Shown here in pieces: positions 1 to 46,990 of a DNA stretch of 46,990 nucleotides (positions are counted from its first letter, which is position 1; the number at the start of each line of letters is the position of its first letter). Source of the DNA: an uncultured Candidatus Saccharibacteria bacterium (GTDB lineage Bacteria; Patescibacteriota; Minisyncoccia; UBA6257; GWB1-50-10); the NCBI GenBank assembly GCA_964365955.1, contig CAYISA010000006.1, forward strand, positions 1-46,990. The letters run 5' to 3'. Under the pieces are notes generated by a model. That model saw nothing but the letters and a program-made list of their open reading frames with translations, did no database searches and was not told where the DNA came from. The translations under genes were made by a program, and so were the position numbers.

Positions 1-70
1 GATGCCGGTTATAAACAACGTGCAAAGAGTTGCACTTGAGGTACGAATTTAGGTTACTATTACTTCTTGT

Positions 71-99
71 ATTGTACACTCGCTTGATTTACTTGTCAA
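71..99 (-). promoter_or_regulatory. sigma70-type promoter firing leftward out of the window
   Basis: The minus strand reads TTGACA (99-94), 17 nt, TACAAT (76-71). It lies just downstream of the rseP stop. Its target lies beyond position 1. Confidence 0.4.
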
Positions 100-136
100 G
101 CGTAGAAAACAACTGAAAAACGAAGGTTTTTCCGTG

Positions 137-1210
137 CTATCCCCCACTTACAATCTTTCCCACATCCTTAATAGTCACCAGAATCATAAGACCAACCAGC
201 ACGATAAAACCTACCGTATTGATTCCATTCTGGATTTTCTGATGGATAGGCCGCCGGATCGCCTTTTCGATAAGCACCACCAGAAATCGCCCTCCGTCGA
301 GCGCCGGAAACGGGAGTAGATTTAGAACCGCGATATTCAAGGATAAAATCGCCATGAGCTGAAGAAGCGGTATCATGCCGAACGCCCCCGCCTCCGCCGC
401 GATCGAAAAAATTCCAACCGGTCCCGCTACACTTTCGATAATTTTGGGAGAAACAAAAAGTTTCGTGACAAATGCGTAAAGCCCCTTTGCGATCACTTCA
501 AGTATATTCCAGGTGGTCTCCGTGGCATTTTGAATGCTTCCGCCAAGGTTTGTACTCGGAACGCCGATGCGCGTAAGCGCGAGGCCCAAAGCGCCTTCGC
601 CTTCGGGCGGGTTCATGCGCGGGTGGAGAGAAATCGTCCGGCGGTTATTCCCACGCGCAAGCGTAAGCGACAGTTCGTTGTCCCCTGCGTTTTTCACGAG
701 CGCGATAAAGTCCTCCGTCGCAATCGGGTCCAAAAGCGCCGTGTTGCCATACCGGGCCCCAAGAATCACGTCGCCCTCCCGAATATCCGCGACCTCCGCC
801 GGAGAACGAGACGCAGTCGCGCCCACTATCAAGTGTTCGGGGTATCCGACCGCAAAGACCAGAATCAGCAAAAACCAGCCCAAGAGAATATTCATCGCGA
901 CTCCCGCAAGAAGGATAGAGGACCGCCGCCAAACCGCTTTAGTGTTAAAATCCCGTCCCGTTTCCCCTTCCGCATCACCCGCGCGCGCGGGATCCGTTCC
1001 GTGAATCCGCACAAATCCTCCAAACGGCAAGGCGTTCACGCTATAGACCGTTTCACCGATCTTCCCCGCAAAAAGGCGCGGTGGGTACCCAAATCCGAAC
1101 TCATCCACGCGCACCCCGTTCCACTTTGCAACCAAAAAATGACCCGCTTCATGAAACAGAATAATCAGCGACAGGAATAAAAATACGAGTAGGAAGGTTA
1201 CGACATCCAT
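137..1210 (-). CDS. rseP: RseP-like site-2 protease (M50 zinc metalloprotease with PDZ region)
   Basis: 357 aa. HEAGH zinc motif at the N-terminus inside a TM helix, an internal PDZ-like segment, and a C-terminal LNLLPFPALDGG motif typical of M50 proteases. Confidence 0.85.
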   Translation of the reverse strand: MDVVTFLLVFLFLSLIILFHEAGHFLVAKWNGVRVDEFGFGYPPRLFAGKIGETVYSVNALPFGGFVRIHGTDPARAGDAEGETGRDFNTKAVWRRSSILLAGVAMNILLGWFLLILVFAVGYPEHLIVGATASRSPAEVADIREGDVILGARYGNTALLDPIATEDFIALVKNAGDNELSLTLARGNNRRTISLHPRMNPPEGEGALGLALTRIGVPSTNLGGSIQNATETTWNILEVIAKGLYAFVTKLFVSPKIIESVAGPVGIFSIAAEAGAFGMIPLLQLMAILSLNIAVLNLLPFPALDGGRFLVVLIEKAIRRPIHQKIQNGINTVGFIVLVGLMILVTIKDVGKIVSGG

Positions 1211-1213
1211 GAA

Positions 1214-1765
1214 TTATTCCGTGATCTCTTTTGTTTTTGCGTCCAGTAATTTTTCGATAGCGCTGTTGGTACGATCCGTCTCTTTTTGAATTTGTTCTTT
1301 CAGCGAAAATTTTTGATCCTCCGTGACCAGTTTTTCGTCAAAATCCTTTTGGATCTCCTTATTCGCTTCATCGCGAAGGTGACGTAGTTGAATGCGGTGT
1401 TTTTCCGCCACGGATTTCACATATTTAATAAGCTCATCGCGGCGCTCGCTACTTAGCTCCGGCAAAAAAATTCGCACAACGTTCCCCTCGATATTCGCGG
1501 AAAACCCAAGTCCCGACGTTTCAATAGCCTTTGCTACGCTTGCGACCGCGGACTGATCCCAAACTTGAATTAAAATCTCGCGCGGTGGCGCAATACTTAC
1601 GGTAGCGAGCTGTTTTAAGGGAGTTTGCTGATCGTAGTAATTTACTTTGAGTGTGTCAAAAAGAGCCGTGGAAGGACGGTTTGCACGCACGGCCGATGCT
1701 TCCTTTTTGAAGCTTTCTTCCACTGCGCTCATTTTTGACTTAAAATTTTCCACCACCGTCGCCAT
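1214..1765 (-). CDS. frr: ribosome recycling factor
   Basis: 183 aa. Full-length match to the Frr pattern (RANRPSTALFDTLKVNYY..., SSERRDELIKYVK...). Confidence 0.93.
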   Translation of the reverse strand: MATVVENFKSKMSAVEESFKKEASAVRANRPSTALFDTLKVNYYDQQTPLKQLATVSIAPPREILIQVWDQSAVASVAKAIETSGLGFSANIEGNVVRIFLPELSSERRDELIKYVKSVAEKHRIQLRHLRDEANKEIQKDFDEKLVTEDQKFSLKEQIQKETDRTNSAIEKLLDAKTKEITE

Positions 1766-1770
1766 GGTTC

Positions 1771-2541
1771 TTATTGTATAGGAAACGCGTTTTTTATGTA
1801 ATCCGCCGCTTTTCGCTGCAGTTTGGGATTCAGCGTAAAGCGCTCAAGATGCAGTTCGCGGTCCAAAAGCATCGCGAGCGTTCGTGCGTACTTCACTTTA
1901 TCTTTATTCCAAAGCGCTATTATTTCTTCCTGCAGATATACGGACAAATCGTCTTCGGAACCACGAACAGCCTTTAAAATTCCGAGAGCGCGGCCTAGGC
2001 GACCGAAAGAATTTTTTGCGATGATTTCCGCTTTTTTCTCCGGTACTTTAAACTCCGTGATCAAGAGTGTCTTGAGTTCCGTTTCCGAAAGTCGTGAAAA
2101 ATACACTTTGGAAAGTCGTGAAAGAATCGGCGCAAGAAGCACGGAAGGTTCGTGCGTAATAAAAATAAGAAGCCCGTGTGCCGGCGGCTCTTCCACTAAC
2201 TTCAGAAGTGCACTCTGCGCCTCGGGTGTCAGTGTATGCGCGTCTTTAATAATCGCTGTTCTCCTCTTTGACACAATGGGGGTGCTCCACAAAAACGGAC
2301 GGAGGCTACGAACAACATCAATTCCGATTTTTCCCTTCTCATCGGGCGCGAATATCCGCGCGTCCAACAAAGGCGCTTCTCTCGTCTTGAACGCTCCCCC
2401 TTCAAGATACGACGCAAGCGCGGCGGTAAACGTGCTTTTTCCAACTCCTTCGTCGCCAAAAAAAAGATAGGCGTGGCCAAGCTTATCTTTTTCTAAAAGT
2501 TTCCGGAACACAGTTTCCTTTTTTGTATGTAGGGAAACCAT
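1771..2541 (-). CDS. holB: DNA polymerase III delta-prime subunit (short form)
   Basis: 256 aa. N-terminal HAYLFFGDEGVGKST P-loop-like motif and ...LLKLVEEPP... clamp-loader box. Confidence 0.75.
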   Translation of the reverse strand: MVSLHTKKETVFRKLLEKDKLGHAYLFFGDEGVGKSTFTAALASYLEGGAFKTREAPLLDARIFAPDEKGKIGIDVVRSLRPFLWSTPIVSKRRTAIIKDAHTLTPEAQSALLKLVEEPPAHGLLIFITHEPSVLLAPILSRLSKVYFSRLSETELKTLLITEFKVPEKKAEIIAKNSFGRLGRALGILKAVRGSEDDLSVYLQEEIIALWNKDKVKYARTLAMLLDRELHLERFTLNPKLQRKAADYIKNAFPIQ

Positions 2542-2551
2542 ACGCGCGTGA

Positions 2552-3559
2552 TTAGCGCTTCTGAAGCAGTGTCTTTTTGTAGTTATCCAAATGATTCAAA
2601 ATAATCGCCGTTCCTTTCGCAACGCACAAAATCGGCTCTTCCGCTACATAAGATGCCACACCCAAAGAACGTTTGATGAATTCGTCGAAATCCCGAAGCT
2701 GTGCACTCCCGCCCGATAAAATAATTCCTTTCTCCATAATGTCCGCGGCAAGCTCCGGCGGCGTAACATTAAAAACCGACTGGATCGCATTCATAATCTC
2801 CATCAAATGCCCATTAATCGCCTCCGCCACTTCATTCGAATTAATCACTAAATCTTTCGGAAGCCCGGATGTGAGATCGCGTCCGCGGATTTTCATATCT
2901 AGTTTTGCCCGGTTCGGAATCGCCGTACCGATGCCGATCTTGATGTTTTCCGAGGTGTTTTCGCCGATCGCAAGCCCGTATTTCTTGCGAATATAGTCGC
3001 TGATCGCCTGATCAAACCGGTTCCCCGCCACGCGCAGACTATGCCAATTCACGATACCGCCCAAAGAAATCACCGCCACCTCGGTGGTTCCGCCACCGAT
3101 ATTCACGATCATATTGCCTTCCGCGGAATGAATGGGAATGCCGGCTCCGAGCGATGCAAGAAGGGGTTCTTTCACCAGATACACCTCTTTCGCACCCGCT
3201 TCTTTCGCGGCGTTCAATACCGCGCGATGTTCCGTGGACGTGATGCCAGCCGGCACAGAGATAATCACCTCGGGCCGAATAATATTAAAAGCACCGATGC
3301 TTTTTTTGATGAAATATTTCAGCATCGCTTGCGTCACGTAATATTCCGCAATCACGCCGTCTTTAAGCGGTCGATACGTCACAATATCGTCCGGCGTCCG
3401 TCCCACCATTTCTTTCGCTTCCGCCCCAACCGCAAGCACTGTGTTGTCAGGCCTCCGAAGCGCCACGACGGTGGGTTCGTTAATCACAATTCCCTTGTCG
3501 GGCAAAAAAACAAGCGTGTTGGTGGTTCCAAGATCAATGCCAATTTTGCGCGTGAACAT
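2552..3559 (-). CDS. mreB: rod-shape determining actin homologue MreB
   Basis: 335 aa. IGIDLGTTNT phosphate-1 motif and NIGGGTTEVAV phosphate-2 motif, colinear with MreB. No mreC or mreD is adjacent. Confidence 0.9.
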   Translation of the reverse strand: MFTRKIGIDLGTTNTLVFLPDKGIVINEPTVVALRRPDNTVLAVGAEAKEMVGRTPDDIVTYRPLKDGVIAEYYVTQAMLKYFIKKSIGAFNIIRPEVIISVPAGITSTEHRAVLNAAKEAGAKEVYLVKEPLLASLGAGIPIHSAEGNMIVNIGGGTTEVAVISLGGIVNWHSLRVAGNRFDQAISDYIRKKYGLAIGENTSENIKIGIGTAIPNRAKLDMKIRGRDLTSGLPKDLVINSNEVAEAINGHLMEIMNAIQSVFNVTPPELAADIMEKGIILSGGSAQLRDFDEFIKRSLGVASYVAEEPILCVAKGTAIILNHLDNYKKTLLQKR

Positions 3560-3647
3560 AAGATGTCGTGGTAACTCTACACCAGCAATCCGAGGGTTTC
3601 AAGAGTTCTTGCGACTTTTATCCGGCTGTTGCACCATAAAGACGCTT

Positions 3648-5000
3648 ATGGCGCGCCGCTTACGAAACAGTATTGTCGCAGTTGCGATTCTTCTTTTTCT
3701 CATTTTGGGAGGCTATTTTTTTCTTCAGCAGAATGGGTGGGTGTGGGACCCTACAAACTGGAAAATGGTGAAAACGGGAGGTATTTATCTTTCTTTTGTG
3801 CCGCATGGCGCGCAAATTTTGGTAGACGGTACTCCCTATGCCGACACGACAAGCTTTCTTTCGTCTGGAATTCTGATCCAACGCCTTCCGCCGAAACCTT
3901 ATGCGATCACTCTTAAAAAACCCGGATTTTATCCGTGGGAAAAAACCGTGGCGGTAACCCCCGGAAAAGTTGCCGCGGCACACGATATTTTTCTGTGGCC
4001 CAAAAATCCCCCCACTCAAATCGTGGGCGCGGGAATAAAAGATTTCTGGATTACGCGCGAGGGGCTTGTTCTTGAAGACGCGCACGGTCAATTGCGTCTT
4101 GGGAACCAACTACTGCGTGGAACAACAGTGGAACTATCCAGTTCCGATTCCGGAGGACTTATTACGCGGCAAAACACATCGCGTTTTTTCATTGATCTTC
4201 AGAATCCGGAAACTGCCACAAATCTTGATTCTTTGTTCACTTCGCTTCTTGGGCAAATTTATCCCTCCGCCCGCGACACAAAAATAGACCGAATTTTCTT
4301 TCATCCTTTCAGCCACCAAAAGCTTCTGATCACAACAAAAACGGCGCTCTACAACACAGATTTGAAGAAAATCGACATGGAGCGGGTCGCTGTTTTTCCA
4401 GAAGGAACCATTCTCTCGATCAGTTCCAGCGACGGATCGGCACTGACCCCAACCGGAGATCTTCTTGTTTTTAATCTCATCTTGAAAACATTCTCTTCTT
4501 CTACCCTCTCTTCCGTGCCCTCTTCCACTACAAAAATATCTACGAGTCCGAACGGAATCTATCTACTTTTGGAGACAAAAGAATCGGGATTTTTTGTCTA
4601 TGATCGAAACACGGAAAAAATGACGCGAGTTACCGATGCCCCCGTTGCCGCATACACGGTTTCTCCCGAGGGTAAACGGCTCGCAATGCTCACGGAAGAT
4701 AAAAAACTGACGCTGTATTACCTGGCGGAATACGAAGGCAACCGACTTGTCCCAAAAGAAACGCGCGAAAGCGTTTCTTTCCCCTTTCTTTTTTCTAGCA
4801 CCTCCCGCATTCTCTGGCTTCCGCATCAAGATGCCGCCCTGCTGCTGAACTCTAATTCCGCGATAGGACTCGATATGGATTTCAGGAGTCCCTTAAACAC
4901 TCAAATTCTTTATAAAAATACCTCAAAAAATGATTTCACGGACACGCTACTCCTACTAAAAGAAAACGGGGAGCTTTTGAGTATTGATTTGGAGGGATAA
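3648..5000 (+). CDS. membrane-anchored PEGA-domain protein with a long beta-rich C-terminal region
   Basis: The track ORF 3441-5000 overlaps mreB. The internal ATG at 3648 (MARRLRNSIVAVAILLFLILGG...) gives an N-terminal TM helix followed by a PEGA-like segment (GAQILVDGTPY...ITLKKPGFYPWEKTV). Confidence 0.6.
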   Translation: MARRLRNSIVAVAILLFLILGGYFFLQQNGWVWDPTNWKMVKTGGIYLSFVPHGAQILVDGTPYADTTSFLSSGILIQRLPPKPYAITLKKPGFYPWEKTVAVTPGKVAAAHDIFLWPKNPPTQIVGAGIKDFWITREGLVLEDAHGQLRLGNQLLRGTTVELSSSDSGGLITRQNTSRFFIDLQNPETATNLDSLFTSLLGQIYPSARDTKIDRIFFHPFSHQKLLITTKTALYNTDLKKIDMERVAVFPEGTILSISSSDGSALTPTGDLLVFNLILKTFSSSTLSSVPSSTTKISTSPNGIYLLLETKESGFFVYDRNTEKMTRVTDAPVAAYTVSPEGKRLAMLTEDKKLTLYYLAEYEGNRLVPKETRESVSFPFLFSSTSRILWLPHQDAALLLNSNSAIGLDMDFRSPLNTQILYKNTSKNDFTDTLLLLKENGELLSIDLEG

Positions 5001-5031
5001 AATAGCCATTTTTACTCGCTTTTTTGAGCTA

Positions 5032-5061
5032 TTGACAGGACAATAGCCTATATGCTATATT
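5032..5061 (+). promoter_or_regulatory. possible sigma70-type promoter for the small plus-strand ORFs
   Basis: TTGACA (5032-5037), 18 nt, TATATT (5056-5061), in an AT-rich gap. Confidence 0.3.
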
Positions 5062-5105
5062 TAAGATAGTAAATTTTACTCACTATATTTTGAAAAGGCC
5101 GTGCC

Positions 5106-5225
5106 GTGAAAAATATATTAATCGTGTTATTAATCTGCTGCTCTGTAATATTCATATTTGCGGGTTGCAGTGGATGGCTTTCCAATTCAGAAGCCAAAGA
5201 TTTTTGGAGCGTACACGGGATCTAG
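5106..5225 (+). CDS. candidate 39-aa lipoprotein (hand-translated, not in the ORF track)
   Basis: A GTG start gives VKNILIVLLICCSVIFIFAGCSGWLSNSEAKDFWSVHGI. This is a hydrophobic signal followed by the lipobox-like FAGC. Confidence 0.3.
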   Translation: MKNILIVLLICCSVIFIFAGCSGWLSNSEAKDFWSVHGI

Positions 5226-5231
5226 TTTCTC

Positions 5232-5462
5232 TTGTTTATGAATCTTTTCCCGCGTATCACAATGCTTATTATAACCGCCTTTCCTATTGGGTTTTGGAGT
5301 TGGGTAGGATGGTTATTTTGTCCTCGACTACTTGCTGCGATTCTGGCAACGCACTACTACTGGAATACTAATCCAGTCTTGTGCGTGGTCACCTGGATCG
5401 TCGCCCTCGGGACAACTGGTTCGATAACGACTGCTACTTCGAAGAAAGTTAGCGAGCTGTGA
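5232..5462 (+). CDS. small hydrophobic membrane protein, hypothetical
   Basis: 76 aa with two or three predicted TM stretches. Start is TTG (5232) or ATG (5238). Followed by a clean intrinsic terminator. Confidence 0.35.
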   Translation: MFMNLFPRITMLIITAFPIGFWSWVGWLFCPRLLAAILATHYYWNTNPVLCVVTWIVALGTTGSITTATSKKVSEL

Positions 5463-5494
5463 TTGTAGCGCCAAGTGAAGGTCTCTCAACTTGA

Positions 5495-5519
5495 GCCGTG
5501 GTATCCCCACGGCTTTTTT
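5495..5519 (+). terminator. intrinsic terminator
   Basis: GCCGTGG (5495-5501) / CCACGGC (5507-5513) stem followed by T6. Confidence 0.65.
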
Positions 5520-5573
5520 ATTTATATATCTCTCCAATGAACACCGCGGCTGTGAATGTGAGATTTTGTTCTG

Positions 5574-5597
5574 AAAAAAACGTCTCGTAGCGCGAGA
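5574..5597 (-). terminator. weak intrinsic terminator ending the rpsI 3' region
   Basis: The minus strand reads TCTCG-CGCTA-CGAGA, then CG and T7 (complement of A7 at 5574-5580). Confidence 0.4.
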
Positions 5598-5703
5598 AAT
5601 AAGCGACTCCACGCGTTGTTTAAAAACTATATCGCGCAGTCCCGACGGGCTTGGTACCGATTCCTATCGGGCCGGAGGGATGAGCGAAAATAACATTTTT
5701 CCG

Positions 5704-5755
5704 TCCCGACGCTCGAAGAGGTCGGGATTCCGACTTTGCAAAGCAAACGTCGGAA
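5704..5755. repeat. two abutting palindromic units, TCCCGAC-N10-GTCGGGA and TTCCGAC-N14-GTCGGAA
   Basis: Read directly: 5704-5710/5721-5727 and 5728-5734/5749-5755. A third TCCCGAC half-site lies at 5640-5646. Inner helices (CTC/GAG, TTTGC/GCAAA) extend both stems. Confidence 0.7.
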
Positions 5756-5802
5756 CTGGAGAAAAATAATTCTGGTAGTTTTGGATGATGCGGGGAGGAG
5801 CT

Positions 5803-6267
5803 CTATCGTTTTCTCCATTGCTGTGGCCTTCGCGCTTTGCGACTCCCTGGTTTTTTGCGCTCCACCATGCGCGGATCGCGTTTTAAGTAACCCAGTGCCT
5901 TCAGCCGCGAACGCGTTTCTGGAGTTTCTGCCACAAGCGCGCGCGCAATTCCCAACCGCACCGCCTCCGCCTGTGCCGCAGTTCCTCCGCCCGTTACATG
6001 GGCCGTCACCTTATACTCCGTTACGGAAAGGGTGGCGAAAGGAGCCACAACAACGCTTTGATGTTTTTTGACCGGAAAATACTCCGCGAATGACCGTTTG
6101 TTGATGACGATCTCCGCGCCTTTCGCGTTGCCATACACGCGCACGCGTGCACCGGCCGTTTTACGCCGTCCGATGGTTTCGATGTACTGCTCTTTTTTTA
6201 CTGTAGGCTTCGCGGGTTTCGCGGGTTTTGCGGAATGCGATACCGGCGTATGTTTGACGGGTGTCAT
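5803..6267 (-). CDS. rpsI: 30S ribosomal protein S9 (with a Lys/Pro/Ala-rich N-terminal extension)
   Basis: 154 aa. GRRKTAGARVRV core and C-terminal ...RKARRPQQWRKR. Confidence 0.93.
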   Translation of the reverse strand: MTPVKHTPVSHSAKPAKPAKPTVKKEQYIETIGRRKTAGARVRVYGNAKGAEIVINKRSFAEYFPVKKHQSVVVAPFATLSVTEYKVTAHVTGGGTAAQAEAVRLGIARALVAETPETRSRLKALGYLKRDPRMVERKKPGSRKARRPQQWRKR

Positions 6268-6271
6268 AGGA

Positions 6272-6613
6272 CTAATTTTCGATAATCAGACGCTTCAATC
6301 GACGTATGTTCAGTCTATTTTTCGGCAACATAAGACGCACCGCGTGTTTCAGCGTCCAGCCGGGATTTTTTTCAAACGTTTCGGCGAATTTTCTTTCTTT
6401 CAAATGGCCCAAAGGCCCCGTGTGTTTGTAATAGATTTTTTGCGTTGCTTTGCGTCCCGTCACGGTGATTTTTTTGGCGTTTTTAACGATCACGCGATCC
6501 GTCCCTTCGTTTTTCGGATTATAGTTTGCGTGTTTTTTCCCTTGCAAAATAACCGCGATCTCTGATGCGAGACGGCCCAATCGTTTTCCTTGTGCGTCGA
6601 TCGTGTAATCCAT
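6272..6613 (-). CDS. rplM: 50S ribosomal protein L13 (short, 113 aa)
   Basis: ...DAQGKRLGRLASEIAVILQGK...YYKHTGPLGHLKE...MLPKN... is colinear with L13. It immediately follows rplQ. Confidence 0.9.
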   Translation of the reverse strand: MDYTIDAQGKRLGRLASEIAVILQGKKHANYNPKNEGTDRVIVKNAKKITVTGRKATQKIYYKHTGPLGHLKERKFAETFEKNPGWTLKHAVRLMLPKNRLNIRRLKRLIIEN

Positions 6614-6615
6614 AG

Positions 6616-6966
6616 TTATACAAATTCAATTATCGCCATATGAGACGCGTCGTGTAGGCGTTTTTTTACGGTTTTGACCACGCGCGTGTAACCGCCCTTG
6701 CGATTTGCGTACCGTGGAGCGATATCGTGATACATTTTGTACGCGGCGTTTTTCGGAAGATGCTCGATAAGAAGACGAAGCGCCGGGACGGTCTGCCGCT
6801 TTCCGTACGAGACGTAGCGCTCTACGATTCCACGGAGCTCTTTTGCGCGTGCCTCGGTTGTGGTGATCTTCCCGTGCTGAATCAAATTGTTCGCAAGCGT
6901 TCTTAAAAACGCTCTACGAACTCCTTTTTTTCTTCCGAATTTTCGCCCTTTGTTTAAATGCCGCAT
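6616..6966 (-). CDS. rplQ: 50S ribosomal protein L17
   Basis: 116 aa. MRHLNKGRKFGRKKGVRRAFLRTLANNLIQHGKITTT... is the canonical L17 N-terminus. Confidence 0.93.
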   Translation of the reverse strand: MRHLNKGRKFGRKKGVRRAFLRTLANNLIQHGKITTTEARAKELRGIVERYVSYGKRQTVPALRLLIEHLPKNAAYKMYHDIAPRYANRKGGYTRVVKTVKKRLHDASHMAIIEFV

Positions 6967-6975
6967 ACTAAAATA

Positions 6976-7716
6976 TTATTTTTTCTTTTTGGGGGCTTTC
7001 GCCGTTTTTACTTCCGTAGCAGCCACTTCCACCGCGGATACTTTTGCGAAATGGTCTTTTAAAATATTCGCTGATTTATGGATGGCCTCGGACGGCGTAA
7101 TGGAACCATCGGTTTCCACTTCCAAAATTACGCGATTGTAGTCCGTGCGATCCCCGACGCGCATATTCTCCACGGAAAATGCTGTGCGGACTACGGGAGA
7201 AAACACCGCATCCAAAACAATCGTTCCCACCGGGAGCCGTTCCAGGCGGCGCGCTTCCGTAGGAACATACCCCAATCCCTTTTCTACCGTAACCTCTATA
7301 TCCAATTCCGCATTCTTCTTGGTAAGCGTCGCGAGCGGAAGATCGACGTTAATCACTTGGGCAAGCGTCGTAGGTTGGATATCTCCTGCCGTCACCTTTT
7401 TCTCTCCTTTTACTTTGAGCGTAAGCACCTGCGGTTCATCGGCAAAAAAGTGAAACCGCACCTTTTTCAAATTCAGCGTGAATTCCACTACATCTTCCAT
7501 CATCCCGGGAACGGTGGAAAATTCGTGATCCACGCCTTTTATTTTGATCTGCGTAATTGCCGCGCCGGGAAGCGAGGAAAGAAGCGCGCGCCGAAGCGCA
7601 TTCCCTACTGTAGTTCCGTACCCCGTGTAAAGACCTTCGACGTGAAACACCCCCACGTTGTCCTTTTCGGACACCTTCTTGATTTCCACCGTCTCACTTA
7701 AATATTGATATTTCAT
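6976..7716 (-). CDS. rpoA: DNA-directed RNA polymerase alpha subunit, N-terminal domain only
   Basis: 246 aa. The alpha-NTD pattern is present (GTTVGNALRRALLSSLPGAAI..., MRVGDRTDYNRVILEVETDGSI). The protein ends in a KKKK tail and rplQ starts 10 nt later. Confidence 0.88.
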   Translation of the reverse strand: MKYQYLSETVEIKKVSEKDNVGVFHVEGLYTGYGTTVGNALRRALLSSLPGAAITQIKIKGVDHEFSTVPGMMEDVVEFTLNLKKVRFHFFADEPQVLTLKVKGEKKVTAGDIQPTTLAQVINVDLPLATLTKKNAELDIEVTVEKGLGYVPTEARRLERLPVGTIVLDAVFSPVVRTAFSVENMRVGDRTDYNRVILEVETDGSITPSEAIHKSANILKDHFAKVSAVEVAATEVKTAKAPKKKK

Positions 7717-7730
7717 AGTATGATCAATGA

Positions 7731-8333
7731 TTACCTTGCATAAAACTGTCCGACCAAATTAAGATCGTGCTGGAAGGGAGTCGAAAGTTCTTGTACTTTC
7801 GCGACACATTCCCCCTTCATTTGTTCTTTGTCTGTTTTAAGCCACTCGGGCACTTGGTATTCCTTCAAATACTCTTTTGCGTCCTTAAAAATTTTCAAAT
7901 CCCGCGATTCCGGCCGGACCGCAATGATATCTCCTTTTTTTACCTGGAACGAACCGATGGTCACCTTCCGATTATTTACCAAAATATGGCCGTGCGATAC
8001 AATCTGCCGCGCAATGCGGGGGGACTTAACGAACCCGAGTAAAAACACCACTTGATCCAGCCGTTGCTGGAGGAGCGAAATAATTTCTTCGCGCGTGTGC
8101 TCTTGAAAAAGCGTACGCATTTTCCGATTATTCAGTCCGTAAAAAAACTGAAGTTTTTGTTTTTCCGTAAGCTGACGGCCGTAATCCGAGGGCTGTTTTC
8201 TGCGCGCCTGTCCGTGCATGCCGGGACGGTAGGGGCGGCGAATCATCACACACTTTGGCGAATTACAACGATCCGCTTTTAAAAGCAACTTAACTCCGAG
8301 CGAACGTTCTTTTTTTTCTTTAATAACTCGCAT
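7731..8333 (-). CDS. rpsD: 30S ribosomal protein S4
   Basis: 200 aa with an S4 N-terminal region and an S4 RNA-binding domain (...SHGHILVNNRKVTIGSFQVKKGDII...). Confidence 0.93.
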   Translation of the reverse strand: MRVIKEKKERSLGVKLLLKADRCNSPKCVMIRRPYRPGMHGQARRKQPSDYGRQLTEKQKLQFFYGLNNRKMRTLFQEHTREEIISLLQQRLDQVVFLLGFVKSPRIARQIVSHGHILVNNRKVTIGSFQVKKGDIIAVRPESRDLKIFKDAKEYLKEYQVPEWLKTDKEQMKGECVAKVQELSTPFQHDLNLVGQFYAR

Positions 8334-8345
8334 GATGTTTTTAAA

Positions 8346-8798
8346 TTATACGCGGCGTGTTTTACGGGGACGCGGACCGTTATGGGGAATGGGAGTCACA
8401 TCTTTAATGGACATGACATTGAACCCCTGTGCGACCAGTGAGCGGACCGCGGAATCGCGGCCTTTCCCAATCCCACGAATAAAAATATCCACGGTCACGG
8501 GACCCGATTTCTTAACCTTTTCAGATATCGCCTCCGCCACTTTAGATGCGGCGAATGGCGTCGCTTTCTTGGGACCCGAAAATCCGAGCGAACCTGCGGA
8601 CATCCAGGTTACCACGTTTCCCTGTTCGTTGGTAACGGTAATCAGCGTATTATTGAACGACGCGTTAATGTAAATGCGTCCTTTCTCCAAACGATGCTTG
8701 GAGCTCTGCGCCGACTTGCTTGAAGCAGTAGCTTCCACCTGTTCGGATTCTTTGATGAGCTCTTCCTGGTTTTGTTTTGCTACTTTTTTCTTTCCCAT
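8346..8798 (-). CDS. rpsK: 30S ribosomal protein S11 (with N-terminal extension)
   Basis: 150 aa. ...IYINASFNNTLITVTNEQGNVV...GSLGFSGPKKATPFAA... core and C-terminal PHNGPRPRKTRRV. Confidence 0.93.
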   Translation of the reverse strand: MGKKKVAKQNQEELIKESEQVEATASSKSAQSSKHRLEKGRIYINASFNNTLITVTNEQGNVVTWMSAGSLGFSGPKKATPFAASKVAEAISEKVKKSGPVTVDIFIRGIGKGRDSAVRSLVAQGFNVMSIKDVTPIPHNGPRPRKTRRV

Positions 8799-8803
8799 AA
8801 TTC

Positions 8804-9187
8804 TTATTTGAGATCCACTTTGCGGCGACCGCTCCCGGCTGTCTTCCGAACATTGCCACGGATTGTGCGAGAATTGGTTTTTGTCCTTTGCCCGCGCACC
8901 GGCAAACGGCGCAAATGCCGAACGCCGCGGTACGCTTTAATGTCTTTCAGGCGATTGATGTTCTGCTTGATCACCTGCCGCAATTCCCCTTCAACCTTAT
9001 AATGTTTCTCGAGAAACGATTGGATCCGGTTCACTTCGTCGGGGGTAAGATCTTTTGTCATCCGCTCTGAATCCACTTTTGCCGCATCTACAATGGTGCG
9101 CGCAAGCGCACGGCCAATGCCGTAGAGATAGCCCAAGGAAATACGGATTTTTTTATTATCGGGGATGTTGACTCCGGTGATACGCAT
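8804..9187 (-). CDS. rpsM: 30S ribosomal protein S13
   Basis: 127 aa. MRITGVNIPDNKKIRISLGYLYGIGRALA... is the canonical S13 start. Confidence 0.93.
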   Translation of the reverse strand: MRITGVNIPDNKKIRISLGYLYGIGRALARTIVDAAKVDSERMTKDLTPDEVNRIQSFLEKHYKVEGELRQVIKQNINRLKDIKAYRGVRHLRRLPVRGQRTKTNSRTIRGNVRKTAGSGRRKVDLK

Positions 9188-9192
9188 AGAAA

Positions 9193-9306
9193 TTAGCCTT
9201 GGCGTTGTTTGTGTTTCTTGTTTTCGCAGATGACATAAACGCGCCCTTTGCGCCGGACGGTTTTACATTTCAAACAGATTTTTTTTACGGATGCGCGTAC
9301 TTTCAT
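9193..9306 (-). CDS. rpmJ: 50S ribosomal protein L36 (hand-translated, below the ORF-track size cut-off)
   Basis: The reverse complement gives [37 protein letters not shown] (37 aa). It lies in the expected slot between infA and rpsM. Confidence 0.9.
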
Positions 9307-9309
9307 ACT

Positions 9310-9525
9310 TTATAGTCTTCGAACGATGCGGCCTCTCGTTTTGTCATACGACACCATTTCAAGCACCACGCGATCGCCCGGAATCACCCGGATACGATGC
9401 AACTTGAGTTTCCCGCCAAGATGCGCGAGCACCTGTCCGTTTTCGATCTTGACGCGAAAAAGAAGGCCCGGCAACGCCTCCTCCACGATTCCTTCCATCT
9501 TCACAAGCTGGTCATTCACTGCCAT
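9310..9525 (-). CDS. infA: translation initiation factor IF-1
   Basis: 71 aa S1-like fold sequence: ...MEGIVEEALPGLLFRVKIENGQVLAHLGGKLKLHRIRVIPGDRV... Confidence 0.93.
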   Translation of the reverse strand: MAVNDQLVKMEGIVEEALPGLLFRVKIENGQVLAHLGGKLKLHRIRVIPGDRVVLEMVSYDKTRGRIVRRL

Positions 9526-9559
9526 TGGTATGCTCGAATAAAACGAATAAGCGAGTTCA

Positions 9560-9588
9560 AGTATAAGAAAGTCGCTTCAAAAAGTCAA
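9560..9588 (-). promoter_or_regulatory. sigma70-type promoter for the infA-rpmJ-rpsM... operon
   Basis: The minus strand reads TTGACT (9588-9583), 17 nt, TATACT (9565-9560), about 35 nt upstream of the infA ATG. Confidence 0.55.
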
Positions 9589-9591
9589 CCA

Positions 9592-11325
9592 TTACTCCAA
9601 AACGACCGTAACTTTCGCGGGATCCGTGGGAATGCTGAATACCCAAAACGGATCAAGTGTTAGTTTCGCTTTTTCGAGACCTTTGATGGAAAGAACATAC
9701 CCTTTAAAAGCGTCGTTCGTCTTCCCTAGGAGCGCGGCCTTGATTCCTTCCTCGCTTACGTCGGGTTCAAACACAACGGTGCCCTTCATGCCCGTCGCGA
9801 GCGTGCCCTGTTCGAGATTCGGCTGACTATTGAGGTAAGAAAAATCAAAGGAACGCACGCGCAAATTATCATCGAGCTGTCCCCTTACCTTTTCCTTCGC
9901 TTTTTGAACAATAGCGTTTTTGAGCGTCGTTTCATCAAACACAAGATATTTTAACTCCCCCTCTGCGAAAATGGACATCTTAGTCGCGTCCTGCGCGTCG
10001 GGTTCCACATCTTCCGAAAGAATTTTGAAACTCGATGCCCCATCGATTAATTTTAATTGTTGCAAAAGAATCATCTGGCTTTGGAGCGCCACCTCAAGAT
10101 CTTTCTCGATCTTCACTTTTGCCGCGGCCGTGTCCGCCGCTGTCGCCACGGAACGCATCCCCACGAATCCTCCCTTCATGGATGATTTTGCTTCGGCATA
10201 AAAAGCGGCATATTTGGGGGTACCGTCAAAACCTGGGATGTGCCACCCCGCGCTTGCCTTCACATTGTACGTGTCCCCCGCCGCATCCGCGGTAACCGTT
10301 ACATCAATGGACGACGGAACGATTTTGCCGTTTTCAATCTTCGCTCCGGGAATCGTTGTTTTTACGTCCAGCCGAAAAAGGCGTCCTTCGGGAGAAAGAA
10401 AGCGGGTATTTTGGACGATGGCCTGCGGCGCGGAACTGTACGCGTTATAGACCGCCAATACTCCTTTCGCTTTTGTAGCTACATTTTCTTTTCCGCTCGC
10501 GGGGAATGTTTCCGTCAAATTTCCCCTTTTCACCATCAACTGTCCGGGAACCACCAGAGGGCTTCCAAGCTGCGGAGTGGATACCTTCGTGCTGATTTGC
10601 GCTGTTTCTTCAAATTCCACAGGAGTTTTTTTGAGCGTCACGGTGATTTCCGCCCGCGGTAAAACACGAAATCCCAAAAACCAGAAGAGTGCTACTAGGA
10701 CGACAATGCCTCCACCAATCACCGCCCACTTACGCCACGATCGGTGAGGACGCGTAAATTCTTCCGGCTCTTTTTTAGGGAAGGTGATCTCGCCTCCCAG
10801 CGCGGTTTGCAATTCGGGCGGGAACACGGGATAAATCGTCTTCCCGCTCTGCGGAGTTTCTTTCGATTTTTCCCAAAATGCGGGCGTCGGCATGCTCTCT
10901 TTTTCTTTTTTTCGCGGTGCAGGTTTTAGGGGAACGGTTTTTTCCGGCTTTATTTCTTCCGTCTCCACATTCGCTGCGGCTCTCTGTGGGACGCGTTTCG
11001 GCAAACCGGCACGGAATACGATATCCGATACGGACTTTTCTTTTTTCCGAAGCAAAGAAGAGTGTAGTATTTTTAACTCGGCAAGAGTGGCAAGTTCGAG
11101 CGCATGCTCGTCCGATGATTCAATCACGATTTCTTTCCCCGCTGTTTTGCTTTCCCGGCTCAAAACCTGGAAATTTTTGAGCGAAGAGCCCACCGCAGAA
11201 TTTTCCGGGAGCACAATGACGATGCGCGGCGCAAGCATGTGGATGACCTTATCAACCACCATTGCCACATCGTCTTTAATGTCAACAAAAATTTTCTTTT
11301 CTTGGGAAGAAGAAAGGGCTACCAT
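9592..11325 (-). CDS. hypothetical bitopic membrane protein (N-terminal cytoplasmic domain, Lys/Pro/Glu-rich linker, one TM helix, about 360-aa beta-rich outer domain)
   Basis: 577 aa. Single TM WAVIGGGIVVLVALFWFLGF near residue 200. The outer part loosely recalls baseplate-J/gp47-like repeats, but this cannot be confirmed by eye. Last gene of the 9592-16861 operon. Confidence 0.6.
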   Translation of the reverse strand: MVALSSSQEKKIFVDIKDDVAMVVDKVIHMLAPRIVIVLPENSAVGSSLKNFQVLSRESKTAGKEIVIESSDEHALELATLAELKILHSSLLRKKEKSVSDIVFRAGLPKRVPQRAAANVETEEIKPEKTVPLKPAPRKKEKESMPTPAFWEKSKETPQSGKTIYPVFPPELQTALGGEITFPKKEPEEFTRPHRSWRKWAVIGGGIVVLVALFWFLGFRVLPRAEITVTLKKTPVEFEETAQISTKVSTPQLGSPLVVPGQLMVKRGNLTETFPASGKENVATKAKGVLAVYNAYSSAPQAIVQNTRFLSPEGRLFRLDVKTTIPGAKIENGKIVPSSIDVTVTADAAGDTYNVKASAGWHIPGFDGTPKYAAFYAEAKSSMKGGFVGMRSVATAADTAAAKVKIEKDLEVALQSQMILLQQLKLIDGASSFKILSEDVEPDAQDATKMSIFAEGELKYLVFDETTLKNAIVQKAKEKVRGQLDDNLRVRSFDFSYLNSQPNLEQGTLATGMKGTVVFEPDVSEEGIKAALLGKTNDAFKGYVLSIKGLEKAKLTLDPFWVFSIPTDPAKVTVVLE

Positions 11326-11338
11326 GAGTTTTATTGTA

Positions 11339-12502
11339 TCATTTTGACGGAATGAGCCATTTCGCCCTCCGCTTCAATAATTGATTCAGAAATGCGTACT
11401 GAACGTAGGTGTGCGGATGAAGAAGCAGGGCAAGAAGCGTCTGGCTGAAAATCGGAGTAAATGATTTTATCTTTTTTGAAACCTCCACTCGAATCCCCTG
11501 TAATTTTAACTGCTCATAAAACCCCGCAATATGCGCGTGGGGCTCCATAAACCAGGATTCTAGAAGCGGTAAATCCACCCGAAAATGAAAATGCACAATG
11601 GGGCGGGAATGTTTTGCTTTCGATTGCAGGGGGGCGATGAGCTTTAAGAGCTTCCGAAACTCGTCCCGCGCGTGTTTTTCCACAAGCCGCCGGAATCGTT
11701 CAGAAAGCTTATCTTTTTTGTATTGCTTCAAAATCCATTCCGCCACTATTTCGTCGATCGCCAAATTCCCCATGAGCGACCGTGCGAGAGAAGATGTCCC
11801 CCATCCGTACTCCCCGACAAATACCCGTTCGTCCTCTTTGGAAATAAATACAGTGGTATTCCCCGATTCCACACAGACCACAAAATCGTTCGATCCGGCC
11901 ACCGCTCCCGTAAGGGAGCTCCCGTGTTCCACCACCACCAGTTCCTTTGTGCGTGCATGCAATTTTTCAAGGAGCGGTAACAGTCTCCGCGGAATAAACG
12001 TCCCTTTGAACCGGATGGTGAATTCTTTCCCCGAAAATCCCAGCGGATTAAAAACGCGGTTGCTCCCCAGCCGCACGTCGGCAATTTCGATATTCGCAAG
12101 CACCAGATCCAGTTCGTTTGCGCCCATTTTTTTCGCAACCCATCCGCGATAATGATTTAAAAATTCCCAAAGAGCGCGGAATAATAATCCGTCGAGTTCG
12201 CCTTCGTCGATCGCGCCTTCGGGGTTTTGGCGCTTCACGCGGACCTCCCCTTCCATGGTCGTGGCATGGCGCGAAGATGCGGCGATAACCAGGCGGTCAC
12301 TTTTCGGAATGCCGCCCCCTTTTCCAAGAGCCGAAAGATTGGGGAGTGCTTTTCGCGAAAGAAGCTCAACATACTTTTCTACGCGATTCACCTTCGCCTC
12401 CGTGATTTCCACTCCGTGATTGAGCTCTTCCACGACAACGGAACGCTCCTCCCCTTTCCTTGGAAACGCGTTTTTTACGATATCCCACAAACCTTTTTTC
12501 AC
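11339..12502 (-). CDS. divergent actin-fold (FtsA/PilM-like ASKHA) protein, hypothetical
   Basis: 387 aa. The segment ELVVVEHGSSLTGAVAGSNDFVVCVESGNTTVFISKEDERVFVGEYGWGTSSLARSL mirrors the adenosine/phosphate-2 region of FtsA/PilM. A canonical N-terminal DxGxx phosphate-1 motif is not visible. Confidence 0.35.
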   Translation of the reverse strand: MKKGLWDIVKNAFPRKGEERSVVVEELNHGVEITEAKVNRVEKYVELLSRKALPNLSALGKGGGIPKSDRLVIAASSRHATTMEGEVRVKRQNPEGAIDEGELDGLLFRALWEFLNHYRGWVAKKMGANELDLVLANIEIADVRLGSNRVFNPLGFSGKEFTIRFKGTFIPRRLLPLLEKLHARTKELVVVEHGSSLTGAVAGSNDFVVCVESGNTTVFISKEDERVFVGEYGWGTSSLARSLMGNLAIDEIVAEWILKQYKKDKLSERFRRLVEKHARDEFRKLLKLIAPLQSKAKHSRPIVHFHFRVDLPLLESWFMEPHAHIAGFYEQLKLQGIRVEVSKKIKSFTPIFSQTLLALLLHPHTYVQYAFLNQLLKRRAKWLIPSK

Positions 12503-12516
12503 TTATTCAAAGTATA

Positions 12517-13857
12517 TCACAGGGCGGGATTCGGAGTGCGCGCCAGGCCATATGTGACAGACGATGCGCGTCGGATCACATCGCTCTGTGATGCCGTGGG
12601 GGGCGGAAGCACTTTCAGTGTTTCGGCGGAAAACGGATCCTGCGCCTCTCCATCGATGATCATGCGGATGTAAAAATCTTGAACACCGAGATTCGTCATA
12701 TCTTTGATATCGAACACGGGTGCCATTTCGGAACGGAGCGCGGACGCATCTTCGCCCGTCACACGGAAAATAATAATGGTACCGACGTTCCCCAAAACGG
12801 ATACCCGAAATTCCGGCGTCAACTGTCCCAGATATTGGTGCGAAACGGTCAAGCAGATTCCGTATTTTCGCGCGTCCGAAAATAATTGTTTGAGCGTATC
12901 GGTAGCAAGCGCGTGAAAATCATCGATATAAATATAAAAATCTCGGAGCGCGTCACGTGACCCTCGCGCCATTCCCGCTTGCTTGATTTTAGTGATGAAG
13001 AGAGAACCCAAAAAGCTTGCGTTTTCTTCACCGATCTTATCTTTTGCCAGATTAATAAAAACGATTTTATGGTCACGGATAAACGCATCAAACGCAATGG
13101 TGTTATCTTCTACGCTTAAAATGCGGTTTAACATGGGGTCGGAAAAAATTTGGCTTAACTTCGTGACAATCGGCACCACCGCATCTGTACGAAGCTTGTC
13201 CACTCCTTGGGCAAAATCTTGCGTCCAAAATTTTTTAACCAAATCATCGCGAATGGATTCAACTACCTTCGCGCGATACTCGGGATCGGTCAATATCGAA
13301 AGGAGCCCGCGCACGGTAGCGTGTGGATAATCCAGAAGGGCAAGGATTGCAAAACGCAACACGTGTTCTGTCTGCGACCCCCAATGCACCCCCAATAATT
13401 TCTTCATGGAATCCAGAATCCCCTGCGCGAACGACTGCCGAGAGGTTAGGTCGACATCGCGGAACGGATTGAATGCGACGTAGTTTTCTTCTGCGGAAAA
13501 ATCCATCAATACGACATCCTTAACTCGATTTTCCGGAACGAAATCCAAAAGAGAGTAGATAACGTCCCCTTGCAAATCGATCAGACATGTTCCGTATCCG
13601 TACGCGATATCTTGGCGCAATAATAACTCAAGCAATTTTGATTTCCCCACGCCACCTTTCCCAATCATGTAAATATGCCGCCGCCGATCCACACGTTTGA
13701 TGCCAAAAATAAACCGCTTTTCTTCGAGTGCGGCAACATAATTCGTGCGCCCCATAAACGACGCGTTCGCCGGATCCCCTCGTCCGAAGATCGGCAAATC
13801 TGCGGGCGGAGGCGCGGATTTTACTTTCTGAATCTGTATATTTTTGTCTTTGCGCAT
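12517..13857 (-). CDS. VirD4/TraD/TraG-like (type IV coupling protein family) P-loop ATPase, soluble form
   Basis: 446 aa. Walker A is HIYMIGKGGVGKS and Walker B is FYIYIDDFH, followed by ARKYGICLTVSHQYLGQL and GTIIIFRV, colinear with T4CP/TrwB-type ATPases. No N-terminal TM helices. Confidence 0.6.
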   Translation of the reverse strand: MRKDKNIQIQKVKSAPPPADLPIFGRGDPANASFMGRTNYVAALEEKRFIFGIKRVDRRRHIYMIGKGGVGKSKLLELLLRQDIAYGYGTCLIDLQGDVIYSLLDFVPENRVKDVVLMDFSAEENYVAFNPFRDVDLTSRQSFAQGILDSMKKLLGVHWGSQTEHVLRFAILALLDYPHATVRGLLSILTDPEYRAKVVESIRDDLVKKFWTQDFAQGVDKLRTDAVVPIVTKLSQIFSDPMLNRILSVEDNTIAFDAFIRDHKIVFINLAKDKIGEENASFLGSLFITKIKQAGMARGSRDALRDFYIYIDDFHALATDTLKQLFSDARKYGICLTVSHQYLGQLTPEFRVSVLGNVGTIIIFRVTGEDASALRSEMAPVFDIKDMTNLGVQDFYIRMIIDGEAQDPFSAETLKVLPPPTASQSDVIRRASSVTYGLARTPNPAL

Positions 13858-13866
13858 AAATCCGTG

Positions 13867-14379
13867 CTACAACACTCCGATCTCCGAGAGTAATCCTTGA
13901 TACGCGCGCAGTACTTCTTCCGCATCCGCACGTGTAATCTCATAATCCGGCGCGTGCACCAATTCGTTACGGATGCGATGGGCGCGCCACACGCGTTCCA
14001 GATGGGTAAAATTCCGGTCGGTGAGGGATTCCAAACGGTCGGCCATGTGCTCGCCACTTAATCCCATTTTTTTCAAAATATCGTCCACGAATTTATCGGC
14101 GCTTATGATCGCGGTGACATATGAATGCGGCGGCTGGGAATCCGCGTTCGCCAAAATCGTTTTCCATTTTACTTTAAGCTGCGGATCAAAAACAGCCGCA
14201 GGAAGCGGGGGGGGTGTGGGCTCGGGAAGGCGCACGCGCAATTCGCGAATATGCACGATGACGTAAATAATGCCCGCAAAAAGGACGAGGTCCAAAAAAA
14301 TGAAAATAAAACGGGCGGTGACAAACAACGCGTGCCACGGACCAACGGCGAACGAATCTTGAAGAGAAACGAGGGGCAT
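13867..14379 (-). CDS. hypothetical membrane-anchored protein
   Basis: 170 aa. One N-terminal TM region (ALFVTARFIFIFLDLVLFAGIIYVIV), a Pro-rich hinge, and a helical C-terminal domain (...RVWRAHRIRNELVHAP...). Confidence 0.55.
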   Translation of the reverse strand: MPLVSLQDSFAVGPWHALFVTARFIFIFLDLVLFAGIIYVIVHIRELRVRLPEPTPPPLPAAVFDPQLKVKWKTILANADSQPPHSYVTAIISADKFVDDILKKMGLSGEHMADRLESLTDRNFTHLERVWRAHRIRNELVHAPDYEITRADAEEVLRAYQGLLSEIGVL

Positions 14380-14387
14380 ATGATAAT

Positions 14388-15785
14388 TTATTTAAACCGC
14401 TCGATTTCCCCTTCTTCGCCGAAAATCGCCAACCCTGCGGGCGGTCCCGCTTTGCGACTTTCGACTCTCTTGAGATGCGGAGCGGTAAGCACCACCGCCG
14501 TCGGCGGATGGAAAAGCGTCGCCAATCCTTCCACATTCAGCGTAAAATCACGCGTGGCAAAATTCCAATTGAGCAGATAGGAAGTGAAGATGCGCCCGAT
14601 CGGAGAATCCGGCGGGGTTTCCCGCATAATATAATTCCACAGTAACCGCTGTTTTCGATACTCCGTTCTCTGCGAAGTCATCACGTGCGGCCATGTCCAT
14701 AAGTCGGCACGTGTCCCCGCACGACCATTAGATTTAAACGAATTCAGCGAAAGTTCCGTATACTGGTTGAAAGCTGTCATCACGGATTTTCCGATGTCTT
14801 TCGAAAACACGGCCTTGGGCGACAGATAGACGGAACGGATAATCGTGCGAAATGCGGGTTTCGAAAGATTTCCTTCGATCGCCTCGATCACATCGGACTG
14901 CCCCGGCGAGCGCGCCACCGCTACTTTTCTTTTTTCTTCTCCGGAGCCCACATTGATGGTTTCCGGTTCTTTTAGTTTTGCCAAAAATTTTGTCCATACT
15001 TTGAACCAATCTTTTGTAGCAGGCGCGATTAGAAATTGGATTCCGACCGTTTCACCCGGGCGTACTTTCGCAAACGATTCCAAAAATACCGACAAAGGAT
15101 CGACATTCTTTTCTTCCACATCGGATTCAAAGGACGTGTAGGTTTTAATGGGATACGCATCTTCGCGCGCCAACACCATTTCGGCGCCCCAAATATCCTG
15201 CTCCTTTTCGTACATCTCGCGCACGGAATGCGGAAACATTTCGGTATAATCTTTCACTTCCGCGATCTCCACGTCTTTGTAATACGAAAAAAACGCCGCC
15301 TCGATAATGTTGCGTTGGGATTTTTGGCAGCGGACATAGAAATGAATTTCACCGCCGAAACTTACGATCTCAAGAGCGTTCCATGTGGTGGTAACTCCTT
15401 CGATATATTTTTCGGGAAAATTCCCCGGCGCCGATCCGAAGGTGTGAAGCGTGAGAAAAACCTGTTCCATCGCCTGCGCGCTTTTCAAAATTTCGCGCGG
15501 CATTTGGAGTTCTAAAAGGATATATTCGCGGCTGCGCATATATAATTCCTGCCGCCAGAAAATCCACAAATGCTCGAAGAGTGGCAGTAAAATTACAAAA
15601 AGCCACAACCACCATGTAGCGTAGAAATATTCCAACATCCGCGCTATAAATGCGGATGTATTCAAAACGGGAAGCGCGACAAACAGTCCTGCAAACCCAA
15701 AAAGGATCAAAAACAACATCACCTCCTCTTTCTGGAGAAGCTCCTGAAAGATAATCCAGATTTCCGAGATTAAATGGGAGAGCAT
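14388..15785 (-). CDS. hypothetical polytopic-N-terminus membrane protein with a large soluble domain
   Basis: 465 aa. Two or three TM helices in the first ~80 residues and a ~380-aa soluble domain. No family recognised by eye. Confidence 0.55.
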   Translation of the reverse strand: MLSHLISEIWIIFQELLQKEEVMLFLILFGFAGLFVALPVLNTSAFIARMLEYFYATWWLWLFVILLPLFEHLWIFWRQELYMRSREYILLELQMPREILKSAQAMEQVFLTLHTFGSAPGNFPEKYIEGVTTTWNALEIVSFGGEIHFYVRCQKSQRNIIEAAFFSYYKDVEIAEVKDYTEMFPHSVREMYEKEQDIWGAEMVLAREDAYPIKTYTSFESDVEEKNVDPLSVFLESFAKVRPGETVGIQFLIAPATKDWFKVWTKFLAKLKEPETINVGSGEEKRKVAVARSPGQSDVIEAIEGNLSKPAFRTIIRSVYLSPKAVFSKDIGKSVMTAFNQYTELSLNSFKSNGRAGTRADLWTWPHVMTSQRTEYRKQRLLWNYIMRETPPDSPIGRIFTSYLLNWNFATRDFTLNVEGLATLFHPPTAVVLTAPHLKRVESRKAGPPAGLAIFGEEGEIERFK

Positions 15786-15793
15786 CCCTCCTA

Positions 15794-16822
15794 TTATGCC
15801 TCTTTCACGTGGTAGCGTCCATCATCCAGACGTTTGAAAAAACGCCGGTTCTGGAGGCCTAACAAAATCGTGTTCTGTTTCAAAATTCTCTGCTTGTTTA
15901 CGTGGTCCACCACTTGCGTTGCGTGCAAGGGTCCCTGTTTTTTCAAAAGCCGAGCAATCACCTCACGCACGGTACCGGGCTCGAATCCGTGTTCGCGAAG
16001 CGCGTACACGCCGCGTCCCACCAACACAAAACGCCCATCTTTAATGAGTTCATTATGCACCGTCTGCACATGCGCAGAATTTTTGTCGATGCCGAGTTTC
16101 GCGATATATTTCGCCACATCTTCAAAGTGAAGCGGCTTAGCGTGTTTCTTGAGCGCCAAATAGGCTTTGTCGCGGACGGTTTTCGGTTCAATTTCCGCCC
16201 ATGCGCGAAGTCCAACGTCGCCGAACACGTTTGTTCCGACCTGCTTCGAGATCGAAAGAAAGTGGCTGGATGTAAAATCTTTGCAATGTGCCAGATACAG
16301 TTTTCCGTCCAAGAACTCCTGCTTGTCCGCGCTCTTAAACGATTGAAGTGTCTGTTTTAAAAACTCGAAAAACTTTTTCTTGGATTGTTCCGTTGTGTAC
16401 CAAAACGCATTCGTGTCATCGGTCTCTTTGTTGAAAAGAGGTTTTCCGGCCGCCACAAACATCAGGTGGAGTTTTTGCTCCGCATTTTTCAGCGTGTTCG
16501 CATTCGGAAACGAGTGCTTCACTTCGGCGATCAGCGCGTCATCGCGACGCACGCCGCCTACGCTATCCAGGTAGTTTGCAACTGCCTCCAGAAAATCTCC
16601 CGCGCCGCTTTCTACGCGCCCGCGAAGTTTTTTGAGCATCTGCTCTTCAATCTGACGCACACGCTCGCGCGTGATACCAAGCTCGTCCCCAATCGCTTGG
16701 AGCGAAACGCGATGTCCGATCTTCAAGCCGAACCGGCCCGCAATTACTCTGCGCTGTTTTGGAGTGAATCCATCAAACAACGCCTCGACGAACTGATCTA
16801 AGTTTTTCAGGTTATGTTTCAT
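15794..16822 (-). CDS. sigma70 region-4 HTH fused to two HARE-HTH-like winged-helix modules
   Basis: 342 aa. FTPKQRRVIAGRFGL...SLQAIGDELGITRERVRQIEEQMLKKLR is a textbook sigma region 4. The C-terminus has two repeats of the pattern ...PLHF.DV...I......V...L..DGRFV.VGRGVYAL. No sigma region 2 is present. Confidence 0.6.
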   Translation of the reverse strand: MKHNLKNLDQFVEALFDGFTPKQRRVIAGRFGLKIGHRVSLQAIGDELGITRERVRQIEEQMLKKLRGRVESGAGDFLEAVANYLDSVGGVRRDDALIAEVKHSFPNANTLKNAEQKLHLMFVAAGKPLFNKETDDTNAFWYTTEQSKKKFFEFLKQTLQSFKSADKQEFLDGKLYLAHCKDFTSSHFLSISKQVGTNVFGDVGLRAWAEIEPKTVRDKAYLALKKHAKPLHFEDVAKYIAKLGIDKNSAHVQTVHNELIKDGRFVLVGRGVYALREHGFEPGTVREVIARLLKKQGPLHATQVVDHVNKQRILKQNTILLGLQNRRFFKRLDDGRYHVKEA

Positions 16823-16831
16823 AATGGTTAT

Positions 16832-16861
16832 AGACTAGCACGTTTGTTATTTTACTGTCAA
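16832..16861 (-). promoter_or_regulatory. sigma70-type promoter for the six-gene operon; near-leaderless
   Basis: The minus strand reads TTGACA (16861-16856), 18 nt, TAGTCT (16837-16832). Only 9 nt separate the -10 box from the ATG at 16822, and there is no Shine-Dalgarno sequence. Confidence 0.45.
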
Positions 16862-16923
16862 TAGACCCCCAGCCCTCGCAATGCCGCTTAGAAATCTCTC
16901 TAGTTTTGGAAGATGAAAAATCT

Positions 16924-17817
16924 TTATTTTCCTTGCTTTTCTCGACCCCAAAGATACAAGAGCGGGCTTGCGACAAAAATCGAAGAGTACGTACCAAAAA
17001 TGGTTCCCACAAGAATGGTAAGCACAAAATAGAAAAGCGGAGCGGGGCCAAAGAAGAGCAATGCGATGAGCACCAGAATAAGCGTGAGCGAGGTATTCAC
17101 CGAACGTGTAAATGTTTCGTTTACACTCTCGTTAAACACGGTCACGAGCGGCAACCGCTTCTGCCCACGTAGCAAATGTTCGCGGATCCGGTCAAACACC
17201 ACGATCGTGTCATGCACGGAAAATCCCATCACCACCAAAAGCGCCACAATAAAGTTCGTGTCGATCTCTATCCCATGCGTCCACCCAAGAAATGCCAACA
17301 GTCCTGTCGGAATGGCAACGTCATGGAACAGAGTGACGAGCGTCACAATGCCATACTTCCACGACTGGATCGGCTGAGACACTTTTCGAAACGCCCACGC
17401 AATATAGAGCGAGATCATCACGAGCACGCCACCGATCGCCCACAACGATTTGCGCTGCAACTCGCTTCCCACTGTAGGACCGATATTCGAATAATTTTTT
17501 TCATCCACCGTTCCCAGCGTCTGAAGCGCCGCGAGATATGCTTTCCGAGCGCCTTCCTCAAGATGCGGGAGGCGGAGTAAGAATGTTCCGTCATCCATTT
17601 TTTTCACAAAGACATCCATTCCTTGCACGGGTCTTAAAACATTTTTAAGCGCTTCCTCCATGACATTACCGCCCAGCCTGACCTGCCACTGTGTGCCGCC
17701 GGTAAGGTCGATACCGGGACGAAGACCAAATAGAATCACTAACACGATGCTTGCCAAAACCAAAGCCCCCGAAAATCCAAGAAAATAATTTCTCTTTCCA
17801 ATGACATCAAATTGCAT
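16924..17817 (-). CDS. secF: protein translocase subunit SecF
   Basis: 297 aa. The SecF topology and motifs (GIDLTGG..., C-terminal six-TM bundle) immediately follow secD. Confidence 0.88.
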   Translation of the reverse strand: MQFDVIGKRNYFLGFSGALVLASIVLVILFGLRPGIDLTGGTQWQVRLGGNVMEEALKNVLRPVQGMDVFVKKMDDGTFLLRLPHLEEGARKAYLAALQTLGTVDEKNYSNIGPTVGSELQRKSLWAIGGVLVMISLYIAWAFRKVSQPIQSWKYGIVTLVTLFHDVAIPTGLLAFLGWTHGIEIDTNFIVALLVVMGFSVHDTIVVFDRIREHLLRGQKRLPLVTVFNESVNETFTRSVNTSLTLILVLIALLFFGPAPLFYFVLTILVGTIFGTYSSIFVASPLLYLWGREKQGK

Positions 17818-17821
17818 AAAT

Positions 17822-19102
17822 TTATTTTTGTGATTGAACCGTTGTCGTCCCTTTGTCTTTTAGAAATAACCGGAGCATGGTGCGCGTAATCGTAATCGCG
17901 GAAAACATACTCATCACTACTCCCAAAAACAGCGAGAGGGCAAACCCTTTCACAAAACTGGAGGTGAAGTAATACAGCACCGCGGACGTGATCATGGTGC
18001 TGACGTTTGAATCCCGGATAGACGGCCACGCACGCTTAAATCCTTCCTCGATCGCGGCCACCCGGCTTAACCCCTTCTTTAACTCCTCTTTCGTGCGCTC
18101 AAATACAAGGATATTCGCGTCCACTGCCATGCCAATCGACAAAATGAACCCTGCGATGCCCGCAAGCGTAAGTGTTACCGGGACCATCTTAAATACCGCA
18201 AGCGTAAGTGCCACATACATAATAAGGGCAACTGCGGCAAAAATTCCCATCAGATGATAAAACGCGATCATAAAAAGCATAACAATCGCCGTACCGATTA
18301 AACCTGCGAACATCGCTTCATTCAAAGACGTGTTGCCGAAATCCGCCGAAACCGTTTGCTGATTGACCAGCTTGATGGGCGCCGGAAGTGCGCCGGCGTT
18401 AAACCGTTCCTTGATGCTTTTGACTTCATCGAATGTAAAATTTCCAGAAATCTGAGCGTGCCCTCCGCTGATTTTTGATTGAACCGTAGGACAGTCTGCG
18501 GTCACACTCCGAATTTCGTTATCCAAAAAAATACAGAGCCGTTTTCCGATGTTGCGTTCCGTAACGGTCTCAAAAATTTTTGCGCCGTCGTCCGTAAATT
18601 CCAGAAGCACCATCGGCGTTCCACCCACATCCCCCTGCCCAATCTGCGCGGACTTCACATAACGCCCCGTCAGTTCCGTAGGAACGAACCGCACCGTACT
18701 AGTCCCTTCTTCCACTAGTTCGCGGAAGTCCAGAAGCGGAGTTTGCCCGATCTGTCCTACCGCTTTCGAAATATCGTGAATGCCCGCAAGCTCCACCACC
18801 AACCGATTCGTTCCCGCGACTGTTTCGGTGTACACCCGCGGCTCACTCACGCCGAATAAGTTGACGCGGCGCTCGATCACGTCCCGCAAACCCTTCACTA
18901 CAAAATCTTTGTCCCCGCTGTCCACGCCGGTTAAATCAATTTCATAGGTGAGCACGCTTCCTCCCGCTACGTCGAGCCCTAAACTCCACGGACGCGCGTC
19001 GCTTATTTTTTCCCACGCAGGCGGATAATCAAACACGGCCGCGAACACAGAAAGCGAAACAACCACAACAAACAATAAAACTATCTTCCCACGTTTTGGC
19101 AT
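17822..19102 (-). CDS. secD: protein translocase subunit SecD
   Basis: Colinear with SecD (GLDVAGG..., periplasmic domain, C-terminal TM bundle). The ATG at 19102 (MPKRGKIVLLF...) is preferred over the track's TTG at 19138, which overlaps the divergent gene. Confidence 0.85.
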   Translation of the reverse strand: MPKRGKIVLLFVVVVSLSVFAAVFDYPPAWEKISDARPWSLGLDVAGGSVLTYEIDLTGVDSGDKDFVVKGLRDVIERRVNLFGVSEPRVYTETVAGTNRLVVELAGIHDISKAVGQIGQTPLLDFRELVEEGTSTVRFVPTELTGRYVKSAQIGQGDVGGTPMVLLEFTDDGAKIFETVTERNIGKRLCIFLDNEIRSVTADCPTVQSKISGGHAQISGNFTFDEVKSIKERFNAGALPAPIKLVNQQTVSADFGNTSLNEAMFAGLIGTAIVMLFMIAFYHLMGIFAAVALIMYVALTLAVFKMVPVTLTLAGIAGFILSIGMAVDANILVFERTKEELKKGLSRVAAIEEGFKRAWPSIRDSNVSTMITSAVLYYFTSSFVKGFALSLFLGVVMSMFSAITITRTMLRLFLKDKGTTTVQSQK

Positions 19103-19126
19103 AGCATCTAGTGTATAATAAGAATA

Positions 19127-20149
19127 ATGAAACAACAACTCACACTCCTAGTATTGGGGGAAGTATCACGTGCGGTGCGCGGTGAAATCTTTCAGCGCCA
19201 ACCCTTAAAAAGCGCCCCTCATTACTTCGAAATTTCCGTCCCTAACCAAGTAGTCATCAGCGAGGAAAAAATTTTTGCGGATGGCGCAGAAGCCATTATG
19301 CAACTAAAAGGATACCCGCCGGATATTCTTGTACTTCAAACCACCATTGAGGTCCCCGATATTTTCGATCAGAAAAAAGTTTCGGAACTGGAAGACCATA
19401 TTCTTGAGGAATCCTATAAAATCTTAAAAGAACGCGGCGGCCGCAAAGAAGCGAGTGAAACCTACTCTATCTTTTGCGTCACCGGCTACTCCGGAGATCC
19501 AGATCAGTTTGCTGGACACGCGGACGTCATCGCTGCGCTTCTAAAATCCGAAAAGGCGCGGTTGGACCCCGAAGAGGTCGCTTATACCATGTCTGCTCAA
19601 ATTAAATACGGCAACAACGACGCGGCTGTATTGGATTGGGACGGCGCTTTCTTATTCGACCCAGAAGGCGACATTGAGGCTTCGATTGAGCTTCTGACGC
19701 TCGCTAATCTCCAGCTTCTTCGATATCGCATTTTAGATCGTCATCTGGACGACCGTCTGGAACAAATGAAACATCTTGTGAAAACTCCGCCGAAACGTTT
19801 CTCTTTGCGTCGCGATAAAGAAGTGGAAAATGGCCTTCGTGGCATTATAAAATCCCGTATGGAATCTATCCAACAGTTTCAAGCGATCGAACGCGACATT
19901 AAACTGATTGGCGACTGGTACTTCGCGCGTCTTTACGACATGACATCTAAAAAATTAAAACTGAACGAATGGAGAAATTCCATCCGCGAAAAACTCGACT
20001 CCATTGAAGGCATCTATAACATGGTGGCGGAAAATCTTACCATCTCAACCAAAGACCGCGCCGAGTGGATTCAAATTATCGCGTTTTTTATTCTGCAGAT
20101 TGGCTGGCTCGTACTGATTGTGCTTGAATTTTTCTATTTTACGAAATAA
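19127..20149 (+). CDS. RMD1/DUF155-like protein with a C-terminal TM helix
   Basis: 340 aa. The tail ...IGDWYFARLYDMTSKKLKLNEWRNSIREKLDSIE...AEWIQIIAFFILQIGWLVLIVLEFF fits the DUF155 end pattern. TATAAT lies at 19114-19119, only 7 nt before the ATG. Confidence 0.45.
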   Translation: MKQQLTLLVLGEVSRAVRGEIFQRQPLKSAPHYFEISVPNQVVISEEKIFADGAEAIMQLKGYPPDILVLQTTIEVPDIFDQKKVSELEDHILEESYKILKERGGRKEASETYSIFCVTGYSGDPDQFAGHADVIAALLKSEKARLDPEEVAYTMSAQIKYGNNDAAVLDWDGAFLFDPEGDIEASIELLTLANLQLLRYRILDRHLDDRLEQMKHLVKTPPKRFSLRRDKEVENGLRGIIKSRMESIQQFQAIERDIKLIGDWYFARLYDMTSKKLKLNEWRNSIREKLDSIEGIYNMVAENLTISTKDRAEWIQIIAFFILQIGWLVLIVLEFFYFTK

Positions 20150-20160
20150 AAAAACAGCCA

Positions 20161-21354
20161 CTATAATTTTGCACGATTCAAGCGCGCCAGGATTTCTTTC
20201 TTAAAATCGGTAAATGTATCTGCAATAATTGCTTTGCGGATTTTTTTCATCAGATTGTTGAAAAAGAACACATTGTGGATAGTGGCCGCTCGCGCCGCTT
20301 CCGGGTTTTTTTCTTTGAACTGCGCGCATAAGGATCCGCGTGTAACTTTCCATCTGCCACACGCGGAACACATACACCCCTCTCCAAGTGGAGCATCGTT
20401 CCCCAACCATTTTGCGCGTTTTATATCATAGCGTCCGTCTAACGTCCAAATACCTCCGTGCCGCGCTTCGCGTGTTGGTATCACACAATCAAATGTGTCT
20501 ATTCCCGCCTCCACTCCAAGGAACAGATCGTCAATGCGACCCATGCCTAAAAAATGGCGCGGCTTGTTTTCCGGTAAATAAGGAATAACCCAGCCGAGTT
20601 CTTTAAAACTCGCTTCCTTTGAATCACCAAAAGAACTTCCGAATGCGCCGCCGATTCCAAATCCGTCAAATGGCAACGCTCCGATGAACTGCGCACTTTC
20701 TTTCCGTAAGTCCTCAAATGCTCCACCCTGCACAATTCCGTAGAGCATTTGGTCATCGCGTGTTTTTACATCCAAACATATGCGCGCCCATTTGTGCGTG
20801 CGCCCTAATGCGCGGCGCGTGTATTCCTTATCATGGAGTGGCGATGTGCACTCATCGAATGCCAAAATAATATCCGCGCCCAATTTTTCCTGAATGGCAA
20901 TCGAAAGTTTCGCATCTAAGAAAAACTCTGGCCCATCCGGCATTTCACGAAACCATGCGCCATCGTCCGTGATACGAACCAGATTCGGTCGACTCTCCTG
21001 TTTTGCCAACCCAACTTTCCCGACTTTTCCTATGCCATGTTCACGCGCGAACCCCATAGAAAATACCTGGAATCCCCCGCTATCGGTCATAATAACGCCG
21101 TCCCAGCCAAGCTTTGTATGAAGCCCGGGAAATTTCTGAAGCTCATCTCCTAACGTCCGCCACAAGTGGTACGTATTCGAAATCACCATCTGGGTTCCAG
21201 AGCGTGTTATGTCTTGGGGCATAAGACAGCGCACTTCAGCATGTGTCCCAACAACCACATAAGCCGGGGTCTCAACAATTCCATGCGGAGTTGTTAAGGT
21301 ACCCAAGCGTGCCTTCGTTTTTGAATCGTGTTTTTTTACTTCAAATCGATGCAT
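20161..21354 (-). CDS. tgt: tRNA-guanine transglycosylase (queuine tRNA-ribosyltransferase)
   Basis: 397 aa. ...ARLGTLTTPHGIVETPAYVVVGT..., the DSGGFQ motif, and a C-terminal Zn site CxCxxC...H. Confidence 0.9.
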   Translation of the reverse strand: MHRFEVKKHDSKTKARLGTLTTPHGIVETPAYVVVGTHAEVRCLMPQDITRSGTQMVISNTYHLWRTLGDELQKFPGLHTKLGWDGVIMTDSGGFQVFSMGFAREHGIGKVGKVGLAKQESRPNLVRITDDGAWFREMPDGPEFFLDAKLSIAIQEKLGADIILAFDECTSPLHDKEYTRRALGRTHKWARICLDVKTRDDQMLYGIVQGGAFEDLRKESAQFIGALPFDGFGIGGAFGSSFGDSKEASFKELGWVIPYLPENKPRHFLGMGRIDDLFLGVEAGIDTFDCVIPTREARHGGIWTLDGRYDIKRAKWLGNDAPLGEGCMCSACGRWKVTRGSLCAQFKEKNPEAARAATIHNVFFFNNLMKKIRKAIIADTFTDFKKEILARLNRAKL

Positions 21355-21376
21355 GTATTATCTGATAGTTCCGATA

Positions 21377-21404
21377 AGTGTATGAAAAATGTAAGCATTT
21401 TCAA
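21377..21404 (-). promoter_or_regulatory. possible promoter for tgt
   Basis: The minus strand reads TTGAAA (21404-21399), 16 nt, TACACT (21382-21377). Confidence 0.35.
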
Positions 21405-21487
21405 GTATTGATGGGATATTAATAAATTAAATCTACTGTGCCATAATTCGCTCAGTAGCTAAGAATAACAACTGAGAGGAGTAGAAA

Positions 21488-21733
21488 ATGAAACAAGGCG
21501 ATAAAGTAATCTGCGTGAACGGAAAATTTGAATCGCGCGAGACAGATCCGTTTACCAAAGAACAACTAAATCTTCCCAAAAATGGGAGAGTCTACACCGT
21601 ACGTCAAAAAGTTGAAACTGACTATGGATTTGGTATTCGGCTTGTCGAGGTAATAAACAGTAGGTTTTATCACGATCAAGGTGGGCTCCAAGAGCCATCC
21701 TTTGATGTTAACCGATTTGAGCTTTGTTCATAA
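21488..21733 (+). CDS. hypothetical small protein (81 aa)
   Basis: Strong Shine-Dalgarno GAGAGGAG 6-7 nt upstream of the ATG, its own terminator, and an AT-richer sequence than its neighbours. No family recognised. Confidence 0.55.
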   Translation: MKQGDKVICVNGKFESRETDPFTKEQLNLPKNGRVYTVRQKVETDYGFGIRLVEVINSRFYHDQGGLQEPSFDVNRFELCS

Positions 21734-21738
21734 TACAA

Positions 21739-21765
21739 AGTGCTCCACAGTGGGGCACTTTTTTA
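21739..21765. terminator. intrinsic terminator between convergent genes
   Basis: AGTGCTCC / GGGGCACT stem (one G-U pair), 5-nt loop, then T-run 21760-21764. Confidence 0.6.
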
Positions 21766-21766
21766 T

Positions 21767-23443
21767 TTATGATCTTTTAATATGCTTCAATGCGTAATCC
21801 ATGTTCGCATTCACCTTTTTGCCGGGGTTAAAGATATTCTGCGGATCAAAAATGTTTTTTATCTCTTGAAATATTTTATAAACCTCCGCTCCGAACATCT
21901 GTTCCAAGTACGGACTACGAATCAGTCCGTCATTGTGCTCTGCAGTGATCGACCCCTTATATTTTAAGACTAAATCATACACCTCATCCATGGCGGGCTT
22001 TATTTTTGCGCGTTCGGATGCTTCCCCAAGCCGCATGAGCGGAATCACGTGAAAATTACCGTCCCCTACATGCCCCGCGATGGTGTAGAGTAGTTGGTAT
22101 TTTTCTCCTATCGCATAAAGCTTGGGTAGGAACTCCGGAAGATACTCCGGTTTTACGATAATATCATCGATAAAGGGCGCCGTCTGCATGCCTTTCACTT
22201 TTTGGCGGAGTAGATTAAAGCTTTCGCGCCGAATCGCCCAATATTTTGCAGCCGCTTCTTTTGTCAGCGCCACTCGTGTTTTCACGCCTAATGACTTTAG
22301 CTTTGCCTCAAGCTCCATGATTTTTTTCTCGACTTCTTCTTTGGTACGCTCTTCAAACTCTATCATCATCACTAATTTTGGCATACCTTTTGTCACTACC
22401 ATCCAAAACTCCGGCAAAAATGCGAGAACAAGCGAAAATGGATTTTTTGCCAAGATTTTCACGAAACCCCATAAAAATTTCATCGCTAAGCGCAGCGTAT
22501 GATCATCAAACGACTCAAAGCTCGAAGGTTCATACGGAAGTACCGCGTTTACAATGTCCGCTATTTTTTTCAGGTCGTTTAAAAATACCACCAACATTCC
22601 GGAACAAGGTTTTTCCTTCACGGAAATTAATTTAAATGTCGCTTCGGTGACTACCCCGAGTGTCCCTTGGGAACCCACTAGAAGCTTCGTGAGATCGAAC
22701 GTATTCCGATCCCATACATCCCAGATATTATATCCGGCAGAATTTTTAGAAACGTCCGGTTTTGCGTTTTTTACCGTATCGTAATTTTTTTCCAAGAGCT
22801 CGCGCACCTTCCGATACAGCTCACTTTCAAACGTGTTTTCCGCAATTTTCTTTTTAAGTTCCTCTGCGTTCATCGGTTTCACTGCATACTCCTCACCATC
22901 CGTAAACACAACTTTCAGCGCTGTCACATAATGGTGCGTCTTTCCGTAGATCAGCGATTTTTCGCCGCCCGAGTCGTTCGCAACCATACCCCCGATGGCA
23001 CAAAGATTCCGGGACGCAGGGTAGGAAGGCAGCAAATACCCCCTCTTCAGCGTCTCCAGCTCGAAATCGCGATAATAAACACCGGGCTCCGCAACCGCAT
23101 ATCCCATCGCAGCCCCTTCCATCGTGATAATACGATCTCCCACTTCTTTTATTGAATTCATGTGCCGTGTGAAATCCATCACAATGGATTCCGTAAGCGG
23201 ACCGCCGCTCATGTCCGTTCCTGCAGAACGTGCGGAAAGCGAAAGGGTGGGATCATCTTTTTTATGCGACGCCATAAACTTCACTAAGTTCTTTACATCT
23301 CCGCTATGTTTCGGGAATGCCACAACAGCGGGCCGGATATCAAACAAGCTCGCGTCACGGCTGTAATATTCAAGGGTTGCGTTATCTTCTGCCATCTCTC
23401 CTTCTAAAAATTTCTGTATCTCTTGTGCGAGCATCGTATTCAT
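21767..23443 (-). CDS. FAD-linked oxidase (GlcD / D-lactate dehydrogenase family)
   Basis: 558 aa. N-terminal FAD-binding PCMH-type region (...VVAFPKHSGDVKNLVKF...ARSAGTDMSGG...) and a C-terminal FAD-oxidase domain (...GHVGDGNFH...GSITAEHNDG...). Confidence 0.75.
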   Translation of the reverse strand: MNTMLAQEIQKFLEGEMAEDNATLEYYSRDASLFDIRPAVVAFPKHSGDVKNLVKFMASHKKDDPTLSLSARSAGTDMSGGPLTESIVMDFTRHMNSIKEVGDRIITMEGAAMGYAVAEPGVYYRDFELETLKRGYLLPSYPASRNLCAIGGMVANDSGGEKSLIYGKTHHYVTALKVVFTDGEEYAVKPMNAEELKKKIAENTFESELYRKVRELLEKNYDTVKNAKPDVSKNSAGYNIWDVWDRNTFDLTKLLVGSQGTLGVVTEATFKLISVKEKPCSGMLVVFLNDLKKIADIVNAVLPYEPSSFESFDDHTLRLAMKFLWGFVKILAKNPFSLVLAFLPEFWMVVTKGMPKLVMMIEFEERTKEEVEKKIMELEAKLKSLGVKTRVALTKEAAAKYWAIRRESFNLLRQKVKGMQTAPFIDDIIVKPEYLPEFLPKLYAIGEKYQLLYTIAGHVGDGNFHVIPLMRLGEASERAKIKPAMDEVYDLVLKYKGSITAEHNDGLIRSPYLEQMFGAEVYKIFQEIKNIFDPQNIFNPGKKVNANMDYALKHIKRS

Positions 23444-23451
23444 TATATAGT
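23423..23451 (+). promoter_or_regulatory. possible promoter giving a leaderless transcript for the 23458 ORF
   Basis: TTGTGC (23423-23428), 17 nt, TATAGT (23446-23451), then 6 nt to the ATG. Confidence 0.4.
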
Positions 23452-23457
23452 GGAATT

Positions 23458-23766
23458 ATGAGCCATGAAATACCGGAGATCACCATGGGTGACATATCAC
23501 GGGGAATTCTAGAGACAGCGAAAAAGAAGATAGAGGCGGAGGGAATCAATCCTGCAGATATCGGAATTATCGGCCAGAATTTTAGCGCAGAAATCGCAAC
23601 TGCAATTGCGGTTACGGAATCTGGGCGTGGAAAACCGGCGGCACAAGAATTAGCGCATTATCTATTAGACGATTTGGAACGTGGTATGGCGGACCTACTC
23701 CCGGAAGAAGCCACTCAAGCCACGCGCGAGTATCTCAAAAAATATTACAACGGAACCGAAGCATAG
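23458..23766 (+). CDS. hypothetical small acidic protein (102 aa)
   Basis: The internal ATG of track ORF 23317-23766 avoids overlap with the divergent oxidase gene. Followed by a terminator. No family recognised. Confidence 0.5.
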   Translation: MSHEIPEITMGDISRGILETAKKKIEAEGINPADIGIIGQNFSAEIATAIAVTESGRGKPAAQELAHYLLDDLERGMADLLPEEATQATREYLKKYYNGTEA

Positions 23767-23767
23767 A

Positions 23768-23796
23768 ACCTCCGCTGTCATGCGGTGGTTTTTTTA
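23768..23796. terminator. intrinsic terminator between convergent genes
   Basis: ACCTCCGC / GCGGTGGT stem (one mismatch), 6-nt loop, T7. Confidence 0.5.
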
Positions 23797-25005
23797 TTGT
23801 AGAGAACGCGCGCCACGGAGCGCGCGGTGATAAGTAATTGCAAATCGATGCGCCTCATCACGCGCGCGAATCAGTGTTTTCTCGGAAATTCCCCCTGGAA
23901 TGGTCCCGATAAACTCATTTTTCTTCCGCTTGGGACCCTTTGCGATACCAACGATCGGAATCCGAAATCCCGCCTCATCCAGCGCCTCGCGACCGGCATT
24001 CACCTGTCCCTTGCCACCATCAATCAACATCAAAGTGGGAAGCGGCCACTCGTTATGCCGGAAACGCCGCCGAAACACTTCTTTCAGCATCCCCACATCG
24101 TTCGCATTTTTGAACGTTCGTATTTTGAATTTTCGATATTGTTCCTGATTCGCTTTCCCGTTTGTAAACACAACCATGGATCCAACCGCGGAATCTCCCG
24201 AAAGATTTGAGATGTCATATCCTTCAATGCGGGAAGGCTCTGGGAGTGCTCCGGGAAGTCTGATGTCCGCATCACGGATAAGCGCAACATCCTGTATATG
24301 TTTCAGTGAAAAAATCTGTCCGCGCAGTTTTGCGGCTTTTTCAAATTCCAATGCTTTGCTTGCACGATTCATTTCTCCCTCCAGTATTTTTATAATTCGT
24401 TCTTTTTTGCCCTCGAAAATAAGTTGGATGCCGCGTATCGTTTTTGCATAGTCGCGTTTGGAAACCGTCCCCATACAAGTACCTGGGCAGAGTCCGATCT
24501 GGTGGTCAAAACAGGGTTTTGAGAGCGCGCTAACGACTGCATCGGGATGCATATTCCACGGGAAAATGCGCCGCAGAATGCGGAGCGCCTCGCGAATACT
24601 CGCTCCGGAGATAAAGGGGCCGTAATGGATCCCACTCGCCGCTTTTTTTTCCTTCCCCCGCACCAATAGCACACGCGAGAACGGCTCTTTGGTGATTTCC
24701 ACAAACAAAAAACTTTTGTCGTCTTTTTCGAGGATATTATACGGCGGCTGATATTTTTTAATGAGCTTCGCCTCCAAAATAAGCGCTTCGAGTGCTGTGT
24801 CGGTTTTTTGGTAATCAATGGAGCGAATCTTACTCACCATCTTCTTGACACGATAATCGTGCGGCCGTAAAAAATAACTGGAAACTCGCCGCTTTAAATT
24901 CGCCGCCTTCCCAATGTATAACAAGCCGCCCCGCGCATCTTTCATCAAATACACGCCGGGGGTTTCCGGAAATCTTTCGTAAAGCGTTTCGATTTGGGTT
25001 GACAT
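23794..25005 (-). CDS. uvrC: excinuclease ABC subunit C, short form without the C-terminal (HhH)2 domain
   Basis: The ATG at 25005 gives 403 aa. It contains a GIY-YIG domain (PGVYLMKDARGGLLYIGKAANLKRR), a UVR motif (EFEKAAKLRGQIFSL), and an RNase-H-like endonuclease region (IEGYDISNLSGDSAVGSMVVF). It ends right after that domain. Confidence 0.85.
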   Translation of the reverse strand: MSTQIETLYERFPETPGVYLMKDARGGLLYIGKAANLKRRVSSYFLRPHDYRVKKMVSKIRSIDYQKTDTALEALILEAKLIKKYQPPYNILEKDDKSFLFVEITKEPFSRVLLVRGKEKKAASGIHYGPFISGASIREALRILRRIFPWNMHPDAVVSALSKPCFDHQIGLCPGTCMGTVSKRDYAKTIRGIQLIFEGKKERIIKILEGEMNRASKALEFEKAAKLRGQIFSLKHIQDVALIRDADIRLPGALPEPSRIEGYDISNLSGDSAVGSMVVFTNGKANQEQYRKFKIRTFKNANDVGMLKEVFRRRFRHNEWPLPTLMLIDGGKGQVNAGREALDEAGFRIPIVGIAKGPKRKKNEFIGTIPGGISEKTLIRARDEAHRFAITYHRALRGARSLQ

Positions 25006-25080
25006 AATTATACTCGGGGGAAATACTATAACCAGCTTCAGAGTATCAGATATTCTTTTAAAAACAGAGGGTGTTGAATT

Positions 25081-25209
25081 ATGAATTATATTATTTATGC
25101 TGGCGTTGTGATAGGCGCTATTCTGTTTGTTTGGTCCGGCTTTATCGGTGGAATCCAAGAAAAAGACCGCAGTGATACCGACCCGGACGTCAATGATCTT
25201 CCAATATAG
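25081..25209 (+). CDS. candidate 42-aa single-TM peptide (hand-translated, not in the ORF track)
   Basis: MNYIIYAGVVIGAILFVWSGFIGGIQEKDRSDTDPDVNDLPI. GAGGGTG Shine-Dalgarno upstream, and a strong terminator immediately after the stop. Confidence 0.45.
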   Translation: MNYIIYAGVVIGAILFVWSGFIGGIQEKDRSDTDPDVNDLPI

Positions 25210-25211
25210 CA

Positions 25212-25238
25212 AAAACCCCCATATTAGTGGGGGGTTTT
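25212..25238. terminator. bidirectional intrinsic terminator
   Basis: AAAACCCCC / GGGGGTTTT stem with A/T runs on both sides. It sits between the two convergent small ORFs. Confidence 0.7.
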
Positions 25239-25240
25239 AT

Positions 25241-25465
25241 TCAATCCTGCGGACTACCCTTGGGATTCATTTTCCTCATCTGATTTTTTGGAGAAGATTC
25301 ATCCGATAGAGAAATACGTCCTTGCTTGTTAGACGTGTCTCCCCCCGCTTTTTTTCTCCAAATAAGCGGAAGGAGATAAAAAGAGAAAAGGTAGAGCGCG
25401 AGCAAAATCACGAAGAACCACACAAAACGAGCTGGGCCTGACAGAAAACAAATTAAGCTGGACAT
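25241..25465 (-). CDS. small membrane protein, hypothetical (74 aa)
   Basis: GGAGG Shine-Dalgarno 4 nt upstream of the ATG. Hydrophobic N-terminal half (FVWFFVILLALYLFSFYLLPLIW) and a charged tail. Confidence 0.55.
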   Translation of the reverse strand: MSSLICFLSGPARFVWFFVILLALYLFSFYLLPLIWRKKAGGDTSNKQGRISLSDESSPKNQMRKMNPKGSPQD

Positions 25466-25483
25466 AATTCCTCCAATGAATTC

Positions 25484-25529
25484 ACAAAAAAGCTAAATTT
25501 AGCTTAATCCTGTTCTTTAAAGTTGTCAA
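25484..25529 (-). promoter_or_regulatory. perfect 16-nt palindrome plus T6 (uvrA terminator) overlapping a TTGACA-17-TAAGCT promoter for the 74-aa ORF
   Basis: AAGCTAAATTTAGCTT at 25490-25505. On the minus strand it is followed by TTTTTT. TTGACA is at 25529-25524 and TAAGCT at 25506-25501. Confidence 0.4.
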
Positions 25530-25536
25530 CGAAAAG

Positions 25537-28044
25537 TTATAAAACCTTCTTTAAATATGCCCCTGTAGCGCTCCGCGCTTTGCGGACGATATCTTCCGGC
25601 GTACCCGCGCCAATCACCTCACCGCCCTTGTCCCCGCCATCGGGGCCTAGATCGATTACCCAGTCCGCTGTTTTAATGACATCCAGATTATGTTCGATGA
25701 CGACAACTGTATTCCCACGCTCCACCAGTCGCTGAAGCACATCAATAAGCTTCTGCACATCCGCAAAGTGAAGTCCAGTGGTCGGCTCATCCAACAAGTA
25801 AAGCGTCTTGCGCGTATCGCGTTTCCCCAATTCCGCCGAGAGTTTGATGCGTTGCGCTTCCCCGCCGGAAAGCGCCGTGGCGGACTGCCCGAGTGTCAGA
25901 TATCCCAAACCTACCTCATCCAAAATCTTCAACCGATCATAGAGCCACGGAATTTCACGGAAAAATTCAACCGCCTCTTCGATCGTCATCCGTAAAACTT
26001 CGTAAATGTTTTTGCCTTTGTAATCCACTTCCAGAGTTTCGCGGTCAAAACGTTTCCCTTTGCAAATATCACAGGTCACGTACACAGTCGGTAAAAAATG
26101 CATCTCAATCGCAATCATTCCATGTCCTTCGCAGTTTTCGCAGCGTCCACCACGAACATTAAAACTGAACCGGCCCGGCTTGTATCCGCGTACGCGAGCA
26201 TCTTCGGTTGCCGCAAACAAATCACGGATATACCCCCACGCACCAACATAGGTTGCGGGATTGGAACGCGGCGTTCGACCGATTGCGGACTGGTCGATGT
26301 TGATAACGCGATTGATATACTCCAGCCCCAAAATCGCTTTATGGGCACCCACTTTATACAAAGCACCGTTGAATTTATTCGCGAGCATTTTATAAAGAAC
26401 GTCATAGATAAGTGTACTTTTCCCAGAACCGGATACACCCGTAATGGCGGTAAAGCGGCGCAGAGGAATATCCACATCGATATTCTGAAGATTATTCGCG
26501 GTAAGCCCGCGCAACTTTATATGCTCATGGTCGCGACTGACTTTCCGTCGCGTCTCCGGAACCGGGATAAATTCTTCCCCACGCAGATAATCGAGCGTCA
26601 GTGATTTTATTTTGGTGTTTTTTAAGATCTCCGGAATCGGCCCCTCCGCCACAATATGCCCACCGTGAATTCCTGCGCCCGGACCGATGTCCACTAGATA
26701 ATCGCTTTCGCGAATGGTTTCTTCGTCGTGTTCCACCACCAAAACCGTATTGCCTAAATCCCGAAGTTCTTTCAGCGTTTGAATGAGTTTTGCGTTGTCA
26801 CGTTGATGAAGTCCAATAGTGGGCTCGTCCAAAACATAGAGCGTCCCCGTAAGCCGCGAACCGATCTGCGAGGCAAGGCGGATGCGCTGTGCCTCTCCGC
26901 CCGACAATGTTCCCGCCCGGCGCTCGAGCGTCAGATAATCCAGTCCCACGTCCAGCATAAATTTGAGCCGACTTTTTATCTCGCGAAAGGGGGCTTCGGC
27001 GATTTCCTTGCTTTGTTTCGAAAGCGCTACTGCACCGAAAAATTTGATTGCCTCCGCGATAGATAGTGCCGTTACCGAAGCGATATTTTTCCCGGCAATC
27101 AGAACGCTTAATGCTTCCTCCTTGAGGCGTTTTCCGGCGCATGCACCGCAAATTTTTTCGGAAAAAATAGTTTCTACACCGAGCCCATTGCATGCGGGGC
27201 ACATTCCAAATGGACTATTGAACGAAAAGAGTCGCGGTTCGATCTCGGGAAACGAAAACCCGTCATTCGGGCAGGTGAACTGCGCGGAAAGTGAAACTTC
27301 TTTGTCGGTCAGAATGGTTACTACGTCGTGTCCATACCTCAAGGCCGTTTCAACCGCCTCCGAAAGACGCAAGCGATTTTCCTTATCCTTAAAATCCATC
27401 CGGACCGGAATGCGATCCACCACCAAATCAATCGTGTGCTGTTTATAACGGGAAATCTCCATACGATCGCGCAACGAATAATAGATGCCGTCCACGCGTA
27501 CTTCCGAAAAACCGGAATTCAGAAAATCGTAAAGTAACTGATAGTATTCCCCTTTCCGCCCGCGCACGACCGGCGCTAAAATCACCAAATTTTTGTCGTT
27601 TGTGCTTTCTCCCGCAAGTTCGGCGACCAAATCCACGATTTCCTCATTGGTTCGTTTTTGTATCTCACGTCCGCATCTCGGGCAGTGGGGTTTGCCGATG
27701 CGTGCAAACAGAACACGAAGATAGTCGTAAATTTCGGTGATAGTCGCCACCGTAGAGCGCGGATTTGCGGAGTGGCTTTTTTGATCTATGGAAATCGCGG
27801 GCGATAATCCCTCGATCTCATCCACGTCCGGTTTATCGAAACGGCCTAAAAACTGCCGCGCATAGGCGGAGAGCGACTCGATATAGCGGCGTTGCCCTTC
27901 CGCAAAAATAGTATCGAACGCGAGCGACGACTTACCGGACCCCGAAAGGCCGGTAAAGACCGTCATTTTCCCTCGCGGAATGGAAAGGGAAATATTTTTC
28001 AGGTTGTGCTCCCGAGCGCCTTTTATGATTATTTTATCTTGCAT
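25537..28044 (-). CDS. uvrA: excinuclease ABC subunit A, short form (835 aa)
   Basis: Two ABC ATPase modules (GLSGSGKSSLAF..., [12 protein letters not shown]...), signature LSGGEAQR twice, and Zn modules. Only about 13 residues separate CPACNGLG from CGACAGKRL. Confidence 0.92.
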   Translation of the reverse strand: MQDKIIIKGAREHNLKNISLSIPRGKMTVFTGLSGSGKSSLAFDTIFAEGQRRYIESLSAYARQFLGRFDKPDVDEIEGLSPAISIDQKSHSANPRSTVATITEIYDYLRVLFARIGKPHCPRCGREIQKRTNEEIVDLVAELAGESTNDKNLVILAPVVRGRKGEYYQLLYDFLNSGFSEVRVDGIYYSLRDRMEISRYKQHTIDLVVDRIPVRMDFKDKENRLRLSEAVETALRYGHDVVTILTDKEVSLSAQFTCPNDGFSFPEIEPRLFSFNSPFGMCPACNGLGVETIFSEKICGACAGKRLKEEALSVLIAGKNIASVTALSIAEAIKFFGAVALSKQSKEIAEAPFREIKSRLKFMLDVGLDYLTLERRAGTLSGGEAQRIRLASQIGSRLTGTLYVLDEPTIGLHQRDNAKLIQTLKELRDLGNTVLVVEHDEETIRESDYLVDIGPGAGIHGGHIVAEGPIPEILKNTKIKSLTLDYLRGEEFIPVPETRRKVSRDHEHIKLRGLTANNLQNIDVDIPLRRFTAITGVSGSGKSTLIYDVLYKMLANKFNGALYKVGAHKAILGLEYINRVINIDQSAIGRTPRSNPATYVGAWGYIRDLFAATEDARVRGYKPGRFSFNVRGGRCENCEGHGMIAIEMHFLPTVYVTCDICKGKRFDRETLEVDYKGKNIYEVLRMTIEEAVEFFREIPWLYDRLKILDEVGLGYLTLGQSATALSGGEAQRIKLSAELGKRDTRKTLYLLDEPTTGLHFADVQKLIDVLQRLVERGNTVVVIEHNLDVIKTADWVIDLGPDGGDKGGEVIGAGTPEDIVRKARSATGAYLKKVL

Positions 28045-28058
28045 ACTATTTATTTTGC

Positions 28059-28080
28059 CCGTCCTGAGCCCGTCGAAGGA
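28059..28080. repeat. CCGTCCTGA-N5-TCGAAGGA motif, copy 1 (uvrA leader)
   Basis: The same 9+8 nt with identical spacing recurs at 31926-31947. A looser relative is at 5701-5720 (CCGTCCCGACGCTCGAAGAG). Confidence 0.6.
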
Positions 28081-28132
28081 TCCTGCATAACAGCAATGCC
28101 CCGAGGTTCAAATCCCTGGGGGTATGTATCCA

Positions 28133-28161
28133 ACATTAGGGAAAGTGGGCGTGTTAGTCAA
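28133..28161 (-). promoter_or_regulatory. sigma70-type promoter for uvrA
   Basis: The minus strand reads TTGACT (28161-28156), 17 nt, TAATGT (28138-28133). This implies a leader of about 80 nt. Confidence 0.45.
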
Positions 28162-28212
28162 ATATCATAACCCAAAACATCAACCCGTCCATATCAAAAA
28201 TTACCGCTTTGA

Positions 28213-28731
28213 TCATTTCACTACCGCGTAATGGAGTTGAATTGTGTCCGCGTTGAGCATGCGCGAACCGAGTAATTTTAATTCGAATTCAAAATCCGAA
28301 TCGGCAAAAACTTTTATTCCCCGACCAAAAACGAGCGGCTCTACATCGAGATATATTTCATTAATCAGCCCATCTTTCATAAAAGAGCTATTTAATTCCC
28401 CGCCTCCCGCAAGAAAAGCAGATTCAAATCCTTTTGCTTCCAACATTTTTAAAATCTCACAAGGAGCACGATCTGTAAAAAGCACTCTCTTTTCTCCCCA
28501 CGTGTTTTTGATTTTTTCTTTTGTTGCAACAACATTAAGTGCGCCAGAAAAGGGAAAATAACCGTATTTTGATGCCTCGCGAAACGTATTTTTACCCATA
28601 ATAATATTCCCAACTTTTTTACTCTGCTCAAAGAAACCTTGGATGTCTTCCTCGGACGTCCATTCGGAATTACCGTCGCTTTTGGCAATATAACCGTTAA
28701 TAGAAATTCCCATGTATAAAACGACCTTCAT
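28213..28731 (-). CDS. dihydrofolate reductase family protein (RibD C-terminal-like)
   Basis: 172 aa. ...YMGISINGYIA...GNIIMGKNTF...AFLAGGGELNSSFMKDGLINEIYLDVEPLVFG... pattern. Visibly AT-richer than its neighbours. Confidence 0.65.
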   Translation of the reverse strand: MKVVLYMGISINGYIAKSDGNSEWTSEEDIQGFFEQSKKVGNIIMGKNTFREASKYGYFPFSGALNVVATKEKIKNTWGEKRVLFTDRAPCEILKMLEAKGFESAFLAGGGELNSSFMKDGLINEIYLDVEPLVFGRGIKVFADSDFEFELKLLGSRMLNADTIQLHYAVVK

Positions 28732-28772
28732 TGTGATTGAGACATATCGTTTATTTTAACTAATAATATTGA

Positions 28773-29777
28773 TTATTTATCGGTTAACTCCAATAAAACT
28801 TTTGCAGCATTCCACATTTCCGACTCCCCTTTCATTTTCAAATCATACCACCACTCGGCGCCCCACAGATAGAAAGTGTCGAGGCCCGTCCGTTCCGCAT
28901 AATCGATAACACTCCGAAACTGCTCGGGAGTCATCGTTTTAACTTGTTCTTCGCGCGACAAAAAATATAAAAGTGTTTGCCCCCACGGTTCGGCCTGAAG
29001 TTCTCCGTTAATTACTTTTTTACCGAATAATATATCCACCAACCACGCCTTCCGTCCGTAAAAAATCGCCGGAATGGGATAGGTCACATAGCGATTGAGC
29101 GGCTCAAACCATAATTTTCGGTAAAGCGTCGTTCCTACAATATCGCCCAACTGTGCCGCTTTCCACCATAACGATCCTTCGCCGGAATCCGTAATGACGA
29201 CCGGATGCACGGGATCCAGTTGTTTTACGAGTGCAATTTCACGCTTGAAAAATGCCTCGTCATACCACGGGCAATCACCGAACACGAACATTGCCTCATT
29301 TTCCACCTGCCATGCCAATAGTGCCTTTGAATTTTTATACCGCTCCACGGTTGTGGAGAGTAATTTTAGAATCTGTTCCTGCTGGACGGTTTTGTCCATC
29401 GATTTCGCCCACTCCGGCAGATGACATTCCGGCCAGCGGCCTGTTTTCATCCCAATGACCACGATTGCATCCGCTTTATTTTTTTCGGTCTCCGAAAGTT
29501 GAAAATCCAAATCGTCAAAAAAAAATGAGTCTGCTTTCGGCTCCAAATTTTTCCATGCCGCGAGAATTTTCACGTGCTTCACCTTTAAATCTTCAAAAAG
29601 CCCCGCATACGCTGCGCGCCAGTCCAGTCCAAACCCTTCCGCATGTTCCTTGGAAAAATTAACGCCCCACGTTATTTTAGCGGGTATGGGAGCGCGACCG
29701 ACAAAAAAGAAGGAAAAAGGTAGAACCAATAGGATACCGAGTGTGATGCCTATTTTTTTCAGTATAGTTTTCATCAC
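28773..29777 (-). CDS. membrane-anchored or secreted TIM-barrel glycoside hydrolase (clan GH-A-like)
   Basis: 334 aa. N-terminal signal/anchor, WQVENE acid/base-type motif and a later ...LQAEPWG... candidate nucleophile. The exact GH family cannot be set by eye. Confidence 0.5.
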   Translation of the reverse strand: MMKTILKKIGITLGILLVLPFSFFFVGRAPIPAKITWGVNFSKEHAEGFGLDWRAAYAGLFEDLKVKHVKILAAWKNLEPKADSFFFDDLDFQLSETEKNKADAIVVIGMKTGRWPECHLPEWAKSMDKTVQQEQILKLLSTTVERYKNSKALLAWQVENEAMFVFGDCPWYDEAFFKREIALVKQLDPVHPVVITDSGEGSLWWKAAQLGDIVGTTLYRKLWFEPLNRYVTYPIPAIFYGRKAWLVDILFGKKVINGELQAEPWGQTLLYFLSREEQVKTMTPEQFRSVIDYAERTGLDTFYLWGAEWWYDLKMKGESEMWNAAKVLLELTDK

Positions 29778-30700
29778 GATGTTCCTCCCGATTTGAACGC
29801 AAGAATCGCCACACCGACGACAATCAGAACTATACCTATTATTTTATTGACCGTGATCTTTTCGCGAAACGCTCCCGCAAGGTATTTTGAGAATAAATAT
29901 CCCAGGATCACGATAAATGCGTACTGGACTCCCTGAAGCGCATTTACAAACGCTGAGTATCTGGGTGGTGCGACATAAATCGCTGCACTCTGAAGAAGTG
30001 ACGCGCCGGCGCTCAACCCCTGAACACCAAAAAACAGGAACGGGGCCCGTGACCTCTGCGCTTTTTCGTTTTTCTTTCCGAAAAAGGATCTTATATCTCC
30101 ACGTACGACGGGAGATAACATCCAAATGACCACGGCGCACGCGATTGAGCCAAGTTGATACCAAAGCAGCCCGCCCCAAAACGACATCAGAGAATAAGCG
30201 ACTTTAAGCAACGCAAATGATCCCCCGAAAAAAAGTGATGCAAGAAACGCCCGCAAAAGCACCGCCCCGGAAAAGGTTATGCCTTTCTCCTTGCTCAAAA
30301 GCACCAAGCCAAAAACAAGCGTTACGAATGCAACGCCCGTCAGAATATCAATCGAACGTGCTTCTGGGAGCATCAAAAAAACGAATAAAAACGTGGCAAT
30401 CGGGACCAGTCCACCCGTCGCCGGCACAATACGCGAGACTTCAAAATCCCGGATCCCCCGGTAATAGGGAATTAGTGCAATAATAAAACTCGCGCCCGCG
30501 ATCATAGCAATCCACCACGCTCCCTGTGGAACGGGAAAACCCAAAAACGGTATCCCTAATAGCAATAAAGTGCCCAATAACCCGACAGACGTCGCGTACG
30601 TTTCCGGCGTTTTTAGAGGTCCCACCAAAAGTGCTTTGTCCCCCATCGCGACGATGGCAAACAAAAGATACGCTCCGATTGCAAAAAAAAGCCAGGTCAT
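29774..30700 (-). CDS. DMT/EamA-like 10-TM transporter
   Basis: 308 aa with two similar five-helix halves. 4-nt overlap (ATGA) with the downstream hydrolase gene. Confidence 0.6.
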   Translation of the reverse strand: MTWLFFAIGAYLLFAIVAMGDKALLVGPLKTPETYATSVGLLGTLLLLGIPFLGFPVPQGAWWIAMIAGASFIIALIPYYRGIRDFEVSRIVPATGGLVPIATFLFVFLMLPEARSIDILTGVAFVTLVFGLVLLSKEKGITFSGAVLLRAFLASLFFGGSFALLKVAYSLMSFWGGLLWYQLGSIACAVVIWMLSPVVRGDIRSFFGKKNEKAQRSRAPFLFFGVQGLSAGASLLQSAAIYVAPPRYSAFVNALQGVQYAFIVILGYLFSKYLAGAFREKITVNKIIGIVLIVVGVAILAFKSGGTS

Positions 30701-30703
30701 GCG

Positions 30704-31903
30704 TTAATGGGATTCCACATACTCCATAATATTTTTCGCTCCGTTCCGTTCCATTTTTTCAAATCCCGCTTTCGCGGCCCGCGAAAAACTTCCGCTGTCG
30801 AGCTGCTTCAGGAACCACTCTTTAATAGTATAACCTCCCGGCTGATCCATGCCTGACCCCAGTTTTAAAAGCCACTCGCGGTTGCGGATTTCTTGCGCCC
30901 CAATGGGAGACGTCATAACAATCGGCAGCCCAAGCGCGGCATAAAAGGAAAGTTCCGATGGTTTCGTCCATAAAATATCCGTTCTTCGCAATAAATCGTT
31001 GAGCGTCGAAAAGAAATTCATGCTGTGGTCAGCGCGCACGACCGCCACCCGCGCTGACGTCAATCCTTCGTGGTCGCGCAACCGTTCAAACTTTCGCGCG
31101 ACATCTTCGCGTTTCCCCGCGATTAAATTCACCGCTACGCGACCTTCGCGGATCAACGGTGCAAAACATTCGATCAGTTCTTCTCCGGTCTCCACCTGCG
31201 CCCCCGCCCCACCTACGACAAAGGTAATAGTAATCGGATGCCCGTTTATTTCCGTGAAACGCGTCATGCGAGATTTGAAATCAGTTTCCGCGTTTTCAGT
31301 AAGGAGCACGGGAAGAGGAAACCCGCTGATGACGATACGTTTCGACGGCACCCCGTACTTTTCAAGATGCCGTGCCGCATACCCTGTGGACGCAAAATAA
31401 ATAAAACGATTAACCAACGGATTTTGAGAAACCCATGCGCGGGAAATATCAGAATCTGTCGTCACAACATACGTCTGTCCCGGATATTTCCAAACATCCG
31501 CCATATGCGCCACGGTAAAAAAAGTGGCCACAAGCGGCGCAGGATTTTTAGAGAGTTTTTGAATCAAATGTCTGCCGAACCCCGAACGAACGTACCGGTA
31601 AATCTGACGCAATTGAAACGTTGTTTTTCGTTCATCGCGCGGATCGTCAATATCATGAATCGCCTGAAAACGGTCAAAAATCCGGAACAGTCCTTCGCCG
31701 ACAGACCCTCCACGTTCCTTTATGCGTGAAATCGCATAATAACCGGACTCCATGCTTTTCCATCGCTTTCTGTCCGCTTCCGGAATCCCATTATAATCGT
31801 TCGCGATAATAATTTGGCCGTCGAACGCAATCGGAAGAAGCGGCAATGCTGCGCGCTCGTGTCCATAGCCCATATTCACCGTCACCACCCACGCTTTTTT
31901 CAC
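30704..31903 (-). CDS. GT-B glycosyltransferase, MGDG-synthase/UgtP-like (GT28-like)
   Basis: 399 aa with a GTG start. N-terminal NMGYGHERAA motif and C-terminal ...DILWTKPSELSFYAALGLPIVM...GAQEIRNREWL... nucleotide-sugar binding pattern. Confidence 0.5.
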   Translation of the reverse strand: MKKAWVVTVNMGYGHERAALPLLPIAFDGQIIIANDYNGIPEADRKRWKSMESGYYAISRIKERGGSVGEGLFRIFDRFQAIHDIDDPRDERKTTFQLRQIYRYVRSGFGRHLIQKLSKNPAPLVATFFTVAHMADVWKYPGQTYVVTTDSDISRAWVSQNPLVNRFIYFASTGYAARHLEKYGVPSKRIVISGFPLPVLLTENAETDFKSRMTRFTEINGHPITITFVVGGAGAQVETGEELIECFAPLIREGRVAVNLIAGKREDVARKFERLRDHEGLTSARVAVVRADHSMNFFSTLNDLLRRTDILWTKPSELSFYAALGLPIVMTSPIGAQEIRNREWLLKLGSGMDQPGGYTIKEWFLKQLDSGSFSRAAKAGFEKMERNGAKNIMEYVESH

Positions 31904-31925
31904 TTGCTTTCATTATAGCCAAAAA

Positions 31926-31955
31926 CCGTCCTGAATGTATCGAAGGACGGATTTT
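31926..31955 (-). terminator. intrinsic terminator of uvrB; also copy 2 of the CCGTCCTGA-N5-TCGAAGGA motif
   Basis: CCGTCCT / AGGACGG 7-bp stem with an 11-nt loop. On the minus strand it is followed by TTTTT. A TATAAT for the downstream glycosyltransferase gene follows. Confidence 0.6.
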
Positions 31956-33966
31956 ATTTTTCTTTCGGAATCTCCTTTTTCGGCTTCCCTTTCCGTAACA
32001 GGTTTATTTCATCCCTTAAAATAGCCGCCAATTCAAAATCCAAACGAGCCGCCGCGTCGCGCATTTCGCGCTCTTTGATTTTCAGTAAATCGCTCAAAGC
32101 CTTTTTCGATTTCGGAATTGGTTTTATTTCAAGCGATAAAATTTCCTCAACCGGCAAAATATCCTGAATCGCCCTTTCGATCGTTTTCGGAGTGATGTGA
32201 TGCTTTTTGTTGTACTCCAGCTGGATCGTGCGCCGCTGGTTCGTCACATCAATCGCGCGCTTCACAGAACCTGTCTCTGTATCCGCGTACAAAACCACCT
32301 CTCCGAATACATTGCGCGCCGCACGGCCGATCGTCTGTACCAACGATGTCTCACTGCGCAAAAATCCTTCTTTGTCGGCGTCCAGTATCGCCACCAGGGA
32401 TACCTCCGGCAGATCTAGTCCTTCGCGTAAAAGATTCACGCCGACTAAAACATCAATCGTGCCTTTGCGGAGGTTTGTGAGAATACGAATTCGATCCATG
32501 GTTTTTACATCGCTGTGCAGGTATGCCACTTTCATTTTTGACTCTTCCAAATATGCGGAAAGGTCCTCCGCCATCTTTTTGGTAAGCGTAGTTACTAATA
32601 CGCGCTCTTTCCGCTCCACTCGTTCCTTGATACGGAAAATCAAGTCATCCACCTGCCCGCGTGCCGGACGCACCGTGACTTTCGGATCTACCAATCCCGT
32701 AGGACGAATAATCTGCTCTACAATCTGTTCGCTATGTTTTTTTTCGTAATGGCTCGGCGTTGCGGACGTATAGATGCGCGCACCCACTCTTTCTTCGAAC
32801 TCTTTGAAGCGAAGGGGGCGGTTGTCCGCGGCGGAAGGCAGACGAAAACCGTACTCAATAAGGGTTTTCTTGCGCGACGCGTCGCCCGCATACATCCCTT
32901 CCAGCTGGGGAATGGTGACATGGGACTCGTCAATGACGGTCAAAAAATCTTTGGGGAAATAATCAAGTAAGGTGTCCGGCGGCTCTCCGGCGGTGCGGCC
33001 TGAAAGTGGCTGTGAATAATTTTCAATGCCGTGGCAGTATCCCACCTCACGAATCATCGCCAGGTCAAATCGCGTGCGGCGCTCCAGCCGTTCCGCTTCC
33101 AAATATTTTTTCTCTTGTTCGAATTTGACGAGCTGATGGTTCAGTTCTGTCTCAATCAATTTTACCGCGTGTTCACGGTTCATAAGCGGCGTAATAAAAT
33201 GCTTCGCGGGCGCGATATAAATTTCTTTCAACTTCGGGGTTCTGCCGATTTGGAATCCTTTCACGGGATCGACTTCATAGATCTCCTCGATGATTTTGTT
33301 TTGAATGGAACCCCCCGGACTGTTTTTTAATTTAAAGACATAGATCACTTCCCGATCCGACGGCATAATTTCCCAATTATCGCCTCTCAAACGAAACGTG
33401 CCGCGTTTTAAATTCGAGGTAGTTCTCGCAAACTGCAACTCAATAAGTTTTTTGATGAATGTGCTTCGGTGAATGAAAGTTCCGATTTTGAAATGAAAAA
33501 TATTCTCGGCATAGATTTCCGGCGCTCCCAGGCCGTAAATACACGAAACGGACGCGACCACAATCACGTCTTTGCGCGTTAGGAGCGCGGTCGTGGCCGC
33601 ATGGCGCAGACGGTCGATTTCCTCGTTGATCATCGCCTCCTTGCCGATGTAGGTATCGGTCGTGGGCATATACGCCTCCGGCTGGTAATAGTCGTAATAC
33701 GATACGAAATAATTCACGGAGTTTTTGGGGAACAGTTCGCGGAATTCGTTGCAAAGCTGGGCCGCAAGCGTTTTGTTGTGTGCAATCACCAACGTCGGTT
33801 TTTGCACGCACTCAATCACATTCGCGACCGTGAACGTTTTCCCTGAACCCGTGACGCCCAAAAGCGTCTGATGAGTATATCCTTTGCGGAGGCCCTGGAC
33901 CAACGCTTCAATAGCTTTCGGCTGATCTCCAGCTGGTTTGTTTTTTGAAATCAATTTAAATTCCAT
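31954..33966 (-). CDS. uvrB: excinuclease ABC subunit B
   Basis: 670 aa. GVTGSGKTF Walker A, helicase motifs, beta-hairpin region and C-terminal UVR motif (...RLDFELAAILRDEI...). Confidence 0.93.
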   Translation of the reverse strand: MEFKLISKNKPAGDQPKAIEALVQGLRKGYTHQTLLGVTGSGKTFTVANVIECVQKPTLVIAHNKTLAAQLCNEFRELFPKNSVNYFVSYYDYYQPEAYMPTTDTYIGKEAMINEEIDRLRHAATTALLTRKDVIVVASVSCIYGLGAPEIYAENIFHFKIGTFIHRSTFIKKLIELQFARTTSNLKRGTFRLRGDNWEIMPSDREVIYVFKLKNSPGGSIQNKIIEEIYEVDPVKGFQIGRTPKLKEIYIAPAKHFITPLMNREHAVKLIETELNHQLVKFEQEKKYLEAERLERRTRFDLAMIREVGYCHGIENYSQPLSGRTAGEPPDTLLDYFPKDFLTVIDESHVTIPQLEGMYAGDASRKKTLIEYGFRLPSAADNRPLRFKEFEERVGARIYTSATPSHYEKKHSEQIVEQIIRPTGLVDPKVTVRPARGQVDDLIFRIKERVERKERVLVTTLTKKMAEDLSAYLEESKMKVAYLHSDVKTMDRIRILTNLRKGTIDVLVGVNLLREGLDLPEVSLVAILDADKEGFLRSETSLVQTIGRAARNVFGEVVLYADTETGSVKRAIDVTNQRRTIQLEYNKKHHITPKTIERAIQDILPVEEILSLEIKPIPKSKKALSDLLKIKEREMRDAAARLDFELAAILRDEINLLRKGKPKKEIPKEK

Positions 33967-34078
33967 GGATCATTCAACCTTAAGATGAGTTCGATGCAAA
34001 ATCAAATAGAAAAATTGCGAAAAGAAAACGCACATGCTTTACTGATAATAGTTCTCTACCAACGGATAGGAAAAGGAT

Positions 34079-34390
34079 ATGAATCCAACAGAAGTTCGAT
34101 ACTGCCCAAAATGCAGAGAGAGAAAAGAATGTTCAACGTTTGTCTATATGGGTGCGACAAACTACTCGCTTCAAAGCTTGGATTTTGCATACTTTCTTTG
34201 TAATAGATGCAAAGCGGTTCATGTAGACCCGAAACTCTTAAGAAAAGTGATCCAAACTTGGAAATCGGGAAAAACGTATTTACCGTCAGTTCAGTACATG
34301 CACGAAGAAGTTATGAACGCTCTCAAAAAAACTTTTTGTAAAGGGTATACTTTTATAAAATTTCCAAAAAATCTTCCTAATGAAAAATAA
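34079..34390 (+). CDS. small zinc-ribbon protein, hypothetical (103 aa)
   Basis: CPKC...CNRC Cys pairs. AT-rich. Followed by its own terminator. Confidence 0.5.
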   Translation: MNPTEVRYCPKCRERKECSTFVYMGATNYSLQSLDFAYFLCNRCKAVHVDPKLLRKVIQTWKSGKTYLPSVQYMHEEVMNALKKTFCKGYTFIKFPKNLPNEK

Positions 34391-34415
34391 CGCCACATTT
34401 TATGTGGCGCTTTTT
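34391..34415. terminator. bidirectional intrinsic terminator
   Basis: CGCCACAT / ATGTGGCG stem with a short loop and T5. A-run on the other side for the convergent gene. Confidence 0.7.
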
Positions 34416-34416
34416 A

Positions 34417-34740
34417 TTAAGTTATTTGGCTGCCCGGCGCCACCTCTTTATCCGGCACTAAAAGCACCGCCCCGCCTTCTGTATTATGTGCGGCAAGAAG
34501 CATCCCCTGACTTTCAAGTCCCGCCATCATGCGCGGGGCAAGATTTGCAACAATAATAATTTGCCGCCCCACAAGGTCTGCTGGTGAATACTGCTTTGCG
34601 ATCCCTGCCAAAATCTGCTTTTTTTCCGTTCCGATATCAACCATAAGTTTTACCAATTTATCGGAGCCCAATACAGCTTCAGCTGATTCTATTTCTCCAA
34701 CCCGCAACTCCAATTTTTTAAAATCTTCGAACTCAACCAT
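34417..34740 (-). CDS. tRNA-binding domain protein (CsaA/EMAP-like OB fold)
   Basis: 107 aa. ...FKKLELRVGEIESAE...DKLVKLMVDIG...QILAGIAKQY...LVGRQIIIVANLAPRMMAGLESQGMLLAA... Confidence 0.8.
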   Translation of the reverse strand: MVEFEDFKKLELRVGEIESAEAVLGSDKLVKLMVDIGTEKKQILAGIAKQYSPADLVGRQIIIVANLAPRMMAGLESQGMLLAAHNTEGGAVLLVPDKEVAPGSQIT

Positions 34741-34752
34741 AAGGATATAGTA

Positions 34753-36000
34753 CTATTCATAGCGCAGGGCCTCAATCGGGCTCTTTTTTGACGCTTGCCG
34801 CGCTGGATAAAGCCCGAACACAACGCCCGTGAACGTCGCAACCGCAACGGAAAGCAGGATCGCATTCGGCGGGAGCGAGAAGACCCAACCGGTTGAAAGA
34901 AACCGCGAGAGCGCGAAATAAATCGCCACGACCAATCCTCCGCCGATCAAAATACCCCCTATACCGCCAGCGCTTGTCAAAATAACCGACTCCCACAAAA
35001 ACTGCGTCAAGATATCCTTGTCCGTTGCCCCAACCGCTTTGCGCAGACCGATCTCTTTCGTTCGCTCCACAACCGATACCAGCATGATATTCATAATTCC
35101 GATTCCCCCGACCACAAGCGAAATAAACGCGATGGAAGTAAGAAACATCGTAAGAATAGAAGTTATGTCCCCGAGAAGCGAAACAATATCTTCTTGCGAG
35201 CGCACGGTAAAATCGTCTTTATTTGGATCGGTGATGCTGTGTGTCTGGCGCAAAATGGACGTCACGCGTGACTTTACGTAATCTGTGTTGTACGCGCTGT
35301 CTGCCTCCATAAAAATAGAGGCGTTGTAATAATTGATTCCGAGCAGCTGTTTCTGCGCAACAGTGATCGGAACGGCTACCAGGTCGTCATAATTCACGCC
35401 AAGCGGTCCCGACCCTTTTTCTTTCAAAATACCGACCACAGTGAATGAAATGGTATTCAGGCGAAATGATTTCCCAATCGGGTCCATCTCTCCAAAAAGC
35501 GTTTTTGCGATATTCGAACCCATGACCGCCACACGGCCGAACGAATCTACCTCTTCCTTCGTGAACGCGCGTCCTTTTGAAAATTCTAGATTGATAATCG
35601 AGAAAAATTCCTCCGGGTATCCGCCGTAGACAACGCTTACGTCATTTTGCAGATAAATGGCGCGCGCCTGGCCGTGCACTTCCGCGGCCGCCCGCAGGAT
35701 GGAGGGTTCCCGCCGAAGCGCCTCCAAATCGCGCTCGGTAAGCGTTTTAATGACGATGCCCTGCACCGAAGGCGGAGGAGCGAACCGGGAACTTTTGTTC
35801 GCGCCCGGAACGACAAAAACCAGATTGGAACCGATGCCTTTGATCTGCCCCAAAATCAACTTCTGCGCAGAGTCCCCCAAGGACATCAACAGGATTACGG
35901 ACGCGATTCCGATCACGATGCCAAGCATGGTAAGCGCGGAACGAAGCCGCGCGTGCCGAACCCCCAACAAAGCCGTCCGTAATGAATCGCGAAACCGCAT
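34753..36000 (-). CDS. ABC transporter permease, MacB/FtsX type
   Basis: The ATG at 36000 (MRFRDSLRTALLGV...) is 1 nt after the ATPase stop. MacB-type periplasmic domain plus a C-terminal FtsX four-helix module. Confidence 0.85.
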   Translation of the reverse strand: MRFRDSLRTALLGVRHARLRSALTMLGIVIGIASVILLMSLGDSAQKLILGQIKGIGSNLVFVVPGANKSSRFAPPPSVQGIVIKTLTERDLEALRREPSILRAAAEVHGQARAIYLQNDVSVVYGGYPEEFFSIINLEFSKGRAFTKEEVDSFGRVAVMGSNIAKTLFGEMDPIGKSFRLNTISFTVVGILKEKGSGPLGVNYDDLVAVPITVAQKQLLGINYYNASIFMEADSAYNTDYVKSRVTSILRQTHSITDPNKDDFTVRSQEDIVSLLGDITSILTMFLTSIAFISLVVGGIGIMNIMLVSVVERTKEIGLRKAVGATDKDILTQFLWESVILTSAGGIGGILIGGGLVVAIYFALSRFLSTGWVFSLPPNAILLSVAVATFTGVVFGLYPARQASKKSPIEALRYE

Positions 36001-36001
36001 G

Positions 36002-36712
36002 CTATTTGAAAAATTCTTCCGAGGAATTCCGCTGATGCATGATCGGCCCATCATACTCGATTTTCCCGTCCAGTAGCTTAATGAGGCGGCGCGCAAACTC
36101 TGAAGTGTAGGTTTCATGCGTCACTAAAATTACCGTTTTCCCATTTTTGTTCAAAGTTTTTAAAATACTCATGACCTGCGCCCCCGACTGCGAATCAAGA
36201 TTTCCCGTCGGTTCATCCGCAAAAATAATGCCGGGGTCATTCACTAATGCCCGCGCAATCGCGACGCGCTGCTGCTGTCCGCCCGAAAGACGCCCTGCTT
36301 CAACCCATAATTTTTCTTCGAGCCCTACCGCGCGCACCGCTTCTTCAACCAGATGTCTGCGCCTGCCGTGGGGAACGTCCGAATATAAAAGCGGCAATTC
36401 GACATTTTCGAACACACTTGAACGTGACAGAAGATTGAAGGACTGAAACACGAATCCCATCTCTTTGTTGCGGAAAAAAGCCAGTTGGTCGTCCGATAAT
36501 TCCTCCATTCGTTTCTGAAGCACAACATAAGAGCCCGCTGTGGGACGATCCAGAAAACCCATCACGTGCAGAAGCGTGGACTTCCCAGATCCCGAAGGAC
36601 CCATAATAGCCACGAATTCCCCTTTTTGGATTTCAAACGAAACACCACGGAGTGCCTGTGTTTCCACGCCGTCCACGTTGTATGTTTTTTCGATATTTTT
36701 TACTGCAATCAT
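36002..36712 (-). CDS. ABC transporter ATP-binding protein, MacB/LolD type
   Basis: 236 aa. GPSGSGKST Walker [16 protein letters not shown] signature and [11 protein letters not shown] Walker B. Confidence 0.92.
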
Positions 36713-36714
36713 TA

Positions 36715-38283
36715 TTATTTACCGTTCTTCAGCCCGATATTCAAAACCGCATCCCCTTCTTTGACCCCCGAAAGGACTTCCACAAGGCCGTCTTCGCTTC
36801 GCACACCCAGTGTTACAGAAATCTCCAGTGTTTCTTTCCCACTTTTTATTTTCACGAACGTTCCCGCATCTTTTTCCAAAATGGCATACTGCGGAAGCGT
36901 AAGCACGTTTTCTTTCCGGAGCGTTTCAATGGCGAGATTCGCGGTAAGTCCGCTTTTAAAGCGCGCGTCCGCATTGCCGGGAATTGCCTTTATTTTAAAA
37001 TTTGCAACCCCGTCAATCACGGTTTCCGCCGGATCGATATGGGAAAGCGTCGCTTGAAAAGTATTTCCCGGAAGCGCGTCCACGGTAACCCACACAATGT
37101 TTCCAAGGGCGATTTTTCCCACATCAACCTCGGGGACATTTGCCTCGATCTCCAGATTATTTTGGGACATAACGGCGACAATGACGCTGTTCGGAGAAAT
37201 AATTTCTCCAACTTTCGCGTCTTGCCGCGTCACCATACCGTTGATCGGCGATCGCAACACCGTTTTTGCCATCTGTGCGCCGATGGTCCTGACATTTGCC
37301 GCCGCCTGTTCCACCTGTGCCTCTTCGGCGGCAATCTCTTCTGGTGTAGCCCCCGCTTTGGAGAGCGCATATTTGTCTTCCGAAACTTTTAAGTTCGCTT
37401 CCGCGGACTTGAACCCTTCGCGCGCCGCACTAAGTGCCGTGATGGCGGTACTTACAGAAGAAAGAGCGGATGATACATTCGCTCTCCATCCATCAATTGT
37501 TGCCTGCGTCAAAGACCCTGACGGCACCACGGTATTCAACGCGAACGCGGCCGTGCTTACCATGTCCCGCGTGGATACAAGATTATTCTGCGCCGTCGTG
37601 TCGTATGCCATAAGATCACCCGTCTCCATAAATGTCTGAAGAGAACTCCCCCACAGAACGAACGGGGATTCGAGCGCGAGACGCTTTGCTTCAATATTAA
37701 CTTTTATTTGAGAATCCGAAACCGAAAAAAGAAGCTGGGGTAATGTACGCGGATTTAAGAAAAAGGAGTCCAGTTTATTGCGTATCGCATCATTTGCCTT
37801 TGCATACGCATCCTGCACTGTGTCTCGAAATGTCTGTCGCGCTTCCGTGAGTGTTACTTGTGCACTCGCGATCTCGGCTACGAAAACATTCAACTCTTCC
37901 GAACGTGTGCCTTTCCGCAGCTGATCCAACTTTGCCTGTTCTCTGGCAACGGTGGCGCTCGCTTCCGAAAACTGTGCCGAAAGCTCGCTCTGATCCAATA
38001 CCACAAGTGTCTGCCCCGCGCTTACTGTGTCGCCCACACTCGCCGAAACCCGAACCACGCGCCCAGTCCGCTCAAACCCCAACTCTACACTTTCCGCGGG
38101 TTTAAACTGGCCCGTTACCCGAACCTGCTGGATTACCGTTCCTTTTTTAACTATTAAAAAATCTTCGCTCGGTGCTTTTTTGAATACACCACTTGCATAG
38201 AGAATAATGCCCATTGCCACCGCGAGAAGAAGAATTCTCCATGGACGACAAAAAAACCTGAATATTTTTTTCATAGAACGCAT
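36715..38283 (-). CDS. HlyD/MacA-like periplasmic adaptor (membrane fusion protein)
   Basis: 522 aa. N-terminal anchor, biotinyl-lipoyl-like halves (GDTVSAGQTLVVLD... / ...SPINGMVT) flanking a very long helical hairpin, and beta-barrel C-terminal domains. Confidence 0.8.
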   Translation of the reverse strand: MRSMKKIFRFFCRPWRILLLAVAMGIILYASGVFKKAPSEDFLIVKKGTVIQQVRVTGQFKPAESVELGFERTGRVVRVSASVGDTVSAGQTLVVLDQSELSAQFSEASATVAREQAKLDQLRKGTRSEELNVFVAEIASAQVTLTEARQTFRDTVQDAYAKANDAIRNKLDSFFLNPRTLPQLLFSVSDSQIKVNIEAKRLALESPFVLWGSSLQTFMETGDLMAYDTTAQNNLVSTRDMVSTAAFALNTVVPSGSLTQATIDGWRANVSSALSSVSTAITALSAAREGFKSAEANLKVSEDKYALSKAGATPEEIAAEEAQVEQAAANVRTIGAQMAKTVLRSPINGMVTRQDAKVGEIISPNSVIVAVMSQNNLEIEANVPEVDVGKIALGNIVWVTVDALPGNTFQATLSHIDPAETVIDGVANFKIKAIPGNADARFKSGLTANLAIETLRKENVLTLPQYAILEKDAGTFVKIKSGKETLEISVTLGVRSEDGLVEVLSGVKEGDAVLNIGLKNGK

Positions 38284-38328
38284 ATATATTGTATGCGGTG
38301 AAAATTTGTTTTACAAGAAAAATACGAA

Positions 38329-38793
38329 TTAATTTTTTGGAAATGGCTCGTACGCGTTTCTGTCGATCGTCCGCGTAAAACAGGTGCGCCCGACACCATG
38401 TTCCCAATCCCACATCCCAGCATCCCCTCCCGCGCCTACTGGGACAGGTTTCGGAAAAGACATTATTCCAGATACATTCCCCGACTGCGCAAAAGTGGCA
38501 CAGAGTGTGAAGGTTTCACCTCCTCCGGGCGCGTATTCGTATTCCGCGTTGGTTTCTGGATCACGAGAAAACAGCTGGCCCAGATTCGCGTTTTGCAACA
38601 CGTCAAGCGAAGCGGGAAGCGCCCTATGCTTTTGCCAATAATAAATCACCGAACTTTGCAATGATTGCAAATTTTCAAGGCGCTGCGAATCAAATTTCCG
38701 CATGCGTTCTTTTGTCGGGGAACCCGCAACAAAAAAACCGGCGACAACTGCAAATGCAATCAAAGTGATGACTCCGATAATGAAATAGCGCAT
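38329..38793 (-). CDS. pilin-like membrane-anchored protein without a prepilin leader, hypothetical
   Basis: 154 aa. The N-terminal hydrophobic helix starts at residue 4, followed by ...RMRKFDSQRLENLQSLQSSVIYYW..., which resembles the post-helix segment of type IV pilins. No G/FTLIE cleavage motif. Confidence 0.35.
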   Translation of the reverse strand: MRYFIIGVITLIAFAVVAGFFVAGSPTKERMRKFDSQRLENLQSLQSSVIYYWQKHRALPASLDVLQNANLGQLFSRDPETNAEYEYAPGGGETFTLCATFAQSGNVSGIMSFPKPVPVGAGGDAGMWDWEHGVGRTCFTRTIDRNAYEPFPKN

Positions 38794-38794
38794 A

Positions 38795-39298
38795 TTACTC
38801 CGTTGTATTTGCCTTCACATCCCAGAAATAATAAACAAAGATCGCACCTACAACGCAAAAGACGGAAAACACTTTTAAGACGAAGCGCGTGGTAAGTTCT
38901 CCGCCCAAGAAATTATAGACCAGCGATACGACATCTCCGATTAAAATGAGTGCCGCGACAAACAGCGTAAAATACACAAGCCATTTTCGGATACGCAACT
39001 CTCGTTTCCAAGTCTCGCGTACATACTGCTTTCCAAGATACCGCATCGTGAAAAGATACGCAGGAAAAACGACAATGAGTGCGGAAATTGAAAAACGAAT
39101 CGCATTGCGCGCGCTTTCCGCCTGATAAGTCCGCAGTCCTTCGAGCGCGTCCGGCATTCCCAGATTGATATAGGCGAAGAAAAGTGAAATAAGACTCCCC
39201 GCGCTTGCGTAGAGCGTGATAATCCCGAGTAAATGCAAAAATACATCTTTCGGAGACGCTTTGGGACGTTCTTTGGCTACGACCGGTAAGGTATCCAT
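38795..39298 (-). CDS. DUF5671-like membrane protein
   Basis: 167 aa. ...SPKDVFLHLLGIITLYASAGSLISLFFAYINLGMPD... followed by four further TM segments. The family call is from memory. Confidence 0.45.
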   Translation of the reverse strand: MDTLPVVAKERPKASPKDVFLHLLGIITLYASAGSLISLFFAYINLGMPDALEGLRTYQAESARNAIRFSISALIVVFPAYLFTMRYLGKQYVRETWKRELRIRKWLVYFTLFVAALILIGDVVSLVYNFLGGELTTRFVLKVFSVFCVVGAIFVYYFWDVKANTTE

Positions 39299-39315
39299 AC
39301 GTTCAGTATATCATC

Positions 39316-40002
39316 TTACGGATTCCATTGAGCGAGAAAAAAAACGGAAGATAATGGATCCCACAAAAGCGCGGTCAAGACGACTCCAAGAAGAAAGGGG
39401 TACCCGAGCGTCGTGTAGGACTCTTTTGAAGAGAATATTTTATAGAGTGATACCGTAAGAACAGAAAGAAATAAAACCGGAATGAACAAAATAATCTTTG
39501 GCCACCCAACGACCAGCGCACACAAAAACCCGAGCTGCACCTCCCCTTCGTAAAAAAACCTGCTGTTTCGCTTTTCAAGCCACCGTAAATAGACACGAAA
39601 AACCCACGCCATCGCAATCGAAAGGAACGCGAATGCCCAAAAATGTCCCCACGAGTAAAAAAGGAAATAACCAAGCTTGCTTTTAAAAATCCCCGCAAAA
39701 AAGTCCGCGAGCGGCGATATCACAACGGAATCAAGCGGAAACTGAAGGAACGATTGTGTGAACGCGGAAGCACGCCATACCCAATATTGCCCAACGGTGG
39801 AAAAAAAGGCATAGACCAGATGAAATACGATCACTGCCAATGCGAGCTGGCGGTAGGAAAAACGCAGGAAAAAGTTGTTGGCGGGTTTTTCTCCCCCCCG
39901 TTCTGTCACATATCGAAATGCCGCGTAAAAAATAACCGCTACCCACACCACGGAAGGAACCCACTCAAGAAAAGGACCAATAAAAAAATTTGTCATCACC
40001 AC
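39316..40002 (-). CDS. polytopic membrane protein, hypothetical (weak A24 prepilin-peptidase-like motif)
   Basis: 228 aa with about 6 TM helices. EGEVQLGFLCALVVGWP resembles the GGDVKLLAALGAWLGW box, with Asp replaced by Glu. Confidence 0.3.
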   Translation of the reverse strand: MVMTNFFIGPFLEWVPSVVWVAVIFYAAFRYVTERGGEKPANNFFLRFSYRQLALAVIVFHLVYAFFSTVGQYWVWRASAFTQSFLQFPLDSVVISPLADFFAGIFKSKLGYFLFYSWGHFWAFAFLSIAMAWVFRVYLRWLEKRNSRFFYEGEVQLGFLCALVVGWPKIILFIPVLFLSVLTVSLYKIFSSKESYTTLGYPFLLGVVLTALLWDPLSSVFFLAQWNP

Positions 40003-40090
40003 TGATTATACCTTGGAAATCCACGAACGAAAAAGCCACAGTGAATTAATCAACGGGGAAAAAAATTTAGAGCGCATCCATCAAAAGAAA

Positions 40091-40321
40091 TTACGACTCC
40101 GGATGATCGGGGTTCTTTTTCGGCTTCAAAGGAAAACGATCGCCTAGATAATAAATATATAAAATATCCAACACCGCCATGGTATTCACGACCAAGATGA
40201 TGATAAACCACCATTTCTGCTTTTTATGAGCCGCTTTCCAGAGTGCGAACCCTTTCCACGGCAAAACCCATAAAACCAGCATCACCGACAAAAACGGATG
40301 CGCTCCAAATAGTGTTTCCAT
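40091..40321 (-). CDS. DUF5652-like small membrane protein
   Basis: The ATG at 40321 (METLFGAHPF...) is preferred. ...LPWKGFALWKAAHKKQKWWFIIILVVNTMAVLDILYIYYL fits the family pattern. TTGGTA-17-TATAAT lies at 40360-40332, 10 nt before the ATG. Confidence 0.55.
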   Translation of the reverse strand: METLFGAHPFLSVMLVLWVLPWKGFALWKAAHKKQKWWFIIILVVNTMAVLDILYIYYLGDRFPLKPKKNPDHPES

Positions 40322-40402
40322 AGATACCTTTATTATAGAAAATAAAAAGCGGACTACCAAACACGGCGTCCGCCCAAAACTATGTAAAACAGAGCTTGAA
40401 TT

Positions 40403-40948
40403 CTACGGACCGATTAAAACCGCGGCCGCAACCACCGTGGTCCAGAGTCCGTTCTTGTTTCCTTCGGCCGACTGCGTAACGTTCATCGCGCGCACGATTT
40501 TTCCGCTCATTTTGAATAACTGTTCCCGTTCGTCCCATGCCTGATCGGGACTGAACTCAATTCCCTGAATGGATGCGAGCATGGAGGCGGCCAAGTCCTC
40601 CGCATAATCTCCTGCTTTTTCGCCGGTCTCTCCGAAGCTATGATGCTCTGAAATATAGCCATGCGCGGCGGCGTCCGCGGGAATCGCAAGCCCGACTGAT
40701 GTCGCAATTAAACGGTTCGGCTCATTCGTGGCATTCCGTGACATGACACAGTACACAATTTCTCCGTGTGCAAGATACGTGAGTCCTTCTTCTTTTTTGA
40801 TCATCTTGCAGCCGGGCGGAAAAATACTCGAAACCGTAACCAAATTAAAAGGCGCGATTCCCGCATCCCGTAACGCCATTTCAAACGAGGTGAGTTGCTC
40901 CCTATGCACTCCCACTCCTTTCGTCAAAAATATTTTTTGCGGTACCAT
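40403..40948 (-). CDS. pdaD: pyruvoyl-dependent arginine decarboxylase
   Basis: 181 aa. ...[37 protein letters not shown]... includes the Ser-Ser self-cleavage site context. Confidence 0.8.
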
Positions 40949-40949
40949 T

Positions 40950-41456
40950 TTATTTTTTTGTCGGCGTGGCGTCCTTCACGCCCAGCAACTCAACTTCAAA
41001 TGTTAAGGTTGCGTTCGGGGGAATTACAAAATTTCCGCTTGCGTCTTTTATTCCGTTCGGACCATACGCAAGTTCGGACGGAATAACCAGGCGCCGCTTC
41101 CCTCCCACCTTCATCCCCTGCACACCCCTATCCCATCCCGGAATAACTTGGCCACCACCCAACAGAAACGTAAACGGGATGCCACGGTCATACGAACTAT
41201 CGAATTTTGTTCCGTTCGCGAGTGTTCCCGTATATTGCACGGTTACTAATTTGCCGGACACGGCCTCTGCCCCGGTTCCGATTGTTCCGTCATAAATTGC
41301 AAGCTGTCCTGCTGTCGGGCTCGCGGGCGTTACCGGCGCTCCCGACTGATTATTTTTGCGCGATGACATAAAACTGGGCGTACTGACAATGGAAAAAACA
41401 ATCACAAGAACTGCAACGACTCCCACAATAATGATACTTTCTTTGGTTACCGACAT
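40950..41456 (-). CDS. membrane-anchored FKBP-type peptidyl-prolyl isomerase
   Basis: 168 aa. N-terminal TM helix, then [56 protein letters not shown]. Confidence 0.9.
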
Positions 41457-41469
41457 AAATAGAATCCTA

Positions 41470-41811
41470 TCACACCATCTCTGAAAATTCTAACGTGTCA
41501 CCTTTTCCGGTTTTTGTTTTCTGCAACGTCCCCGCCGGGAATTCGATCACCGTGGCATACCGCGGATTCCAAAAAAAGAGGCGCCCGGGAGACAAATCTT
41601 CGCGCACCGCGACCACGCGTCCTTTGCCATCGCATACCGCAACATCGATTGAAAACTGCATTCCAATGGTATGAATCCCCCATCGCGTTCTGAAAACAAT
41701 CGTGTTCGGCTTGCGCGCGCCAAGAAGCCCTGTTACTTTTTCCGAAAGCGTACGCGCAACCACTGCCTGTTCCGCGAGTATCGCGTTGTTGGAGCTATTT
41801 TGTATGCGCAT
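41470..41811 (-). CDS. DUF192-like protein
   Basis: 113 aa. ...FRTRWGIHTIGMQFSIDVAVCDGKGRVVAV...VIEFPAGT... pattern. The family call is from memory. Confidence 0.55.
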   Translation of the reverse strand: MRIQNSSNNAILAEQAVVARTLSEKVTGLLGARKPNTIVFRTRWGIHTIGMQFSIDVAVCDGKGRVVAVREDLSPGRLFFWNPRYATVIEFPAGTLQKTKTGKGDTLEFSEMV

Positions 41812-42138
41812 TTAGATGCCGATTCCTTGCACGCTCTGTAACGATTGGCTCAGTTGATTCAGAAAGGCCGCGACGCTCCAGACTCCGATAAGAATAGCGG
41901 CGAGCGTAATACCCATTGCTACATACCCGATCTTTTTTTCCCTCTCGCCTCCGTGTTTTAGGTATTGATAGCCGTACCAGAATCCTGATCCGGGAATGGC
42001 GAAGCTCAAAAAATAAATGCGTGCCTGCGTCATGCCATCGGTGGATGGACCGGGCTCTTTAATTTTCTTTCCGCACTGCGGACAGAAATTCACATCTACC
42101 GAAAGAGCCACACCGCAATTCGAACAAAATGCATCCAT
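41812..42138 (-). CDS. zinc-ribbon protein with two TM helices
   Basis: 108 aa. CSNCG...CPQCG at the N-terminus followed by two hydrophobic helices. Confidence 0.6.
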   Translation of the reverse strand: MDAFCSNCGVALSVDVNFCPQCGKKIKEPGPSTDGMTQARIYFLSFAIPGSGFWYGYQYLKHGGEREKKIGYVAMGITLAAILIGVWSVAAFLNQLSQSLQSVQGIGI

Positions 42139-42249
42139 ATAGTTATCATACCATTGCCACGCCCCTAAATTTCGGTGAGTTGCACTGACCCTATCGCAAA
42201 GATATAATAAGTTTAGTTATTTTCCACCCAAACAAGAGAAGGAGATACG

Positions 42250-42579
42250 ATGAGATTGGAATACGAAGAACGTAGCGCTCCACAACCATCAGCGCGATTG
42301 GTGGGCGATTGCAGACTCTGCAATTGCCGCCATACATTTTTACACTGCAAAAAACACAAGATATTCCTCCAAATGATAGAAGGGCGTGGATTATACTGCC
42401 CGAAGTGTAACGAAACGAGTTCTGGAAATCCGGCTGAATTTATTCTCTGCTGTGTGGAATGCGAGAAACCGCTTGCGGTGACCGAAGGAGAAGGGTCTTA
42501 CTGCCTGAACTGCAATTTTCACCCGTCCATGCAGGACACATTTCTTTGGAAAATCGAAAAGATATCAAACCCGACGTAA
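42250..42579 (+). CDS. Cys-rich (multi-CxxC) small protein, hypothetical (109 aa)
   Basis: AAGGAG Shine-Dalgarno 6 nt upstream. Contains CRLCNC, CPKC, CCVEC and CLNC. The terminator hairpin encloses its stop codon. Confidence 0.55.
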   Translation: MRLEYEERSAPQPSARLVGDCRLCNCRHTFLHCKKHKIFLQMIEGRGLYCPKCNETSSGNPAEFILCCVECEKPLAVTEGEGSYCLNCNFHPSMQDTFLWKIEKISNPT

Positions 42580-42597
42580 GTCGGGTTTTTATTTTTT
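42567..42597. terminator. bidirectional intrinsic terminator (stem CCCGAC/GTCGGG)
   Basis: AAACCCGAC-GTAA-GTCGGGTTT followed by a T-rich run. The obg stop codon (42589-42591) lies in the T-run. Confidence 0.65.
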
Positions 42598-43557
42598 CTG
42601 CTCTTCTAAAATCCGATTCAGGAGTTTTTTTGCCTCCTGCATGCGTTTGTCGTCCAGAATTGAGACCGGAAGGACGACACGCTTGGTGGAGACAAGCGCC
42701 CGCACCATGCTCTTGATCCGCGGCTCGTCTACCTCATCGCATTTCGAAAGAAAGACATATTCTTCTTTTTCGAGCAACGCGGGGTTATATTCGCCGAGTT
42801 CATTCCGGATCGTTCGATAGTCCGCGAGCGGATCTTTTGTTGTGGCATCAATAAAATGGAACAAAATCCGTGTGCGTTCAATATGGCGTAAAAATTTTAT
42901 CCCTAATCCCTTCCCCAATGATGAGCCCTCAATAAGCCCCGGAATATCCGCAAGAATGAGTTCATAATAGGCACCTAAATGTGGTTCAAGCGTGGTAAAA
43001 GCGTAATTTGCAACCGGACTTTTCGCTTTTGTCACGGCATTCAAAAAACTCGATTTTCCCACATTCGGCAACCCCACAAGCCCGATGTCCGCAATGAGTT
43101 TTAACTCCAACCGCAGTACGCACGTTTCGCCGGGCAACCCCGGCTGAGACTCCTTGGGCGTCGTATTCCGTGCTGATCGATAATGAAAGTTCCCCTTTCC
43201 GCCTTTTCCGCCCCGCGCAACCAGCGCGCGTTCGCCAAGTTTGGTAAGTTCGTATTCCGCACCCGTATCCTTGTTGGTAACCGATGTGCCCCGCGGAACA
43301 TTCAAAATCAGGTCGGTGCCGCGATGCCCGTCCCGAAACGCGGAGCGTCCGTCCTCTCCTTTTTCCGCAAGAAAAACTTTTTTTGTGCGAAATTGCTGGA
43401 ACGCTCCCAGATCCGCCACCGCTTCCAGATAGACATCGGCGCCTTTGCCACCGGACGCACCAGTAGGACCAAGCGTCATTTTTACATTGCTGAACGCCAC
43501 GGCTCCTTTGCCGCCTTTCCCCGCGCTCACCTTAATGGTAACGTCGTCAATCAACAT
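42589..43557 (-). CDS. obg: GTPase Obg (no C-terminal OCT extension)
   Basis: 322 aa. Gly-rich Obg fold (VSAGKGGKGAVAF...GGKGADVYL), G1 GLPNVGKSS and G3 DIPGLIEG. Confidence 0.92.
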   Translation of the reverse strand: MLIDDVTIKVSAGKGGKGAVAFSNVKMTLGPTGASGGKGADVYLEAVADLGAFQQFRTKKVFLAEKGEDGRSAFRDGHRGTDLILNVPRGTSVTNKDTGAEYELTKLGERALVARGGKGGKGNFHYRSARNTTPKESQPGLPGETCVLRLELKLIADIGLVGLPNVGKSSFLNAVTKAKSPVANYAFTTLEPHLGAYYELILADIPGLIEGSSLGKGLGIKFLRHIERTRILFHFIDATTKDPLADYRTIRNELGEYNPALLEKEEYVFLSKCDEVDEPRIKSMVRALVSTKRVVLPVSILDDKRMQEAKKLLNRILEEQKK

Positions 43558-43593
43558 ACGTTCAGTGTATCGCGTTGTCGTGCTTTTGCCAGC

Positions 43594-43624
43594 AAAATAA
43601 ACCCCCCGCCAGGTAGCGGGGGGT
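43594..43624 (-). terminator. intrinsic terminator of rdgB
   Basis: ACCCCCCGC / GCGGGGGGT 9-bp stem with a 6-nt loop. The minus strand is followed by TTTATTTT. Confidence 0.7.
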
Positions 43625-43629
43625 TACAA

Positions 43630-44247
43630 TCAATCTAACCGAAGCCGGGCACAACGCTCGAGAAAATCAAGTGCCATCCGAAATGCAATTCCCCGATGCG
43701 AAATGAGATTTTCTTCTTCCACGGACATTTCCGCTAAAACTCTAGCTCCGTTCGCAGGAAGAAAAATTCCACTATAGGGCATCTTGGGTTGAGGTGGAAC
43801 TCGCTCTTCTTCTAAAATCCATCCCTCAAGAGAACCCTCGAAAAAGTGGGTGGATCCGTCCGGCGCGAACACAACTACAGCTGTCTCAAAAGTTGCGCGC
43901 CGATCGACAATTCCTTTCAGCTTCTCCAAAGTGAAAAGTGTAATATCATGCGTTTCCGCATTCTCCCCTGCCCAACGTGCAGAGTGTACTCCGGGGGCGC
44001 CGCCTAATGCCGGGATAAAAAGCCCGGTATCATCCGCTATCACCCAAGAACGCATATCACCTTTAATATGATCGCGTGCATACGTGGCTTTTTTCAATGC
44101 ATTTGCAAAAAGCGTGGCCCCGTTCTCTACTGCCCCTCCTTCTATCCCCGCTTCGGTAAGGGTGAGAATCTCAACTGGGAGCGCTTCAAAAATCCCCCGA
44201 ATCTGTTCCGCTTTACTCGGGTTCCGCGTCGCCAAGATAATGCTCAT
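43630..44247 (-). CDS. rdgB: non-canonical purine NTP pyrophosphatase (RdgB/HAM1)
   Basis: 205 aa. ...ILATRNPSKAEQI..., ...DDTGLFIPALGGAPGVHSARW..., ...ISHRGIAF... Confidence 0.88.
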   Translation of the reverse strand: MSIILATRNPSKAEQIRGIFEALPVEILTLTEAGIEGGAVENGATLFANALKKATYARDHIKGDMRSWVIADDTGLFIPALGGAPGVHSARWAGENAETHDITLFTLEKLKGIVDRRATFETAVVVFAPDGSTHFFEGSLEGWILEEERVPPQPKMPYSGIFLPANGARVLAEMSVEEENLISHRGIAFRMALDFLERCARLRLD

Positions 44248-44312
44248 TCTCCGAACTCCTCTCTTTTATTTATGCAAAAATGAACTGGCTAGACTATACT
44301 CGTCCTTCTGCT

Positions 44313-44776
44313 TTATGTCCACGTCACTCTTCCTTCCCGGACATGTTTATATTCATGCGCGATAAGACCCACCATCACCGCGTCAAAAACAGTAGCGACC
44401 CCCAACAGAATGGACGGATGGGGAAAAAAGACGATAACTCTGGACAGTAATGAACAGAAGAAAGACCGCGATGGAAACGGGATACGCCCAGACCTTCTTT
44501 TTCAACAATCCCCACGCCAAAAATAGTTTCAAGGCTCCATGCGTGATAAAAAATAGGACGATCCAGAACCGCGCTTCAGAAAAAACGGTGCTAACGCCCC
44601 GCATGAAAAAATTCGCAAGGAAATCTTTCGGATCTTCGAATAATTCTCCTTCCACCATGGCGGAAAAAAACCGCTGAGTAACGCGGGTGGTGCGACATAC
44701 AATACCAGACTAAAAAGAAATTCCAGGATCCCGTCGATGGCTTTGACGACCACGGCGATTTTAAAAACCTGTGCAT
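44313..44776 (-). pseudogene. DUF2127-like membrane protein gene interrupted by three single-nt frameshifts
   Basis: Track ORFs 44529-44753 and 44383-44658, plus hand-read flanks, join into one ~153-aa protein (MHRFFKIAVVVKAIDGILEF...EDPKDFLANFF...HGALKLFLAWGLLKKKVWAYP...YRLFSHPSILLGVATVFDAVMVGLIAHEY...). This requires only +1/+1/-1 nt corrections at homopolymers: T5 at 44763-44767, T7 near 44669-44675, and T6C4 near 44421-44430. Confidence 0.6.
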
Positions 44777-44820
44777 GTTGTTATTATGCACCTCAAAACT
44801 GAAATGGATTCCCGCTTTCG

Positions 44821-44860
44821 TATAAACAAAACCACCCCTTGATTTCTCGCGGGGTGGTTT
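44821..44860 (-). terminator. intrinsic terminator of the cold-shock gene
   Basis: AAACCACCCC / GGGGTGGTTT stem with a 12-nt loop, then TGTTTATA on the minus strand. Confidence 0.65.
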
Positions 44861-44876
44861 CAGACGCTGGCGTAAA

Positions 44877-45077
44877 TTACGCGCGCGATACGTTCGTGGC
44901 ACTCGGGCCCTTTTCGCTATTCACGACTTCAAAGGTGACGGCATCGCCTTCCTTGAGTTCGTCAAATGTCACTCCTTTCAGTTCCTTGGAGTGAAAGAAA
45001 AGATCCTTCGGTTCGCCTTCACGAGCAATGAATCCAAATCCTCTTGCTGTGACGAGCGTTTTAATTGTTCCGTTCAT
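44877..45077 (-). CDS. cspA: cold-shock protein (CspA family)
   Basis: 66 aa. RNP-1-like RGFGFI and the DLFFH motif. Confidence 0.92.
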   Translation of the reverse strand: MNGTIKTLVTARGFGFIAREGEPKDLFFHSKELKGVTFDELKEGDAVTFEVVNSEKGPSATNVSRA

Positions 45078-45140
45078 TTGTTGTTATTTATTTGCCTAGA
45101 AACCCGACCTCGTCTCTGGGTTGATTAGTAGTATCTGTCA

Positions 45141-45169
45141 ATCATATCAAAGAAGGAACCTTTTGTCAA
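45141..45169 (-). promoter_or_regulatory. sigma70-type promoter for the cold-shock gene
   Basis: The minus strand reads TTGACA (45169-45164), 17 nt, TATGAT (45146-45141). This gives a 5' UTR of about 55 nt. Confidence 0.6.
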
Positions 45170-45402
45170 ACGTTCATAATGTCTCACCACCCTGGAAACA
45201 CCCATGGCTTCTAGGGGTGTTTTTCAACCTAGGCGTTTCTGGGATCTGGTATTGAGCGCGCATTCGACAGATGCGAGTTCCTATTCTGATTCCCGCAAAA
45301 GCGACGGCGAAGCCGTCGCGGAGCGAAGCCCAGCCCCGCCATTGGCGGGGCTGGGCGAGGGAACAGTCTCATCTTCAAAAAGTGAGTTCGTATCTAGTTT
45401 TG

Positions 45403-45477
45403 TGGCTCCGGCGCCTGGATTCGAACCAGGGACCATCTCCTTAACAGGGAGCCGCTCTACCGCTGAGCTACGCCGGA
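45403..45477 (-). tRNA. trnN: tRNA-Asn (anticodon GTT), CCA encoded
   Basis: Hand-folded. Acceptor TCCGGCG/CGCCGGA, D arm GCTC-AGCGGTA-GAGC, anticodon loop CTGTTAA, T arm CCTGG-TTCGAAT-CCAGG, discriminator G, then CCA. Confidence 0.9.
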
Positions 45478-45520
45478 ATATTTAATGGGCTGACGGTGCT
45501 AATGGGTATACTACCAAACC

Positions 45521-45550
45521 AAAAACCGCCCCACAAGAGGAGCGGTTTTT
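45521..45550 (-). terminator. intrinsic terminator after the GH18 gene
   Basis: AAAAACCGC / GCGGTTTTT stem with a 12-nt loop and a T-rich tail on the minus strand. Confidence 0.55.
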
Positions 45551-45560
45551 GGATTCATTT

Positions 45561-46990
45561 TTATGGAACCAATGAAAGCCAGTTTTCAGCAGACCATCCG
45601 TCCACGCCCGTATTGTAGTTGATGTGCCACCAAATATACCCATCCGCCGCAATCGGTCCTCCCATCACAGAACCCAACACTCCTGCCGCTTGCGTACCGA
45701 GTAAAGTTCCTAAACTTGTGGGAGCTCCACGGACATTCAGACTTGCAGTCGTTCGTACGTTGCCACCAATCGCAAAGAGTGTACTCACCGGAGGCGGCAT
45801 TACGTCGCTTGCCGCGGCACCAACGGCTTTCAATAAGTAATCGCGTGGCTTCGTAAACGTCGGCATATAGGTTTTGTTCACATACGCCGTTCCCAATTCA
45901 TAGAGCGCCACAGAACTAAACCCACGGCTTCTTAAGAAATGGATAAAGTCCGCGGCGGTCTGTTCGTCCCAATAGGTCACGGTTTGCTTTCCATTCGCAT
46001 CCGTCCACGCAAAATATTTTGCGTTTGCCACGGAGTCCACTACAAGCGGCTTAGTGGAATAATCGCGCAACACTTGCCCTAACGTCATCGGAAGATAGGT
46101 CTGATTTGCGACACCGATATACGACTGACAGGGACCGTCCGTTCCTGTATATCGTTCAAAATAGGTGGCCATATACATGGAAAGTTTCGATCGTGGGACT
46201 CCCAACTGCGCCCAACCGTTTACCGTCACATAGGCCTGTTCCCCATTCGACGTTGCGTCCATATAAGTATGAGCATCAAACGGCGTGCAGGCGGGATGAT
46301 AGAGAGCGTTCGGAACATCAGTGGACCCGTTCCCGACACCTACAACCTTTGGGATACTTTCCGAGATGAAGAAATCAACATAAGGGCTGGTCGCGAGCGG
46401 GTCTACGCCGCGCTGTGCCGTATTGTACTGTGCCAAGTCCACGGTGATTGTAAGCACGCCGCGCGGTACCATCGTATCGAGTGCTGTCCGGAGTTTTGAG
46501 AGAAAAATGGTGAAGTTATCGCGATCCGCCGCACCCGGGTACTCCCAATTGATATCCACTCCGTCATACCCTTTTACTTTCAGATAATTTACGACCGCGT
46601 TCACAAACGTATCGGTACGCACCGGATCGGCAATAATCCATCCGAGCGCATGCGCGGTACCGAAAAACGCCACATCCGCAATCCCCAGCAACGTTTTTTT
46701 GCCATAGAGATGAGACTCGTCAATCAATCCGCGCTGAACACTTTGCACCACTTGTCCTGTTTTCGGATTGATGTAGGCATTTCCCTCATCGCTCGCCCTA
46801 GGAATAAAATAGGGAGAGGTGGAAGTAGGAATCATCGAAAATTGAATCGCGTGCGTCACAATTGAGAAATCAACATCCTGCGGCGTATACCCAAGACCCA
46901 CGTCCCATGTGGGATAGTAAGCAAGCACGGAAAAGGTACTCGTGCTCACCGGAGGCGGTGGTGGTGTTCCTTGTGTCGTCGCGCTCACAC
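45561..46990 (-). CDS. GH18 (chitinase-like) domain protein with a C-terminal SH3b domain; 5' end outside the window
   Basis: At least 475 aa. ...KGYDGVDINWEYP... matches the GH18 DxxDxDxE box with Asn at the third Asp position. The C-terminal ...LNVRGAPTSLGTLLGTQAAG...DGYIWWHINYNTGVDGWSAENWL is SH3b-like. Confidence 0.7.
   Translation of the reverse strand, partial: VSATTQGTPPPPPVSTSTFSVLAYYPTWDVGLGYTPQDVDFSIVTHAIQFSMIPTSTSPYFIPRASDEGNAYINPKTGQVVQSVQRGLIDESHLYGKKTLLGIADVAFFGTAHALGWIIADPVRTDTFVNAVVNYLKVKGYDGVDINWEYPGAADRDNFTIFLSKLRTALDTMVPRGVLTITVDLAQYNTAQRGVDPLATSPYVDFFISESIPKVVGVGNGSTDVPNALYHPACTPFDAHTYMDATSNGEQAYVTVNGWAQLGVPRSKLSMYMATYFERYTGTDGPCQSYIGVANQTYLPMTLGQVLRDYSTKPLVVDSVANAKYFAWTDANGKQTVTYWDEQTAADFIHFLRSRGFSSVALYELGTAYVNKTYMPTFTKPRDYLLKAVGAAASDVMPPPVSTLFAIGGNVRTTASLNVRGAPTSLGTLLGTQAAGVLGSVMGGPIAADGYIWWHINYNTGVDGWSAENWLSLVP

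Follow-up and report, generated by a model that had tools for sequence, protein, structure and literature searches.

A conserved Patescibacterial operon around a T4CP-type ATPase and an adjoining actin-fold gene pair upstream of infA

Type IV coupling proteins (T4CPs) such as TrwB of R388, VirD4 and TraD combine a P-loop nucleotide-binding domain (NBD), carrying an inserted helical region, with an N-terminal transmembrane (TM) domain. VirB4 (TrwK), taken together with VirB3, comprises a non-ATPase N-terminal alpha/beta domain, a TrwB-like ATPase and a small TM tether. Among Patescibacteria, 2,918 of 3,035 genomes (96%) have T4CP homologues, at about two per genome, compared with 2,417 genomes for VirB4, and only 148 of 5,713 T4CP homologues lie near virB4. 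Often the T4CP genes lie apart from virB4, and type IV secretion systems (T4SSs) are present in most Patescibacteria (PMC12102498).

Here we describe a T4CP-type ATPase gene in an array upstream of infA, in a window of 46,990 nt (the whole stretch of DNA analysed). An earlier note on this DNA had proposed that the array is a single operon for an envelope-spanning machine.

Layout and transcription signals

The six minus-strand ORFs described in the earlier note, here g1 to g6, were found at the positions it had given, separated by 8, 8, 9, 14 and 13 nt, which agrees with its range of 8-14 nt. The secD-secF and ribosomal genes beside the array are equally close (gaps of 2-14 nt), so tight spacing is normal in this region and is not by itself a marker of a special unit. 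As had also been noted, the array lies directly upstream of the infA operon, infA, rpmJ and rpsM coming immediately after g6. On the other side secD-secF (16924..19138, minus strand) are conserved upstream neighbours of g1-g4, lying outside the operon as judged by the g1 promoter and a 101-nt gap. The composition of the region is uniform and no island signature was found. None of VirB4, VirB6, VirB8-10, a relaxase, a secretin or PilB/T was present among the genes called between about 2500 and 44000 of the window, so that the set is, as previously stated, no standard T4SS, conjugation module or type IV pilus. Within the array TM helices are predicted in g2 (two), g3 (one) and g6 (one) and nowhere else, and g6 alone has a sizeable extracytoplasmic domain. 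The core proteins are indeed uncharacterised: no literature was found on DUF8128, the family of g2, and g3, g5 and g6 match no family above threshold.

A sigma-70-type promoter (16832..16861, minus strand) stands in front of g1, dedicated to it, just as the note had read it: TTGACA (16861-16856), an 18-nt spacer and TAGTCT (16837-16832). The spacer ends in TGC, giving a TG extended -10 at 16840-16839. The -10 ends 9 nt ahead of the ATG, so the g1 transcript would be nearly leaderless. From secD to rpsM, the g1 and infA sites are the only ones on the coding strand to combine at least 5/6 of a -35 with a usable -10. The motif TTGAC-N17-20-TAnnnT was found no more than 90 nt upstream of g1 in 30/41 related loci and never ahead of g2 (0/57), g3 (0/47) or g4 (0/78). 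The infA promoter (9560..9588, minus strand; TTGACT-17-TATACT) forms the downstream boundary of the array, and a motif of its type precedes infA in 12 of 14 related loci.

A further -10-like box, TATACT (12511..12516, minus strand), lies 8 nt ahead of the GTG start of g5, directly after the TGA stop of g4, which provides the TG. TATA[AC]T is present 8-12 nt before the GTG or ATG of g5 in 15/20 related loci, compared with 2/21 ahead of g6 and 2/13 ahead of rpsM, which makes it a candidate internal promoter for a leaderless g5-g6 transcript. The claim of a single promoter is doubtful: there is one full -35/-10 site upstream, but the box at g5 is conserved. The note had also seen no hairpin/T-run inside the array; 11 terminator-like hairpins were detected, against 13.4 expected from shuffled sequence, and none is a convincing terminator. 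Since there is no terminator between g4 and g5, read-through into g5-g6 is likely in this genome. We refer to g1-g4 with their promoter (12517-16861, minus strand) as unit A and to g5-g6 with the -10 box (9592-12516, minus strand) as unit B.

The proteins of unit A

The 446-aa product of g4 (12517..13857, minus strand) is a P-loop ATPase, soluble and without a TM helix, from the TrwB/VirD4/TraD (T4CP) branch of the FtsK-HerA superfamily. Its earlier assignment to the coupling-protein family was borne out by a match to Pfam TrwB_AAD_bind (E 9e-11) and by intact Walker A (GKGGVGKS, 66-73) and Walker B (YIYIDDF, 306-312) motifs. It shares with T4CPs the P-loop NBD and the inserted helical region (TrwB_AAD_bind at 58-378; TraG-D_C), and TrwB comes first among its matches both in the PDB by sequence and by hhalign (E 2e-6, compared with 5e-4 for TrwK). 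Unlike T4CPs, its polypeptide has no N-terminal TM domain, it is unlinked from any relaxase or VirB gene, being chromosomal, vertically inherited and unusually conserved, and it has dedicated partners in g1, g2 and g3. Identity is 55-60% over many Parcubacteria lineages, with G66, K67, G69, G71, K72, D312, H340 and Q341 invariant, and more than 3,000 homologues were found as against 29 for g5.

The g2 protein (465 aa, 14388..15785, minus strand; DUF8128, PF26449) consists of a two-TM hairpin (helices 22-40 and 58-76), in keeping with the N-terminal membrane segment noted before, and a cytoplasmic alpha/beta domain of about 385 aa. When its AF2 model (pLDDT 84.8, pTM 0.78) was compared with the PDB using Foldseek, the top eight matches were all TrwK/VirB4 (best E 2.9e-5), with a low TM-score (0.33) and the matched part of VirB4 not reported. 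The likeness to VirB4 is one of fold level only, and alignment of g2 with TrwK by hhalign was negative. Against viral structures the model matched Bacillus phage G gp156 (E 1e-14) and the JL protein (E 4e-13), and the Bacillus phage proteins matched in this way also match g4 by tblastn. These belong to the uncharacterised PHROG 5156 (phage G gp156, Shanette and JL gp151), in which one polypeptide carries both an N-terminal domain like g2 and an ATPase like g4: the N-terminal part of phrog_5156 matches g2 (E 2.4e-9) and the C-terminal part g4 (E 5e-42), and in an hhalign comparison g2 aligned to Shanette gp151 at residues 79-207 (E 3e-4). The phage proteins differ in being soluble, with no N-terminal TM helices, and in that a Replic_Relax protein (E 1.5e-18) comes after them, whereas g2-g4 are accompanied by the sigma4/HARE-HTH protein g1.

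That g2 and g4 work together is suggested most strongly by these fusion proteins. With the fold match to TrwK and the phage fusions, the g2-g4 combination resembles a VirB4/coupling-protein-type motor split in two, predicted to face the cytoplasm and to have no channel or surface part. The architecture would be that of VirB4 with VirB3, with the differences that the two halves are separate genes, that g2 has no sequence-level similarity to VirB4, that g4 is nearer in sequence to T4CPs than to VirB4, and that the remaining T4SS is absent from the surroundings of the array.

The first gene of the operon, g1 (15794..16822, minus strand), encodes a 342-aa DNA- or RNA polymerase-binding protein without a TM helix, made up of a region 4.2 HTH of primary-sigma type (about 5-70), a conserved middle, a HARE-HTH (215-277) and a winged-helix-like C-terminus. 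The sigma region 4 and two HARE-HTH domains claimed in the earlier note were found in part: Pfam gave Sigma70_r4 (E 3e-13) and one HARE-HTH (E 2e-8), while for the second there were only weak winged-helix matches. The g1 profile matches region 4 of RpoD/SigA/RpoS in the PDB (E 3e-18). The product of g3 (170 aa, 13867..14379, minus strand) has one TM helix (about 24-46) and a cytoplasmic helical domain, in which an alignment of homologues showed a conserved AHRxRNxLVH motif. Members of its family matched HEPN_Swt1 (8/23, best E 0.0019), Hypoth_Ymh (2) and HEPN_RiboL-PSP (1), all below the Pfam thresholds. The C-terminal domain carries the R-x4-H signature (RNxLVH) of Swt1/Ymh HEPN domains and may be described as HEPN-like, of that type; it differs in being membrane-anchored, and a few orthologues have another residue in place of the His. 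Any RNase activity is putative.

Conservation of the two units

Gene order was compared in 80 related loci or genomes anchored on g4, smaller denominators referring to loci with enough flank. g2 lies upstream of g4 in 58/71 loci, and g2 and g3 are both ahead of it in 55/71. g1 accompanies g2 in 49 of 64, and the order SecF-g1-g2 is kept in 39 of 56, the flanks upstream of secD being variable. Even in distant DUF8128 loci, including one in a Moranbacteria genome, g1, DUF8128 and the ATPase stay together; g1 is present in the distant loci L092 and L093, and g3 is missing from these two and from L050 and L082, which are likewise distant. The g1-g4 operon is widely conserved in Parcubacteria-type members of the ultra-small Patescibacteria and vertically inherited.

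The g5-g6 pair behaves differently from g1-g4. It is downstream of g4 in only 2/80 g4-anchored loci, and g4 is immediately ahead of g5 in only 2/21 g5-anchored loci; the six-gene order is shared by L107, and g4 abuts g5 also in L110. g6 follows g5 in every locus with enough sequence, and the pair is usually followed by infA-rpsM, with varying upstream neighbours, among them the unrelated dnaG-rpoD-alaS-sua5 in at least 8 loci. In some metagenome-assembled genomes (MAGs) g5-g6 are on other contigs than g1-g4. The neighbourhood comparison that the earlier note had proposed therefore upholds strong synteny within g1-g4 and does not extend it to g5-g6, and the idea of one co-inherited six-gene machine falls with it. 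In many lineages units A and B are in the same neighbourhood, with nothing but arrays of Cys-rich genes between them, and a loose functional link is possible on that ground.

Within unit B, g5 (387 aa, 11339..12502, minus strand; GTG start) encodes a protein of FtsA/PilM-type actin fold. The actin fold recognised earlier was confirmed by an AF2 model (pLDDT 89.7, pTM 0.87), which over its whole length matches FtsA (Foldseek E 4.7e-15, TM 0.54) and PilM (E 2.6e-12, TM about 0.5); searches of the sequence against Pfam and the PDB gave no match. Its conserved C-terminal helix (LNQLLKRRAKWLIP), basic and amphipathic-looking, resembles the membrane-targeting helix of FtsA. Unlike in FtsA and PilM, the nucleotide-binding loops look degenerate, an Asp being replaced by Glu and the glycine-rich phosphate loops missing, and g5 adjoins neither ftsZ/ftsQ nor pilN/pilO. 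It is probably a scaffold rather than an ATPase. Its obligate partner g6 (577 aa, 9592..11325, minus strand) is downstream, as PilN is after PilM. It is bitopic with a large outward domain, as had been described: a conserved cytoplasmic N-domain of about 100 aa, a variable Pro/Lys/Glu-rich linker, one TM helix (201-219) and an external domain of about 355 aa. The latter contains a GlxA-type beta-barrel segment scoring 23.6 bits (cut-off 27; 28.8 bits for the L085 orthologue). g6 differs from PilN in its far greater size and in the folded N-domain that it has in the cytoplasm. The pair is lineage-restricted, linked to the infA-rpsM operon and has its own -10 box; its role is probably in division or envelope organisation.

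Possible functions of the array

There is about an even chance, in our estimate, that the array consists of two independent units abutting by chance in this lineage, unit A being a self-contained motor and unit B separate from it. A single envelope-spanning machine for translocation or attachment, made up of all six proteins and expressed from one promoter, is very unlikely. The co-directional, tightly spaced genes, the one full -35/-10 site upstream, the lack of a convincing internal terminator in the window, the same order in L107 and the abutting g4-g5 of L110 are consistent with it, but g5-g6 do not follow g4 in 78/80 relatives, stand behind unrelated genes in at least 8 loci and occupy separate contigs in the same MAGs, g5 has a conserved -10 box and only 29 detected homologues compared with more than 3,000 for g4, and g2-g4 face the cytoplasm. 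On the gene orders compared, this proposal is largely refuted. An envelope-spanning role has no support for g1-g4 in particular: the predictions place the whole of g4, like the large domains of both g2 and g3, in the cytoplasm, and no linked channel, pilin, relaxase or surface component was found in the unit.

It is rather unlikely that g4 is simply the coupling protein of a Patescibacterial T4SS encoded elsewhere, typically near dnaA, with g2 replacing the missing N-terminal membrane domain and the operon an unlinked part of a described system. Its closeness to TrwB/VirD4/TraD, the resemblance of the g2 fold to the T4SS component VirB4, the frequent separation of T4CP genes from virB4 and the wide occurrence of T4SSs (PMC12102498) would fit; however, T4CP homologues are found in some 500 more genomes than VirB4, at about two per genome, and no relaxase or VirB gene was seen among the genes examined around related loci. 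A chromosome or DNA segregation pump of FtsK type split over several genes, with g2 as anchor, g4 as motor and the g1 winged helices comparable to FtsK gamma, seems improbable. In its favour, g4 is a member of the FtsK-HerA superfamily that resembles a housekeeping gene in its conservation and its fixed place on the chromosome, an HTH protein is obligatorily linked to the motor, and in phages the relatives are accompanied by Replic_Relax, a DNA-processing protein, but beyond the P-loop there is no similarity to the FtsK motor or gamma domain, and FtsK is mentioned in papers on Saccharibacteria. Anti-phage defence, with an HTH protein as sensor or regulator and a HEPN protein as effector beside the P-loop ATPase, is extremely unlikely: g4 matches PADLOC mad8 (E 3e-10) and, weakly, HerA, g1 matches the sigma-like MzaA, g3 is HEPN-like and the locus in L050 contains an inserted Fic protein, yet the PADLOC matches are limited to generic ATPase and sigma domains, the near-universal locus is fixed beside secDF with vertical conservation at 55-60% identity, its composition is uniform with no island signature, and neither a patchy, strain-variable distribution nor flanking mobile-element genes were observed.

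If unit A is a self-contained motor, it would be an ATPase tethered to the cytoplasmic membrane and assembled from separate polypeptides. g2 would supply a two-helix anchor and a cytoplasmic platform like the VirB4 N-terminal domain, on which g4, as a T4CP-type P-loop motor and presumably hexameric, would dock; g3 would contribute a HEPN-like domain anchored in the membrane. As the first product from the TTGACA promoter, g1, with its stand-alone sigma region 4 and HARE-HTH, might either autoregulate at the -35 box or bring the motor to RNA polymerase or to nucleic acid. Unit A may then be self-contained, translocating or remodelling its substrate on the inner side of the membrane. That substrate would most likely be nucleic acid, as hinted by the phage Replic_Relax neighbour, the sigma region 4.2 of g1 and the HEPN-like g3; the position beside secDF could point just as well to export of proteins. 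The g1-g4 operon provides a genomic context for the "orphan T4CP homologues" reported from 96% of Patescibacteria.

Gene order and transcription signals

The DNA came from Hainich groundwater (Hain_H43); the window, 47 kb long, lies at one end of a contig of 113 kb. Among named relatives the nearest are Parcubacteria-type Patescibacteria, e.g. Jorgensenbacteria, Liptonbacteria and Nealsonbacteria. Six minus-strand ORFs, g1 (15794-16822), g2 (14388-15785), g3 (13867-14379), g4 (12517-13857), g5 (11339-12502) and g6 (9592-11325), were found exactly where the earlier note had placed them, and the short gaps it described were measured as 8, 8, 9, 14 and 13 nt. Nearly all genes in the window lie on this strand, however, and the neighbouring secD-secF (16924-19138) and rpsM to rpsI genes are spaced by 2-14 nt, so head-to-tail packing is the norm in this genome and does not mark a special unit. 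Wider gaps separate secF from g1 (101 nt) and g6 from infA (66 nt). What looks like a 122-nt gap from infA to rpsM is occupied by rpmJ (ribosomal protein L36, 37 aa; 9193-9306, minus strand), which falls under the default ORF length cut-off. Rfam searching of the whole window returned only a tRNA-Asn, and no riboswitch or leader.

To compare gene content, 80 genome loci around relatives of g4, all 54-59% identical to it and mostly from Parcubacteria, were fetched and analysed by BLAST and clustering. Among loci with enough flank, g2 lay upstream of g4 in 58 of 71, g2 and g3 in 55 of 71, and g1 and g2 in 49 of 64, while SecF, g1 and g2 occurred in that order near g4 in 39 of 56. As the flanks beyond secD vary, secDF and g1-g4 behave as a conserved block. 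The g1-g4 operon is widely conserved in Parcubacteria-type Patescibacteria. In contrast, g5-g6 followed g4 in only 2 of the 80 loci; in most genomes their place downstream of g4 is taken by CutA and by tandemly arrayed members of a Cys-rich family of ~590 aa. The synteny on which the six-gene proposal depended thus holds for g1-g4 and fails for g5-g6.

The Cys-rich arrays consist of two to six paralogues of ~550-620 aa, directly after g4 in most Parcubacteria loci (e.g. L006:11461-20000, L056:2682-9476 and L094:56-8800) and directly before g5 in several; they are absent from the window. The proteins have zinc-ribbon-like CxxC...CPxC motifs at both termini and a conserved YGEFFP. They gave no Pfam match, and a sigma-70-type promoter was found for only 1 of 180.

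Homologues of g5 were detectable in 29 cases, and 21 metagenome loci and two look-ups were inspected. In all of these g5 was followed by g6, and usually then by infA-rpsM-rpsK-rpsD-rpoA. It was preceded by dnaG-rpoD-alaS-sua5 in at least eight loci, by Cys-rich arrays or pepA in five, and directly by g4 in two only (L107 and L110). Two MAGs carry g1-g4 and g5-g6 on separate contigs (L007 and L085; L047 and L087).

The transcription signals follow the same division. The promoter reported before g1 was confirmed: TTGACA at 16861-16856 and TAGTCT at 16837-16832, separated by an 18-nt spacer whose last bases are TGC. TAGTCT matches the -10 consensus at only three of six positions, which explains why a generic promoter scan missed the site. 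A near-perfect -35 with a usable -10 occurs at only two sites on the coding strand between secD and rpsM, before g1 and before infA. In 30 of 41 relatives the 90 nt in front of g1 contain a TTGAC-N17-20-TAnnnT motif, often with the TGC extended -10; for g2, g3 and g4 the counts are 0/57, 0/47 and 0/78 respectively. This occurrence before g1, and never before g2-g4, gives good support to reading g1-g4 as an operon headed by g1; the unit has both the promoter and the conserved co-linearity by which an operon is recognised. A similar promoter precedes infA in 12 of 14 related loci.

No -35 box was ever found before g5 in the related loci, but TATA[AC]T lies 8-12 nt before its start codon (mostly GTG) in 15 of 20, compared with 2 of 21 for g6; in the window the box is TATACT (12516-12511), immediately after the g4 stop codon. 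A single transcription unit of all six genes from one promoter is therefore not supported, given this conserved -10 box and co-linearity with g4 in just 2/80 loci. The g5-g6 pair probably has its own near-leaderless start, besides any read-through from g4. The region upstream of g5 (12503-12519 in the window; also L085-L114) contains neither a -35 nor a Shine-Dalgarno sequence, and this suggests a leaderless, GTG-initiated g5 mRNA.

For g1, only 9 nt separate the -10 from the ATG. A clear AGGAG-type Shine-Dalgarno sequence was seen only for g2 and secD among the 16 starts from secD to rpsI. Terminator-like hairpins were no commoner than in shuffled sequence. One listed by the terminator scan, GGAGGG-ATG-CTCTCC (15777-15791, minus strand), contains both the Shine-Dalgarno sequence of g2 and its start codon and, if functional at all, is more likely to be a translation-initiation structure than a terminator.

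A putative split VirB4/T4CP-type ATPase module

The g4 protein is a soluble ATPase of the TrwB/VirD4/TraD type in which the Walker A and B residues are invariant. It scored over the cut-off with Pfam TrwB_AAD_bind (E 9e-11), and its best match, both in the PDB and by hhalign, was TrwB (hhalign E 2e-6), VirB4 being less similar. With the TIGR00929 (VirB4) and TrbE models E was at least 0.02, and Pfam CagE_TrbE_VirB gave no match.

Immediately upstream, g2 belongs to PF26449/DUF8128 according to precomputed tables, with two transmembrane helices (residues 22-40 and 58-76) and a ~385-aa domain. Sequence and profile searches of the PDB gave nothing meaningful. An AlphaFold2 model built from 40 homologues was confident (pLDDT 84.8, pTM 0.78), and when it was compared with the PDB using Foldseek the top eight hits were all TrwK, the VirB4 of plasmid R388 (E 2.9e-5 to 1.4e-3, probability 0.99-1.0), with TM-scores of only 0.27-0.34; the tool does not give the matched region of TrwK. 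Alignment of the g2 profile with TrwK/VirB4 by hhalign was negative. The likeness of g2 to VirB4 thus appears to be confined to the level of the predicted fold.

The best viral matches to the g2 model were Bacillus phage G gp156 (825 aa, E 1e-14) and proteins of phages JL (913 aa) and Slash. These Bacillus phage fusion proteins were recovered independently from both sides: g4 found them in tblastn searches and the g2 model in Foldseek comparisons. The corresponding phage family, PHROG 5156 (an 824-position profile), matches g2 at 81-211 (E 2e-9) and g4 at 396-774 (E 5e-42), and hhalign placed g2 on residues 79-207 of Shanette gp151, in which the Walker A motif is at residue 421. The fusion of their counterparts in phages (Rosetta-stone evidence) indicates that g2 and g4 would act as one unit. 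The g2 model also matched phage G gp155 (549 aa), which contains the g2-like part only; hhalign of the g2 profile with the Microcystis phage protein was negative.

When g4 is compared with the type IV coupling proteins (T4CPs) VirD4, TrwB and TraD, it shares the FtsK/HerA-type P-loop nucleotide-binding domain, the Walker motifs and a TrwB-like sequence. Unlike them it has no N-terminal transmembrane domain of its own (no hydrophobic segment was found), and its membrane anchor may be provided in trans by g2. Nor is there the linkage to a relaxase or mating-pair-formation genes (VirB4, VirB6 etc.): none turned up in the gene neighbourhoods examined at the 80 related loci, and none among the called genes of the window, in agreement with the earlier observation that standard T4SS genes are absent. 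The combination of a non-ATPase N-terminal domain and a TrwB-like motor resembles VirB4, and agrees with the fold match of g2, but VirB4 is a single polypeptide whereas here the halves are divided between g2 and g4. Since defining features of both classes fail, g1-g4 is best filed as a variant of the T4CP/VirB4 superfamily, and on these comparisons it would be expected to work like a member of it. The g2 helix pair would stand in for VirB3 or for the T4CP membrane domain.

The N-terminal 70 residues of g1 are a primary-sigma-type region 4.2 (Pfam E 3e-13, residues ~5-70), and its profile matched region 4 of RpoD, SigA and RpoS in the PDB (E 3e-18). A previous assignment of region 4 plus two HARE-HTH domains stood for region 4 and one HARE-HTH (residues 215-277, above threshold); for the second there was only a weak winged-helix signal. 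Neither region 2 nor region 3 was matched in family searches, hence g1 carries a sigma region 4 but is not a sigma factor; from its domain content it is a predicted DNA/RNAP-binding protein. Its role may be plain autoregulation, as region 4.2 is the -35-binding module and the promoter of g1 has the consensus TTGACA.

The g3 protein is anchored by one transmembrane helix, and its helical domain carries the conserved motif AHRxRNxLVH. Of 23 aligned orthologues, 20 have the RNxLVH part, which corresponds to the HEPN R-x4-6-H motif. HEPN_Swt1 matched eight of the 23 (best E 0.0019) and other HEPN families three, all below the gathering score, and PDB sequence and profile searches gave nothing meaningful; the domain is only weakly assigned as HEPN-like. 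In both g2 and g3 the large domain lacks a signal peptide, and basic residues stand between it and the transmembrane segment. These features, together with the phage fusion to a cytoplasmic ATPase, place both domains in the cytoplasm, we infer, which would leave g1-g4 with no channel, pilin or surface component.

A longer paralogue, g4' (550-770 aa, with 36-39% identity to g4), combines an N-terminal ATPase with a zf_Tbcl_2 treble-clef finger at ~460-495 and lacks transmembrane helices. It was found at L005:8921-10756, L050:5941-8142 and L092:9525-11231, and near g4 in 26 of the 80 loci; in several genomes ComEC is only a few genes away. The long paralogues were not matched by an HMM of the Cys-rich F0 family, so the two do not share their zinc fingers.

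A profile search with DUF8128 gave 2,791 cluster representatives (50% identity). For distant members in a CPR genome and a Moranbacteria genome the order is (secDF)-g1-DUF8128-ATPase, with the longer paralogue as the ATPase and no g3. In distant lineages, g4' is the ATPase directly after DUF8128. In a Staskawiczbacteria genome a Fic/DOC-domain protein (L050:4912-5898, E 7e-19) is encoded between the DUF8128 gene and the long paralogue, and in a distant CPR genome SecD is fused to a PpiC-type rotamase domain (L092:3360-5435, 691 aa) upstream of the g1-DUF8128-ATPase triad.

The g5-g6 pair

The actin fold proposed for g5 was borne out by an AlphaFold2 model (pLDDT 89.7), with which Foldseek found FtsA (E 4.7e-15, TM 0.54) and also PilM. 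No Pfam, NCBIfam or PDB sequence match was obtained. Where secondary structure would lead one to expect the DxG phosphate loops, the sequence has EELNHG and VEHGSS, consistent with a degenerate active site. A conserved basic C-terminal helix (residues 367-383; invariant N373, L376, R378, R379, W382 and L383) resembles the membrane-targeting helix of FtsA and would bind the membrane likewise. Unlike FtsA, g5 lacks membership of the sequence family, apparently the ATP-binding motifs, and linkage to ftsZ/ftsQ, its neighbours being g6 and infA. It differs from PilM in being followed by the 577-aa g6 and then infA, not pilN-pilO, and in having no association with PilB/PilC; no pilus genes were found in the window. 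The g6 protein is bitopic: its transmembrane helix (201-219) lies between a conserved cytoplasmic N-domain of ~100 aa and an external domain of ~355 aa. The latter gave a GlxA-type beta-barrel match that was sub-threshold here and barely above threshold in one orthologue; PDB sequence and profile searches gave nothing meaningful.

These genes form a lineage-restricted pair, an FtsA/PilM-type scaffold and a bitopic envelope protein, tied to infA-rpsM, for which we infer a part in division or in the organisation of the envelope. The earlier note was largely correct in what it observed, but its reading of a six-part envelope machine survives in part only: the g1-g4 core is kept and the membership of g5-g6 is largely refuted by synteny.

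Function and significance

We regard g1-g4 as an uncharacterised operon encoding a split VirB4/T4CP-type membrane ATPase module. A defence system would be another explanation, and PADLOC did return mad8, HerA and MzaA, but these matches involve only generic ATPase and sigma domains, and near-universal vertical conservation, a fixed site by secDF and uniform composition conflict with such a role, which was rejected. A mobile-element origin was likewise rejected, as GC content and skew are uniform and the only tRNA is ~29 kb away; Pfam tables for ~2500-44000 of the window contained no integrase or relaxase. The CPR 'Pam' pilus (preprint) proved to be unrelated to the operon.

For the split ATPase module, three hints point to nucleic acid as the substrate: the gene after the phage fusion encodes a Replic_Relax (PD-(D/E)XK plus HTH) protein, a DNA/RNAP-binding protein, g1, accompanies DUF8128, and g3 is HEPN-like. 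The Replic_Relax protein is Shanette gp150 (L088:5469-6314, E 1.5e-18), and in Microcystis phage Mwe-JY31 the gene after the fusion (L089:5410-6309) gave a weak match; hhalign of g1 with the phage Replic_Relax protein was negative. That g1-g4 is a stand-alone Patescibacterial motor at the cytoplasmic membrane for foreign nucleic acid, importing or processing host RNA or DNA with a T4SS-derived g2 anchor, g4 as motor, g3 as membrane-bound HEPN RNase and g1 as nucleic-acid/RNAP-binding adaptor, is a long shot. A 2026 preprint describes the uptake of host RNA in a cultivated Patescibacterium, through a route it leaves unresolved, and for that reason a nucleic-acid role, although speculative, is worth testing.

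The abundance of orphan T4CP homologues in these organisms was already known: 5,713 VirD4-like homologues, spread over 2,918 of the 3,035 Patescibacteria genomes (96%), only 148 of them near virB4, and VirB4 in 2,417 genomes (Quinonero-Coronel et al. 2025, PMC12102498). Those authors considered that exaptation of the VirD4-like proteins 'cannot be ruled out'. A figure of about two per genome would be compatible with g4 plus g4'. Of the g1/DUF8128/HEPN context no description was found in literature searches (HARE-HTH with CPR, TrwB_AAD_bind with CPR); searches on DUF8128 found nothing, and those on FtsK in Patescibacteria were uninformative for Parcubacteria.

Correction of the six-gene picture identifies the right four genes as experimental targets, and DUF8128, a family of ~2,800 cluster representatives at 50% identity, gains a structural hypothesis. 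The orphan Patescibacterial coupling proteins (PMC12102498) acquire a defined, testable context, a promoter-led operon fixed next to secDF with a dedicated sigma-region-4/HARE-HTH protein, a DUF8128 VirB4-like platform and often a membrane HEPN-like protein, and with counterparts in large Bacillus phages that are fused. Patescibacteria account for a considerable part of bacterial diversity, and their exchange of macromolecules with hosts is little understood.
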